Virus record (IMG/VR): IMGVR_UViG_3300015608_003951
Coordinates: 98,307 to 162,306 of that record
Reading direction: 5' to 3' (one strand)
From: a virus
Taxonomy: Duplodnaviria; Caudoviricetes
Length of the DNA: 64,000 nucleotides
Shown here piece after piece: positions 1-64,000 of the stretch (position 1 is its first letter; each line of letters starts with the position of its first letter). A program made the translations under genes and the position numbers. The notes beneath the pieces were generated by a model. It did no database searches. It saw only the letters and a program-made list of their open reading frames with translations, and was not told where the DNA came from.

Positions 1-708
1 AGCGCAGAACATGCAGTGAAATCCCTTCTCCGGAGGCGGCTCCTCCCGGGAAATGACGTACTCAAGCAGGGAGTGAATCCTGGGCTCTATCTCTTGCCAG
101 ACCTCCTTATCGAAGCGGATGAGCCACGGGCTAGCCATGGGTTTAACGGCCTGCGTGCTCTTGTTGTAGTAGAAGAACCAGAGCAACGGTAGGTCTAGGC
201 ACTTCATGTAGATGTGCGCCTGGATGATGTGCCGCTTCTCAGGGGCTTTGATCCTCCTCCACTCGTCCGCGGAACAGGTCTTGATTTCCAGGCCAACCCG
301 GCGAATAACCTGCCCGCACTTTCGCCAGGTGAAGACACCATCGCAACGCGAAGTGATCTGCCACTCCCTGCCCACGGGGGTGTCGGCCGTAGGAACCTCG
401 GCCTCGAAGCTCAGCTCCTCGTCGTTCAGGAGCCCGTACTGACGTTGCACCATGGCGTGCACGAGGTGGCCGATCTTGAACCTCTTGCTGTCCTCGATCC
501 TCGGCTTGTCTGTGGGCTCCAAGCCAAGCATGGTGTAGTAGTTGTGGCGGAGGCAGCTAGAGACCTCGCTCGCATGAACCCCAGGCTCGCGGGCCCCCTC
601 GGCTTCCAGCTCGAAGGTTTTGTCGTAGAGGCTGCCCAGGGCCCAGTCCTCCGTGATCTCAAGATCTTCGGAGGCGGGGGGCAGGTCGTCGATGCAGGTG
701 AGCTTCAA
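1..708 (-). CDS. Cas4-like PD-(D/E)XK exonuclease, truncated by window edge
   Basis: Manual translation (not in ORF track). TTG start at 708 overlaps the upstream TGA. Motifs: HASEVSSCLR, GHLVH, CDG, LEIKT, QAHIY, HCMFC. Confidence 0.8.
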   Translation of the reverse strand, partial: MKLTCIDDLPPASEDLEITEDWALGSLYDKTFELEAEGAREPGVHASEVSSCLRHNYYTMLGLEPTDKPRIEDSKRFKIGHLVHAMVQRQYGLLNDEELSFEAEVPTADTPVGREWQITSRCDGVFTWRKCGQVIRRVGLEIKTCSADEWRRIKAPEKRHIIQAHIYMKCLDLPLLWFFYYNKSTQAVKPMASPWLIRFDKEVWQEIEPRIHSLLEYVISREEPPPEKGFHCMFCA

Positions 709-1091
709 AGCCCACCCACGAAGGCTCGGAGCCCGCTCACGAAGGGCTGCAAGGCCCGGAGAGCGGCGGCTCTGGCATCGTCGGGCGCCTTCCCAGGCTT
801 GAGCACCGCCAGAGTAGGTCGAGACAGCTCGAACACCTTCCGAACCATCAAGTCTCCGCCGACGGCAAGGGATACGGACCACCCGTAACCCGGTTCAGTG
901 GCCAGAACGCCCACGCCCCCGAACACCTTGAAGAGATCCAGCCCAGATTCAGGCAGAACCTTCGACAGGTCGAGCCCTTTGACCTCCTGGTACTCGATGA
1001 TGAACTCGATCGTTGCCCCGTCCAGAACCCAATCTTCGGCCCAGACCCATGTGGAAGACTCGTCGTCTTCCTTGAAGACCGTTGTACCCAT
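705..1091 (-). CDS. hypothetical protein
   Basis: GGAGG SD before ATG; stop overlaps next start. Confidence 0.65.
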   Translation of the reverse strand: MGTTVFKEDDESSTWVWAEDWVLDGATIEFIIEYQEVKGLDLSKVLPESGLDLFKVFGGVGVLATEPGYGWSVSLAVGGDLMVRKVFELSRPTLAVLKPGKAPDDARAAALRALQPFVSGLRAFVGGL

Positions 1092-1147
1092 ACAACCTCC
1101 ACCGGCGTTTAGCCGTCAGCTTGGTTGTTACGGCTAAACGCCGGTTT

Positions 1148-1318
1148 TTAGCCCTCGAAGGGTTCGCTGCCGTGCACCGGGCAGCGCACCACCCGACCGT
1201 TGCGCTCGACCCGCCTGCCACAGATCGGACAGGTGTCCGAGGAGGCCGCGAGCTTCTGTCCGTTCTTGTCCTGCTCCGGGGTATCCACGCCGAGCTTGTC
1301 CATGCCGTTGTTGTTCAT
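1148..1318 (-). CDS. small zinc-ribbon protein
   Basis: CPIC...CPVH; tightly packed in operon. Confidence 0.55.
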   Translation of the reverse strand: MNNNGMDKLGVDTPEQDKNGQKLAASSDTCPICGRRVERNGRVVRCPVHGSEPFEG

Positions 1319-1322
1319 GAGA

Positions 1323-1676
1323 TCAGAGTATCCCGAACACCCTTTCGGAGTACACGATTTCGAGCAGGCGCACGAGCCTGACCAGATGTTGTCGCTCTTC
1401 CAGGAGGGGCAGGTCGTACCTTGCAAGACTGTCCCACTGGTCGTTCGCACGCCCGCACATGAAATCGCAGATACGGCAGGTCTTTCGACGGGGCTCCGGG
1501 AATGCTTTGCCGTTGAGCAGCCCGCAAACGGCCCAGACTTGAGCACTCCCTTCGGGGTACACGGTGAAGCTCTCACAGTCCCATCTGGACCAGAGAAGCA
1601 TATGATTTACCTCCACGTACTCGGAGCCGTACCAGTGGAGGTTGTCCCAGAACACCTTGAGCTTACTTTGCGTCAT
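1323..1676 (-). CDS. hypothetical protein
   Basis: ATG (MTQSK) overlaps the polymerase stop. Confidence 0.55.
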   Translation of the reverse strand: MTQSKLKVFWDNLHWYGSEYVEVNHMLLWSRWDCESFTVYPEGSAQVWAVCGLLNGKAFPEPRRKTCRICDFMCGRANDQWDSLARYDLPLLEERQHLVRLVRLLEIVYSERVFGIL

Positions 1677-3630
1677 ACCACGTGGCCCCCTTGGCCGGTT
1701 TGGTGCGCAGCGGCGCTGCATACCTGGTTTGGAAGGGGTTTTCCATCGCATCCTTGATGATCGGGATCGCCATATCAGCGGTCTCCTCAGGCCCCTCGAA
1801 GAGGATCTCGTCGTGGATCTGGGAGAGCATGCACCAGCCCCACTCGTTGAGCAGACCCTCGTGCGCCAAGCGGAGCATGGAGCACTTGGCGATTTCAGCC
1901 GCTGTCCCCTGGATGATGGCGTTTGCCCCCTGACGACCTGCACGCCAGCGCTCATAGGGGTTGGGGGATGCGATGGCCGGCAGGTAGCGCCTGCGTCCGA
2001 GGAACGTGTAGATGTACCCAGACTGCTCCAGCGTAGACTGGGTGCTGGCGAAGAAGGCCTGCACCGCAGACCACCTCGCCATGTACTTTGCCATGAGCTC
2101 CTCGGCGGCCTCCACGGTGATGCCTAGGCTGAACGCGAGCTTTTGAGACTTCATGCCGTAGTTCAGGCCGTAGGAGATCGTCTTGACGGCCGTCCTGGCC
2201 TCCAGACACTTCTTCAAGTAGTCCGTGAGTTCCGTCGGAGGGAGCACTTTGGCTTTCACTTCCTCCTTGATCCGGGTGGCCCGCTCCAGATCTTCGTAGG
2301 GGTACCCGAAGACCATGCTTGCGTTACCCTTGTGGATATCCCAGCCGCGACGGAAGATCTCTAGCATCCCCTCTTCACAGGCTGCGGCCGCCAGGACCAT
2401 CATCTCCAGGGCTTCGTAGTCCGCAGCGATGAGGAGGTTACCCTTGGCCGCCCGGATCGCCTTCCGCAATGCAAACGGATCCCTCTCCGGGTTCCTGAGG
2501 TTCTGCATGTTCGGGTCGCTGGAGGAGAGGCGGCCCGTGACGGCGACGGACTGGTTGAAGCTTGCATGGATGCGTCCCGTCGGGTCGAGCCCACGCAATA
2601 GCCCTGGAATGAAGTTGGTCTTGAGGGCGATCACCTCCCCGTACCCAAGCAAAGCCCTCAGGATGGATTGCGCTTTCGGATCCTTGGCCGCCTCGGCCAT
2701 CTCTTGGAGGGCGTCCTTGGCGACAGAGGGCTTGGGGGCCGAGCTTACGCCGCCCTTGGTCCACTTCGCCGGACGTAGCTTGAGCTCCTTGAAGAGGAGG
2801 TTCTCCACGTCATCGCCCTTAGGGTTGACCAGCCTGCCCGCGGCTTTTGCCAACTCGCGTAGGTGGGTGGCGATCTGGCCGTCGATCTTGTCTCCGATGC
2901 TGCCCAGGTAGTCCGTGTCCACCTGCATGCCCGTCCTCTCGCAGGACCAGAGCACCCGGGTGTACGGCATCTCTGTCTTTTCAAACAGGTCCCACAGCGT
3001 GGCGTACGTCTGTGGGTAGGCCGACCATGTGCTGGCGGCCTCCAGCTGACGTTTCAGCTCGTAGTACAGCATCAGGGTGCCGTACGCGTCGTTGCTGGCG
3101 TACTCCACCAGCTTCCAGAGGTCCTCCTTCTCCGCCTTGATCAGGCGGTGCTGGTAGCTGTCGGACGGGTCCTTCTTGTTGACCTTGCCGAAGGTGTCCT
3201 GGAACGACTGCCAGGTCCACCCCAGGATCTGAAGGCACATGTCCTTTAGCCCGTGGGACTCGTCCTCGTAGAGAAGCGCGTGCATGACCGCGGTATCGGC
3301 GGCCCTGCCTATGAGGGGAAACCCTGAAGAGGTGAGCAGATGTAGATCGAACTTGGCGTTGGCAAAGATCCAGGTGCGATAGGGGTCCGCGAATACCTTC
3401 CTGAACGCAGGCAGGGTGTCGTTACGCAGACAGCAGCGGTGTTCGCGGCCAGAGGAGTCGGTCCAGGCAAGGCTCCAGTAAAGAACCCTGTCGGCCATCT
3501 TGTGGAGACCCGTGGTCTCCGTGTCGATGGCCACCAGCTTCGTGTCCTGGATCTCTCGCACAAGCCCGTCCAAGCCCTCGCTGTCTTTTGTGAACCACTT
3601 TGCCGGGGGCATATCGATGTGCCAGGTCAT
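1663..3630 (-). CDS. polA: family A DNA polymerase with 3'-5' exonuclease, no 5' nuclease domain
   Basis: Exo motifs DTETTG, NAKFD, YASND; TGRLSS; motif A ADYEALE, motif B RTAVKTISYGLNYG, motif C QIHDE. Confidence 0.96.
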   Translation of the reverse strand: MTWHIDMPPAKWFTKDSEGLDGLVREIQDTKLVAIDTETTGLHKMADRVLYWSLAWTDSSGREHRCCLRNDTLPAFRKVFADPYRTWIFANAKFDLHLLTSSGFPLIGRAADTAVMHALLYEDESHGLKDMCLQILGWTWQSFQDTFGKVNKKDPSDSYQHRLIKAEKEDLWKLVEYASNDAYGTLMLYYELKRQLEAASTWSAYPQTYATLWDLFEKTEMPYTRVLWSCERTGMQVDTDYLGSIGDKIDGQIATHLRELAKAAGRLVNPKGDDVENLLFKELKLRPAKWTKGGVSSAPKPSVAKDALQEMAEAAKDPKAQSILRALLGYGEVIALKTNFIPGLLRGLDPTGRIHASFNQSVAVTGRLSSSDPNMQNLRNPERDPFALRKAIRAAKGNLLIAADYEALEMMVLAAAACEEGMLEIFRRGWDIHKGNASMVFGYPYEDLERATRIKEEVKAKVLPPTELTDYLKKCLEARTAVKTISYGLNYGMKSQKLAFSLGITVEAAEELMAKYMARWSAVQAFFASTQSTLEQSGYIYTFLGRRRYLPAIASPNPYERWRAGRQGANAIIQGTAAEIAKCSMLRLAHEGLLNEWGWCMLSQIHDEILFEGPEETADMAIPIIKDAMENPFQTRYAAPLRTKPAKGATWYDAK

Positions 3631-3647
3631 GAGATCTCCTGAAAGTG

Positions 3648-4985
3648 TTAAAAAAACAAGCCGGCCACCACCCGTAGGCAGCGCCGGCTCGTAGCTTGTA
3701 CTCGATTTAAGAACGGCACGTTGTCGTCGTTGCCGTAGGACTCGCTGTGCGCCGCGTTCTGCTCATGCCCCAAGGGGCCCTTGCCGCACACCTGGATCTG
3801 GAGATCGACGGGGGCAGGGCCCCGAATCGTGTCCAGGTCGAGCGGGGTCTCCAGCAGCTTCCGGTAGGGGCTGTCCGCGGGGAGGGGGGTCCAGTACTGG
3901 AAGCTGAGGCTGGTCCCCGTGTTCTTCCCGGTCTCGGTGGCCTTGTTGGCGCGAGCAGTGGCCGTGATCACCCCGTCGAACAGGGACGCCCTGTGCGGGT
4001 GCTTGCACTGCTTGCACTCGATCACCTCGACAAGCTGCATCGTCTGCCGGCAGGCGGGGCAGGGCAGCCGCTGCTGCACGCGGTTGTCGATCTCCGCGTC
4101 CGTGAGGCGAGTGTTCGCCATGTCGATCACCTCATGCTGGCAGCTCGGACAGTTCCAGCTCCGGGTGTCGATCGTCATGTTGCCCCCACAGGAGACGCAG
4201 TTCTTGCGGAGGATTCCCTGGAAGGAGGCCGCCCCCTCGTACCCCCTGCCGCCGACCAGCTCCCTGAAGTTGGTCATGGAGGCGTTGAACACGAAGCGCC
4301 GCCCGTCGATCCTCGGGAGACCTTGGGCTGCGTAGGGGCAGTTGCGGCCCTGACCCATCTTGTAGTCCATGTAGGGCTGGCCGCGCCGGTCCATGCGGGT
4401 GGACGGGACCGCGTAGAAGGGGTGGAGGATCGCGATGCCGAAGGCGCGGCCGGCCCTCCGCGTCAGCGAGCCCTTCGTCACGTACCTGCGCGCCTTGTCG
4501 TCCCACTTGGTGTTCTCGTGGATCACCCGGCAGCCCCCGCACAGCGCCGCAGAGTTCGCGTCGGCGTACGGGTACTCCGGGGCGGCGCACACGAAGGACT
4601 TCCTCGTGCCCGGAGCGTACTCGTCGTAGTGGTCCACGCCGCGCTTGTAGAGCTCCGTGACCTCCTGGATCGTGTAGAGGGCCTCGTTGTTGGGCCCCCT
4701 CATCTGCGAGCCATCGGCTGCCAGCCGGGGGATCGCCACCTTGTTCTTGTAGGACCCCGGGATGAGGACGAACGAGATGGAGACGCCCAGGGGGAAGCGC
4801 CACGTCTCGACGTACTCACGCCGAGACCCGCCGGAGCCGCCCCGGGGCGCAGAGAAGCTCTGCTCGGGAGGGATGAAGGAGGCGCCAAAGCTCGGCAAGC
4901 CTGCGGGAGGAGGCTCCTTGCCGAAGGCGTGCGTCGTGACAGGGGGCGGCGGCGGGGGAGGAGAATCGTCGTTTCGGTTGTTCAT
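3648..4985 (-). CDS. putative ssDNA-binding protein with zinc-finger insert
   Basis: Lies between primase and polymerase; multiple CxxC; SSB-type DDNVPF tail followed by in-frame TTA at 3708-3710 (probable true end). Confidence 0.6.
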   Translation of the reverse strand: MNNRNDDSPPPPPPPVTTHAFGKEPPPAGLPSFGASFIPPEQSFSAPRGGSGGSRREYVETWRFPLGVSISFVLIPGSYKNKVAIPRLAADGSQMRGPNNEALYTIQEVTELYKRGVDHYDEYAPGTRKSFVCAAPEYPYADANSAALCGGCRVIHENTKWDDKARRYVTKGSLTRRAGRAFGIAILHPFYAVPSTRMDRRGQPYMDYKMGQGRNCPYAAQGLPRIDGRRFVFNASMTNFRELVGGRGYEGAASFQGILRKNCVSCGGNMTIDTRSWNCPSCQHEVIDMANTRLTDAEIDNRVQQRLPCPACRQTMQLVEVIECKQCKHPHRASLFDGVITATARANKATETGKNTGTSLSFQYWTPLPADSPYRKLLETPLDLDTIRGPAPVDLQIQVCGKGPLGHEQNAAHSESYGNDDNVPFLNRVQATSRRCLRVVAGLFF

Positions 4986-6022
4986 ATACGTGGGTACTTT
5001 GTTGGCTGCTTACAGCGGTTGAGGCAATAGGAGGTATAGGTTGGCGCACTGTTTAGCGCCTGGTGCACTTCTTCTGGGGTCAAGGCGTCCGGCTGGAGCT
5101 TACCTCCACGAGGGTAGAGGGGTAGGCGAACATCGCTACTTTCGCTCAGCTTCTCTGCCATCTCGTACCGGTGGTCTCCTGCCGGGTCTTGGTCCAAAAA
5201 CAGATAGAGCACCCCGTTGAGTCGTTCAAGCAGCGCTTGCTGCTCCTCGGTCATAATCGATCCGAGCAACGCGACCACGTAAGGGTAGCCGCACTGGCGC
5301 AACCACAGGGTGCTCTTGAATCCTTCGCTAACGATGACTGGTGAACCAGGCGCGTGCTCGCTGATCGCGGCGACCTGGTCGTAGTTCCATAGCAGCTTCC
5401 CTTTCTCTGGCGGGTCGAGGAGCGGTAGGCCCCACCTCCCATATTCCCGTTTTGTGTAAACTTTGTATCGAGGCACTTGATCCTCGAAGATGGACCTGCC
5501 GCTGAACCCCACGAGCTGCCCCGTGTGGTCTCTGAGCGGGAAGGTGATTCGACAGTTCTTCCTGTCGAATCCAACGTTGAACGTCCTCAGCAGCCTCTTG
5601 GAGAACCCTGCCCGAATCAAGTCCGTAGGGGCCTCATCGAAGAGACCCAACGATTCCTCTGGCAGCACACGGTCCTTGGGGAAGGCGCGCACCCAGACAG
5701 CTTGGTCGGCCACATCCAGCTGGGACTCCCGCTGGATCTCGGCCGCCAACTCCACGATCTTCTCGATGGAGCCCGAGGGGGACCCAAGCCCCCGCAGCAA
5801 TGCCCGGAAGTTTCCGCACCTCTTACACGCATGACACAGCCAGAGGCCTGTCTCGGTGTGGATGGCAAAGGAGGGTGTGTGGTCCCTGCCTGTAGCGTGC
5901 GGGAACGGGCAGAGGGCCATCACATTGCCCCTGCCCGCGCGCCTGGTCTCACCAAGTAGCTGTTGGATGACGGGGAGGAGGAACCCCTCACCCATCGGCG
6001 CCACCGCCCCCATCGATGTCAT
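4982..6022 (-). CDS. DnaG-like primase
   Basis: Zinc finger CPFPH..DHTPSF..CHAC; TOPRIM motifs SEG and LDQD; probable start MGEGF near 5995. Confidence 0.9.
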   Translation of the reverse strand: MTSMGAVAPMGEGFLLPVIQQLLGETRRAGRGNVMALCPFPHATGRDHTPSFAIHTETGLWLCHACKRCGNFRALLRGLGSPSGSIEKIVELAAEIQRESQLDVADQAVWVRAFPKDRVLPEESLGLFDEAPTDLIRAGFSKRLLRTFNVGFDRKNCRITFPLRDHTGQLVGFSGRSIFEDQVPRYKVYTKREYGRWGLPLLDPPEKGKLLWNYDQVAAISEHAPGSPVIVSEGFKSTLWLRQCGYPYVVALLGSIMTEEQQALLERLNGVLYLFLDQDPAGDHRYEMAEKLSESSDVRLPLYPRGGKLQPDALTPEEVHQALNSAPTYTSYCLNRCKQPTKYPRI

Positions 6023-7421
6023 CTAGGCGGCTATACACCTTGGCTTTCTTCCGGGGTTTACGGCCCGAGGGGGGCCCTAGCGGGGCCGGTGCCCCGCCGA
6101 GAGGGGCGGTGACAGCGGGCTCTTCGTCAGGAACATCCTCCGCAATAGACCTCCTTATGGCATCGGGATCCAGCAGCGCGATCTCGCTGAAGTCTACACA
6201 CGGCACAGCGTTGATCTTCAAACCGGTAGCACGCCATTCACGTACGCCGGGGAATAGTAGATTGACAGTGCTGTCAGTCTTGCTTGCGACAATACGAATA
6301 GCCACGGTGGCGTCTTGCCCAGGTGCATCGCTGAAGCCGATCTCGTCCAGGTCAGCTTCGAGCCCGGACTTGTCCGCTCCACGGTTCGCCTGGATGGTGG
6401 CGATCACAGGGATCTTCAGGTCAAGGGACACGGCCCGCACCTCCCGGGAGATGGATTCCACCTTTTCGCGGGTGTCCTTGGCCTTGATGTGCGCGGTCAT
6501 CAGGTAGAGTCCGTCGATGAAGACGACGTCGGGCTGAAGCCGCTTTATCTGCTGCCGAAGCCAGCCAACGGTATCGCTGCCCCTCGGGGCATCGCGGCCA
6601 GACACGCAGCTGATCTGGTTTTTGCCGTTGCTCTGCTGCGCCCTGGCAAGCGCCATGTTGGCCATCTCATGGAGCCTGGCCTTGGACGTCGCGTCCAGCG
6701 TTCCGCTGCTGAAGGACTCGTAGTCCACGTTGGCCAGGAAGGCCATGAGCCGCCACATGATCTGCTCTTCGGGCATCTCCTTCGAGTAGAAGAGCACGTG
6801 CTTGCCTTGCTCCAAGAAGATGTCCATGGCGTGGTGCAGCACCACGAAGCTCTTCTTGTTTTTAGGCCTGCCGTAGTAGATCACGTAGTCTGTCGGCTCG
6901 ATCCCGCGGCTTAGCCTGTTGAGGAGAGGCCAGGGCCACATGATCGGGTTCACGGCGAGCCCGGCCTCCAGCATCTCGTAGCGCTCCAGGCCACGAGGGA
7001 TGTAGCTGGTGAGCGTGGTGATCCCCGTACGCTTGGACAGGGATCGAAGGTCGGCCAACTTGGCGGATAGCCGCTCAATCGCCTCTTCTGGGTCCCCGTC
7101 GCGCTCCTTATCCGCCTCCCGAAGGGCCTTATCTACACTCACCCGGATGCGGTGGCTTCGAAGCTCGTGGCAGAGGGCAGACGTAGCCATGCCTGCGTCA
7201 TCCACGAGTCGAAAATCCGGGTAGTGCGCCTGGATCTGGTAGATTCCCGGGAGTGACCCCCGGGTTGCAGGCTGCGTGATGTAGTCGAGCAGGTACCTAT
7301 AGAACCCGCGACCCTCTGGCGTGAGAAGGTCCTCTTCGGTGATGCCCCACGCCTGCACGTCGGCCATGGCCGGGGGCCCTTCGCGTATGATGCGGCTGAT
7401 CAGCGGTAGATCTCTGCTCAT
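5988..7421 (-). CDS. DnaB-like (SF4) replicative helicase
   Basis: Walker A variant GRPKNKKS, SKEM, Walker B VFIDG, QANR, SDAPGQDA. Confidence 0.88.
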   Translation of the reverse strand: MSRDLPLISRIIREGPPAMADVQAWGITEEDLLTPEGRGFYRYLLDYITQPATRGSLPGIYQIQAHYPDFRLVDDAGMATSALCHELRSHRIRVSVDKALREADKERDGDPEEAIERLSAKLADLRSLSKRTGITTLTSYIPRGLERYEMLEAGLAVNPIMWPWPLLNRLSRGIEPTDYVIYYGRPKNKKSFVVLHHAMDIFLEQGKHVLFYSKEMPEEQIMWRLMAFLANVDYESFSSGTLDATSKARLHEMANMALARAQQSNGKNQISCVSGRDAPRGSDTVGWLRQQIKRLQPDVVFIDGLYLMTAHIKAKDTREKVESISREVRAVSLDLKIPVIATIQANRGADKSGLEADLDEIGFSDAPGQDATVAIRIVASKTDSTVNLLFPGVREWRATGLKINAVPCVDFSEIALLDPDAIRRSIAEDVPDEEPAVTAPLGGAPAPLGPPSGRKPRKKAKVYSRLDDIDGGGGADG

Positions 7422-7424
7422 GCT

Positions 7425-7766
7425 TCACCCGATTTGCCCGGGAACCTTGGACCAGTTCGACAGGCTGGGGGGCTCCTCCATGGGGGTGGTGCTCGCGGAC
7501 TCGGCCATGACGTTCTGAGCGGGGCGCGGACCATCGGACAGGTCGGCAACGGCGTCCTGCTCCATGCTGTTGATCAGGTCTTGCAGGAGGCTCAAGGTCT
7601 TGGGAGACCACCCGTGACCCCCTCGCGCAAACGCGCCGACCTTGACAGCGGCTGCGGAGTTGTAGAGCCCGAACTCCGCACGCAGCTGGGGTATGCCGTC
7701 TGCGTTAGAGATTTCGAGGCTCATCAACTGGAGCAAGTCGATCTTTCTGGGCGTAATCGGCTTCAT
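7425..7766 (-). CDS. hypothetical protein
   Basis: ATGA coupling with upstream gene. Confidence 0.65.
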   Translation of the reverse strand: MKPITPRKIDLLQLMSLEISNADGIPQLRAEFGLYNSAAAVKVGAFARGGHGWSPKTLSLLQDLINSMEQDAVADLSDGPRPAQNVMAESASTTPMEEPPSLSNWSKVPGQIG

Positions 7767-8179
7767 GGCGTCCTATAGGGTTCGGGGACAACGATGTTCT
7801 GGGAGACGTTGATGAGCGTCACGGCAAGGGTGGGGTCAAGCTTCCCGCTCGCGACAGCCCGCTGAACTTGGGCGATGGAGAGCTTGGGCACGACGTCGAG
7901 CGTGCCGCCGATGTCGACGAACTGCTGCTGTCCGAGGGCGGTCAGCGCACGCTCCGCATCCACCCTGCGCACCTCCTTACCCAGGACCACCGGCCCGAGG
8001 GGCTGCTTCGACGCCCTGGCAAACTCCTCCAGTTGCGCTGCGGCAGCGTTGACCTCGTCGGTCAGCCCCCGCAGGTAGTCCAGCAGCTGCCTATGCGTGC
8101 CCACGAACTGCTCCAGCGCGGCCACCGCCTTCGTGTGGCGCTCGACAGCCGCTGCACGTTCCGCTGGGTTGTTGATCAT
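7763..8179 (-). CDS. hypothetical protein with N-terminal coiled coil
   Basis: AAGGAGG SD and ATGA overlap at 8176-8179. Confidence 0.7.
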   Translation of the reverse strand: MINNPAERAAAVERHTKAVAALEQFVGTHRQLLDYLRGLTDEVNAAAAQLEEFARASKQPLGPVVLGKEVRRVDAERALTALGQQQFVDIGGTLDVVPKLSIAQVQRAVASGKLDPTLAVTLINVSQNIVVPEPYRTP

Positions 8180-9015
8180 TGACCCTCCTTTCGATACGCC
8201 TCGTAAACTTGGCTCACAAGATGAAACGTGGACACCAGCGCGGTGAACGCGCCGCTGCTGCTGCGATCTGCTTGTTGTCGCAGCGCGTCTGCCGTCGACA
8301 CCGTCACGAGCACGGGGTAGGACACCCCCATGTTGTCCGTGGGCCACGTCCAGACACCGAGTCGCCGCCTGCCCCAAGTGCCCTTTTTATCCAGGTGAGG
8401 GACTTCCAGAGCTCCGGGGAAGGTCAGCTTCTCTAGCTTGGGCGTCTTGGAGACCGCCGTGGGTTTGCCCATGACGGCCCTGCCAGCCACCTCCCCGAAG
8501 GCCACGATGAGAACGGGGTCTACGGAGTAGATCTCGGCGAGCATGCGCTGGTGACACGCACCGAACTCCTCAGCCGTGGGGCTCCTGTCCTTGAAGCTCA
8601 AGAACTTCTTCGCCACACCCCTGACCATGCGCTCCTGGACCAGCTGGTTACCCTCGGCGTCGATCCGAGGGGACGTGGGTCGACACAAGGTGGCCCCGGT
8701 GAACCAGGCGGGGATGTTGAACTTGTCGGCCAAGGTCCGGATAAAGGAGCCTCGACCCTCCTCGGGGAAGAGAGTCTCGTTCTTCTCCACAGGGAAGGCG
8801 CAACCCGCCACCTCTGCCCGCCACCCAGGAGCGGCGTCGACGAACATGATACCCCCCGGCACACCCTGCCCATGGATCCTCGCCGCGGCCTCCGGGTATT
8901 CTGGATGGTTCCTGCGCTCCTCCAGTGCACGACCCGCAGGGCACAGGGTGCACTCGCTCCAGTCGCGTTGGACATCTGCGGGAGATCGCCGCGCATCAGG
9001 ACGATATGTAGTCAA
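8176..9015 (-). CDS. family 4 uracil-DNA glycosylase-like protein with degenerate catalytic motifs
   Basis: CTLC, LCRP, P..EE..AC, PVLIVAFGEVA; GEAPG replaced by DAAPG. Confidence 0.75.
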   Translation of the reverse strand: MTTYRPDARRSPADVQRDWSECTLCPAGRALEERRNHPEYPEAAARIHGQGVPGGIMFVDAAPGWRAEVAGCAFPVEKNETLFPEEGRGSFIRTLADKFNIPAWFTGATLCRPTSPRIDAEGNQLVQERMVRGVAKKFLSFKDRSPTAEEFGACHQRMLAEIYSVDPVLIVAFGEVAGRAVMGKPTAVSKTPKLEKLTFPGALEVPHLDKKGTWGRRRLGVWTWPTDNMGVSYPVLVTVSTADALRQQADRSSSGAFTALVSTFHLVSQVYEAYRKEGQ

Positions 9016-10459
9016 AAATACTCTCCGTTCTGGGGGTGTAGGGCCCCCCTTGCTCCACAGGCCAAGACCTGAGAGCGCGTTTTGTCTTGGCCAGCATCGC
9101 CTCTGTCACCGGGTGCATGTCGGCCAGGATGAGGACCTGGCGAACGTTGTTGGTCGCTGACGGCCGCAGGATCCGCCCGATCATCTGCTGGATAAGGCCT
9201 ACGTCTACCGCAGGCTCGTGGAGGACGAGGGTGTCCCTGGAAGGGTCGTCCAACCCCTCCCGGCCGTAGCGGGTTATCGACAGCAGGATAGGTCGGGCGC
9301 ACAGGGGCGCCCTCTTTTCGAGAGGGATTTCGTACGCCAGAGCGCCCACCGTGGGTTGAAGGTTCAGGAGTGCGGCCAACCTCTTCTTCCGCTCCTCGTC
9401 CGTTTTCGTGTCCACCAGCGGCTCACCTGCCAGATCGGCAGCTAGGTTCGTCAGGGCATGTAGCGACCTGGTGAGCAGCAAGGGGCGCCTGCCATCGCGG
9501 AGCAGCTTCTGTAGAAGTCTCGTGACCGCACGGACTCGGGGAGGGTCGTCAGCGAGCCGAGCCCCGATCAGCGCGAGGCTCTGTTCCGTGCTGAAGTCGG
9601 GTTCGAGTCTCGCAGGCGTGGGAGGTAGCTGGAGTACGCGCACCTCCGGAGTGAAGGGGGGTTTTAGCCTTTTGAACAGCGTGCCGCCAAGGTGGACGCC
9701 AACGAGCTCATCCATCCCATCTCTCCTTGTGGGGGTGGCCGATAGCGATATCCGTTGCCCGTGGAAGAGCCCCGCACAGCGGCTGTACGTGTTGGAGCCC
9801 AGGTGGTGACCCTCGTCGTAGAATACCGTGCCGTAGAACGCGCGTTGCTCGTCCGTGGGCACGATGTCTGCGAGGCGCGAGTACAGCGTCAGGGTGAAGG
9901 CAGCGCGTGCCCAGCCAGTACGCCCTGACCACACGTGAGGCCGGGAGGCCCACTTGTGCCGATCCATGCCCCGGTAGTCCGTGTGTTTGGACAGCGCCTC
10001 CACCCACTGCTCTAGCAACACGTTGTTGTCCACGACGATCAGGCAGGGCTTCGCGGTACGTATCGCGTGTTCGATGGCAATCACGGTCTTGCCTGCCCCG
10101 CAGTACAGCTGGAGGGTGCCGTCCAGGCCGGTGCTGAGGGCCTCCAGCGCGTCGTGTTGCAGCCGTTCGCCCCCAGGGACCGCATAGCGATCGAGTACGA
10201 TGTTGCTCGTAGCCGTGCCCCCGTAGGAGTTGGCGAGGATCCTACGGTCGTTAAGCTTTATGCCGAAGTGGTTCCCCTTGCCCGTGCCCAGGACCATGTC
10301 CCGATAGAGCCCCGCCCAGTTGCGCGGCAGCGCGACGAAGTCGCCTTGCAGCCCGTACCCTGGCTCCGACCTCAGCCAGGGCAGTTGCCTCTCGATTATC
10401 TCGTAGACGACAACGGAGCTCGGCAGGCACAACCGGTAGTCCACATAACCTTCTGCCAC
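8996..10459 (-). CDS. SF2 DExH helicase (UvsW/Rad25-like)
   Basis: GAGKT, DEGHH, SATP, EGLD, QMIGRILR; GGAGG + GTG start at 10459. Confidence 0.9.
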   Translation of the reverse strand: MAEGYVDYRLCLPSSVVVYEIIERQLPWLRSEPGYGLQGDFVALPRNWAGLYRDMVLGTGKGNHFGIKLNDRRILANSYGGTATSNIVLDRYAVPGGERLQHDALEALSTGLDGTLQLYCGAGKTVIAIEHAIRTAKPCLIVVDNNVLLEQWVEALSKHTDYRGMDRHKWASRPHVWSGRTGWARAAFTLTLYSRLADIVPTDEQRAFYGTVFYDEGHHLGSNTYSRCAGLFHGQRISLSATPTRRDGMDELVGVHLGGTLFKRLKPPFTPEVRVLQLPPTPARLEPDFSTEQSLALIGARLADDPPRVRAVTRLLQKLLRDGRRPLLLTRSLHALTNLAADLAGEPLVDTKTDEERKKRLAALLNLQPTVGALAYEIPLEKRAPLCARPILLSITRYGREGLDDPSRDTLVLHEPAVDVGLIQQMIGRILRPSATNNVRQVLILADMHPVTEAMLAKTKRALRSWPVEQGGPYTPRTESIFDYISS

Positions 10460-11045
10460 TCGGACCTCCGCCGTCGTCATCATCGTCCCCGAGCACGACG
10501 CCGTCAAAGAAGTCAGCACCCTGCATGAAAGCCCCCTTCGCCCCAGCGCGGAACATCTCCAGGAAGAAGGACTTAACCTTCTTCTTCCTGCCCTCCTTCC
10601 GCCCCAGGAAGCTGACGGTGTCAACGGCCACAGGGTTGTAGTGGACCCTGCCCATCGTATGGGGGCCTTGTACCTGCATCTGGGTGTGCGTTTGCGGATA
10701 ACCCACGCTCTCTCCCTGGCGGGGCGCCATATGACCGACCGTAGGGGGCCCGACCTGGTGGACCTGAGGGGGGTGTGCCTGCGGGCGCTGCTGGATGGCC
10801 GTGGACTGCGCAGGAGGGGGCGGCGGGTAGACGTTCCTGGCAGGCTCCTGGTGGGGGCTCTGCTGGCCGTTCGTCAGGCGGGTCACGGGGATCAGCTGGA
10901 GAGCTGCGTGCGCCACATGTGCCTTACACGCCCGCTCCAGGTCACAGGGGGGCTGCCGAGTCCCGTTTTGGCCGTAATCCGGACCCCCCACACAGGCCAC
11001 GTCCCCGCTAGACCAGTCGCGGCCGAAACATTCCATATCTCTCAT
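10251..11045 (-). CDS. hypothetical protein with Cys-rich N-terminus and Pro/Gln-rich middle
   Basis: First gene of leftward operon; probable true end at TTA 10446-10448. Confidence 0.65.
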   Translation of the reverse strand: MRDMECFGRDWSSGDVACVGGPDYGQNGTRQPPCDLERACKAHVAHAALQLIPVTRLTNGQQSPHQEPARNVYPPPPPAQSTAIQQRPQAHPPQVHQVGPPTVGHMAPRQGESVGYPQTHTQMQVQGPHTMGRVHYNPVAVDTVSFLGRKEGRKKKVKSFFLEMFRAGAKGAFMQGADFFDGVVLGDDDDDGGGPSGRRLCGLPVVPAELRCRLRDNREATALAEVGARVRAARRLRRAAAQLGGALSGHGPGHGQGEPLRHKA

Positions 11046-11095
11046 GGTGTGCCCTTTCGCTCCTCTTCTTCCCGAATACCGACTACTCTTGGGGC

Positions 11096-12463
11096 ATGCG
11101 CAACTTCTCCGGCCTGGTTCTGGACCCCTACGACGACCCGTCCAGGGTGCTCGTTTCTGCGGTTTTCCCGCACGGCACGCCTCCCGTGCTCAAGAGTGCG
11201 GCGGACCTGAGCGCCAAGCTAGCGTCCCTGCCGGACGCCCTCTTCGCCCTCCGGCTCACCAACGAGGGGGAGTCGATGCGCAAGCTGGCGACGGTGGACG
11301 CGGGCAACACCGCGCTCAGCACCTTGTATTTCATGCACCTGGGCGGGGTTCTGCCCCCCGAAGCGCAGAAGATGGCGGCAGCCAACCTGTGCTTGGCCTC
11401 TGACTGGTACGGGCTCAGGCGCCCCGATAGCCTGGAAAAGATCGCTTTCGGCGGCCTCATCATGAAGGGGCTGGGAGCCGTGGGTAAGTCGGTGGTGAAC
11501 AACCCCCTGGGCGCTGTGGGCAAGGTCATGACGGGGATGAGCCTGGCGGGTGCTGGCAAGGCCATGGGTGCTAACTTGAGTCAAGCCGCTGGAGCTGGCG
11601 GCAGCGTCCTCCCCCTCAGCTCGTTTGGAGGTTTAACCGTGAAGCTCGCCGACCTTTCAGGCACGGACGTGATGCCGTACCAAGAGAACAAGCCCAAGAA
11701 GCCGGCCTTTCAAGAGTACGGCACCATGAAGCACGCGTACCTCGACGTGTCCGGGAGGGACAACCAGCCGGATCTCGTCAAGAGGGCTGGCGGGAGGTTC
11801 TGCCTCGCCAACCCTTCCAGGTACCCGATCGACGACGCCCTCCAGATCAAGACGGCCAGCGAGTACTTCGACGATAACTACCGCAGCATGAGCCCCGTGG
11901 TGCGCCGGGAGTATGCGACCAACCTCTACAAGCGGGCCGAAGAGTGCGCTTTCGCGGTGTCGGAAGACGTGCAGCGCTATGGCGCCCCTACGCTGGGGTC
12001 TCACGAACACTGCAAGGAGGCCTGGGCTGTGCGCAGGCGCTTTGCAGAGGAGAAGGACGTAGGGCTCCTGGACAAGATCGCCTCTGCGCACCTCGACCTG
12101 GCGCTCCCCAACGAGGACTTTGCTGCGCTCATGCACGCCTTCGATAAGAAGGCGGGGCTGGATCGCCTCTACGACACGCACATCACCGACCCCTGGGGCT
12201 GCCTGTTCGCTCCCGTGAAGCTCGCTGAGTTTAGCGAGATCCTGGGTACGGACATGATCACGGCCACAGGTCTGCACAGCGCAGCCCAGACGGAGACGGG
12301 AAGGGTCTCCCTCAACAGGCTCTACGACAAGGCCTTCGTGCTGAAGTTCATGAGCGACCCCGTGGGCACGTACAAGTCGTTGCCTGTCGAACAGCGCAAG
12401 CTGCTGGGCAGGGTGGCCATGTCCAACGGCAGGGATGGTCGAGGGCTGCACGTTGGGCACTGA
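11096..12463 (+). CDS. putative virion/head protein(s); possibly two genes split at TTA
   Basis: Rich in K-x-A motifs; in-frame TTA 11633-11635 then GTG 11639 with GGAGGT SD. Confidence 0.6.
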   Translation: MRNFSGLVLDPYDDPSRVLVSAVFPHGTPPVLKSAADLSAKLASLPDALFALRLTNEGESMRKLATVDAGNTALSTLYFMHLGGVLPPEAQKMAAANLCLASDWYGLRRPDSLEKIAFGGLIMKGLGAVGKSVVNNPLGAVGKVMTGMSLAGAGKAMGANLSQAAGAGGSVLPLSSFGGLTVKLADLSGTDVMPYQENKPKKPAFQEYGTMKHAYLDVSGRDNQPDLVKRAGGRFCLANPSRYPIDDALQIKTASEYFDDNYRSMSPVVRREYATNLYKRAEECAFAVSEDVQRYGAPTLGSHEHCKEAWAVRRRFAEEKDVGLLDKIASAHLDLALPNEDFAALMHAFDKKAGLDRLYDTHITDPWGCLFAPVKLAEFSEILGTDMITATGLHSAAQTETGRVSLNRLYDKAFVLKFMSDPVGTYKSLPVEQRKLLGRVAMSNGRDGRGLHVGH

Positions 12464-13286
12464 TCTTTTCGAAACGGAGCTCGACCGGGTGGAGCGGTTC
12501 CTCCTGGAGCAGGCGCCCAAAGACGGCGAGTTGCAGCCCTTCGGTGAGTCCACAGACGTGGTGGTGGACGCCTTGCCCTTGGAGGAGCACCACCACGAGA
12601 TACATCTTCCCCCGCACCCGGCCACACTGAACGCCAGTACAGTTTGGAGCTTGCCCGAGGCTCACCCGCTGGTCCTGAGCATGCTGCTGCTCAAGAAGTA
12701 CGAGCTGGACTGGCTGGGCTGGACCATGTCGACCGTGGAGCACGCTATCGAGGACGCCTTTGGCCCAGTTCTCCCTGTGAACCTGTCCAAGGTCATGGCC
12801 TGTCAGCTGGCGCACACCAGCGAAGGTCCGTGGACCCACTGGGAGATGTTTTTGCCGGTGTGTTCGGCCTTCAACAGCGTACTGCCCGACTTCGAGCAGA
12901 TGCAGGTGCCCAGCGCCGCTGAGGCCACGTTCGCCGTACGGACGCTCGACATCATCGACACAAGACCGGACCCTTGGTCCACCGAACTCAAACGCTTCCT
13001 ATCGACCGTGTACCAGCACGATCAGGTGGCCATGGGGGTGGATGCTTGCGCCTTCATCACGGTCCAGGGCCACTGGCTTGACATGGACCGCGGACAGATC
13101 CTTCGCAGGTGGCCGGAGGTGAAGCGTACTGGCAAGGCCCCAGAGGGTGACTCGATGGAGGACGAGCAGCTGAGGAAGATGCTGGAGATCGAGCTCTACC
13201 TTGACCAGCAGAGGAAACTCCTTGAGCAACAACTCCACATCGCGAGGCGCTTATGCGTAGCCCGATTAAGCTCGCCAACTACCTAG
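12435..13286 (+). CDS. hypothetical protein in structural operon
   Basis: Probable end at TTA 13251-13253 overlapping the next ATG. Confidence 0.65.
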   Translation: MVEGCTLGTDLFETELDRVERFLLEQAPKDGELQPFGESTDVVVDALPLEEHHHEIHLPPHPATLNASTVWSLPEAHPLVLSMLLLKKYELDWLGWTMSTVEHAIEDAFGPVLPVNLSKVMACQLAHTSEGPWTHWEMFLPVCSAFNSVLPDFEQMQVPSAAEATFAVRTLDIIDTRPDPWSTELKRFLSTVYQHDQVAMGVDACAFITVQGHWLDMDRGQILRRWPEVKRTGKAPEGDSMEDEQLRKMLEIELYLDQQRKLLEQQLHIARRLCVARLSSPTT

Positions 13287-14110
13287 CCCCCACCCTGGCC
13301 GGAGCAGGCCTTGGTGCACTGGCCGGCTTTGGCCAGTCGGTCTCTGCTTCCAGGAACGAAGGGGCTTCTTGGTCCGATGCCCTGAAGGGGGGGCTCAAGA
13401 GGGGGCTACAGGGGGCGGTTGTTGGCGGGGCTGTCGGTGCCGGCGTGCGTAGGTTCTCGCCAGACATGGCAGAGGGGCTAACGAACTACGGACATAAGAC
13501 GCTCTACTCGCTTACGGGCCACTTGCCGCAGGGGAAGAGCCTGGCGGACCTGGGCGGCGGATCCGGGTACACGCAGGGCATCCTCGACAACGCGAGGAAG
13601 GCTGTCCTTGAGAGTAAGGCCACCGAGCAGCACGCCGCGCAGGAGGCCTTCCGACGGGCCCTCGACAGCCACAAGGCTGTGGTCGATGCAGAACAATCAG
13701 GTCTCACCAACCTTCCGGGATTGGTCAAGGGGCTGGTGACCCCGTCACGCACGCTGGACACCGTGCGTAAGGCCGCCAAGGGGACTTGGGCAGGCACAGA
13801 CACCCTCGGCAAGGCCTTGATCCTATCCCCCCTCATCGGAGGGGCAGCCAGCATCGCGACGGACCCCAGCGAGGAGGACCCCCGAAGCCGGCTCAGGAAG
13901 GCCGTTGAGATAGGGGGCACCACGGCGCTTAACCTGGCCACGGCGCCCCTTCAGATGGCCACCACGGCCAAGTCTGTTACAGGCTCCCTCCTCGGCCAGA
14001 TCACGGCGGGGACCGGGGTAAACCATATGATGACTTTGCCCATCCAGGAGCTGGCGCGCAAGGTAGACGTGCCTCCTCCCCTACCGCGACCCACCGCAGA
14101 AGCAGGGTGA
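13253..14110 (+). CDS. Gly/Ala-rich putative virion protein
   Basis: Glycine-zipper-like GxxxG segments; N-terminal IKLA. Confidence 0.6.
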   Translation: MRSPIKLANYLAPTLAGAGLGALAGFGQSVSASRNEGASWSDALKGGLKRGLQGAVVGGAVGAGVRRFSPDMAEGLTNYGHKTLYSLTGHLPQGKSLADLGGGSGYTQGILDNARKAVLESKATEQHAAQEAFRRALDSHKAVVDAEQSGLTNLPGLVKGLVTPSRTLDTVRKAAKGTWAGTDTLGKALILSPLIGGAASIATDPSEEDPRSRLRKAVEIGGTTALNLATAPLQMATTAKSVTGSLLGQITAGTGVNHMMTLPIQELARKVDVPPPLPRPTAEAG

Positions 14111-14116
14111 TCGAGA

Positions 14117-16669
14117 ATGTTCGCTGACGCAGCCGTAGCCGGGTCTTCGACCAGATACTCCAGGACCCGTGGCCGGATCCAGGGCGGGGAGAGCATGGGT
14201 ATCGCGTACCCACACCCCTGGTTTGATCTGGCCACTACGTATATGCCGCAGAACATGAAGTCCCTCTTCAGGTGGCTTCGGCATTACTTCTTGCTCAACG
14301 GGTTCTTCAACGTCGTCGTAAGTAAGCTCGCGGAGTACCCGATCACGGCCCTCTTTTTCGAGGGCAAGAACGAAGAGATCTCCCGGAAGTGGCAGCGGTA
14401 CTTCCAGGAGCACCTGCGCTACCGGCTCTTTCAGCTCGAAGTAGGCCTCGATTACTTCGTCTACGGGAACGCGTTCATAAGTCTTCGCTACCCCTTCACC
14501 AAGTTCCTCAGGTGTACGGGGTGTGGCTGGCAGAGCGCGGCCAGGTCTTGCAGGGACCACTGGACCTTCTCGGGCCATGACTTCAACCTGACCTGCCCGA
14601 AGTGTAAGCACTCAGGGCCCGCTAAGGTGCACGACGTGACCACCAAGGTGGCCTCGGGGGCACGCCTCATCCGTTGGAACCCGGAAGCCATTACCATCCG
14701 GTACAACGAGGTGAGCGGACACAAGACGTTCTACTACGATCTTCCAGGGCACTTGCGCAATGACATCATCATGGGGCGCAAGCACGTGGTGGAGGAGATC
14801 CCCCAGACGTTCATCGAGGCCGCCAGGAAGAACATCGGGGTGACTATCCCCTATGAGCAGCTGTTTCACATGGCCCGTCCCTCCATTTCAGGGTTCGATC
14901 GCGGCTGGGGCATCCCGCTCCTCCTTTGCGTGATCAAGGAGGGGTTCCAGATGCAGGTGCTTCAGAAGGCGAACGAGGTGATCCTGATGGAGCACCTCCA
15001 GCCCCTGCGCACGATCTTCCCTCAGCCCGGTGCGGGCTCTGCGGACCCTTACACGATGACCTCCTTGCCCCTGTGGAAGGAGCAGATGTCGAAGGAGATC
15101 GCGCGCTGGAGGTGGGATCCGGCGTACATCCCTGTCATGCCCCTACCGATAGGCCAACAGACCATTGGTGGCGAGGGGAAGGCCCTGCTCCTGGATCAGC
15201 AAATCCAGTCCAAGGCCGAGGCCATCGTGGTCCAGCTCGGCGTCCCCAAAGAGATTATCTTCGGGGGAGCAAGCTGGTCAGGCGGTACCGTGGCGATGCG
15301 CGCGGTGGAGAACTTCTTCCTCGGGTACCTGGAGGAACACAAGGCCCTTCTGCGCTTTGTCGTGGAGCAGCTGCGCGTTGCCCTCGATTGGCCCGAGGTC
15401 GATGCGCACTTCAAGCCCTTCCGTATGGCAGATGACATGCAGAGGCAGCAGCTGCTCTTGCAGGCTGTCCAGCTCAACACCATGTCCCGGGAGACCTGGC
15501 TTGGCCAGATGGACTTCGACTACAAGCAGGAGATGCAGCGATCTGAACGGGAGATCGATGACCAGCTCAAGCTACAGAAGAAGCAACAGATCGGCGCAGC
15601 CAAGCTCCAGGCGGAAGTAGCTGCACTGAGCGCCGCGACGGCAGCGGAGAACGGTCAGGCTCAGCAGGCTATGCAGCAAGGCCCGCTCCCCGGGGAGCCG
15701 GGAGCACCAGATTCGCTGACCCCAGAGCAAGCGCAGCAGCAGGCTGCCCAACAGCAGCCCCCGGCAGCCCCCGGCCAGGGTGGCGCTGCCCCCGCCCCAG
15801 ACGCTGTCGATCAGTTCAACAACGTCATTTCAAGCCAACTTACGCAGAGCTCTGCGAACCGGCCATCCGCGGGTCTGGACATGGTTGCGGCCTCCTACGC
15901 CAAGCAGATCTCGCAGATGCAGCCGCAAGAGGCCAACTCCATGTTGCAGGCTCTCCAGCAGCAAAGCCCCGACCTCTACGCCATGGTCATGCAGAAGCTT
16001 CAAGAAATGGGGGCTAGTCCCACCCTTTCCGGCCCAGGCGCGGTCCAACAGCCCGCTGTGGATATGGCCCCCCTGCCGGAGAAACTCCCTCCGAGAAGGG
16101 CTTCTGTTTTAGGGGCTAAAAAACACGGACTTTCCCCCCGGAAGTCCGTGCGCTCAGTCGGCGATGACCTGCTTGCCGAAGGGCATTTTGGTCTCTTTGT
16201 TGGCGCCGATCAGGCACCAGTGCACGGGGAAGGTCGGCGGTTTGGGCGGACAGGCGCCATCACCGTCCGTCATGTAGATCACGGCCTCGGCGCCGAGCTC
16301 GGCAGCCCTCGCCAGGGGCTGAACGAAGTCGGTGCCACCCCTGCCGACGATCTGGAACTTCCCGGTGTTCAGATCGTCGACGGTGAGCATCTGCTCCTTG
16401 TGGACCTTCGTGTCTGCTTGCAGCAGCAGCAGCTCGTGGAGCCCGAGCCCCATCAGGACCCCTCGGATCTCCCGGATGGCGATGGTGACCTGCTCACCGC
16501 CCATCGAGCCCGACGTGTCGATGATCACGACGACCTTGGCCGTGCTGCCGATCTCACCCGGGTAGATGATGCCGCAGTCGTTCACGAAGGTCATCGGGTG
16601 CGGCCTGCTGTAGGAGGCCATGCTGTTGTGCGCCGTGTTGGCAGAGCTCACCGTGGCCCGGAGGCTTGA
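14117..16669 (+). CDS. portal protein with zinc-ribbon insert
   Basis: DYFVYGNAF, GWGIPLL, LGVPKEIIFGG; CTGC/CPKC insert; Gln/Pro-rich tail. Probable true end at TTA 16109-16111; the remainder is antisense to the VWA gene. Confidence 0.72.
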   Translation: MFADAAVAGSSTRYSRTRGRIQGGESMGIAYPHPWFDLATTYMPQNMKSLFRWLRHYFLLNGFFNVVVSKLAEYPITALFFEGKNEEISRKWQRYFQEHLRYRLFQLEVGLDYFVYGNAFISLRYPFTKFLRCTGCGWQSAARSCRDHWTFSGHDFNLTCPKCKHSGPAKVHDVTTKVASGARLIRWNPEAITIRYNEVSGHKTFYYDLPGHLRNDIIMGRKHVVEEIPQTFIEAARKNIGVTIPYEQLFHMARPSISGFDRGWGIPLLLCVIKEGFQMQVLQKANEVILMEHLQPLRTIFPQPGAGSADPYTMTSLPLWKEQMSKEIARWRWDPAYIPVMPLPIGQQTIGGEGKALLLDQQIQSKAEAIVVQLGVPKEIIFGGASWSGGTVAMRAVENFFLGYLEEHKALLRFVVEQLRVALDWPEVDAHFKPFRMADDMQRQQLLLQAVQLNTMSRETWLGQMDFDYKQEMQRSEREIDDQLKLQKKQQIGAAKLQAEVAALSAATAAENGQAQQAMQQGPLPGEPGAPDSLTPEQAQQQAAQQQPPAAPGQGGAAPAPDAVDQFNNVISSQLTQSSANRPSAGLDMVAASYAKQISQMQPQEANSMLQALQQQSPDLYAMVMQKLQEMGASPTLSGPGAVQQPAVDMAPLPEKLPPRRASVLGAKKHGLSPRKSVRSVGDDLLAEGHFGLFVGADQAPVHGEGRRFGRTGAITVRHVDHGLGAELGSPRQGLNEVGATPADDLELPGVQIVDGEHLLLVDLRVCLQQQQLVEPEPHQDPSDLPDGDGDLLTAHRARRVDDHDDLGRAADLTRVDDAAVVHEGHRVRPAVGGHAVVRRVGRAHRGPEA
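16115..16150 (-). terminator. intrinsic terminator between convergent portal and VWA genes
   Basis: 9-bp stem CACGGACTT/AAGTCCGTG followed on minus strand by TTTTTTAGC. Confidence 0.8.
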
Positions 16670-17371
16670 GGCAAGCCGGGAGTACCACGGGATCTTGGGC
16701 GGCGCGACGGTGACGCGGGCCCACTCCGCGATGTCGCCGGGCACAGAGCCTCGCCCGGACCCGCCTTGCAGCGCGATGTCGTTGGCCAGGGCGACGGCCG
16801 CGTGCCGCGTGTGCGCCTGCGTTTTGGAAGGTACGAGGGCGTTCAACTTATCGTTGAGCTCGTCGTCCTCCACGTCGCACCGGTAGTTGCCGGGGTGCCG
16901 GATCGGGTTGGGGCTGAGCTTGAACAGCAGCGCGAGGATCTGCTCCTCGATCGAGGGCTCGCCCTTCGTCTCGATGTGGCGGTACAGGTCGAGGAGGGTG
17001 CCGCTCATCCCCACGTCCGACGCCTTGATGTAGCCGGGGGGTAGCCGCATCGAGGAGCGGTGCACCGCCTCGTTGGCGGCCAGGAAGTCGGCCTTGTACA
17101 GGGCCGCCTCCTTGAACCCGTCCGTTTTGTCTTGGTAGACCATGTCGTAGACGACATGGAACACTATGCGTAGAAGTGCCCCGGCGGCCTCGTCGAGAGA
17201 GAGGGCGCCGAACCACTTCGGGTTGTACGCGAGCACGTGCTTAGAGGACAGCGCCATCTGTGCAACCGCCTCCGTCGGGTACGGAGACAGGAGATGGATG
17301 ACGCTGGCGAAGTACGGGAACTGCCTCTTCAGGCGCGCTCGCGCGGACACGAACTCTGTAGGCTCTGGCAT
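16154..17371 (-). CDS. VWA-domain protein with degenerate metallopeptidase-like N-terminus
   Basis: MIDAS DTSGS, GRGGTDF, YMTDG; adjacent to AAA gene. Confidence 0.88.
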   Translation of the reverse strand: MPEPTEFVSARARLKRQFPYFASVIHLLSPYPTEAVAQMALSSKHVLAYNPKWFGALSLDEAAGALLRIVFHVVYDMVYQDKTDGFKEAALYKADFLAANEAVHRSSMRLPPGYIKASDVGMSGTLLDLYRHIETKGEPSIEEQILALLFKLSPNPIRHPGNYRCDVEDDELNDKLNALVPSKTQAHTRHAAVALANDIALQGGSGRGSVPGDIAEWARVTVAPPKIPWYSRLASSLRATVSSANTAHNSMASYSRPHPMTFVNDCGIIYPGEIGSTAKVVVIIDTSGSMGGEQVTIAIREIRGVLMGLGLHELLLLQADTKVHKEQMLTVDDLNTGKFQIVGRGGTDFVQPLARAAELGAEAVIYMTDGDGACPPKPPTFPVHWCLIGANKETKMPFGKQVIAD

Positions 17372-17430
17372 GTCGCTCCAGGGTGCACACATCCCCCTCC
17401 CGAAGGAGGGGGAGGGGGATGTGGCTTCGG

Positions 17431-18732
17431 TCAGCCCAGCAAGCTGAGGCTGAAGTTCGGGGTGAGGCGGCTGACGATCGCGTCAACCTTCTTGGCCGCC
17501 GAGGGGTTGCTGTCGGCGGCGGCCTTCAGGGAGGAGCCGAAGCCCCTCCGCTCCAGCAGCGACACCAGGTGGATGACGAGGTCCTTGTAGGACTCGTCGG
17601 CGAACACCTTGTCGACCAGCTGCCAGGCCTTCAGCGCGGTGTCGATCTGCTTCGCGGACGCCCCGGAGCCCTCGAACTCCGACGTGAGGTGCCGGACGGC
17701 GGCGCCGAGGACGGCGTAGATCACGTCCGGGCGGGCAGCGGGGATCACCCACTTGCCATCGAGGGCCTCCTCCACCGTGGGGAGGCCGAGGTCCGCGATG
17801 TGGTTGAAGAACTCGGAGGCCACCTCGGGGCCCACGGTGGCCGCCATGAGCGCCTCCTCCACCTCCGGGCCCAGGTGCAGGGCCTTGGCCGTCACCCGGA
17901 GGTTGAAGCACATGCTCCAGGTCCTCTCGCTGGGCCAGGGCCCGGAGGCCTTCTCGGCGTTCTCGGGGAACGCGTGGATCTTCGTCGAGAAGGTCTTGAG
18001 GTAGGCCTCCGTCTCCATGGCGACCTGCTCGTACGCGTCCTTCCACCCGGCGCGCAGCCGGGCCATCGCGTCGGCCTCGTTCGGCAGCTCCACGCCGGCG
18101 GCGCCCGACGCCGCCGTGGTGTACTTGGCCCACGCCTCCCAGGTGTGGGGCTCCATGTGCAGGTGGACGAGGGTGTTGGCCATGGGCGCCGACAGCGGCT
18201 TCCCGGACATGGAGCACTCGGGCGGGTTCATGGCCGCCAAGACCCGGACGCGCGGGCCCAGCGGCCTCCGGGCCCAGGTGTGCTCCTGGAGCACGCGGCG
18301 GATGGCCGCGTCCAGGCCGGCCTTGTTGGTGTTCAGCTCGTCGAAGACGAGGAGGCCCTGGCCCCGCTCGACGATGCTGAGGACATCGGGGTTGTCGGAG
18401 CAGCGCTTCAGCTCCCCCGAGATCACGGCGGGGATCCCTTCGAGGTCCTCCAGCTGGAGGCTCTCGGTCGGGAAGACGTGGCAGGGCACGTTCAGCGCCT
18501 CCGCCACCTGCCGGCCCATGGAGGTCTTCCCGATCCCGGGCTTCCCGATCAGCACCGCCGGGTAGCCGAAGCCGCCGTCGTAGGCGGAGAACACGGGGCA
18601 GCGCTCGTTGGGCGCCATCAAAACGGCGAAGATGCACGCCTTGAGCTTCTCGTGCGGGCGCATCTTCTCGGCGACGGCAGCAGACTTCTTCTTGGACTTC
18701 TTGGGGCTCGTCTCGGTTTTGTCAGTCGACAT
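17431..18732 (-). CDS. MoxR-like AAA+ ATPase
   Basis: GKPGIGKT, VFDELN, AAMNPP, PSERTWS. Confidence 0.88.
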   Translation of the reverse strand: MSTDKTETSPKKSKKKSAAVAEKMRPHEKLKACIFAVLMAPNERCPVFSAYDGGFGYPAVLIGKPGIGKTSMGRQVAEALNVPCHVFPTESLQLEDLEGIPAVISGELKRCSDNPDVLSIVERGQGLLVFDELNTNKAGLDAAIRRVLQEHTWARRPLGPRVRVLAAMNPPECSMSGKPLSAPMANTLVHLHMEPHTWEAWAKYTTAASGAAGVELPNEADAMARLRAGWKDAYEQVAMETEAYLKTFSTKIHAFPENAEKASGPWPSERTWSMCFNLRVTAKALHLGPEVEEALMAATVGPEVASEFFNHIADLGLPTVEEALDGKWVIPAARPDVIYAVLGAAVRHLTSEFEGSGASAKQIDTALKAWQLVDKVFADESYKDLVIHLVSLLERRGFGSSLKAAADSNPSAAKKVDAIVSRLTPNFSLSLLG

Positions 18733-19264
18733 GCATGTACTCCGAATGGCAGACACAATTACATGGATGATGCTTCTGCCGCCAGCATCGATCCACGGTA
18801 CACCGTGGGCACTCTCCAGATTCAGAGAGTGCACACAGCTCAGCAACGTCTTGGTGGTCACCCATCATCCTGGCGCAACAAAGGCAGAACACGCCCTCGT
18901 ATTCGCTGTCCAAGATGAATGTTCGAAAGTGCCTCTGGCGCAACACCCCCATGTGGCCCAGGCCCACATGAATGTAGCTCTCGCCCTTGAGGATGTCCGA
19001 ACCGCAGGGGCAGGTGATCTCCCCTTCTGGGTGTTCAACAGGCGGTGTGTTCTGTAGTTCTGTCAGGAGCTCCCCGAAGGCATCTTCGTAGCACCCTTCG
19101 TGAGCTCGTCTACAGAAGAGAGCATCGCCGGTCTCCGTGAGGACATCCTCTCCGACCGGCTCTAGGTCCCTGTTCGTTGTGTTTATATCGCTTTTTATGA
19201 GCTTTTTGCAAAGCAGGAGGTAGGCCCTCTCATCTACCTCCTTGCCGCAGAACAGACAGCTCAC
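18722..19264 (-). CDS. Cys-rich hypothetical protein
   Basis: Many CxxC motifs; GTGA overlap. Confidence 0.65.
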   Translation of the reverse strand: MSCLFCGKEVDERAYLLLCKKLIKSDINTTNRDLEPVGEDVLTETGDALFCRRAHEGCYEDAFGELLTELQNTPPVEHPEGEITCPCGSDILKGESYIHVGLGHMGVLRQRHFRTFILDSEYEGVFCLCCARMMGDHQDVAELCALSESGECPRCTVDRCWRQKHHPCNCVCHSEYMHVD

Positions 19265-19887
19265 CCGGCACCCTGCTGAACACCCGACGTGGACCAGTCC
19301 ACCTTTCGCGTGTCCAGGATTTGCCAGCGTCGAGCAGCGCGCTCCAGGCTGAGGTCCGGGGAGAGCATGGTGCCTGGGTCCATGTCCCCCGTGAAGGAGA
19401 GCATGCGCAGCACGTCCTCCCCCTTGCCGAGGTGGAGCGGCACAGAGATCCGGTACCCCGTGGGGATGATGGGCGAGGCCCTGGCCCTGAACTTGTCATA
19501 GCGGATCATGGCTTCGATCGACACGACCTCATCCTCCATGTCGAAGGGATCGATACAGAGACCCCAGAAGTTGATGTCGGAAGGCGACAAGTACCTTTGG
19601 GAACCCAGCCAACCACAAAGCTCCCCCGCGGAGGCGTAGTTTAGCAACACTTCGGCATCCCGTTGGTTGATGTACGAGACAAACCCCTTCTGGTCCTTGA
19701 CCCTCAGTCGAACCCCTCCCAGGGCCCTCGCCTGGATGGGGGCGTACAGGCCATCCACGGTCCAGCACCTCCGGCTGTTCGTCGGATCCGTGAACTCCTG
19801 GCCAACCACGTCCAGGTCCTCCCTCAGCCTCCTCGTCGGGGTCAGAGGGGTCAACAACGTCGAACTGTCTGCGATGTATCTCCTCAT
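19261..19887 (-). CDS. hypothetical protein
   Basis: Operon packing; AAGGA upstream. Confidence 0.65.
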   Translation of the reverse strand: MRRYIADSSTLLTPLTPTRRLREDLDVVGQEFTDPTNSRRCWTVDGLYAPIQARALGGVRLRVKDQKGFVSYINQRDAEVLLNYASAGELCGWLGSQRYLSPSDINFWGLCIDPFDMEDEVVSIEAMIRYDKFRARASPIIPTGYRISVPLHLGKGEDVLRMLSFTGDMDPGTMLSPDLSLERAARRWQILDTRKVDWSTSGVQQGAG

Positions 19888-20048
19888 GTAGGTCCTTACA
19901 GAGCTCGTACAGAAAAGTGTGAGCTGCGCTGATGGCGATAATGAATCCGATGGACAAAACTCACTCGTAGCGCACGCACGGGAAGTACGGACGCGTCTAC
20001 GGTTGTTATGTCGGCTACCCCGTAAATCTTGCGCTATACTGGCCGCGC

Positions 20049-23000
20049 ATGGCCTTCCAAGACCCAGACGAGGCTTTCGACAACGTTGTCCGGCACACGG
20101 TGACCGCGCTGAATGGCGTGTTCCCCCTGCGGGGGCGGGACAAGTCTCTGCACTTGGAGGCGTTGCACATCGATACGGCGGCCAAGGATCCTCACGACAT
20201 CGGATCCCAGTACAAGGCCAAGCTAGGCGAGGAGACTTGGTCCATCCCCGTCCATGGGACCATGGTGCTCAAGAACGAGAAGGGGGAGGTTCTCGATCGC
20301 AAGAAGATCAAGATCTTGGACCTTCCCAGGACCACCAACCGGCTCAGCTACATCTACCGCGGTCAAGAGCACCAGGTGGCCAACCAATGGCAGCTTCGGC
20401 CTGGCGCTTACACCCGGCGCAGGAGCAACGGCGAACTGCGTACGCAGTTCAACGTGACGGGCAGGGCCGCTTTTGACCTTACCTTTGACCCCCCGACCAA
20501 CCAGTTCTCTATCCTCTACAAGAAGGCCAATATGCCCGCGTACCCCATCCTCAAGGCGATGGGGGTGACCGACACGGAGCTTCAGCAGGCTTGGGGGAAG
20601 GACATCTGGGAGGCCAACGCCAAGAACAGGCGTAACTCCAGCACGCTCGCGCAGTTCTACAGGACCAGCACCAACACGCAGGGGTCTCCGACGGAACAGC
20701 AGGCGCTGGATAACCTGCACAAGGTCATGGCGGCCAGCAAACTCCACCCCGATGTGACGGAGATCACCCTGGGTAAGCGCTTCGAAAGCGTGGAGGGGGA
20801 TGCCCTCACCCGTGCATCCAAGAGGCTGCTTGCCGTGCAGGCGGGCCAGCCCGAGGACGACCGTGACGCCTTGCCCTTCAAGGTGCTCAGGGCCACGGGG
20901 GAGCTGCTGCATGACCAGATCAAAGCAGCGGTACCCAACGTGAAGATGAAGATGTCGAGGCAGCTGAACAAGGGGTCGGACAAGCTGCACGACATCGTCA
21001 CGCCAGGGTTCCTGAACCCCGCGGTCAGCGCCCTGTTCCAGAGTGCTCTGGTCAACCCGGCCAAACAGGTGAGCCCGCTCGACATGCTGGGCACGGCCAT
21101 GCAGACGACGATTATGGGCCCCGGCGGCATCAGGTCGGAGACGCAGGTGACGGACGAGGCCAAGTACATCAACCCGTCGCACCTGGGGTTTATCGACCCC
21201 TTCGCTACGCCGGAAGGCTCGAACACGGGGGTGTCCCTGCGCCTTCCCATCGGAGTGAAGCTGATTGGAGATCAGCCCCACATCCCCCTCTACAACAACC
21301 GCACCAAGAAGATGGAGTGGGTCAGCCCTGCCACCGCCTACAAGAGCAAGGTGGCCCTGGCAGACCAGGTGGAGTTTGTGGATGGGCACCCCAAGCCGAT
21401 CGCAAAGAAGGTGAAGATTCTCGGCAAGGACAATGAGATCGTCGAGGGCCCGCTCCATGAGGCGGACTACGTCATGCGTAGCCCGTCCAACATGTTCGCC
21501 CTCACCTCCGCCATGGTGCCGTTTGTGCAGAACAACAGCGGCGGGCGCGTCAGCATGGCCATCCGTCACATGGAGCAAAGCATTTCCTTGAAGGACAGGG
21601 ACAAGCCCCTCGTTCAAGTGGCAGGGCCGGCCGGTGACACCTTCGAGAAGCTATTCGGGCACCAGATCGGGCACCTCGCCCCGCACGACGGCGTCGTCAC
21701 CAAGGTCACGCCTCACGCCATCCACGTGAAGGGGGCGGACGGTAAGAGCGCCGTGGTTCAGCTCTACCATAACTACCCCCTGAACGACTCGAAGAGCGTG
21801 TTCCACTCGGAGGCCCTTGTTAAGGAGGGGGACAAGGTAAAGACGGGCCAGCCCCTCGCCGATACGAACTTCACCCGAGGCGGGGTCTTCGCGCCGGGTA
21901 AGAACCTGCGTGTGGCCTACATGCCGTACTTCGGCAAGAACTTCGAAGACTCCATGGTGGTCACGGAGAGCGCTGCGAAGAAGCTCTCCAGCGTGCACCT
22001 GACCAAGCACTTCTTGAACACGGACGACCGCACCGTATTCGGCAAGACCAAGTTCCAGAACACCAACCCTGGTCTGTACCGCAAGGAGCAGTACGAGCAC
22101 CTGGATGACCAGGGCTTCCCCAAGGTCGGGTCGAAGGTACAGCCGGGGGATCCGCTGCTCCTCGCACTTCAGCCTTTCACCCTCAAGGACCGCGTAGGTG
22201 TGGGGGCTCTCCGCAAGAGCCTCACCAGCCAGCACACGGACAAGAGCCTTCGCTGGGAGGGTGAGACCGAGGGCGAGGTCGTCGCTGTGCATAAAAGCCC
22301 CAAGGGGGTGCACATACACGTCAAATCTGTGGAACCCTTGCAGATCGCTGACAAGCTCTGCTTCGATGAAAATACCGAGGTCCTTACGCGCACAGGCTGG
22401 AAGCCTGTGTCCAAGGTGAACCTGCAAGATGAGGTCTGTACCCTGCTTGACGGGGAGATCCGCTACAGCCGCCCTTCCGAAGTCCACAGCTACGCAGAAG
22501 GGGGTCGGATGTACTCGTTGGAGACGCAACAGATCGACCTTCTTGTGACCGCAAACCACCGGATGTACGTGCAAGAGTCCACCCGTGACCGCGAGCGCCC
22601 CTACAAGCTGGTGAGGGCCGACACTCTTCTTGGTAAGCGCGTCCGCTACAAGAAAGACGGCAACTGGGCAGGTCGTGCCGCTGCCGTTAACGGCTCCGGG
22701 GTGTTGGGGCTTACGGGCCGCGACTACCTGGCTCTCCTTGGGATGTTTTTGTCCGAAGGCTGTTGCGTGAATGCTCCGGAGTCTGGCACCTACGGCATCG
22801 ACATCGCCCAGGTGAAGCCCACGGGCAGAGAGGAGCTCTTTGCCGAGCTCGATAGGATGGGGGTTCGGTACACCAAGACCCCTGATCGTGCCCGGATCCA
22901 CTCCAAGGAAGCCCTGGCGCACTTCCAGACTTTCGGTAAGTGCAAGGACAAGTTCATCCCAAACGAAGTCTTCGACTACCCGAAGGACGACTTGGACGTG

Positions 23001-26000
23001 CTCTTCCGGTGGCTCATGTGGGGGGACGGCCACACGAAGAATGATCGTCCTATCTGCTACACCACCACGTCTCGTCGGCTGGCCGATGATGTGCAGCGCC
23101 TCTGTCTGCACATCGGTAAGGCGGCCAACATCAAGGTTGATCCAGCCCACGCGTTCGAACAAAACGGCCGGACCTACTGGGCGTCGGAGCGCTACACCGT
23201 TCGGATCATCAACAGCAAACTGGCTCCGGAGGTAAACCACCACCACGCCAAGAAGCAGAACGCGCAGAGTGAGAGGATCATCGAAAACTACACAGGCCCT
23301 GTTTTCTGTGTAACGGTCCCCGGTCACGTCCTCTACGTGCGTCGTAACGGAAAGCCCTGCTGGAGCGGCAACAGCAACCGCCACGGCGGCAAGGGCGTTG
23401 TCGGCTACATCATCCCGGACCACGAGGCGCCCAAGACCAAAGACGGCAAACCCGTGGACATCATCTTCAACCCGCTAGGGTTGGGTGGCCGTATGAACGT
23501 GGGCCAGGTGTACGAGACCTTGGCCGGCAAGATCGCTGAGAAGACTGGCAAGACGTACGTGGTCAAGAACTTCGATCCTCACGTCGAGGATTGGAGTCAG
23601 AAGATGGCCAAGGAGCTCAAGGAGCACGGCATCTCCGACAAGGAGGAGCTGATCGACCCGAAGACGGGGCAGAGCCTGGGCAAGGTCCTGGTCGGGCCTC
23701 AGCACTTCATCAAGCTCGTGCACCAAGCTGCAAAGAAGAACTCCGTGCGCGCAGGCATGGGGCTCCCCAAGCTGCCCTCCGACGAGAAGTACGACTCCCT
23801 TACCTTTGCCCCGGCTTCTGGCGGAGGTACCGGCGGACAGAGCTACGGCCAGCTCGGCATGTACGCCCTGCTCGCGCACGGGGCGAAGAACATCCTCCGC
23901 GCGGCCATGACCTACAAGTCCGAGGGTGAGGACCCGGAGACCGATGAGGCCAAGAAGTGGAAGAGTCAGCACGTAGAGGCCTGGATGGCGATGCAGAAAG
24001 GTCTGCCGTTGCCGCCCCCTAAGCCGACGTTTGCCTTCCACCGCTTCACGGAGATGCTCAAGGGCGCTGGCATTAACGTCGAGAAGAAGGGGTCCGAGTT
24101 CTTTCTATCCCCCATGACGGACAAGCAAGTCCTATCGATGAGTGCCGGTGCGATCAAGGACGCGGCCTCTGCGGTCCACTCGAAGATGGACCCGACCACC
24201 AACCAGTACAAGCCGATTACCGGAGGTATCTTCGACGAGAAGATGACGGGGGGCCACGGCGGAACCAAGTGGTCTCACATCCCCCTGTCGGAGCCCCTCC
24301 CCAACCCTATCTTCGAAGAGCCCATCAAGAAGCTCCTGGGCATCACGGGGCCCCGTTTTGAAGAGATTCTCCAGGGCAAAGTCAAGGTCAACGGCAAGGT
24401 GGGCGGCCACGCTATCGAGGAGATGCTCAAGGGCATCAAGGTGGCGGATGAGCTCTCGAAGACCAAGGCAGCCCTGAACAAGGCCCCACCCTCCACGGCA
24501 GACGCCCTTTATAGGAAGGCGCGGTACCTCCAGGCCCTCGACAAGCTCGGGCTAAAGCCCGAAGAGGCCTATGTGCTGCACAACGTGCCGGTGCTGCCCC
24601 CCAAGCTGCGCCCCCTCTCCGTCATGGAAGACGGCGCGCTTCGCTTCGAGGACACCAACGGCTTCTACATGAAGCTTGGGCAGATCAACAGCAAGCTCGG
24701 CCACCCCGCCATGGCGTACCTGCCCGAGGCAGAGAAGGCTCCCTTCCGTATGGCGGTCTACGACGGGGTCAAGGCCCTGTTCGGCGCGGGAGCTCTGCCG
24801 GAGGGGGCTAAGCAGAAAGGCCTTCTCCAGCAGATCCACGGCACGTCACCCAAGCTCGGTCTCTTCCAGCAGGGGTTGCTGTCGCGTCGCCAGGACATGA
24901 GCGCCCGAGGTGTGATCATCCCTGGACCGGATCTCCACCTCGACCAGGTCGGGCTGCCCGAAAAGCAGGCGCTGACCCTGTTCCGGCCCTTCGTCGTCAA
25001 CCAGCTCGTCAAGTCCGGAAGGTCCAAGACTACGCTGGAAGCCCAGGAGGTCCTCAGCCAGGTGGAGCGCGGCAAATCGGACCCCTCCGTCTGGTCCGCA
25101 CTCAATCAGGTCTTGAGCGAGCGCCCTGTCCTGATCAAGCGAGACCCCGCTCTGCACAAGTACTCTATCCAGGCCTTCTACGCCCAGGCCATCCCCGGCA
25201 ACGCCATCAAGCTGCACCCGCTGGTAACCGGCGGGTTTAACGCGGACCACGACGGGGACAGCATCAAGGGGCGCGTCCTGTTGGCCGAGCGCGTTCACGG
25301 CACCTGGCTGGCTCGATCCTGCGACATCAAGGACTTCCCGAGGGTGGCTGGGTCGGAGCATCGCTCGCTGGGCGGAACGAAGGAGTACGATGTCCCGCCC
25401 AGCACTTACGTGTTTGGCATGGTGAACGGCTCCATGCGCCCGTGTGCGGTGCGCTCCTTCAGCGTCCATCCTGGGTGCGTCGCCTGGGAGGTCACCTTCC
25501 GGTCTGGACGCAAGGTGATCTGCTCCCAGGACCACTCTCTTGCCGTACTGGATACGGCTACGCTCACCGCCACCAACTGCAAGCCCGCAAACTCCGTGGG
25601 GGCAGCCGTACCCGTGTTGGGCCGTGTAGAGGAGCACCTGAGCCCCAGTATCCCAGTCCATGGCCGGGAGGAGAAAGCTACGGAGGCTCTTGGCCATGCG
25701 TTGGGGGAGGAGCTTGCCCTTTACGACGGCAACCCCTTGGCTCAGGAGCGCTGCACCCCTCCCCAGAAGTACCGGTCGACTACCCTTCTTCGCACGCTCC
25801 TTGAGTCTGCGATCATCCGGCCCACAGCTTTCAGGCAGGGTGTCCTTACGGGGTTCTTGGGGGCGGCTCTGGACATCGACACGGCGCGTGTCGATACGAC
25901 TGACCCCCGCGCCCTCTGCAACTTGTTGCGCAGCGTGGGGGTGCCGTGCAGGGAGGAGCGAGACTCTGTGCTCTTGTGCAGGGATTCGCTCTACAAGGCC

Positions 26001-28463
26001 TCCTGGTTCAAGCCCAGCGCGTGGAATCGCAAGAGGCTCTGGCGCAAGGGGGGTAAGAGCACCATGGTCGATCTGGTGCCCTTCCCTGCCTGGGTGGCGG
26101 ACGAGATTGGAGAAGGCGTGCAGTCCGGATGGGTGGAGCGCTCCACGGCTGCGCGACTCTACGAAGCCCACAAGAACCCCACGTCGTTCGTGCAGGCCTG
26201 GTATCGCATGACCGTCGGGGGCGGCCTATTCTGGGATGAGATCGTCTCCGTCAAGGAGACTGGCGACAAGGAAGAGCTCTACGACCTCACCGTGGACGAA
26301 AGCCTCAACTTCGTGATGGACGACGGTCTCCTCGTCTGGGACACGATGAGCGTCTACGTGCCGTCATCGCACGACGAGGTGAGCGACGCCATCAAGATGC
26401 TCCCCTCCAAGAACCTGTTCAACGAGACCACCGGAGCTCCTGCCTACACGCCCTCCATGGAGGCCCAGCTAGGGCTGCACAAGCTCGGCAGGGTCGGGGC
26501 GGACACGAACCATAAGTTCCCTGACAAGCACGCCGCTATTGACGCCCTAGCGCTCCAGAAGATCACGGTGTCGGACAAGATCCATGTGGCAGGCGAACAG
26601 ACGACGGCTGGCAGGATTCTTCTGGCAGAGGCTATGCCGGAGGCCATGCAGCATCGTGTGCGCACAGACCTTGGGCTCTCCTTCAACGGCAAGGCCTTGA
26701 AGGGTCTGTTTTCCGAGGTCGGCAAGGCGCACGCGAAGGACTTCCCCGTCTTCGCTGACAAGATGAAGGAGCTTGGCTACGGGGCTGCGTCTGGTCTGGT
26801 AAGGACTCCCCTGACCAAGCACGCCGTTGTGCCTGTCGGGGCGCACTCCTTTGGGCTCTCCGACTTCTTCGCTGATAAGGAAGCGCGTGACCCCGTGCTC
26901 CAGAAGGCACACGCTGACGTGGAAGCTCTGAAGGGCCTGAGCAAGGCGGAGAAGGACCGCCGCACGGTCGACATCTACCTCAAGGCCTCCGCCGAGATGC
27001 GCGAGCGGCACAAGAAGACGGGGGACCCGGACAACAGCCTCAAGCGCATGAACGAGGCTGGCGTCAAGCCGAGCGACGACCAGTACCAGCAGCTGCGGCT
27101 TGCGCCTGTCGTCATGAAAGACAGCGCGGATCGCCTCATCCCCACGCCGATCGTTCACTCCTTCGGGGAGGGGTTGAAGATGCATGAGTACTGGATCGGC
27201 GCTTACGGTGCGCGTTCCGGCGCGGTCAAGAAGGTGCAGGAGGTGCAGGACCCTGGGTACATGACCAAGCTCCTCCAGAACACCTCGATGTCCTACCTGA
27301 TCGATAGCCACGACTGTGGGACGAAGGCGGGCATCTCCATGCCTGCCACGCATAAGGACGTGGTGGACCGGCATCTGGCGGCAGACCTGAAGCTGGGAGC
27401 CCTCCACCTGCCCGCAGGCACCCTCCTCGACAAGAAGACCTTGGATCACATCGTCTCCGTGGATCCCGGGGCCAAGCTTACGGTCAGGTCCCCGCTTACC
27501 TGCGATAGCGAGAAGGGGGTCTGCCAGAAGTGCTTTGGCCTGTCGTCCAACGGCAAGCATCACGACCTGGGCACGAATATCGGCGTCCTCAGCGCGCACG
27601 CCTTGGGTGAGCGAGCTGTGCAGCTGACGCTGAAGGCGTTTCACTCCGGCGGTGTCGCTACGGACCGTAAGGGTGGGGCTGTGGGTAGCTTCCAGCGCCT
27701 CGAACAGCTCACCTTCTTGCCGGACAAGACGCCCAACAGCGCCTCTCTCGTCAACGTGAATGGCAAGGTGACGAAGATCGTACCCACGCCTACCGGAGCC
27801 GAGGTGTTCGTGGGAGACCATCGTCACTTCGTGGGTAAGGACCCGGATGGCCACTACCTGCACGAGGACCTTCCTCATGCGGACTCCGTGCCCGGGTATC
27901 AGCCCTGGTCCCCGCCCAAGGTGGGCATGGAGGTGAAGCGCGGGGACATGCTCAGCGATCCAAACCGCACGATGATCAACCCGCACAGGCTTTACGAGGC
28001 CACCCACGACATGCCGCGGGTTCAGCGCTTTCTGTCCGATGAGATGCACAAACTCTATGAGTCGGAGGGGGTTCGTAAGCGCGCCATCGAGGTGGTCGTG
28101 AAGGCGATGGGCAACGTCACGAAGATCGTGGACCCTCACGATCACCCGGACTTCCTCCGCGGGCAGTTCTATCCTCGGTCCTCCTTGAAGAAGGTTAACG
28201 CCGAGAGGGTTGCAGAGGGTAAGCCTCCGGTGGAGCACAGCCCCGTGCTCATGGGCGTGGACATGCTGCCCCTGGCTGCGACGACCGACTGGATGGCTGT
28301 GCTCAACCACCAGAGGCTCCGGGGCACGCTCAAGGAGAACGCTGCGCTCGGGGCTGTCAGCCGGCTCCACGGCTCGCACCCGGTGCCCGGACTTGCTTAT
28401 GGGGCAGAGTTCGGCAAGCCTGGGGTAGAGACTAAGGGCAAGAATCGACCTTTCGACTACTGA
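20049..28463 (+). CDS. single-chain beta-beta' fused DNA-dependent RNA polymerase with two inteins
   Basis: Beta motifs: TPEG, NFEDS, ADKL/SNRHGGKG, NPLG..GRMNVGQ. Beta' motifs: PVLPPKLRP, RDPALH, NADHDGD, bridge helix GARSG..GYMTK, trigger loop QLTLKAFHSGG. Confidence 0.96.
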   Translation: MAFQDPDEAFDNVVRHTVTALNGVFPLRGRDKSLHLEALHIDTAAKDPHDIGSQYKAKLGEETWSIPVHGTMVLKNEKGEVLDRKKIKILDLPRTTNRLSYIYRGQEHQVANQWQLRPGAYTRRRSNGELRTQFNVTGRAAFDLTFDPPTNQFSILYKKANMPAYPILKAMGVTDTELQQAWGKDIWEANAKNRRNSSTLAQFYRTSTNTQGSPTEQQALDNLHKVMAASKLHPDVTEITLGKRFESVEGDALTRASKRLLAVQAGQPEDDRDALPFKVLRATGELLHDQIKAAVPNVKMKMSRQLNKGSDKLHDIVTPGFLNPAVSALFQSALVNPAKQVSPLDMLGTAMQTTIMGPGGIRSETQVTDEAKYINPSHLGFIDPFATPEGSNTGVSLRLPIGVKLIGDQPHIPLYNNRTKKMEWVSPATAYKSKVALADQVEFVDGHPKPIAKKVKILGKDNEIVEGPLHEADYVMRSPSNMFALTSAMVPFVQNNSGGRVSMAIRHMEQSISLKDRDKPLVQVAGPAGDTFEKLFGHQIGHLAPHDGVVTKVTPHAIHVKGADGKSAVVQLYHNYPLNDSKSVFHSEALVKEGDKVKTGQPLADTNFTRGGVFAPGKNLRVAYMPYFGKNFEDSMVVTESAAKKLSSVHLTKHFLNTDDRTVFGKTKFQNTNPGLYRKEQYEHLDDQGFPKVGSKVQPGDPLLLALQPFTLKDRVGVGALRKSLTSQHTDKSLRWEGETEGEVVAVHKSPKGVHIHVKSVEPLQIADKLCFDENTEVLTRTGWKPVSKVNLQDEVCTLLDGEIRYSRPSEVHSYAEGGRMYSLETQQIDLLVTANHRMYVQESTRDRERPYKLVRADTLLGKRVRYKKDGNWAGRAAAVNGSGVLGLTGRDYLALLGMFLSEGCCVNAPESGTYGIDIAQVKPTGREELFAELDRMGVRYTKTPDRARIHSKEALAHFQTFGKCKDKFIPNEVFDYPKDDLDVLFRWLMWGDGHTKNDRPICYTTTSRRLADDVQRLCLHIGKAANIKVDPAHAFEQNGRTYWASERYTVRIINSKLAPEVNHHHAKKQNAQSERIIENYTGPVFCVTVPGHVLYVRRNGKPCWSGNSNRHGGKGVVGYIIPDHEAPKTKDGKPVDIIFNPLGLGGRMNVGQVYETLAGKIAEKTGKTYVVKNFDPHVEDWSQKMAKELKEHGISDKEELIDPKTGQSLGKVLVGPQHFIKLVHQAAKKNSVRAGMGLPKLPSDEKYDSLTFAPASGGGTGGQSYGQLGMYALLAHGAKNILRAAMTYKSEGEDPETDEAKKWKSQHVEAWMAMQKGLPLPPPKPTFAFHRFTEMLKGAGINVEKKGSEFFLSPMTDKQVLSMSAGAIKDAASAVHSKMDPTTNQYKPITGGIFDEKMTGGHGGTKWSHIPLSEPLPNPIFEEPIKKLLGITGPRFEEILQGKVKVNGKVGGHAIEEMLKGIKVADELSKTKAALNKAPPSTADALYRKARYLQALDKLGLKPEEAYVLHNVPVLPPKLRPLSVMEDGALRFEDTNGFYMKLGQINSKLGHPAMAYLPEAEKAPFRMAVYDGVKALFGAGALPEGAKQKGLLQQIHGTSPKLGLFQQGLLSRRQDMSARGVIIPGPDLHLDQVGLPEKQALTLFRPFVVNQLVKSGRSKTTLEAQEVLSQVERGKSDPSVWSALNQVLSERPVLIKRDPALHKYSIQAFYAQAIPGNAIKLHPLVTGGFNADHDGDSIKGRVLLAERVHGTWLARSCDIKDFPRVAGSEHRSLGGTKEYDVPPSTYVFGMVNGSMRPCAVRSFSVHPGCVAWEVTFRSGRKVICSQDHSLAVLDTATLTATNCKPANSVGAAVPVLGRVEEHLSPSIPVHGREEKATEALGHALGEELALYDGNPLAQERCTPPQKYRSTTLLRTLLESAIIRPTAFRQGVLTGFLGAALDIDTARVDTTDPRALCNLLRSVGVPCREERDSVLLCRDSLYKASWFKPSAWNRKRLWRKGGKSTMVDLVPFPAWVADEIGEGVQSGWVERSTAARLYEAHKNPTSFVQAWYRMTVGGGLFWDEIVSVKETGDKEELYDLTVDESLNFVMDDGLLVWDTMSVYVPSSHDEVSDAIKMLPSKNLFNETTGAPAYTPSMEAQLGLHKLGRVGADTNHKFPDKHAAIDALALQKITVSDKIHVAGEQTTAGRILLAEAMPEAMQHRVRTDLGLSFNGKALKGLFSEVGKAHAKDFPVFADKMKELGYGAASGLVRTPLTKHAVVPVGAHSFGLSDFFADKEARDPVLQKAHADVEALKGLSKAEKDRRTVDIYLKASAEMRERHKKTGDPDNSLKRMNEAGVKPSDDQYQQLRLAPVVMKDSADRLIPTPIVHSFGEGLKMHEYWIGAYGARSGAVKKVQEVQDPGYMTKLLQNTSMSYLIDSHDCGTKAGISMPATHKDVVDRHLAADLKLGALHLPAGTLLDKKTLDHIVSVDPGAKLTVRSPLTCDSEKGVCQKCFGLSSNGKHHDLGTNIGVLSAHALGERAVQLTLKAFHSGGVATDRKGGAVGSFQRLEQLTFLPDKTPNSASLVNVNGKVTKIVPTPTGAEVFVGDHRHFVGKDPDGHYLHEDLPHADSVPGYQPWSPPKVGMEVKRGDMLSDPNRTMINPHRLYEATHDMPRVQRFLSDEMHKLYESEGVRKRAIEVVVKAMGNVTKIVDPHDHPDFLRGQFYPRSSLKKVNAERVAEGKPPVEHSPVLMGVDMLPLAATTDWMAVLNHQRLRGTLKENAALGAVSRLHGSHPVPGLAYGAEFGKPGVETKGKNRPFDY
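22359..23372 (+). mobile_element. intein 1 (338 aa) with LAGLIDADG endonuclease in RNAP beta region
   Basis: DKL|CFDENTEV...TANH...LLGMFLSEG...LMWGDG...WSGN|SNRHG. Confidence 0.92.
25260..26342 (+). mobile_element. intein 2 (361 aa), Ser start and Asp end, directly after RNAP catalytic motif
   Basis: NADHDGD|SIKG...CSQDH...LYDLTV...GLLVWD|TMSVYVP. Confidence 0.85.
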
Positions 28464-28465
28464 CC

Positions 28466-29734
28466 ATGCCCCTTCCAGGACACCCCAACCCGCAACGAAG
28501 CTCCCCGATCAAGCTCGACGGGGCTACCGCAGCACTGGTCCTCCGGTGTCGCGTCGTCCGGTGCGACACGAAGAACTACACGGTCGATCTGGTCAGCATC
28601 TTCGACCGGAAGACCTTCCTGAACGTGCCCGTGGGGTCGCCCTACGTCCACTTTCAGGGGGGTGCAGGGTGGTTCGCGCACGCCTTGGAGAAGGCGATCG
28701 CCTACGTGACCATCCCGAGTGACACGTCTCCACCTTTCGTCCAGTCTTTCGTAGCTCCTGTGCAGGGCCGAGGCCCCTCCGCGTCAGATGGCCCCGCCGA
28801 GACGACGGAAGGCCAGATCGCACAAGAGGAGGGGGAGCAAGCAGGCGTAGCTAAAAAAAGCAGTACGCGTGCCGCCGCATCCTACGCGGCTAATCGCCCC
28901 GACGGCGACGAGGGGGACATGTTCTGGCGAGGGCACGACGGCAACACCCAGATCGTACTTCGCTCCTCTGGCATCCTGGAGATCGGGTCCGGCGCGCTTT
29001 GCCAGCGCGTCTACTTGCCGCTATCTGACAAGATGCTCGACGTGTTCCGGGAGTACGAGGCGCAGACCTCCGGAGGCAGCGTGCACTGGGGTGTGCAACG
29101 TAGGCAGAAAGACCCCACGCAGAAGACGGAAACCTACCGATTGTACGCGGGGGACAAGTACGCTGACATGCGTATCCGCTACGGGGTCGTCTCCGAGCTA
29201 GGCGAGCCTACCGATGACAAAAGCGAGAGCTCCACGCTCGCTGACCTGGCGATCGGCGAGAAGGAGATCTGCCTGGAGGTCGTGCTGGCTGCCCAAGCTT
29301 TCCAGCCGGGGGAGCACGGGGACGAGGTCGACTCGGGCAGCAAGGAGCTCTCCGTCTTTCGCTTCTTCTTCGACAAGGACGGCGGGTTCTTCCTCAGGTC
29401 TGAGTCCAGCGCCCTTGTCCGGGTGCGCAAGAACCTTACGGTCCGCGTGGGGAAGACGCTCACCATTGAGGCTCTAAATCTCGGGCTGAGTGTCGGAGAT
29501 GAGGCCGTCATTCAGGCCAAGAACGCGCTGAGATTCGAGTCCAGCGCCATTATCTTCCAAGGGGGGTCGAGGCCTGTCGCAGCTCAAGGAGACCAGGTGA
29601 TCCTGCCGATACCTTCAGCGCCTGTGACCGGAACGCTTAACGGGCAACCCTTTGCGGGCATCCTCACCTTTCCAACGGGCAACCTGGTGGGGCAGATCCA
29701 GGTGACGCAACAGACAGCTATCAAGGTGCCCTGA
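28466..29734 (+). CDS. putative baseplate hub/spike (gpV-like) protein
   Basis: OB-like N-terminus, beta-repeat C-terminus, RPVAAQGD. Confidence 0.5.
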   Translation: MPLPGHPNPQRSSPIKLDGATAALVLRCRVVRCDTKNYTVDLVSIFDRKTFLNVPVGSPYVHFQGGAGWFAHALEKAIAYVTIPSDTSPPFVQSFVAPVQGRGPSASDGPAETTEGQIAQEEGEQAGVAKKSSTRAAASYAANRPDGDEGDMFWRGHDGNTQIVLRSSGILEIGSGALCQRVYLPLSDKMLDVFREYEAQTSGGSVHWGVQRRQKDPTQKTETYRLYAGDKYADMRIRYGVVSELGEPTDDKSESSTLADLAIGEKEICLEVVLAAQAFQPGEHGDEVDSGSKELSVFRFFFDKDGGFFLRSESSALVRVRKNLTVRVGKTLTIEALNLGLSVGDEAVIQAKNALRFESSAIIFQGGSRPVAAQGDQVILPIPSAPVTGTLNGQPFAGILTFPTGNLVGQIQVTQQTAIKVP

Positions 29735-30360
29735 TGCCTACACCCTACACGCTCAGGGTTTCGGGCACCCTCGGAGAGATTAATGTAGGTGCGCGCCTGG
29801 CCATCCTCGGGTTGATCCCGCTGCTCGCGCAGATCGACGCCTTCCTGAACGCACAGTTCGGTATGGGTGCGCTACAGCTAGATTACGCAGTTCAGCTGCA
29901 AGCCGCGCTCAATGTACATGTCGAGATCACAGACCCTACAGCTCTGCTCACGGGGGCCATCAAGGCGGCTGCCGCTGCCCTGGTCCAGCTTGAGGCTGCC
30001 CTGGCAGCTGGCTTGGTGCCGCCTAGCATCGCTATCGGCGCCTCGGCAAACTTGTCCCTGATCGCAGCGCTGCAAGCCAAGATCGGGGCCATAAACCTGC
30101 TCCTCGACCTTGCCCTGGGCGTGAAGCTGAGCGCCCTCGACCTCCTTGCACAGGTGAAGGGGGCCCTCAGCGTGGGCCCTGCTGCCCTGTACGCCGGCAC
30201 GGGCCAGGGATTGTCCACCGCCTTGTCCGCCATCGCAGCACACGACTACTCCGATGCAGGCCTGGCCCCGGGGGATACCGTGGACATCTTGGTGATTGTT
30301 AGCAAAGCCCCGGGGTTTTATGCTGGAGCTTCAGTACTGTTCGACATGCCGCCGGCCTGA
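29734..30360 (+). CDS. hydrophobic Ala/Leu-rich putative tail/baseplate protein
   Basis: TGATG coupling; composition. Confidence 0.5.
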   Translation: MPTPYTLRVSGTLGEINVGARLAILGLIPLLAQIDAFLNAQFGMGALQLDYAVQLQAALNVHVEITDPTALLTGAIKAAAAALVQLEAALAAGLVPPSIAIGASANLSLIAALQAKIGAINLLLDLALGVKLSALDLLAQVKGALSVGPAALYAGTGQGLSTALSAIAAHDYSDAGLAPGDTVDILVIVSKAPGFYAGASVLFDMPPA

Positions 30361-30372
30361 TACGAGGAAGCC

Positions 30373-32361
30373 ATGACCCTTTTCGTGAAGAAACCTGAAT
30401 ACGGACTGAAGCTGGCGGGCGCGGTGGTGTCCCTCGGCCCGGACCCCTCGGCATGGCCTTCGCAGATCCTGAGTGAGTCCTACAAGACCATTCCCACGCT
30501 TCAAGATTTCGAGCCCAGCGTCAACATCGATCAGACGGACCGCGAGACCAAGTCCGCCTACGGGGCTCTTGTGATCTCCTCGAAAAGCGATCCGATCCAC
30601 CCGTCGCCCTTCGTGCGCACGGTGCACATTCCGATCATCGTCGAGAATGGCAAGCTGGCGCCTTTCGACATCATGGTCATCGCCCCCTCCGACGATAACC
30701 CTCAGGCCAAGACCCTCCCCCTCACGGACAAGCGACTGCGGCAGGCGCTCTTCCGGCCCGACACGTTCGACACCACCTCCCAAGCCCCGCCGGACGTTAG
30801 CCTGACGAACGCGCTCTTCCCCCCTAGCCGTGACGGCTACAACGGGTATGGCGCTCTCGCTGGGCTGGGCAAGATGGCCAGCGCGTCCCTACTCAACGCG
30901 GCCCTCCTGTTCTCCCCCACCTCCAGAGCAGTGAAGCTTGCACACCGCCTGGTGGAGAACCGGAGCGCACTCCTTCACAACTCCAAGGTCGCCTCGGCGA
31001 TCTCCCTGGTGCTCCAGAGGACCAAAGCGGGGGACGTGGACAAGACGGCCCTGTGGGAGAAGGTGGCGGCTGCGGTGCCCAGCGACACCTACTCCGTCAA
31101 GGAGGCGGGCGGCGGCAAGTACCTGGTGAAGCATGCCAACCGCCACAGCTGGAAGGTCACCAGCTTCGAGATTGACCGGGGGCAGCTCCTCAAGCTCGCA
31201 GACAAGAAGACGGTCGAGGACCTCGATGCCGGCGGTAACGCCAGCTCGGTGATGTTCAGCGACCAGGACCCCGTGAAGGGGGAGCCCGAGCACACCAACT
31301 ACAAGACCATCACCTCCTCGGGTGTCTATCGCGTCCACACGGGCGAGGGGGCGGACAGTCGTGACCTCATAGGTATGGTCATCCCCCGTCTCGTGGAGCT
31401 CGATGGCACCACGGTCCCGATCGCCTTGTTCACGAACGGCTCGGAGAGCGCCCTTCAGGGGGAGATCGCAGGGGAGCAGGTTTCTGCGGCACCCCCTGTC
31501 CTCCCTCGTGGACGCCCCTCGGGCTACGGGGCCTTCATGGGCACGGACTCGGAGGGTAAGCTCGTCTCCACGGTACCCGTCCAGATCAGCTCCTCCCTGG
31601 TGGATCAGTCTTCCGACGGTTTCCTGGTGGAAGGCGTGGATGGTACCAAGGCGACGGTGAAGCAGATCCCGCACATCATGGAGCCCGCTGGGGTGGACGG
31701 GGTGCTGATGCTGCCGATGTCCTTTAACTGGGTGCCGCTGGAGAGGAGCAAGATCGTGGTGCTCGCCTCGGCCCAGGCCAAGGAGGCGAGCATCTCGACG
31801 GACAACGTGGTGACGGTCTACCACAGCGGAGGTTTGCTTAACCTCCACGGGGCCCCGGTCGAGAAGCTGGCTACCGAGGAGCGCGCCTGGCTGGATGTCT
31901 CGGACGCCTGCTTCATGCTCGTGGCCATGGGGGCGAATCCTGAAACCCTGCAAGAGAAGCTCGCGCAGTCGCTCCTGGGCCCGGTCTCCGTCAAGGTGGC
32001 CGGCGGCATCACGCCTCGGGACCAGGCCCTGAAGGAGGCTCAAGCCAAGCTCGCAAGCCAGCTGCCGACGTGGACGCAGCCCGCCCCTGACCTGGTGAAG
32101 GAGGCGGCTTACGTCCCTGACCCGAAGAGCGTGGACACCCTCCTGGGCCTTAACCTGTTGACGCCGGACAACGTCCTCACCTTCGTGCAGAAGATCCCCC
32201 AGATCGAGGAGACCCAGCAGACGCTGTGCGAGCTGCTGCTGGCCGCCCGTCTGGGTCTGCAAGAGGTGCCGGCAGCGGCCCTGGAGCGCGCCATCCAGTC
32301 CGTGGAAGCGGTTCTTGAGGGACTTCATCAGCTCAAGTTCCAGGAGCCGATGTCCGCGTGA
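30373..32361 (+). CDS. putative virion protein rich in K-x-A motifs
   Basis: GAGGA SD; about 17 K-x-A motifs. Confidence 0.6.
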   Translation: MTLFVKKPEYGLKLAGAVVSLGPDPSAWPSQILSESYKTIPTLQDFEPSVNIDQTDRETKSAYGALVISSKSDPIHPSPFVRTVHIPIIVENGKLAPFDIMVIAPSDDNPQAKTLPLTDKRLRQALFRPDTFDTTSQAPPDVSLTNALFPPSRDGYNGYGALAGLGKMASASLLNAALLFSPTSRAVKLAHRLVENRSALLHNSKVASAISLVLQRTKAGDVDKTALWEKVAAAVPSDTYSVKEAGGGKYLVKHANRHSWKVTSFEIDRGQLLKLADKKTVEDLDAGGNASSVMFSDQDPVKGEPEHTNYKTITSSGVYRVHTGEGADSRDLIGMVIPRLVELDGTTVPIALFTNGSESALQGEIAGEQVSAAPPVLPRGRPSGYGAFMGTDSEGKLVSTVPVQISSSLVDQSSDGFLVEGVDGTKATVKQIPHIMEPAGVDGVLMLPMSFNWVPLERSKIVVLASAQAKEASISTDNVVTVYHSGGLLNLHGAPVEKLATEERAWLDVSDACFMLVAMGANPETLQEKLAQSLLGPVSVKVAGGITPRDQALKEAQAKLASQLPTWTQPAPDLVKEAAYVPDPKSVDTLLGLNLLTPDNVLTFVQKIPQIEETQQTLCELLLAARLGLQEVPAAALERAIQSVEAVLEGLHQLKFQEPMSA

Positions 32362-33377
32362 TCCGCAGCAGCCCGTGCCGCAAGTACCTGACGTTCCTGC
32401 TAGCTCTAGGATGGTCCTTGGAGAAGATCGAGGACCACTGCATCGAGCTACAGCTGGACTACATCGACCAGGCCTACTTGCAGAAGCTCCTCTCGGACAT
32501 CGCACGTCCCAAGGTGTTCAGGCCCAACGATCGCCGCCACGCACCTAGCCTGCTCTGGCTGGCCGAGCACGGGCTGTCTGGGCTCTTCCCCCTGCCTTGG
32601 GTAGATGCGCCCCGAGAAGCCTTCCGACACATCCAGCACAGGAAGGCGAAGGAGGTCATCGAGACACTTGGCCTCCTGCGGGCCACCCCCGAGAAGATCG
32701 TGGAGACCCTCAAGCTGGCCAAGATACAGGCCTCCGTTGAAGGGGTGTCCGCTGCATTGGACCTGTTTTGGGACCTCGATATCCTGGATCAGGTAGAGCT
32801 CCGCGCCTTGCTGGAGCTCAGGCTACCTAGCCAGGCTCAGCTAGTCGACGAGGACACGGCCGCGAAGGCGTCTGCCGTGAAGAGGGCTAGTTGGTCAGAC
32901 CCCAGGCGTGCAGTCGTTGGTATGCCGCAAAACCCGGGGGCCATCCTTTACGCACAGTCCGCGCTGGGCGTTCCGAGCCGGCGGCTTGATATCGGCAAGA
33001 TGTGCGAGATCGTGACGGCGCTGCTGATGCAGAAGGTCCTGGAGAAGCTCAACAGCAACAGGCCTGAGGCGTCGATGGACGTGAACAGCCTGCTCAACGG
33101 CGTCCGAACTACTCAAGAGATCGCCAAGGGGCTCAGCTCCCCTGCTTCCGCGAGCGAGAACCTCCGAGCAGCTCTGATCAAACACCGGCGGACAGGCGTC
33201 CTCGAACATTCTGCCTTGACTACAGACCAGGTAGACCTGTCACCATACATGAATGCCGGAACAGACAGAAATCAACGTGCTCTCCCAGGAGCGGGAGCAG
33301 CCAACCCCGACCCCGATCCACCTACGCCTGAGCCCGAGAAAGTGGTTCCTGGCGAAGTGGGTGGTGAGGGAGAATGA
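32358..33377 (+). CDS. hypothetical protein (candidate terminase small subunit by position only)
   Basis: GTGA coupling; helical; upstream of terminase. Confidence 0.55.
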   Translation: MIRSSPCRKYLTFLLALGWSLEKIEDHCIELQLDYIDQAYLQKLLSDIARPKVFRPNDRRHAPSLLWLAEHGLSGLFPLPWVDAPREAFRHIQHRKAKEVIETLGLLRATPEKIVETLKLAKIQASVEGVSAALDLFWDLDILDQVELRALLELRLPSQAQLVDEDTAAKASAVKRASWSDPRRAVVGMPQNPGAILYAQSALGVPSRRLDIGKMCEIVTALLMQKVLEKLNSNRPEASMDVNSLLNGVRTTQEIAKGLSSPASASENLRAALIKHRRTGVLEHSALTTDQVDLSPYMNAGTDRNQRALPGAGAANPDPDPPTPEPEKVVPGEVGGEGE

Positions 33378-33798
33378 CGGCAAGCTGATCTTGCAGCTCT
33401 ACCTCCACCGGAGTGTTCCGCCCTTCCACTTCGATGAGACGGAGACCAAGCTCAAGGCCCCTCGACCCACGGACGACCCTCCGGCTGAGGGGTACATCGA
33501 CTTCTGGCACCAGGAAGACAGCCTCTTCCCGGTAGCGGCCGCGGAGGCTTGTGTCGCCTTCTTTGCCCCCGTGAGTGCCCCCACGCTCGCCCTCCAGCGC
33601 AGCCTTGCCCTCGGTCGTGTAGGCAGGCGAGGTGCAGGCTACGCCACCGAAGGCGTTGATGCCTGGTCCTTCACCCACCACAAGTTCTCGGAGCACTTCG
33701 CCCGCAACGAGCACGCCTCGACGGTGGAGGAGCTGCTGAACAAGATCAACGACGCCGTTGAGTCGGCCTACTCGAAAACTTCACGTAGCCCGGCTTGA
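33253..33798 (+). CDS. hypothetical protein; true start probably near 33360
   Basis: Fills the gap before terminase. Confidence 0.5.
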   Translation: MPEQTEINVLSQEREQPTPTPIHLRLSPRKWFLAKWVVRENDGKLILQLYLHRSVPPFHFDETETKLKAPRPTDDPPAEGYIDFWHQEDSLFPVAAAEACVAFFAPVSAPTLALQRSLALGRVGRRGAGYATEGVDAWSFTHHKFSEHFARNEHASTVEELLNKINDAVESAYSKTSRSPA

Positions 33799-33962
33799 TC
33801 GATAGGTACACGGACAACCCGGCTTGTTTGGCGTAGCTAGCAACAAGCTCCCGAAGAGCTTCCTTAACGGCGCGGTCCAGCGGGTGCTTGAGCTGAAGAA
33901 ATAGGCCGTCGTCTCTGGACAGCGTGGACCCTGTCCAGCACTCTTCCCCTGCTGAACGAATC

Positions 33963-36900
33963 ATGGCTATCAAGTCCAAAAGTTTTGAAGAGGTCTTGGT
34001 CGACGACGAGTTCGATGACCCCGGGGAGTTCAACTCCGATGAGGGGGTAGATGGGCCAGACATCGGAGACTTGGGGACTTCGGTCATAGAGACAACCCTT
34101 TCTGAGTTCGTTCAAGCGGTTCTCACAATCCCGGACGCGGAGGGGCGCTTTGCACCCTTCTCCTTCCACGGCCGGCGTCACATGATACCCATCTACGATA
34201 CGCCAGCCAGGGACATCCTGCTGATGTGTGGGCGTCAGGTGGAAAAGTGTGTAGGGGCGCGTACCCCCATCCTTCTGCCCTCGGGGGAGGTGCAGGAGAT
34301 CCGGCACTGCAAGGTAGGCCAGCGCGTCGTGACCCTCAAGGGGGAGGGTGTTCTGGGTGAAGGTGAGGTGGTGTGGGTAAGCCCCGAGCGCAGGAAGCCC
34401 TGTCTCAAATTGACAACGCGTACGGGCCACCAGCTCGTCTGTGCCAAGACCCACCCTATCCGGACGTGGGGTGCCTGGACCGAGGCCAAGGACCTCGTGG
34501 TGGGGGACAAGGTAGCGAGTGTCCGTAAGCTGAATGCGCCGGACCTTTATGCCGCTAGCGCGAGGCCCCCCTTCGATGAAGCGCAGGTGTTCAAGATCCT
34601 GTGGACGGCTATCGCTCTTGGTCCTTGCGTGCACCGCGATCCTGGATACCAGGTGGTTTGCAGGACCACGACTATTCGACGGGCCGTCGAGGAGTCGCTG
34701 TTTAATTTGGGGTACACGGAGGACGCCGATTACCGCGTCTACCTGCGCACGCCGGGGTCTAACCCTTCCTTCTATCTCGGTGTGGACTGTAGGAGCGTGC
34801 TCTCGGTGCTTGATTCGACCACAGCAGGCGCGACGATACCCTCCTGGGTGTTCAAGAGCAGCGCGGAGGAGCAGAGGCTCTTCTTGCGGTACCTGTGGGC
34901 GTGCGCAGGCACGGTGCACGTGAGTCTGGCTGGCTCTATCAGCATAAGATTCATGGATCAGCGCCACACGCTTCTGGATAGCCTCCAGCGGCTTCTCTGG
35001 CGTTCAGGGATCCCGACCTCCAGGCGTGTGCAACGCGTAGCCGGGCAGGAGTACGGCTACTTGCGCGTGGAGACCTCCGACGGCATCTCCCGCATGAATA
35101 CGATCCTGTGCGAGGAGCAGAAATACCAGCACGAGCCCGGGCAATCCCGTAGCCCCTACGATACCTTTCCGGACGGCCTTAACCGGGATTTGCGCCTCCT
35201 ACTGGACGACGCTCAGGCCCCTAGTCTCCGGCAGCTGAAGACAAAGATCGATCGAGCTTTCACTCCCGACAGGCTCAAAGCTCTCGTGGGTAAGCTCCAG
35301 GGGTTGAAGCTGCACCCGCACAGGCTGAACGCCATGCAGCAGCACGCGGACACGGATCTGCTGTGGGATAACATTGTCAGCATCGAGCCCGTAGGGGATG
35401 TGAAGTGCCTGGATATCCAGGTGTCGCCAGGCCGCAGCTTCGTGGCCAACGGCCTGGTCACGCACAACAGCACCTACCTTGGTAACAGGGCTTTGGCTCT
35501 TTGTGCCCTTATCCCGGGGTACAAGGTGCTCTACGTCTCCCCCTCCGCCCAGCAGACGAAGACGTTTAGCACGGACAGGCTCAAGCTACCTGTCGAGACC
35601 TCCGCTGTCCTGAAAGCCCTCTCCAAGGGGGCCACGCAGAACGTGTTGGAAAAGGAGTTTAACAACGGAGCTAAGGTGGTCTTGCGTAGCGCCTTCCTGA
35701 GCGCAGACCGCGTGCGTGGCCAGGCCGCGTACCTCCTCGACCTGGATGAGCTGCAAGACCTTATATCCGACCACATCCCCGTCATCGAGCCGGCGATAAG
35801 CCACGCCCCCAAGCTGTACCAGAGTCGATGCTACTCGGGCACGCCGAAGAGCATGAACAACCACATCGAGGAGCGGTGGTCAGGCCTGAACCGTGAGGGC
35901 AGACACCGCAGCACGATGGGCGAGTGGTTGGTGCCCTGTGACCGCTGCGGTTCCAAGGCCAAGACCGCAGGGGGCAGGTTCTGGCAGGCTCTCGGGGAGA
36001 AGAACATAGGGAAGAAGGGGCTGATCTGCTCCAGGTGCGGTAAGCTGATCCAGGCACAGCACCCGGATGCGGGCTGGTACCACCAGCACCCTGAAGGCGA
36101 GTTTGAGGGGTACCGTATCCCCCAGTTGATGGCAGCATGGATCGACTGGGAAAAGATCCTCCACGCCTACAACACCTACCCTCCGCAGCAGTTTTACAAC
36201 GAGGTCCTGGGGCTCAGTCTGGACGCTGCGGACAGGCCCCTTACCTCCTCCGAGATCAACGCATGCTGCGACCCCCGGATATCCATGACAGGCGCCTTCC
36301 GGGGGACGACGTACATCCACCCGGAGCACTTCCTCCCCAGCGTGTGGTCAAACCCTGTATTTGCAGGCATTGACTGGGGGTTCGGCACCAGCAGTTACAC
36401 GATCCTGTCTCTGGGCACCTACCTGAACGGTAAGTTCACGGTCTTCTACATGAAGCGCTTCACGGGGGCTGAGGCCTCTGATTTCCAGCTCCAGATGAAT
36501 ATCATCGTGGAGATCCTTACGCGATTTCAGGTGAAGATCTGCGGCACGGACTTCGGCTTCGGGGTACAGCAGAACGACACCCTGATGCGGATATTTGGGC
36601 CTGGCCGTATCCAGGTGTACCAGCACTTGGCCCGGGCAAAGTACAAGGTGGAGTACGATCGCAAGATCCACCGATGGAAGCTTTACCGTACGCTGGTCAT
36701 GGCGGACCACATCAACGCCATCAAGCGTAAAGCTGTGGTCTTTCCGAGGTGGGAGGAGTTTGGCGGATCCTTCGCGGAGGACTTCACCAACATTACTGCG
36801 GAATATAGCGAGACGCAGCGCATGGTCGTCTACGACCACGCCAGCAACAAGACGGACGACGCCTTCCACAGCTACCTCTACCTATTCCTGGCCAGTCAGG

Positions 36901-36998
36901 TGGCCATCAAGCGTCCGGACATCCTTGTCCCTACGGTGATCGGCACGCCGGGCCAGCACCCCATCTTTGTCTCGATGGACCCCATCGATCAGAGCTAA
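33963..36998 (+). CDS. terminase large subunit (lambda gpA-like) with intein
   Basis: Walker A GRQVEK|ST, YVSPS, RG, LDE, GTPK, CxxC pairs, FYNEVLG, GIDWG, DDAFH. Confidence 0.9.
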   Translation: MAIKSKSFEEVLVDDEFDDPGEFNSDEGVDGPDIGDLGTSVIETTLSEFVQAVLTIPDAEGRFAPFSFHGRRHMIPIYDTPARDILLMCGRQVEKCVGARTPILLPSGEVQEIRHCKVGQRVVTLKGEGVLGEGEVVWVSPERRKPCLKLTTRTGHQLVCAKTHPIRTWGAWTEAKDLVVGDKVASVRKLNAPDLYAASARPPFDEAQVFKILWTAIALGPCVHRDPGYQVVCRTTTIRRAVEESLFNLGYTEDADYRVYLRTPGSNPSFYLGVDCRSVLSVLDSTTAGATIPSWVFKSSAEEQRLFLRYLWACAGTVHVSLAGSISIRFMDQRHTLLDSLQRLLWRSGIPTSRRVQRVAGQEYGYLRVETSDGISRMNTILCEEQKYQHEPGQSRSPYDTFPDGLNRDLRLLLDDAQAPSLRQLKTKIDRAFTPDRLKALVGKLQGLKLHPHRLNAMQQHADTDLLWDNIVSIEPVGDVKCLDIQVSPGRSFVANGLVTHNSTYLGNRALALCALIPGYKVLYVSPSAQQTKTFSTDRLKLPVETSAVLKALSKGATQNVLEKEFNNGAKVVLRSAFLSADRVRGQAAYLLDLDELQDLISDHIPVIEPAISHAPKLYQSRCYSGTPKSMNNHIEERWSGLNREGRHRSTMGEWLVPCDRCGSKAKTAGGRFWQALGEKNIGKKGLICSRCGKLIQAQHPDAGWYHQHPEGEFEGYRIPQLMAAWIDWEKILHAYNTYPPQQFYNEVLGLSLDAADRPLTSSEINACCDPRISMTGAFRGTTYIHPEHFLPSVWSNPVFAGIDWGFGTSSYTILSLGTYLNGKFTVFYMKRFTGAEASDFQLQMNIIVEILTRFQVKICGTDFGFGVQQNDTLMRIFGPGRIQVYQHLARAKYKVEYDRKIHRWKLYRTLVMADHINAIKRKAVVFPRWEEFGGSFAEDFTNITAEYSETQRMVVYDHASNKTDDAFHSYLYLFLASQVAIKRPDILVPTVIGTPGQHPIFVSMDPIDQS
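34248..35468 (+). mobile_element. intein (407 aa) in terminase Walker A
   Basis: EK|CVGART...CAKTH...LDIQV...GLVTHN|STY; endonuclease motifs look degenerate. Confidence 0.92.
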
Positions 36999-37009
36999 AA
37001 AAGCCCCTC

Positions 37010-37372
37010 CTACCGGGTGCGCAGCTCGGCTGCGTAAACCCGCCGAAGCACCTCTTCAGGGTGCAACACGGATCGGCTTCGGTCCGCCTCCTCCAGGACA
37101 GCCTGTAGCGTGATCCTGTGCTCGGAGGCGAGGACAAAGGTCTTCGTGGCTTCGCTGAGCCACGAGGGTGTGATGTGTCGCACCGCACGGGCGTACCTCT
37201 CGACACACGCACGGGGATCACTGCCCGCCGTGCGTGTGTCGAGGAGCTCCTTCCAGTGCTTGTAGCGGAGCAGGGTTGTTTGCCCCGGGCTCAGCGACAG
37301 GAGCTTTGCCTTCAGGAGGAGGCGCCCGTCGATGAGCACCAGGAGTGTCGCGTTTATGGCCCGATGTAGCAT
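37010..37372 (-). CDS. hypothetical protein
   Basis: Last gene of leftward block, convergent with terminase. Confidence 0.5.
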   Translation of the reverse strand: MLHRAINATLLVLIDGRLLLKAKLLSLSPGQTTLLRYKHWKELLDTRTAGSDPRACVERYARAVRHITPSWLSEATKTFVLASEHRITLQAVLEEADRSRSVLHPEEVLRRVYAAELRTR

Positions 37373-37845
37373 TCAGGGACCGTGGGGTGGTTGGCGCACG
37401 CACGCAGGCGATCCGACGCCTCCCTGTGCTCTCGGGCCCAGAACTCGTCGCTGCTCTCCCCTGGACGGGCTTCCTGCGGCCCATCCATGGACAGGATGTA
37501 GAGCATCAGGGCCCGATGCGCCCTGTCCTCCCGGCGCATGGTCATCTCTTCCTGGATGCGACGGATCAGGTCGCGCGCCGGGTGGTACCCGTGAGGGAAG
37601 GGCCACACCCTGTATTGCGTGAAGGTGGAAGTCCTGGTGTGCACGAACTTCAGGCTCTTCCCGTCGTGCGCGATCACCATGAGCGCGGTCTCGTACACGC
37701 CGTACATGCCCTCGTACCTCAGGAGGTGGCCCTCGAATACGATTTTCGTGGGCTGGTTCGTGAACTCGAACAGCTTGAACCAGCCCACAGGCTTGTCGAG
37801 CCTGCGCGCGGCCAAGATGTCATTGTATTCACTTACGCAGGGCAC
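37354..37845 (-). CDS. hypothetical protein
   Basis: GGAGG + GTG overlapping upstream TAG. Confidence 0.55.
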   Translation of the reverse strand: MPCVSEYNDILAARRLDKPVGWFKLFEFTNQPTKIVFEGHLLRYEGMYGVYETALMVIAHDGKSLKFVHTRTSTFTQYRVWPFPHGYHPARDLIRRIQEEMTMRREDRAHRALMLYILSMDGPQEARPGESSDEFWAREHREASDRLRACANHPTVPECYIGP

Positions 37846-38156
37846 TACCTGCGCCTCCTCGGCCTCACCGCCGCGAGGAGGTCCTGCATGGCCTTGACGA
37901 TGGCCGTGACCGCGTAGCCCTGCCACCTGTGGGCCTCCGCTTTCGGGAGGTTTTGGTCGTGGAGGGGGCGATCGGAGAACATGCCCTCCTCCCCAGAGAC
38001 CAGCAGGCGAGTCGTATCTCCCCTCCCCGTCTCCAGAGAGACGTAGAAGGTCAAGGTGTTGTAGGGGGTCTGGACCTCCCACAACCAGTCCTGCACGGAT
38101 ATCACCGACGCGCCCTCCATGTAGGAATGCGCGTCGGACTTCTTCCACGTTTTCAT
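37845..38156 (-). CDS. hypothetical protein
   Basis: AAGGAG SD; TAATG coupling. Confidence 0.65.
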   Translation of the reverse strand: MKTWKKSDAHSYMEGASVISVQDWLWEVQTPYNTLTFYVSLETGRGDTTRLLVSGEEGMFSDRPLHDQNLPKAEAHRWQGYAVTAIVKAMQDLLAAVRPRRRR

Positions 38157-38653
38157 TAGGGCTCCTTCATGTTCCGGATGGTGAGGTACCGGTCATCGCT
38201 GAGCCGCACCCGGTTACAGATGCGGCGCACCTTGAAGAGGCTCAGCCCGCACTTCTTCGCCACTTCAGAGAGGCTGAACCCCTGATGCACGAGCACCAGA
38301 GCTTTGCAGCAGGCGCGGTTGCCGGGAGGGGTCCTGGTGCTGTTCGCCCTGCGGTAGACGAACCGTTGCAGCTCGATCGGGATGTGGAGGGCTGACCCCG
38401 AAGGCTTGGGCTCCCGGACCCTCTCCTTCATCTCCGTGGGGGCGTCGACCAGCTCCGCGTATTTCTTGGCTGCACCCGCCAGCAGCGCCTCGATGCCGCT
38501 AGGGCTACAGTTGAACGCGTCGGCCAACCAGGCCAACTGGTCCGTCGACAGGCCGACGGTGTGGTGTAGGTGGTACGACAGACGAAGGATCTGGAGGTAG
38601 CTCCAGATCTCCCCATCAGCCGCGATTGAGTCTTCGACCGTCTTTTCAGGCAA
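38156..38653 (-). CDS. HTH DNA-binding protein
   Basis: QGFSLSEVAKKCGLSLFKVRR; AAGGAGG + TTG. Confidence 0.65.
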   Translation of the reverse strand: MPEKTVEDSIAADGEIWSYLQILRLSYHLHHTVGLSTDQLAWLADAFNCSPSGIEALLAGAAKKYAELVDAPTEMKERVREPKPSGSALHIPIELQRFVYRRANSTRTPPGNRACCKALVLVHQGFSLSEVAKKCGLSLFKVRRICNRVRLSDDRYLTIRNMKEP

Positions 38654-39254
38654 TGTCTCCTCCTTTGTACTCAAACATCGTGTACCAAGCGGCAAACGGG
38701 GCGTGCTTAGCCAGGCGCAGCCCGATATTGAGCTGATCGGAGGGCGTGCCGCGTACCCTCTGCCTGAACTCCCGAAAACGTCCGCTTATGGAGGCCATGC
38801 GACCGTCCACAAGATACATGCGACGAAGCACAGGGGTTATCCCCGGCTGTAGGAAGAAGAGGGCGGTATGCACCCAGTTCGCCACGAGGATCGCCCGCAT
38901 GTAGTTATCCTCCTGGGTGCTCGCGTCCTCCTCGAAGGACAGCTTCTCCAGGTAGGTTACGGTGTCCTCAAGCAACCCCTCCACACCCCCGTGTCGCGCC
39001 TCCCACCAGGCCATGAAACCCCGAGTTACGATCGCGGTGTCCGAACGGCTCATCCCCCGACGCCGCCAGAGACAAGGCCGCAAGCTGAGGAAGGCGCAGT
39101 GGGCGCTCTCCTCAGCGAGCTGGATCTCGTCGGGCTCTCCGTGCCCGCTACCGTAGATCGTGAAATCCCCCCAAGCAGGATCCATCTGCAAGATCCTGCG
39201 GATATCTGCCACGGATCGGGCAGCAGCGATCTGCTTCACCAGAAGCCTGTGCAA
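38646..39254 (-). CDS. hypothetical protein
   Basis: GGAGG SD + TTG. Confidence 0.6.
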   Translation of the reverse strand: MHRLLVKQIAAARSVADIRRILQMDPAWGDFTIYGSGHGEPDEIQLAEESAHCAFLSLRPCLWRRRGMSRSDTAIVTRGFMAWWEARHGGVEGLLEDTVTYLEKLSFEEDASTQEDNYMRAILVANWVHTALFFLQPGITPVLRRMYLVDGRMASISGRFREFRQRVRGTPSDQLNIGLRLAKHAPFAAWYTMFEYKGGDIA

Positions 39255-39287
39255 AGCGCACCTCCTCCTGGTTGTTATTCCGTGTTT

Positions 39288-39962
39288 TTATCGTTTGTGT
39301 CGCATGGAGTTGGCGACGGACACGACTTTGTTGGCAGACTCCTCGGACAACGCTGCTAGCAGCGCAGCGATTGGCCTGAACGCCAAGGGCAGCTCCAGCA
39401 GCTCACGTGTCAGCACGTGTATGGCGTACCTTCGGAAGCCGGTATTATGGACAAACCCCTGGTTGCGCAGATCCTTGATACACACGACGATCGTGGAGAG
39501 GGCCAGTCCGAGGGCCTTGGCCAACTCGCCAGCTGTAGCCGGGGCTTTGTTGAGGTGCGTGAGCACGCGAAATCGAGTGTCTGCGTGGCTTCTAGACCCG
39601 GGGGGCCTGGCGTTGGCCATCCGCTTGAGCACAGCTACCGGTACTCCTGGCGACTTGTCGCCCTCGAAGAACCGGGTGTCGCTGTAGAGGAGGTGGCCCA
39701 GGTGGTCTGCTTCCCCCTCGTTGTGCGTCTCGACTTGCTGCGCAGGGGCAGCTTTGGCTTGCGGCTTAGGGGGAGGTTTCTTGGTGCCCGCGGGGGAAGA
39801 TGTATTCGTGGGTTTGGCTGGTGCATACGTAGGCAGGGCACTCGTGTCCGTGCTCTTCTTCTTGATGAGGGCCCACCCGCAGCGATCCCGGCAAAAGTAG
39901 AGCCCCTCTTCCAGGCCTACGCGCGCCCCACAGCTCGGACAGCCGTATGTGGTGGGGGTCAT
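39288..39962 (-). CDS. zinc-ribbon plus winged-HTH protein
   Basis: CPSC..CRDRC; TAGELAKALGLALSTI..IKDLRNQGFV. Confidence 0.7.
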   Translation of the reverse strand: MTPTTYGCPSCGARVGLEEGLYFCRDRCGWALIKKKSTDTSALPTYAPAKPTNTSSPAGTKKPPPKPQAKAAPAQQVETHNEGEADHLGHLLYSDTRFFEGDKSPGVPVAVLKRMANARPPGSRSHADTRFRVLTHLNKAPATAGELAKALGLALSTIVVCIKDLRNQGFVHNTGFRRYAIHVLTRELLELPLAFRPIAALLAALSEESANKVVSVANSMRHKR

Positions 39963-40641
39963 GTAAAGGCGCCAGAATACGGGAGGGGATGCCCCTCTTC
40001 AGCCTCTCGACACGGGCCCAGCTCTCCCGGGATTTCTGGCTGTTCGGCCCATACGCGAGCTTGCACATGTCGAACTGCACCACCGCGTGCAGCAGCTTCC
40101 TCACCCGCCTCTTGTACACGTCCTCCGACGCACGGACATGCGCGAGCAAGGTAGGCAAAGAGGTCCGGCACACCAGATTGAGGTCGATCTGGCCGATCAG
40201 CCGGTACCTCTTGGGGTCATGGAACTTCGAGTACCACAGGTGCACCTCGAACAGCTTGTGCCAAACGTCGAACGCCTCGTCCATCTCGCGCTTCGTGGCC
40301 GGAGGGTTAGCCAAGGCCAAGGTTTTGATGTGCCGCAGCTGAGCGCGCAGGGACTTCTCGATCCGCCAGAAGAACGCGATGTACTTCTCGAACCTCGGCT
40401 TTTTGGTCCCCCTCCACCGGAGCCTCTTCGGCAGACTCCAGTATATCGCGTCGAGAAGGCTCAGGAGAGCGCCAGCGTCCACCCCGTCCTTCCCCGAGAG
40501 GCCGATCAGCTTGGCGTAAGCGGCCACCCGGACGCGGGCTTCGTCGCGTGTCCTCTCACAGCGTAGAAGAACGTCTTCCAGCTGGGAGTCGCTCATACCG
40601 TCCAGGTTGAGCATCTTCATCTTGTTCGTGTAGTTCGCCAT
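39766..40641 (-). CDS. hypothetical protein
   Basis: Probable end at TTA 39964-39966, 1 nt before the next ATG. Confidence 0.6.
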   Translation of the reverse strand: MANYTNKMKMLNLDGMSDSQLEDVLLRCERTRDEARVRVAAYAKLIGLSGKDGVDAGALLSLLDAIYWSLPKRLRWRGTKKPRFEKYIAFFWRIEKSLRAQLRHIKTLALANPPATKREMDEAFDVWHKLFEVHLWYSKFHDPKRYRLIGQIDLNLVCRTSLPTLLAHVRASEDVYKRRVRKLLHAVVQFDMCKLAYGPNSQKSRESWARVERLKRGIPSRILAPLHDPHHIRLSELWGARRPGRGALLLPGSLRVGPHQEEEHGHECPAYVCTSQTHEYIFPRGHQETSP

Positions 40642-40711
40642 AGATTCCCCTATATCTCTCACTTTATTACTTTTTCATAGCTAAACTAGCGAACCCCTCC
40701 CCCCGATCACA

Positions 40712-41023
40712 CTAGAGGCGCGCCTTCTGGATCGCAGCGTGCAGGGCACGCACAGCCACCCTCGCGATGCGCTCATCGGCGTGAGAGGCCTTCCCGACCT
40801 CCAGCAGCACGGCTTTGAACGCAGCGATGTCCTGGTGTCGCCAGTGCTCGACGGCCGAGACGACGAGCCCCTCCGCCCCCGATCGGAAGGAGCTTCGGAC
40901 CCTGTCCCACGTCGGACCGAAGCCGTGAAGGATGTGAGACTTGAGCACCACCTCGAAGGCAGGGGTGCAGTAAGCCGCTGCACGAAGCAGCAGCGCTTCC
41001 CCGTCGGTCACAGCCACCCCCAC
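40712..41023 (-). CDS. hypothetical protein
   Basis: Operon packing. Confidence 0.5.
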   Translation of the reverse strand: MGVAVTDGEALLLRAAAYCTPAFEVVLKSHILHGFGPTWDRVRSSFRSGAEGLVVSAVEHWRHQDIAAFKAVLLEVGKASHADERIARVAVRALHAAIQKARL

Positions 41024-41520
41024 CAGCGCTGCGGCTCGACCAGGGCCACCTCCTTCAGGGAGGCAAACGGGCTGGGCACCGTTCGAAGGTAGCTTTTGTG
41101 CTGGCTGTACTGGTTGTCATACTCCGCCAGCTCGTGGCGCAAGCACTTCCCGAACCCGGCCAGCTCCAGGGCGTGGCAGATCGACTCCAGGATGTCACGG
41201 CCCTCGCAGATGGAGCCGATCTGGAAGCGGTTGGCGTCAGACCAGCTGCTGATCGCCGCCGTGTCCCGCGCGAGAACATCGTAGGGGAGGCCCAGCACAG
41301 CGCTCTCCACCGCAGGCCAGATCCCCGTATCCTGGTCCTTGATGATCTCTTCCACGCCCGGCCGGGCTTCCTCCCTGAACCGGTGGGCCGCGCCCAGCAT
41401 AAACGCCGCCATCCACCACAAGGCGCCCTCACAGGGGTCCTCGCCGTAGTTGTGGATCAACCAGTGGTCCTTCGTTCCGAGGAGGTCGCTGAACTTCGAA
41501 ACATTGACGAACTTGTGCAT
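41008..41520 (-). CDS. hypothetical protein
   Basis: GGAG SD; upstream GGGATAAG motif. Confidence 0.6.
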   Translation of the reverse strand: MHKFVNVSKFSDLLGTKDHWLIHNYGEDPCEGALWWMAAFMLGAAHRFREEARPGVEEIIKDQDTGIWPAVESAVLGLPYDVLARDTAAISSWSDANRFQIGSICEGRDILESICHALELAGFGKCLRHELAEYDNQYSQHKSYLRTVPSPFASLKEVALVEPQRWWGWL

Positions 41521-41547
41521 GATCTGGGTCTCCCAGGCACTTATCCC

Positions 41548-42417
41548 TCACAATCCCGGGTACTTGCCTCGGTTATGCCTACGACCCATCAGGGTGTCTG
41601 CACGCCCCTGGAGCCGGGAGAGCACCCAGGGAAAGGTGGGGAGATCGCTGACCATGGCCCTGGCCGTCCCCTCATCCAGCTCTTGGAATGCCGTGACAAT
41701 GCTGCCGATTGTAGCGACATGCCCGTAGGTCAACCCCCACCACCGCCCCCCTGCAAGCACGCAGAGTGTAGCTGAGTTGGGCGCTAGACCCTCCTGGATG
41801 GGGACCATCTGTGAGTAGGTCCTTAGCGTGATTTGCACCCCCCTCCCGACCAGGAGCCTCGCACTGAAGAATGTGAATGCCTCTGTGTGGCTCAACAACC
41901 AGCATGCACGGCCCAGGATTTCCTCCGTGAGGGGGCCAACGATCGTCCGGCGTGCGTCGGCTAGAAATATAGGGATCAGACCCCTCTGCACCCGCAGGCA
42001 CCAGTCCGCCTGTCGGCGGGCGGTGAGGGTAGCAACGACGAAGTTGATCTGCTTCGGCGTAAGGCTCTGCCACCCACGCTCCACGGTCTCGATCAAATGG
42101 TCTGGCCATCGGGGAGTTCGACCCTTGTACGTCAGACAATAGGCCCACAGCCTGTGGGCGAGATCTAGCATAGGGACCGGGACGGTCCCTGCCATCAGAT
42201 CAAGTTGCGTTGTAGGGTTGTCCCAGAAGGCAGGGTGTTTCGTGAGCCCACCCACCCGCAGGATGGCCGGTAGGTGGGGATTCGTCCGAAGGGCGTTGAT
42301 GACGCCAGGATGCCTACTCTTCAGAAGTTTCTCGAAGTCCTCACGTGTTCTAGCGTTGACGTAGTCCGGGTGTGCCAGTGCGGCTTCCCTCTTTGCGCGT
42401 CTCGTTTGGCGGGACAT
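41548..42417 (-). CDS. NP..NP (LRV-like) family protein
   Basis: ALRTNPHLP...FWDNP. Confidence 0.6.
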   Translation of the reverse strand: MSRQTRRAKREAALAHPDYVNARTREDFEKLLKSRHPGVINALRTNPHLPAILRVGGLTKHPAFWDNPTTQLDLMAGTVPVPMLDLAHRLWAYCLTYKGRTPRWPDHLIETVERGWQSLTPKQINFVVATLTARRQADWCLRVQRGLIPIFLADARRTIVGPLTEEILGRACWLLSHTEAFTFFSARLLVGRGVQITLRTYSQMVPIQEGLAPNSATLCVLAGGRWWGLTYGHVATIGSIVTAFQELDEGTARAMVSDLPTFPWVLSRLQGRADTLMGRRHNRGKYPGL

Positions 42418-42489
42418 GGCTGTGCTGTACTTATGCCGTATTTAGGGGCTAAAGAAAGAGGCCAGGTCTCTGTACCCCGGCCCCTTTCT

Positions 42490-42813
42490 TCAGCGCCCTC
42501 GGCAGTCGCCGATCGGGCGCTCCTCCGCCCCGAAGGGCGGAATCCGCCGGAAGGTCTCCCTCAGGCCCTGGAGGTCGCGGGAGGTCTTGTACTCGGCCTC
42601 CCGCACCCAGCGCCCCGCCTTGTCCTGAAAGCGGGGCAGCACCAGTGTCCACGTGGACACGTTTTCCCAGCCGCTGCCGGCTGGGCGCATCCCGTCCGAC
42701 GAGGCGTCCCATTGGACGAACGCCTCGCGGACGCTTTCGTGCCGCTTTGCCTCTGGGTAGGGCAATTGCGCCCTCCAGAGGTCGAAGCGGGCCTTCTTTC
42801 TCTCCGCCCGCAT
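42490..42813 (-). CDS. hypothetical protein
   Basis: AAGGAGG SD; followed by a hairpin and T-rich run. Confidence 0.6.
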   Translation of the reverse strand: MRAERKKARFDLWRAQLPYPEAKRHESVREAFVQWDASSDGMRPAGSGWENVSTWTLVLPRFQDKAGRWVREAEYKTSRDLQGLRETFRRIPPFGAEERPIGDCRGR

Positions 42814-42844
42814 CCTTCCCTCCTTCCTTACCTTCCTTAGCTAA

Positions 42845-43348
42845 AAAGCCGCTATTCCCCGTAGATTACTCTACAGGCAGGTGCGGCAAACCCCTGCAAC
42901 CCTCCAACAGTCGCGCCCGCGACCGTTCGAGGCTGTCCACCTTTCACCAAGGGCTGGGTGTTCCCTTGGCTGCCCCGTTCATGACTCGGGGCACGCTCCG
43001 GCGTGGGTTTCCGGGACCTTCGCTGCAACGTCGAGTAACTTTTCAGTACCTGGATGATCAGTCCAGGCCCTGTGGGCGCCACATATGTGGCGCGTACTCG
43101 AACCGCCTCGCGCGGCGGACCAGTGAGGGGCCGTACGTTGCAGCCCTCGTGGATGCGACGGGAATCGAACCCGCTACGCTAGTCGATCGCTACTTACCCA
43201 TGGGTGCTCGGGGAGATGAGCAACAGCATGGGGGTTTTGATCTGGCTAACGGCCGACCACCAGTCGGCACACCCTGACGCCCTGGCCCCCGTAGGGGCTT
43301 CGAGCTAGGCACCTGCCAGTTACCCCGAAGGATATGCGGGTGCCATCT
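42845..43348 (-). ncRNA. large structured ncRNA with embedded tRNA-like domain (43150-43274)
   Basis: More than 10 hairpins, UNCG and GNRA loops, long-range helices, canonical T-arm; promoter-like motif upstream and TTTTTAGC downstream. Confidence 0.75.
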
Positions 43349-43353
43349 ATATT

Positions 43354-43361
43354 CTTATGCC
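43354..43361 (-). promoter_or_regulatory. example of recurrent GG[ACG]ATAA[CG] promoter-like motif
   Basis: About 10 copies upstream of minus-strand gene starts and of the ncRNA. Confidence 0.55.
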
Positions 43362-43373
43362 CGATTTTACCCG

Positions 43374-43955
43374 TTATTTGCCCAGACCAAAGGCCAGGCG
43401 TTCCATGTCATCCACCATGGAAAGCCAGCCCCTCCACCAGTCAAGGATGCCTAGGTCTAGGGCAAACTCCCGGGAAAACATGAAGTTGTCCTCCTCTACG
43501 CCCATGTACGCGTGGGGGCCGCCCTCAGGCTTTGTGCGCAGCACACGGAAGGTGAACTCCAGAATCTCGTCGATGTCCTGCGGGCTGAACATGTCTGTCT
43601 CGCGAAAGGCCAGGTCTATCAGGAGGTGCGTGCCACCCGAGGAAGGGACGGCGGTGTACTGAAGCCCAAGGGACCAGGCCATCAGCCGCTTCATATGCAC
43701 GCCATCGCCGAGACGGTACACCTCCCAGCAGGGGTTTCTCCAGCAGCAGCAGGAGTGATTGTCCTCCAGGCGTTCCTGGAGGAAGGCGATGGGGGCGTTT
43801 GGGTTCAAGGATGCCGCACAGAGGGCCATCTCTGCGGCAGGCCCCTCAGGCATGGCCTTCATGATGGTTTGCCACGGTACCGTTGGGTCCATGAGCTCGG
43901 GGGCCAGGCAAAGCAGCTCCTGGAACTCCTCTTCATCTGTCGGGTACTCATCCAT
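43374..43955 (-). CDS. NP..NP (LRV-like) family protein
   Basis: SLNPNAP...WRNPCW. Confidence 0.65.
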   Translation of the reverse strand: MDEYPTDEEEFQELLCLAPELMDPTVPWQTIMKAMPEGPAAEMALCAASLNPNAPIAFLQERLEDNHSCCCWRNPCWEVYRLGDGVHMKRLMAWSLGLQYTAVPSSGGTHLLIDLAFRETDMFSPQDIDEILEFTFRVLRTKPEGGPHAYMGVEEDNFMFSREFALDLGILDWWRGWLSMVDDMERLAFGLGK

Positions 43956-44250
43956 CCTTCTTCTCCAAGGGGATTGCGTCAAAGATGCGACTGGCGAAGC
44001 TACGCTCCTTCAGGCGCACTAGCAGGATGTTGGTGACGGGCAGACCCTCGCCCGTGTGCCGCTCCACATCCTCCAGGGGAGTGTTGCGCGCGAGCTCCAC
44101 CTTGTCGGCAAAGCTAGGGTCTGACAGCAGCCACAACGGGTAGATCGGGTTCGTCATGCCGATGTCGAAGGCGGACTTCATATGGCAAAGCCGTAGCCAG
44201 TCAGCTTTCGAGATGTTCGGGTCGAGGATGTCTGTGTAATCGTGGTTCAT
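43948..44250 (-). CDS. NP..NP (LRV-like) family protein
   Basis: LDPNIS...TNPIYPLWLLSDP. Confidence 0.65.
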   Translation of the reverse strand: MNHDYTDILDPNISKADWLRLCHMKSAFDIGMTNPIYPLWLLSDPSFADKVELARNTPLEDVERHTGEGLPVTNILLVRLKERSFASRIFDAIPLEKKDG

Positions 44251-45218
44251 AGGACGTTGAAGAGTACGGGCCGATTAAAAGTGTACACGATGTTGGGCAG
44301 ACCCTCTGCATCTGCACCTACCCATACGTTATGTGGATCCTTCACCTCGTCCCAGTGTGACATGGTGGCAGGGGACTCCACACGCCACAGTGCGACGATC
44401 GGGTTTCTCTCGCCCTCCTCCACAAGGCTGTACCCGTGGCACAGTTTGAACCAAAGCTTTCGGGGTATCTGCGGGTTTTGTACAGCGAGCGCGAGGAGCT
44501 TCTGCCGGTGTTCCACGCCCCGAGGGTCCTCCGCCCAGTCATGCAGGTTTATGATGTTCACGCAGAGCTCTATCGACTCCTTAGGGGTCTCGGGGTCGGC
44601 GAGCATCTCTTCGAAGAGGTGTGAGTTCAGGTCCTTGTCCAGCATCAGACGCCTTATTCCCCCTTTCGTGGCTAAAGCAAGGCGCCCCCCGCGCCTTGCC
44701 CGATGTAAGGGCCCGAATAGCACGTACATCCGCTCCAGCAAGGGCTTAACCTTGTTCCAGTAAGGCCTGAAGTGGAGGGCGTGATGTCGCATCTCCCAGG
44801 TCCCGTACTCCACCTGGTACCCCGCCAGGGCGATGCCGCTGTCCCCGGAGGCGATAACGAGGGGCAACGCCTGCTCCAGCACCCCCATGCGCAGGAGTAC
44901 GTCGTCCCCCAGAGGCTGAGTGGACTGGACATGCACGCCGAGCCAGTGCTTGCAGACGATGGCGTAGGCCGAGGCATACGTGCTCCTCAGCCTGAGGTGA
45001 TCCTCCAGCGAGGGGTTGCTCCAGGCGGTGCCGTAGCTCGCCAGGTAGCGCAGCAGCCACTCTACCGGCACATCCGGGTGCTGGGCCAGGTAGCTGTTGG
45101 TCTCGTAGTCCTCCGTCTGGTGAGACTTTATCGCGAAGGACGCGCTCCAGGCCTGGCTCAGCACGAAGTTTCGAGCCTCCCTGGATTCCTGGTCCTCAAT
45201 CCCGTTGAAATACAACAT
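44247..45218 (-). CDS. NP..NP family; probably two genes (44706-45218 and 44247-44645)
   Basis: Two family domains separated by TTA, a terminator hairpin, a promoter-like motif and an ATG. Confidence 0.6.
   Translation of the reverse strand: MLYFNGIEDQESREARNFVLSQAWSASFAIKSHQTEDYETNSYLAQHPDVPVEWLLRYLASYGTAWSNPSLEDHLRLRSTYASAYAIVCKHWLGVHVQSTQPLGDDVLLRMGVLEQALPLVIASGDSGIALAGYQVEYGTWEMRHHALHFRPYWNKVKPLLERMYVLFGPLHRARRGGRLALATKGGIRRLMLDKDLNSHLFEEMLADPETPKESIELCVNIINLHDWAEDPRGVEHRQKLLALAVQNPQIPRKLWFKLCHGYSLVEEGERNPIVALWRVESPATMSHWDEVKDPHNVWVGADAEGLPNIVYTFNRPVLFNVL
44671..44699 (-). terminator. terminator-like hairpin inside the standard-code ORF
   Basis: GCAAGGCGC/GCGCCTTGC stem followed by TTTAGC. 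Confidence 0.6.
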
Positions 45219-45219
45219 T

Positions 45220-45537
45220 TCACTCCTCGGTCTTTACCGTTAGCTCAAATCGGCGCAGGAACTTGTTTGTGGCCGCGTCACGCACTTCGTGCGCTACGCA
45301 CTTGATGTGCAGGGTGACCCCTAGCTGGGCTAGGTCGCGGACTTTGAGCGTCCTTGCCTGATACATCAGGTTTACGCCTGAGGCATAGATAACGCCGTCC
45401 GCACGCACAAGGCAGAGCGCGGGGAAGAAGCCCCACGCCGAGGAAAGGCTCTCCACGTCTATGAATACGCCCTCCAGCTCTTCGCCGACGTCGGGCCTCC
45501 ACAGACGGACCTTCTCACCATTTTTGTTCTTAGCCAT
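45220..45537 (-). CDS. small beta-rich protein, possibly OB-fold
   Basis: WRPDVGEELEGVF pattern. Confidence 0.55.
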   Translation of the reverse strand: MAKNKNGEKVRLWRPDVGEELEGVFIDVESLSSAWGFFPALCLVRADGVIYASGVNLMYQARTLKVRDLAQLGVTLHIKCVAHEVRDAATNKFLRRFELTVKTEE

Positions 45538-46519
45538 CGATGAGGCGGTGGAGGTATTTCGACGCCCGGGTATCGCTCCCGATGTCGAAGGCGTCCTTGG
45601 CTTTGGCCACCTCTGCCCGCAGAGACGGCGACGCCCACCGCTCGTAGAGAGCCGCGATCAGGCGGACCTGCTGGGGGGTCACGCCCTTCAGGCAGTGTCT
45701 GAGCATCAGCTGCCTGACATCGCTCTCCACGACCCACCCCGTGTAGCTCACATCGCCACGGGATAGCATCACCGTGCTCCGGCCGTGCCGATTGATGTTC
45801 CGCAGACCCATCGTCAGGGTGAAAGGGTCGTGGCCTTGGACCCTGAACTCGTCGGTCTTAAGGCTCACGGTGATTTCGAGATCGTCGGCCCCCTTGAAGA
45901 CCACAACCCAGCCTTTCTGTACCGTGAAGTGCGCCTCCTCGATCCTCACCTCCACCGCGGTAGATGGGCCCGTGCCCAGGTCTGCGGAGGCGGCCTGCAC
46001 GGGCGTCTCGGGCGCGGGTGGCGGAGGCATGACCATCTTGTCGAGGGGACCCCCGGACGGCTCGACGGGCTGCGCGGGCTCTTCGGGGGCGGGTTGTGCA
46101 GGAGTCTCGGGATTGGCGCACTCACTCCGCCGCATAAGCCAACGGGCCTCCACGTCGAACACCCTCCCCGAGACGTACCACTCGACGGTGGGCCCGACGA
46201 TGAGCGGGTGCATGTCCACGCCCACCACCCTTCCTTTACACCGAGGAAGCCCCACGCTGCGCTCCCCGTCCATCAGGACAGTGGGCCCGATGTAGCGCAC
46301 CTCATCCCCCACCCGATAGAGGCCCTTGACCTCCTGGGGGTCGTATTTCCGGATCTTCCGGATGTTGCAAGACCCCGACACCTCCCGGATACGGGTGTCC
46401 CAGGGCATCGAGGTCTTCGCGTAGATTACGTCGTCGTTCACGGCGGTAACCTCCCGAACGATAAGCTCCGGGTCGTCCACGTCATAGATCAGGTCTCCCG
46501 GTTTAAACTGCTGTGGCAT
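45530..46519 (-). CDS. hypothetical protein with tandem SH3/KOW-like starts
   Basis: FKPGDLI, YRVGDEVRY; AAGGAG SD. Confidence 0.6.
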   Translation of the reverse strand: MPQQFKPGDLIYDVDDPELIVREVTAVNDDVIYAKTSMPWDTRIREVSGSCNIRKIRKYDPQEVKGLYRVGDEVRYIGPTVLMDGERSVGLPRCKGRVVGVDMHPLIVGPTVEWYVSGRVFDVEARWLMRRSECANPETPAQPAPEEPAQPVEPSGGPLDKMVMPPPPAPETPVQAASADLGTGPSTAVEVRIEEAHFTVQKGWVVVFKGADDLEITVSLKTDEFRVQGHDPFTLTMGLRNINRHGRSTVMLSRGDVSYTGWVVESDVRQLMLRHCLKGVTPQQVRLIAALYERWASPSLRAEVAKAKDAFDIGSDTRASKYLHRLIDG

Positions 46520-46536
46520 GGTTGTTCTCCTTGTCT

Positions 46537-46785
46537 TTACTCGTTCCCACCAGGCATCTTGGGCTTGGTGTACTTACGTTTACGCTTGGCGTAGAGCCAG
46601 CAAGCGTCGCATTGCAGGATTCTATCGTCCACGGTAGCGTCGGCGCCGCAGGGGCACCGGAGTACTTCGACCTCCTGAACTCCGGTGGTTGGGCTGTTGT
46701 ACAGCCTGCCGAGGGCTCGACAGGTGAGACACTGCACATGTCCTTCACGGCACATGCGCAGCTCCCATTCATGGACATGCCCCAT
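46537..46785 (-). CDS. small Cys-rich protein
   Basis: CLTC, CPC, CDAC; GGAGG SD. Confidence 0.5.
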   Translation of the reverse strand: MGHVHEWELRMCREGHVQCLTCRALGRLYNSPTTGVQEVEVLRCPCGADATVDDRILQCDACWLYAKRKRKYTKPKMPGGNE

Positions 46786-46803
46786 AGAGGACCTCCGCGT
46801 CCG

Positions 46804-49800
46804 TTATCCCTCCTTATACAGAAAGCTTGGCCTGTCGTGCACATGTACGATCAGCGCGGTAGTGCGTACTCGGGCAAGGTATCCGGCCTGCCCATCACGC
46901 ATCAGCGCATCGCCAGGATGTACTGGCGTGCTGGCCCCCGTGCGCTCGACCAAGAACCCATGCTCAAGGAAGATGGCGTTGAAATCACAAACGCCCCACC
47001 CCGGAGTCCACGCTTCTACATGGACCCCCACCACGCGCTGGCCGACATTAGCGAAGATGTCCTCAATGCAGAAGCGTTGTTGCGGTGTTAGGCCATCGAG
47101 GGACGTGTAGGCGTCGAAGGCTATAGACCCGAATGGGCTACGGGGGTCCGGCGGCATCAGGAAAGCTTGTCTTATCAGGGCCAAAGCGGGGGATTCCTCC
47201 ATAGCAAGAGGTAGTGGCCGGGGCGGTGGAACCGTAGGTACAGCCGTGAAGTCTCTACCTCCTCCAGATGTAGCACCTCCCCCGCAGAGACCGTTGAGCT
47301 CGAATAGGCCTTTCCTGATAGGTGTTCTAGCGTTACGTGATTCTCCCTCAGGGGGATGACCAGGGCCTCTATCATGCTGGTGCTGAAACTCTCGATGCAG
47401 GGGTCTCCCATGCCGCCCTCAGCGACGATCTTGCACTTACCCTCGTCTACGCCTACCCCAGTCATCGCAGCTATTCTGTGGGTGTACCTGCGGCTAAGAT
47501 CCCCGGCGCGGGGTCGTAGCAGGGGGGAACGTGGAGATTCGGGTGGCAGAATCTTGGCTATCACATGCATGACGACCCCCCTAAAGACAGCATGAACGCG
47601 ATGCCGGACCCGCGCAGGATCATGTGGCGCAGGACGCCTGACGTATGCACGAGGTCTCCGCTGTGCAGGGCGTCCTGCGTTTCATCTACCAAGGCGATGC
47701 GCCCGAAGGAGATAAGACACGAGCAGGTGCGGACCACGACGTGGTTGTCTACTACCTCGGTCTTGGCGATCGAAGTGAAACGGATGCCTAGATCCGCCAG
47801 GCCAAAGCGTACGCAGGGCAGGTCCATGGGGTCCACCGGATGACCGGCTTCGAGAGCGTGGAGAAGCTGAGCCCAGGGGCTGTTAGGCGTCAGGTCCGCG
47901 GGGAACCAACCGCGCTTCACGAAGAGTTCAAGTGCTGGCCTGTTGGTTCCGATGTAATATGATGCCGTAGCTGTCCCGGTGATGGCGCTCGCTACGGTGC
48001 TCAGCGAACCGACAGTGCCGGTCGTTAGGGCGGTGCTCAGCGAATCTGGGGTGTACGTCGTCATGTGTGTTTCCACCTTCATTTGGGCGCGCCCTGGGCT
48101 TCAAGCAAGCAAGAAGACCGAGCCGTTCAAGTAACAGGCGCTTGGGGTGTACTGGCCATAGGTCTTGTCATTGAGCACGAGCAAGTCCCCTTCCTCCAGC
48201 GTAGACAAACCGTTGAAGTCAATGGACCCTGAGGTGAGGGCCACGAAGTAAACCGTTCCCGAGATACGCAGGGGGGTCAGGTCCCCATCGAACTCCACCA
48301 CGCGTTTGGGGGTGGGCCCCTCCAACGCGCCGTTCAACATCAATTGCTGGCCACGTGTCACTTTTCGGTAATGCCGCCGCCCCCCTGAACCTCGGGAGAT
48401 GTCGATAGACTCTGCCTTGATGATAGCGCCCTCGTAGTCTTTACGGAAGGCACGAAGGGCCGCTGGGCTGAAGTATCCACGAAGAAGTTTTACCATCTAC
48501 CTGCCTGCCCCCGGAATGTGACGAGCCACATAGTTTGGTCCGCTTTAACGTAGTAAAGCATAGTGTCCTGACGATTAAGCACGAGGGCTCCCCCCTTGCT
48601 GCAAGATACATAGGACCTGGGCCTCAGCGGTTGCCGTAGGACGATATCGCAGGAATCGGTGGGCAATAGGAGGGTCGTATGTACGTAGGAGGCAGCGCAC
48701 CAAGGATCCCACTCGAAGGGGCTCCCCTTCAGCAGCATGTGGTGCGTCGGCACGCCGAACTCGACGAACAGCAGAGATACCGCAGGGTCAACACTTGTGA
48801 GGTGCTTGGTGTCGTGCAGGAGCGGCTCCCCCATGTCCTGCGTGATCTTGTCTAGCACGTCGATGGCCATGTAGTTTTTACATACATGCATCGTCCGGCG
48901 CCAGGTGGAAGGCCAGATGCCTTCCGTGCGTGACCACAAAGTAGGCATGTACGTGCGGATAGCTCAGGTGGAGCAAGTCGCCCGGGGCCATGTCCATGAC
49001 GGTACCTGAAGAGACCCGAGTATATCCCAAGGATAGCAGGAGTACTGCTCCATGCTCGACCTGCTCAGCGTCCCACAGGTTCATGTCGCGCAGCGAGGAA
49101 GCACGAGTTACCCTGAAATCCGCCAACGCCAAACGCATGTGCTGTGTGATCTGGACCTCACGCGCTTTGTCTATCTTGGTATGCCTGCGTGTGGCGAGCG
49201 ACGCCACATCACGCACATAGCCGCGCCTCAACGTGATATGCGGCGACAACACCTCTACTAGACTCATGGATCCTCCTTACCCAAGAACAAGGACTTCGCC
49301 TTGCACATAGAGGGTTTCTCGCTGCGCGGTTTGCGCCGGCACATGCATGATATCCCCTGCATGCAGGGACCTCTTGCACCGGCGTGTGATCTCGATAACC
49401 GAGTTTTGTAGGACCAGAATGTGTAGGTCCGAGAAGTCCTTGAGGTGGCGGGCATACATGCCCCAATGTTCGGTGTTGTGCATGCAGCGCACCCGGCGAC
49501 ACTTAAGATCACCCCCTAGACCCAAGGCGAGTTGTAGTCCCACGGGGATGGGCGTGGTTAGGTACCCAAACCAGAACGAGACAGGTATGTCTCTCAGTGC
49601 CGCCAAACGAGGTACAGCCACGTAGTTCTCGGTGATTTGAATGTCCATAACCACCTCCAGCCCTCACGGTGAGAGCGTTCACTTGGGCACTGCGATGAGG
49701 CAATCGCCGGATATCGCGGCCGTATACCCGAGGGCCACTACCGCGGGGATACCGAAGGTGGGGCTATCCTCATCCGCGCCGGCGAATACCGTCTCCTGGT

Positions 49801-51892
49801 AGAGAGTTTCTTTCAAGCCGATATATATGCGTATTGTGCAAGGCTCCAAGGGGATGATGATGATGCGCACAAACCCAAGCCCCTGCGTGTACATCGGCCA
49901 CTTTCCGCAAGGGCCCTGCATGTATTGCATCTGAATGGGCGTGCCCAACATTAGGGAGAGTTCCTTCAGATCCATGAGCCCGTCCCGAAGGGTCTGGGCA
50001 ACTCTAGGGGCGAACACCCCCCGCTTGTAAACAATCCCGTGCTCCAAGTTCATTGGATCGCCCCCGTGAAAACTAGCACCAACCCCGTCATACACATCAC
50101 GTATACCTCGCAATGTTGCCGACTGTAGACACGGGCGTCTCCAGCCATCATGTACACCCCATCCACCGTGCTGCGCTTTACGGCTACAACGCTTATGTCA
50201 CTGTAACCCTGGGGGGTGGCCATCCCCCAATTGCAATCCTGCTCACGGACAAGGGTGCCACCTGGAAGGCCCATCACAAGGCACAACGGAGGTGGTGCGC
50301 TGTACCAGAACCCGGCGACAGCGCCCCTCTTCCAGGAGAGAAAGGGGGAGGAAGGGTCGCGCATGTAGGACTCGCTGACGAACCCCCTCTTGATGTCAGG
50401 TTTCATCGGATGACCTCAAGAGGATCAGGAGGTAGGGGGCCGGGATGGTTATGTAGAGCCCCATGGAGTCCTCCCTCGCGAACCTTAGCGCGTCTCCAAC
50501 TTCCAACGGTATGTCTGTGCGCGGGAAGAGGGGCCCGACCACCTGGATTCGCACAGGCTTTGTTACAACGACGAGCATGTCCCAGTAGTGGCCTCCAACT
50601 GCACACCCCCAGTTCTCTACCATCGTACAGCGGTGAATCCCCACCGCAGGCCCCCCCACCAGCAGGGAAAGAGCACTCTTGGACCAGCTCTCAGAGGCCA
50701 GCCTCTCTACGAGGGGCGGGGTGAAGTACTTTTGCAGGTGTTCCATCGTAATGGATCATTAGGGTTGAAGAAGACCAGCACCCCTCCGGTCACACCGAGA
50801 TAGGACGCTATCGCTACCTGCCGCGGCACCTCAAGGACATCTCCGGGCTTGATGTCATAGGTCTCAGCGCCGATACTAACCTCGGTCTCGGAGGTGCCTA
50901 GAATGGTGTACTTCTCGAATACGCCGTCGGCCATCATAGACCACGAGGGCACACGGGCCAGCCGGAGCACCCGCTCTGGTGCATAAGCCCCCAAGATCAA
51001 CCGTGCCCTCAGGGGTGCCTCCATCACGTGCCAGCGATCCCGTGGAACCTCTAGGTCCAACTCCATGGCCACCGTTGGGCTTACGTAGCCCGGAATCTTT
51101 ACACAGGGCATGTTAGCCTCCTAGATTCAGCGGTGTACCAGCAAATAGGCCAACACAGGCCCCGGGAACTTGACGGTGCGTGACCTGTTATCGATTACGT
51201 AGACATCCCCCTTCCTGAACCAGAAGCTCCCACCACGGTAGGTCAGCCACTGGTTCTCTAGCGAGAGGAGGATCGGGTCAGTCATCCTTGCGCCGATGCC
51301 AGAGACCAACGGAAAGCTGTCCTGTCCTACGAGCCAGTCGCCGGCCGCAAGCCGCGGACAAAACGCGTTGCCCCCGGAGGGTGCTAGCCCGCCCAGGGCC
51401 AATGACACGAGCACAGGCGCGGCTTCCGTATGCGACAGCATGATGTAAGGCCTCGGGGAGACTGGGTCAGCCCTTAGCGTACACACCAGGGCATCCACCA
51501 TGTGGTCGGCCACGTAGTTTTTGTAATGCATCTCACCGCATCCCCGTGTGACCGAACACCAGCATGCCGCTGGCCGGCGTGAGTATAAGGAGGTCCCTGA
51601 TGTCCCGTGGATCCAACTTGACGACGTCTCCCGCGCTCACAAGAACCGTGGAGCACGTGTACGTCCAGGGGACTTTCGTGTGGAACGACTCTGTTGTAAG
51701 GGTATAAAGCTCGGCACTCTCGTCGCCAGCAACAAAGTCGCAGGGGTCCCACGGCCGGGTATCAATGTGCCCCAAGAGGTCGTAAATCAGCTCGTGGAGC
51801 ACAAGGCGCGCTGGGCCCTCGTCCCCCGCAGCCGCCTGGGTAAGTATCATGCGCGCCACGCTAGGAGTCATGTAGTTTTTGATTACGTGCAC
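46804..51892 (-). repeat. paralog array 1: two PPDPRS-type genes and about 11 family B genes
   Basis: Shared protein motifs without DNA identity. Genes at 46804-47202, 47175-47570, 47561-48082, 48101-48496, 48490-48891, 48878-49267, 49277-49648, 49679-50053, 50050-50406, 50396-50746, 50707-51111, 51127-51531, 51533-51892. Confidence 0.75.
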
Positions 51893-52039
51893 GGGCTTTA
51901 TCCTTGTCCAACTCATGCTTGTGGAGGTGCAGCAGCATCTCCAGCCTTTTACCAGGCTCAACCGGGAACGCGCACTCACCCTGCATCGCGTAGAAGAGTC
52001 GCCAACGGTAGGGGGCCGTCTTGAGGCGGGAACTCTTTA

Positions 52040-52234
52040 TCATCTGGACATCTCACTCCGTTTTAGAGCCTTATCCACGCGAACGCCGTGCACGGCTAGG
52101 TCCTTTCTACACGTCATCTGGCCTCGGATGGTGCTGTAGAAGTTCTCCAGGTAGCCTATCTGATCGGCCGCATGGAGGGAGGATCGAGCAGAGCGTCCTG
52201 CCACGTACGCATCCCAAATCTGGGTGTAGGTCAT
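52040..52234 (-). CDS. small protein, paralog of neighbour
   Basis: GYLENFY; ATGA coupling. Confidence 0.5.
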   Translation of the reverse strand: MTYTQIWDAYVAGRSARSSLHAADQIGYLENFYSTIRGQMTCRKDLAVHGVRVDKALKRSEMSR

Positions 52235-52440
52235 CGCACCTTGACCCCGCGTACGATAATGCTCTCCCCACCACACCTCTGATTTGTGTCGTGGTAGAGG
52301 TACTCCAGGTACCCACCCGGGCGGATGTCCCTCCGCGTGATGGCGCGGGCCAGGCAGATCAGCGGGCTGTACTCGGGTTTAACCTCGGCACGCTCGGCCA
52401 GGGCAATGATCTGTCGAACGGTCAACAAGTCGATATTCAT
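52231..52440 (-). CDS. small protein
   Basis: GGAGGT + ATG; GYLEYLY. Confidence 0.55.
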   Translation of the reverse strand: MNIDLLTVRQIIALAERAEVKPEYSPLICLARAITRRDIRPGGYLEYLYHDTNQRCGGESIIVRGVKVR

Positions 52441-52478
52441 ACACACCTCCAGGACCCAGGCGTATGCCTGGGCTTGGT

Positions 52479-53003
52479 CTAACGTCTGCATTCCGGACAT
52501 GTGGGCCATAGGTAGGATCCGGTGACCACGTGTAGCGCAACCGCTGCAATGCCGATGGTGTAGTGCGCGTTGCTGTTCACGCTGCGCTCGTTGGGGACAC
52601 CGTACACGTATGTCCCGTTCTTACGGAGACTCTCGTAAATCCAGCCGAGCTCGGGATCAGCCAGGCACCAGAGGGGCCAGCTCGGGTTCTTCCAGGTGAT
52701 CTCCGGGAAGAGGCAGAGGAGCCAGACGTGGCTAGCTCGGAGGTCGCCCATGGGGAGGTTGGGGTTGAGGAGGGCAGCCCGGATCACCTCCCAGGCCTGT
52801 ATCCAGGGGGTAGGGTCAGCGGTCAGCATGGGGCGTATGCCCATGACAAGCCCAGAGAGCACCCCGGCATCGGCGCTGTGCCTGGCTAGGTTCATCAACG
52901 TACGGTGTTGCTGTGTCAGATCGGCCCCTATCTGGGGCAGTCGAACGCTCCTCGCCTCAATCGCGCTTAGCGGCGGCCCCTCGGGCCATACTTTTGTCTG
53001 CAA
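52479..53003 (-). CDS. NP..NP (LRV-like) family protein
   Basis: ALLNPNLP...WKNPSWPLWCLADP. Confidence 0.65.
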   Translation of the reverse strand: MQTKVWPEGPPLSAIEARSVRLPQIGADLTQQHRTLMNLARHSADAGVLSGLVMGIRPMLTADPTPWIQAWEVIRAALLNPNLPMGDLRASHVWLLCLFPEITWKNPSWPLWCLADPELGWIYESLRKNGTYVYGVPNERSVNSNAHYTIGIAAVALHVVTGSYLWPTCPECRR

Positions 53004-53931
53004 GGTCTGCCTTCCTCCTTTTGTGGGTTGCGGTTGCCGTACGGTAGAGCTTGGCCGCCGTGCGAGCAGGCAGGTGCGCCAGGAGTTGCGAGACGACGAG
53101 CAGCCTGCTTGTGCCAGGCTTCGTCACGCGCCCTAGGAGCCGGAGAGCCTCTTCCGGCCCTATCCGGCCGGCATTAAGCAGCGCAAGCAACCAGCAGGAT
53201 GCGAACTGCGGAACCGAAAGCAGCAGCTCACGGCCTAGCATATCCGGGGCCTTCCATCCGACCTTAGGGTGGCGCTTTATGTATCGGCGAACCCAAGCCC
53301 CGTCAACGCACGGGAGGAAGGTGGCTACGACAGATACGTCCGCCTTATTCCGCAGGAAGGATGCACCTACGAGCAGGCTCTTGGCGAAAACCTTGGCCAC
53401 GTCGCTCCTGCGATCTCCTAGGAGAATATTGACTCTGGGTGCGGAGACCTTCCTGTGGTGCATGTAGTTGTGAATCGCGTCAAGAACGGTTTGCGCGTCC
53501 TTCCGCGAGGTCATCTCCAACAACAGGTATCGACCCACGAGCAGGAGGGGCGAGAGGTTTAGGATCCCGTCCAGCGATTCTCCGGGGGCGTCTAGGTCCT
53601 TCCGCTTAGCCCGATAGTCCTCCCGCTCTTTCGCCCCCTTGTCAAAGCCCCGCAGGTAATCGGCGTCTTCCTGACGCGCCGCCCCAAGGACGTGATTCAC
53701 GTAGTAGGGGTTGTTCACTGCCCCACAGGGGTACTCCGCCCCCAGCTCGGCAAAGACTGCCCGGGGCAGGTTCTTGTTGCTGGTTAGAGCAAAGGCGAGG
53801 TGATCGTCAGCGTAGCTGTTACACCCCTTCTTCAGCAGCAGCTGAGCCAAGGCTCTGAGCCGGCGTTGCCCGGTCTTCGGGTTCGCCGCTTCCAGGAAGC
53901 GTGCGTAGGTAAAAACGTTGTGTTCCGTCAT
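52957..53931 (-). CDS. NP..NP (LRV-like) family protein
   Basis: AANPKT..RLRALA...SNKNLP...VNNPYY; GGAGG SD. Confidence 0.65.
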   Translation of the reverse strand: MTEHNVFTYARFLEAANPKTGQRRLRALAQLLLKKGCNSYADDHLAFALTSNKNLPRAVFAELGAEYPCGAVNNPYYVNHVLGAARQEDADYLRGFDKGAKEREDYRAKRKDLDAPGESLDGILNLSPLLLVGRYLLLEMTSRKDAQTVLDAIHNYMHHRKVSAPRVNILLGDRRSDVAKVFAKSLLVGASFLRNKADVSVVATFLPCVDGAWVRRYIKRHPKVGWKAPDMLGRELLLSVPQFASCWLLALLNAGRIGPEEALRLLGRVTKPGTSRLLVVSQLLAHLPARTAAKLYRTATATHKRRKADLADKSMARGAAAKRD

Positions 53932-54518
53932 GCCACCTCCGTTATTCCTGCTATTAATCGAAGATAGAGAGGACCCGCCGAGGGGGAGTTCTCAAGCATA
54001 CGCAAAGCGGTGTCCACGGCCCAGGAGGGGCGGTAGTTGGGTAGCCAATGATCCCCCATGACCCTGGGCACGAACCTGCCGGCATAGTCCCAGGCGGGGT
54101 ACAGCGGGAACTCCTGCGTGGCATCCCACTCAGCAAGGTTACTGAACCTGGAGTCATGCCCAGTCACGGCCGACAGAATGCTTGAGAGCTCCTCTGTCTT
54201 TGCGCCGATCAGATCCGAGGCGAGGTGGAAAACGGTGGGCCGCAGCCCATTGTAGTGCACGTTGCCCCCGAGCAGCTCGATCAGCCCCGTGGGGACGACA
54301 CTATCGTAGTGTAGCAGGGTGGATCGATCCAGATTTCGAGCGTAGTACTCCGCCGCATTCAGGAGGCAGCTGAAAAACCCTACGCCCAGCCACCCGGACC
54401 CCCTGGATTTTCTGTAGGGTTGGTAAATGAACTGGTTCCCCTCCGAAAGGCCGTAGAGGACCTCCGGCAGGCAAGACCTAGATCTGCTGCTCCTCTGCGA
54501 ACCACAGCATGCTTCCAC
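53928..54518 (-). CDS. hypothetical protein
   Basis: Probable end at TTA 53955-53957. Confidence 0.55.
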   Translation of the reverse strand: MEACCGSQRSSRSRSCLPEVLYGLSEGNQFIYQPYRKSRGSGWLGVGFFSCLLNAAEYYARNLDRSTLLHYDSVVPTGLIELLGGNVHYNGLRPTVFHLASDLIGAKTEELSSILSAVTGHDSRFSNLAEWDATQEFPLYPAWDYAGRFVPRVMGDHWLPNYRPSWAVDTALRMLENSPSAGPLYLRLIAGITEVA

Positions 54519-54521
54519 CTC

Positions 54522-54980
54522 CTAGTAAAAGAGCAGCCTGGGCGGGGCCCGGAATACGTGTTGCAGGATCAGTTTGGGATCCCTTGTCCGCAGACGACGG
54601 CAGAGGTGGTCGCCCAAGGCCATCCCGCGTAGCACATCATCCGGAGTACACTTACGCCTGAGTTCGTCGCTGAAGATGAACACAAGGTGCGTGGCCCTGT
54701 ACAAGCAGATCAGTTCGACGGGCGTCAGGTCGAACATCTCCAGGGCTATCTCATCACAATGGGCTTTCGGGCGGCCAAATGCCGCAGCCCAGCTCTCCAC
54801 ATCTCTCCTCAGAACTTTACTTGGCAGAAACAGGTGGAGCAGGTAGCTGCTCACCGATCCCGTGTAGTATTTCTGGCCGCTCCAGGGGGAGAACTTGTTG
54901 ATGAAGTACAGCTCCCGCTTTTCTGTTTCGAGGGCCGTCGCCACGACATTTCGCCTGTAGGCGATCAACCCATCGTTCAC
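54522..54980 (-). CDS. hypothetical protein
   Basis: GTGA coupling. Confidence 0.55.
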   Translation of the reverse strand: MNDGLIAYRRNVVATALETEKRELYFINKFSPWSGQKYYTGSVSSYLLHLFLPSKVLRRDVESWAAAFGRPKAHCDEIALEMFDLTPVELICLYRATHLVFIFSDELRRKCTPDDVLRGMALGDHLCRRLRTRDPKLILQHVFRAPPRLLFY

Positions 54981-55666
54981 GCGAGGCTCGTCTCTCGCGA
55001 GTACTTGCCCGGGTTATTGGTGCGATCCGCCTGGTACATGGCCAGCCTGGGGGCGAAGATGCGGTGGATGGCCTCGAAGCCGGATATCGCGTTCTCGCCC
55101 GCGTAAAACGGGTTCAACGCCGCCGGCGTATCGTACGTGATGCCGAGGTTATGCCTCTTCCAGGCGTCGGTCTGGTAGAAGCGGCGTGCCCTGCTGCTGG
55201 TGCCCAGGTAGTGCTTGTTACGATCCACCCAGGGCGGGCACCTGCTCTCCAGCAGCAAAGCCCTGGACGAGAGCCACCGCTCCACCAGGAACAGCCCGGA
55301 GCAGACCTGGAGCGGGGTCTTGCCGACGTCCAAGCCCGCGCAGCCCTGCACGGAGATCTCTCGATTCTTGATCGAGGGGATGCCGATGAGGAGCATCATG
55401 GCGCTGTAAGCATCCGCCCCAGATCCCGAGAAGGAGGCTTCCGCCCTCGGGTGGGCCCAGGCCCCGGGTTCCATGAGGAGCGCAATCCTCAGCATCTCCA
55501 TGGGCAGCTTCGGGTGCGCCAGGGCGAGCCGATAGAGCGGCCCGCTTGAAGGCAGATCCATGAAGGCTTCCCCGACCGCCTCGCTCGGCGAGTTCTTGTT
55601 CCCAAGCAACTTCTTGTACTGCTCGTACGTTGTCTTATCCACGGTCTCCTCCTGCTCTTGACTCAA
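54977..55666 (-). CDS. NP..NP (LRV-like) family protein
   Basis: ALAHPKLP...AWAHP. Confidence 0.6.
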   Translation of the reverse strand: MSQEQEETVDKTTYEQYKKLLGNKNSPSEAVGEAFMDLPSSGPLYRLALAHPKLPMEMLRIALLMEPGAWAHPRAEASFSGSGADAYSAMMLLIGIPSIKNREISVQGCAGLDVGKTPLQVCSGLFLVERWLSSRALLLESRCPPWVDRNKHYLGTSSRARRFYQTDAWKRHNLGITYDTPAALNPFYAGENAISGFEAIHRIFAPRLAMYQADRTNNPGKYSRETSLA

Positions 55667-55668
55667 TC

Positions 55669-56007
55669 TTAGGGCTCGTATCGAACGCTTGGCGGCCCAA
55701 TAACCTTAACCAGTAGACCCAAGAAGTCGTGGGCCTGTTCGGTTTTGTATATCGATAGCCGTATATCTGGCCCTTCGACCTCGATAAAGAACCCCCCCAC
55801 AAAGGGCCGGCACGAGACCACCCAGTACGACTTCGCGACCTTCTCCCGGTGAAAGGCGATACCGCCCCTCGGTGACTTTAGATGCTCGTCGAGCATGTCT
55901 CGCTTATTGCGCCACTTGTACACGTACTCCGGCACAAAAGTCCGATCTTTTGCCTCAGGGTCTTTAGGCTTTTTGCGCTTACGCCTGTCCTTAAACGTCC
56001 TTGACAT
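55669..56007 (-). CDS. basic hypothetical protein
   Basis: ATG after GGAATAAG motif. Confidence 0.55.
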   Translation of the reverse strand: MSRTFKDRRKRKKPKDPEAKDRTFVPEYVYKWRNKRDMLDEHLKSPRGGIAFHREKVAKSYWVVSCRPFVGGFFIEVEGPDIRLSIYKTEQAHDFLGLLVKVIGPPSVRYEP

Positions 56008-56059
56008 CTCCGATCTTATTCCGGAGTTAAAAGCAAGATTCCCTCCCCCGCGTCTTGCT

Positions 56060-57025
56060 TCAACCCTCGACGCTCCGGTAGACCCCCTTGTCCTCCAGGA
56101 TCTGGCCGATCTCCTCCAGTTTCTTGAGGAGGTTATGGAAGGCCCGCTCCCCGAGTTCAACCCCCCTGTAGTTCTCGTTAAAGCGCGCGAAGAGTTGCTC
56201 CTCCGTACCGGGCCCGCTCTGGAGCAGCTGGTCCAGTAGGTGTTTACGCTGCCTGTAGGTCCTGGCCGTGTGGGAGTTGTCGTAACGGTCCGAACGCTCC
56301 ACGGAGTATTCTCCGTCCTTGAGGACCACCTGCTGATCCTCGACCAGCTCCCGCAGCGTGAGCTCTAGCCCCTCCCTGGAGGTGTGCATGCGCAGGGCGA
56401 GGCTCCTCAGGTCGCCGCCCTTCACGCGCAGGACATCCATCACGCTCGCCCTGGAGGGCTTCTTGATCTTGGCCCGCCCGAGGGGGTTGTTGTCCAGCTT
56501 CTTGAAGACCAGCTTCTTTTCCACCGCGGGTGCAGGGTTGTCGGTGTAGACGACAGCCTCCGGCCCCTTGATGCAGAGCATACCCGCCAGGGTGCCGATG
56601 AAACGGTTGATGGTGGACTCGATGTCCTTCGGCTTCACTGCCCCATAGAAGACCTTGCTCAGCCGAGGCATCTTGACGCCGCCCTTCTCGTCCTTCGGCT
56701 TGTAGTGGACCAGCACCGTCTTCGTGTTGAGCGGCTCTGCTGCCGCCCGCACCTCCCACAGCAGGGACCCAGCAGAGTCCTCGTAGGCGGCGCCCTGCGT
56801 GGCAGCGATCTTTGCACACGGCTCCCACCCGTTCCCCCTGGACCCTCGCACCTGCCCCCTCTCCTGGAGTATGGTGATCGCACGCAACACCCTCGAACAC
56901 CCAGGCTTCGCCGGGGACCACCCGAGCTGGATTGCGATATCGTTCACGAAGAGCCTGCTGGTGCTCTTCTTGAGGATCTCCAGGACTTTCGGGGTGTAGA
57001 CGTTTATGTCGTACTCTTCACGCAT
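56060..57025 (-). CDS. multi winged-HTH protein
   Basis: Three wHTH-like segments ending LQERGQV, LVEDQQV, LEEIGQI..GVY. Confidence 0.7.
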   Translation of the reverse strand: MREEYDINVYTPKVLEILKKSTSRLFVNDIAIQLGWSPAKPGCSRVLRAITILQERGQVRGSRGNGWEPCAKIAATQGAAYEDSAGSLLWEVRAAAEPLNTKTVLVHYKPKDEKGGVKMPRLSKVFYGAVKPKDIESTINRFIGTLAGMLCIKGPEAVVYTDNPAPAVEKKLVFKKLDNNPLGRAKIKKPSRASVMDVLRVKGGDLRSLALRMHTSREGLELTLRELVEDQQVVLKDGEYSVERSDRYDNSHTARTYRQRKHLLDQLLQSGPGTEEQLFARFNENYRGVELGERAFHNLLKKLEEIGQILEDKGVYRSVEG

Positions 57026-57050
57026 GGACGACGTTCTCCTCTCCGGTTGG

Positions 57051-57488
57051 TTATTCCAGGAAATGGTAGTCCGTAGCCCTTAGCAAATGACGAGAGTCAT
57101 CCAGCAGCCTCTGGCAGGTCTTCTTCGAGGCGAGCGTCCAGGACTCCAGGGCATGTCCCACCTGGATCCGACTGTCTGGGATCCAGGGCCAGTCATTTTG
57201 GACCCGCATGACCACAGGCGTGCTACGCACAGCCTTGTCGAAGAATTGGGTGGCCGTCACGTCGATAACCCCCCAGTGACCGCAAGAGAACCAGCAGTGT
57301 TCCTTCAGGCAGCCCGTGGAGTCGTGGAAGGCCCCAAACTTAAGAGCCCCTCCCGGCTCTAGCTCCCCGAGAAGCCAGGATGCGGTCACACAGGCCCCTG
57401 CCAGGCTGCTCGGCCAGAGCTTGCTACGCAACAGGGCTTGGCGGACACAGTAGGCCTTCTTGCGCAGAATCTTGTCGGTAGATGTCAT
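57051..57488 (-). CDS. transglutaminase/papain-like Cys-His-Asp protein
   Basis: GACVTAS, EHCW, IDVTATQF. Confidence 0.6.
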   Translation of the reverse strand: MTSTDKILRKKAYCVRQALLRSKLWPSSLAGACVTASWLLGELEPGGALKFGAFHDSTGCLKEHCWFSCGHWGVIDVTATQFFDKAVRSTPVVMRVQNDWPWIPDSRIQVGHALESWTLASKKTCQRLLDDSRHLLRATDYHFLE

Positions 57489-57565
57489 GTGGTCTCCTAC
57501 CTTTTTATACCTTCTTTTCAACGGATCTATGCGTAGCTGAAGCCAGGAGGATAGGATGGGCTGCA

Positions 57566-57850
57566 ATGTCTGCGTATACCCCGCTAAGACCGCACCTCTT
57601 GAGGGGCTCCGGGTTGAATGCGGACATCCGGAACCTGTACGAGATCGTCAACGAGCTGCACGAGATCGCCGTAGCCGCTGCGGGCGGGTCAATATCCATC
57701 ACTCGCCTGAGCCAGGGCGCCCTAAGTGCCCTGCGGCTGGTACGTGCCAGGACAGCGCTAGGACGACGTCTGCGGGAGATGGCGAACCTGTCGGCGGTTG
57801 GGCCGATCGCTCCGGCGCTGGGCATCGGGTCGCTGCTGCCTGCCTTATAG
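57566..57850 (+). CDS. lone plus-strand hypothetical protein
   Basis: TAGGAT 8 nt before ATG; ends TTA-TAG. Confidence 0.5.
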   Translation: MSAYTPLRPHLLRGSGLNADIRNLYEIVNELHEIAVAAAGGSISITRLSQGALSALRLVRARTALGRRLREMANLSAVGPIAPALGIGSLLPAL

Positions 57851-58178
57851 CCCGCTCTTTGACGCACCCACCGCAGCTCCTGTGTTTGCCCCGGGAGCGA
57901 GAGCATCCTTTCAGCCCCTTTTTGCGGTATTTACGCGACGCATCAAGCGGGCGAAATATCGGCTTTGTTCAGTGCTTTGTTCAGGGTGTCGAGAACCCCT
58001 TGGAACCTCCCTACGGATAAACCTGCTGAAAAGGGCGGGTCACTTTTCTTACGGTGTGGGGGCCTGGCCCGCGGAACAAGGCATCTTTTTAGCCGCTTTT
58101 TGTGGTGGGGCGCGGGGCTAAAAAAGGGGCGGTACTTCGCCCCCTTTGGCCTGGCAGAGTGTGGGGCACTTCCACCGG

Positions 58179-64000: not shown

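What the first reader, a model, noticed from the sequence alone, without database searches (positions are those of the whole stretch)
42845..43348. About 500-nt highly structured ncRNA of unrecognised class
Seen on the minus strand: closing helix GGCAGGUGC (~43317-43309) with GCACCUGCC (~42884-42876); internal GCUGCAACG/CGUUGCAGC and UCGAGUA/UACUCGA helices; hairpins UAUCC-UUCG-GGGUA, GCCCC-UACG-GGGGC, GCGCCAC/GUGGCGC, CCUGGA/UCCAGG, UGCCCCG/CGGGGCA, CCAAGGG/CCCUUGG, AACGGUCGC/GCGACUGUU and GUAGA-GUAA-UCUAC. It has its own promoter-like motif, a TTTTTAGC end, and no convincing ORF. Established: phages carry large structured RNAs (GOLLD, ROOL), some with embedded tRNAs. I recognise no RNase P or intron consensus here.
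Basis: partly seen in the sequence, partly recalled or inferred. Interest (0 to 1): 0.8.

Follow-up and report, generated by a model that had tools for sequence, protein, structure and literature searches.

The report
Phage tag-less tmRNA mimic plus structured RNA
The 560-base gene-free gap of this large uncultured phage most likely makes a folded non-coding RNA whose core copies only the tRNA-like head of the bacterial ribosome-rescue RNA (tmRNA), a type already known from one mycobacteriophage; the other 300 bases fold strongly but match nothing known.

Summary
The region (minus strand, 43348-42843) is non-coding and strongly folded, so the observation largely holds. The long-range "closing helix" is not favoured and is no better than chance.

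The RNA is not wholly unrecognisable. Positions 43274-43150 form a 125-nt alanine-identity tRNA-like domain. It has a 7-bp acceptor stem with G3:U70, discriminator A, a canonical T-arm and no anticodon. Rfam tmRNA matches it weakly (18 bits, E 6e-5, below the gathering score).

The phage belongs to a large uncultured clade. Six of 31 large relatives carry full tmRNAs whose 3' ends read ...UCCA|CGA, as here. Ours has no tag reading frame and no pseudoknot ring between the two halves of the domain. Its architecture matches the known tRNA-like-domain-only tmRNA of mycobacteriophage DS6A, which the literature links to tmRNA inhibition through SmpB titration.

The 300-nt 3' domain (z = -4.5) ends in a terminator-like stem plus U5. 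It has no homologue in 54 relatives or 80 metagenome loci. Only 99.4 %-identical copies exist. They show one compensatory C:G to G:C swap, so covariation cannot be tested, and there are no expression data.

This scan had already noted the same tRNA-like stretch, and it has reported anticodon-less tRNA-shaped phage RNAs on other DNA.

Verdict: a new variant of a known kind, of moderate interest.

The parts
43347..43359 (-). Its status is uncertain.
   Evidence: It is the most AT-rich spot of the gap. It does not match the sigma-70 consensus and does not recur in the genome. The phage encodes its own fused beta-beta' RNA polymerase, whose promoters are unknown.
43308..43344 (-). 5' hairpin A: GGCACC/GGUGCC enclosing UAUCC-UUCG-GGGUA (a C(UUCG)G tetraloop).
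   Evidence: Pair probabilities 0.99 and 0.92.
43279..43305 (-). 5' hairpin B: GCUC/GGGC enclosing GCCCC-UACG-GGGGC (a C(UACG)G tetraloop).
   Evidence: Pair probabilities 0.92 and 0.96.
43150..43274 (-). tRNA-like domain of tmRNA type with no tag ORF. Acceptor stem 43274-43268 / 43157-43151 (GGGUGUG/CGCAUCC, with G3:U70). Discriminator A at 43150. D-loop analogue 43267-43253 (CCGAC-UGGUG-GUCGG). Closed 75-nt arm 43251-43177. T-arm 43174-43158 (GCGGG-UUCGAUU-CCCGU). CCA is not encoded; the trailer is CGA.
   Evidence: Rfam tmRNA scores 18 bits, E 5.9e-5, end to end, with the middle of the model deleted. Its 25-nt 3' end is identical to those of phage tmRNAs. Clade tmRNAs share ...UCCA|CGA. The DS6A domain-only tmRNA aligns to it over its full length. 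Helix probabilities are 0.83-0.97.
43022..43144 (-). Multi-branched domain closed by GCUGCAACG(U)/(A)CGUUGCAGC. It holds CCGCC/GGCGG, UCGAGUA/UACUCGA, GCGCCAC-AUAU-GUGGCGC and GCCUGGA/UCCAGGU.
   Evidence: Probabilities 0.55-1.00. z = -4.8. Model R2 finds no homologue.
42906..42993 (-). Three strong hairpins: UGCCCCG/CGGGGCA (42993-42971), GCCAAGGG/CCCUUGGU (42970-42946) and AACGGUCGC/GCGACUGUU (42927-42906).
   Evidence: Probabilities 0.91-1.00. The variant contigs L012-L015 carry C42960G together with G42954C, a C:G to G:C swap inside the second hairpin's loop. Model R3 finds no homologue.
42843..42887 (-). Terminator-like 3' end: outer stem GCCGC/GCGGC, inner GNRA hairpin CCUGUAGA-GUAA-UCUACGGG, then UUUUU (42847-42843).
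   Evidence: Probabilities 0.98 and 0.99. The purine-rich ribosome-binding site and the ATG of the next gene (42813) follow directly.

Best explanation
The gap between the 202-aa and 107-aa genes is a non-coding RNA locus read on the minus strand, from about 43350 to the U-run at 42843.

Its core is a tmRNA that has kept only its tRNA-like domain. That domain has an alanine-identity acceptor stem (G3:U70, A73), a tmRNA-style D-loop analogue, a canonical T-arm, and a closed hairpin where full tmRNAs carry the tag message and pseudoknots.

Inferred mechanism:
- The host's RNase P cuts 5' of G43274.
- A 3' endonuclease cuts after A43150 and the host CCA-adding enzyme completes the end.
- This releases a roughly 125-nt RNA that SmpB, and possibly AlaRS and EF-Tu, can bind.
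- It offers no resume codon, so it competes with the host tmRNA and damps or redirects ribosome rescue during infection. This is the role reported for molecules like the DS6A domain-only tmRNA.

The two 5' UNCG hairpins and the 300-nt 3' domain are co-transcribed, lineage-specific structured RNA. Processing would free them as separate stable pieces, and their role is unknown.

Shown here: non-coding status, the fold, the anatomy of the tRNA-like domain, the absence of a tag, and the presence of tmRNA in the clade. Inferred: transcription, processing, charging, SmpB binding and the effect on the host.
For: Non-coding and structured.

tRNA-like domain:
- Rfam tmRNA is the only significant family match (E 5.9e-5).
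- The sequence shows a 7/7 acceptor pairing with G3:U70 and A73.
- The 25-nt T-arm plus acceptor end recurs in ten viral contigs, nine of which ARAGORN calls as tmRNA genes.

Clade context:
- TerL homology places the phage in a clade with 361 IMG/VR relatives.
- Six of 31 large relatives carry full tmRNAs scoring 71-140 bits, with ANDN... tags.
- In three of the six the 3' end reads ...UCCA|CGA without an encoded CCA, exactly as here.

No message part:
- No tag-like ORF exists in any frame.
- A profile of the clade's tmRNAs matches only the T-arm and acceptor end.
- No permuted-tmRNA model matches.

Precedent:
- DS6A carries an 83-nt domain-only tmRNA with the same layout and the shared D-loop analogue UGGUGGUCG.
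- PMC4131195 and PMC11915505 state that such a molecule inhibits tmRNA, perhaps by titrating SmpB.

Against a DNA-level reading: the genome has no integrase, and no bacterial genome among 185,579 species carries the 25-mer.
Against: - The tmRNA score (18 bits) is far below the gathering score (47) and below DS6A's 43 bits.
- My own model of the domain scores DS6A (29 bits) no better than ordinary tRNAs (24-38 bits), so the link to DS6A is one of architecture, not demonstrated homology.
- The arm is 75 nt against about 30 nt in DS6A.
- The D-loop analogue can also fold into a 5-7-bp hairpin that steals G7 from the acceptor stem.
- The phage encodes no SmpB and no CCA-adding enzyme.
- No diverged homologue exists, so no covariation is available.
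- The model does not explain the 300-nt 3' domain, which is the most strongly structured part.
Confidence: 0.5

Rival explanations
1. It is one integrated large RNA of about 500 nt and a new class, in the manner of GOLLD or ROOL. The tRNA-like module is a built-in structural or recognition element that is not cut out, and the whole RNA works as a unit.
For: The 3' domain is the most strongly structured part (z = -4.5). UNCG and GNRA tetraloops occur throughout. A terminator-like end follows a single gene-free block. No Rfam family matches. The one substitution pair seen inside the RNA is compensatory.
Against: The proposed closing helix is not favoured and is at chance level. No complementarity above chance links the domains. 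Models R2 and R3 find no homologue in 54 clade relatives or 80 metagenome loci. A 7-bp acceptor stem with a free leader is a standard RNase P substrate (established knowledge; M. smegmatis YrlA is cut in this way, PMC4201824).
Confidence: 0.17
2. The tRNA-like piece belongs to the broad, largely unannotated set of anticodon-less, tRNA-shaped phage RNAs that carry an insert where the anticodon arm should be. Phage T5 RNA1/RNA2 and T4 species 1 RNA are comparable cases. It has nothing to do with ribosome rescue, and the alanine features are inherited baggage.
For: My pattern scans turned up other phage tRNA-shaped genes of 110-140 nt with inserts. Clade relatives G012 and G042 carry tRNA-shaped RNAs with a Y-RNA module in the anticodon position. 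Earlier notes of this scan report many such families (these are leads only).
Against: Those RNAs keep a canonical D-arm and score as tRNA (42-49 bits). Ours lacks a canonical D-arm, is not called by ARAGORN, and its best clan match is tmRNA. Its acceptor end is that of phage tmRNAs.
Confidence: 0.15
3. It is a long structured 5' leader, or attenuator, of the downstream 107-aa gene. The terminator stem just before the ribosome-binding site alternates with the long-range GGCAGGUGC/GCACCUGCC pairing as an antiterminator.
For: The terminator-like stem and U5 end 30 nt before the ATG at 42813. The long-range 9-mer overlaps both terminator stems, and its 5' partner has a local competitor.
Against: The complementarity is at chance level. 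The partners are 425 nt apart with a self-contained tRNA-like domain between them. No riboswitch or T-box model matches. A distant homologue of the 107-aa gene's N-terminal domain has only a 235-nt unrelated upstream gap.
Confidence: 0.08
4. It is a decaying remnant of the clade's tmRNA gene with no present function, or a DNA-level element such as a replication origin or an attachment site that copies a host tmRNA end.
For: tmRNA is patchy in the clade (6 of 31). Sequence similarity to clade tmRNAs is confined to 27 nt. Phage attachment sites often copy tmRNA 3' ends (established knowledge).
Against: A remnant would not keep a perfect acceptor stem, T-arm and arm, or gain a 300-nt domain with z = -4.5. 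The genome has no integrase. No bacterial genome carries the 25-mer. The region has the same GC content as the rest of the genome.
Confidence: 0.07

Closest known systems
tRNA-like-domain-only (tag-less) tmRNA of mycobacteriophage DS6A (JN698994, 28478-28560). Described in Mao et al. 2009 as cited by PMC4131195 and PMC11915505.
   Same: It is phage-encoded. It has a 7-bp acceptor stem with G3:U70, the D-loop analogue ...UGGUGGUCG..., a closed arm in place of the message and pseudoknots, a canonical T-arm, no tag ORF and no encoded CCA. It aligns end to end with the model built from our domain.
   Different: DS6A's is 83 nt with an arm of about 30 nt and scores 43 bits on Rfam tmRNA. Ours is 125 nt with a 75-nt arm and scores 18 bits. 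DS6A's sits in a 213-nt gap, whereas ours is embedded in a 500-nt structured transcript. The two phages are unrelated, and no sequence homology beyond the generic core has been shown.
Full-length one-piece tmRNA (Rfam RF00023), as carried by 6 of 31 relatives of this phage.
   Same: The acceptor and T-arm architecture, the alanine identity elements and the ...UCCA|CGA gene end.
   Different: Ours has no resume codon or tag ORF and no PK1-PK4 between the two halves of the tRNA-like domain. It has 128 nt where full tmRNAs have 350-375 nt, and it scores below the gathering threshold.
Mitochondrial (jakobid, oomycete) and Mallomonadaceae plastid tmRNAs that lack a tag reading frame (PMC11915505).
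   Same: These are tmRNA derivatives reduced to the tRNA-like domain.
   Different: They are organellar, about 65 nt long, often permuted, and co-occur with SmpB. The Rfam clan search kept tmRNA, not mt-tmRNA, as the best match for ours.
YrlA-type bacterial and phage Y RNAs with Ro60/Rsr (RF02553; Chen et al. 2014, PMC4201824).
   Same: They are a tRNA mimic without an anticodon, encoded by phages, and a substrate for RNase P and CCA addition in M. smegmatis. Clade relatives G012 and G042 carry such RNAs beside a Ro60 gene. The arm architecture is loosely similar.
   Different: Ours lacks the GNCGAAN0-1G Ro-binding motif and gives no YrlA hit. The genome has no TROVE gene.
GOLLD (RF01998) and ROOL (RF03087), large ornate phage-borne RNAs.
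   Same: They are large structured RNAs in phage genomes and are often found next to tRNAs.
   Different: Neither model matches even at E <= 10. Ours shows no conservation beyond one phage lineage, and it is probably modular rather than one closed fold.

Membership tests
tmRNA (RF00023) | tRNA-like domain: 7-bp acceptor stem with G3:U70, discriminator A, canonical T-arm and no anticodon | tested here: met
   GGGUGUG/CGCAUCC pairs 7/7 with G3:U70 and A73. The T-loop is UUCGAUU on a 5-bp stem.
tmRNA (RF00023) | mRNA-like domain with a resume codon and a tag ORF ending in a stop codon | tested here: not met
   No tag-like ORF exists in any frame. There is no GCN-AAC-GA resume context like that of the clade tmRNAs. 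The clade profile matches only the 3' 27 nt.
tmRNA (RF00023) | Pseudoknot ring (PK1-PK4) between the two halves of the tRNA-like domain | tested here: not met
   Only a 75-nt closed hairpin arm lies between the halves.
tmRNA (RF00023) | Score at or above Rfam's gathering threshold (47 bits) | tested here: not met
   18 bits.
tRNA-like-domain-only tmRNA (DS6A type) | tmRNA-type domain closed by a simple arm, with no tag ORF, encoded by a phage | tested here: met
   The layout is the same as in DS6A, with a full-length alignment. The D-loop analogue UGGUGGUCG is shared.
tRNA-like-domain-only tmRNA (DS6A type) | Binds SmpB and inhibits host trans-translation | not testable with these tools
   Known only from the literature for a DS6A-like molecule (PMC4131195). 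No RNA-protein tool was available.
tRNA-like-domain-only tmRNA (DS6A type) | Demonstrable homology to tmRNA beyond generic tRNA features | tested here: inconclusive
   The acceptor end is identical to phage tmRNA ends and the CGA trailer is shared with clade tmRNAs. However, model R1 scores DS6A no higher than ordinary tRNAs.
tRNA (RF00005) | Anticodon stem-loop and canonical D-arm | tested here: not met
   ARAGORN finds nothing at default settings. At relaxed settings it needs a 57-nt 'intron' at a non-canonical site. tmRNA outscored the other families of the tRNA clan.
YrlA / Y RNA (RF02553) | GNCGAAN0-1G Ro-binding motif and a neighbouring Ro60 (TROVE) gene | tested here: not met
   The arm lacks the motif. 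There is no YrlA hit on the locus. The genome has no TROVE match.
GOLLD / ROOL / RNase P RNA / group I and II introns | Match to the family covariance model | tested here: not met
   Nothing at the gathering score, and nothing at E <= 10 on 1.2 kb or on the 3' domain alone.

The most novel reading that the evidence does not exclude
The locus is a new composite phage RNA. A tag-less tmRNA head and a 300-nt ornate partner domain are made from one transcript and act together on stalled ribosomes or on the SmpB/RNase R machinery, for example as a processed multi-piece particle. That would make it a new class of large phage RNA that tampers with ribosome rescue, rather than a DS6A-like decoy that happens to sit beside unrelated structured RNA.
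Probability: 0.12. Interest if true: 0.75.

Novelty: new variant of a known kind. Interest (0 to 1): 0.45.

Why it matters
Phage interference with bacterial ribosome rescue is little explored. Published evidence for a tmRNA reduced to its tRNA-like domain in a phage rests on one mycobacteriophage (DS6A).

A second, unrelated example would suggest that phages have repeatedly converted tmRNA genes into SmpB-titrating decoys. This one sits in a 162-kb phage of an uncultured clade in which sister phages carry full tmRNAs. That clade would then offer a natural series from full tmRNA to decoy for comparison.

The attached 300-nt domain is among the most strongly folded stretches of the genome. It would be worth probing once a host or a transcriptome is available.

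As it stands the case rests on one lineage, with no expression or covariation data, so it is a lead rather than a discovery.

Tried and rejected
Searches for homologues of the RNA, all negative:
- blastn against 50,697 phage records.
- BLAST against 31 whole relatives.
- Covariance models R1, R2 and R3 against 54 relatives and 80 metagenome loci.
- A strict pattern for the tRNA-like domain in JGI metagenomes.

Searches through the neighbouring genes:
- The 202-aa gene has only a 99 %-identical cluster.
- The 107-aa gene's distant relatives are not syntenic and have no such RNA.
- The closest TerL relatives (55-57 % identity) have no such RNA within 10 kb.
- A search with the phage's own TerL in IMG/VR gave one relative at 46 % identity.

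Readings considered and rejected:
- Permuted two-piece tmRNA. No downstream 5' acceptor strand exists, no permuted-tmRNA model matches, and ARAGORN's 'permuted tmRNA' at relaxed settings is on the wrong strand and is junk.
- RNase P RNA. Short identities to E. coli M1 RNA that I recalled from memory (GGAAACCCACG, GGUGAAAGG) were not backed by any covariance-model hit.
- Intron-containing tRNA. No spliced form yields a 7-nt anticodon loop.
- Attachment site copying a host tmRNA. The genome has no integrase, and no bacterial genome carries the 25-mer.
- Trans pairing of the domain's arm with the 3' domain, to give a two-piece tmRNA. Complementarity is at chance.
- A recurring TTTAGC signal. It is not enriched.

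Full report
Where it is. The window is the last 64 kb of a 162,306-bp IMG/VR virus record that is about 87 % complete and 61 % G+C. The finding lies in a 560-nt gap between two minus-strand genes. One is a 202-aa ORF (43982-43374). The other is a 107-aa ORF whose ATG at 42813 follows a long purine-rich ribosome-binding site. Neither gene, nor any of seven neighbours, matches Pfam.

Noticed in passing
L142:1375-1762 (IMG/VR relative G012, about 89050-89440; the same in G042): Directly after a Ro60/TROVE gene (136 bits) lie three tandem tRNA-shaped RNAs of 110-130 nt. Each has its own perfect 7-bp acceptor stem. In each, the anticodon loop is replaced by the Y-RNA Ro-binding helix (...CUGCAACACUUGUCC-loop-GGACCGAAGUUGAGGGUUAUC). 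This makes them YrlA-like RNAs in tRNA topology, circularly permuted relative to the published YrlA.
   Followed up: partly
L184:730-833 (minus strand; ENA ERZ1645188 NODE-155): A 104-nt miniature tmRNA-like gene (RF00023, 38.7 bits) has the same 25-nt 3' end as ours and an encoded CCA. Its tmRNA-style resume context is ...UAGGUC|GCG AAC GAA AGC AGU CGG UAA, giving the short tag ANESSR*. About 400 nt of non-coding, hairpin-rich sequence precedes it.
   Followed up: partly
L124-L129 (relatives G024, G001, G019, G020, G004, G018): Six of 31 large relatives of this uncultured phage clade encode full one-piece tmRNAs with tags ANDNANQAAA, ANDNATAALPIAA, ANDNEVAQRLAA, ANDNASAVLALAS and ANDNVELPAWMIGASAPEFRAAA. 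None encodes the full CCA end.
   Followed up: partly
L019:1915-2042, L021:5437-5557 and 5278-5391, L022:5425-5563 (IMG/VR phages): These tRNA-model hits of 114-139 nt carry inserts of about 50 nt in the anticodon region. L021's sit in a tRNA array and L019's beside another tRNA-model hit; L022's element gave no tRNA hit. They may be anticodon-less tRNA-shaped RNAs or intron-bearing tRNAs.
   Followed up: no
window 33924-36998 (+) and 20049-28463 (+): The large terminase is a GpA-type ATPase interrupted by an intein with a LAGLIDADG domain. The order from fused beta-beta' RNA polymerase to terminase is conserved in relatives at 51-57 % terminase identity (L025-L028).
   Followed up: partly
window 42490-42813 (-): The first 90 residues or so of the 107-aa gene just downstream of the RNA recur at 42-44 % identity as the N-terminus of much longer proteins (423 and 607 aa) on unrelated metagenome contigs. 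None has a known domain.
   Followed up: partly
genome G000:C1:43797-43871 and 69856-69929 (outside the window): The phage's only ARAGORN-called tRNAs are tRNA-Met(CAT) and tRNA-Leu(TAA). tRNA-Leu lacks an encoded CCA, like the tRNA-like domain.
   Followed up: no
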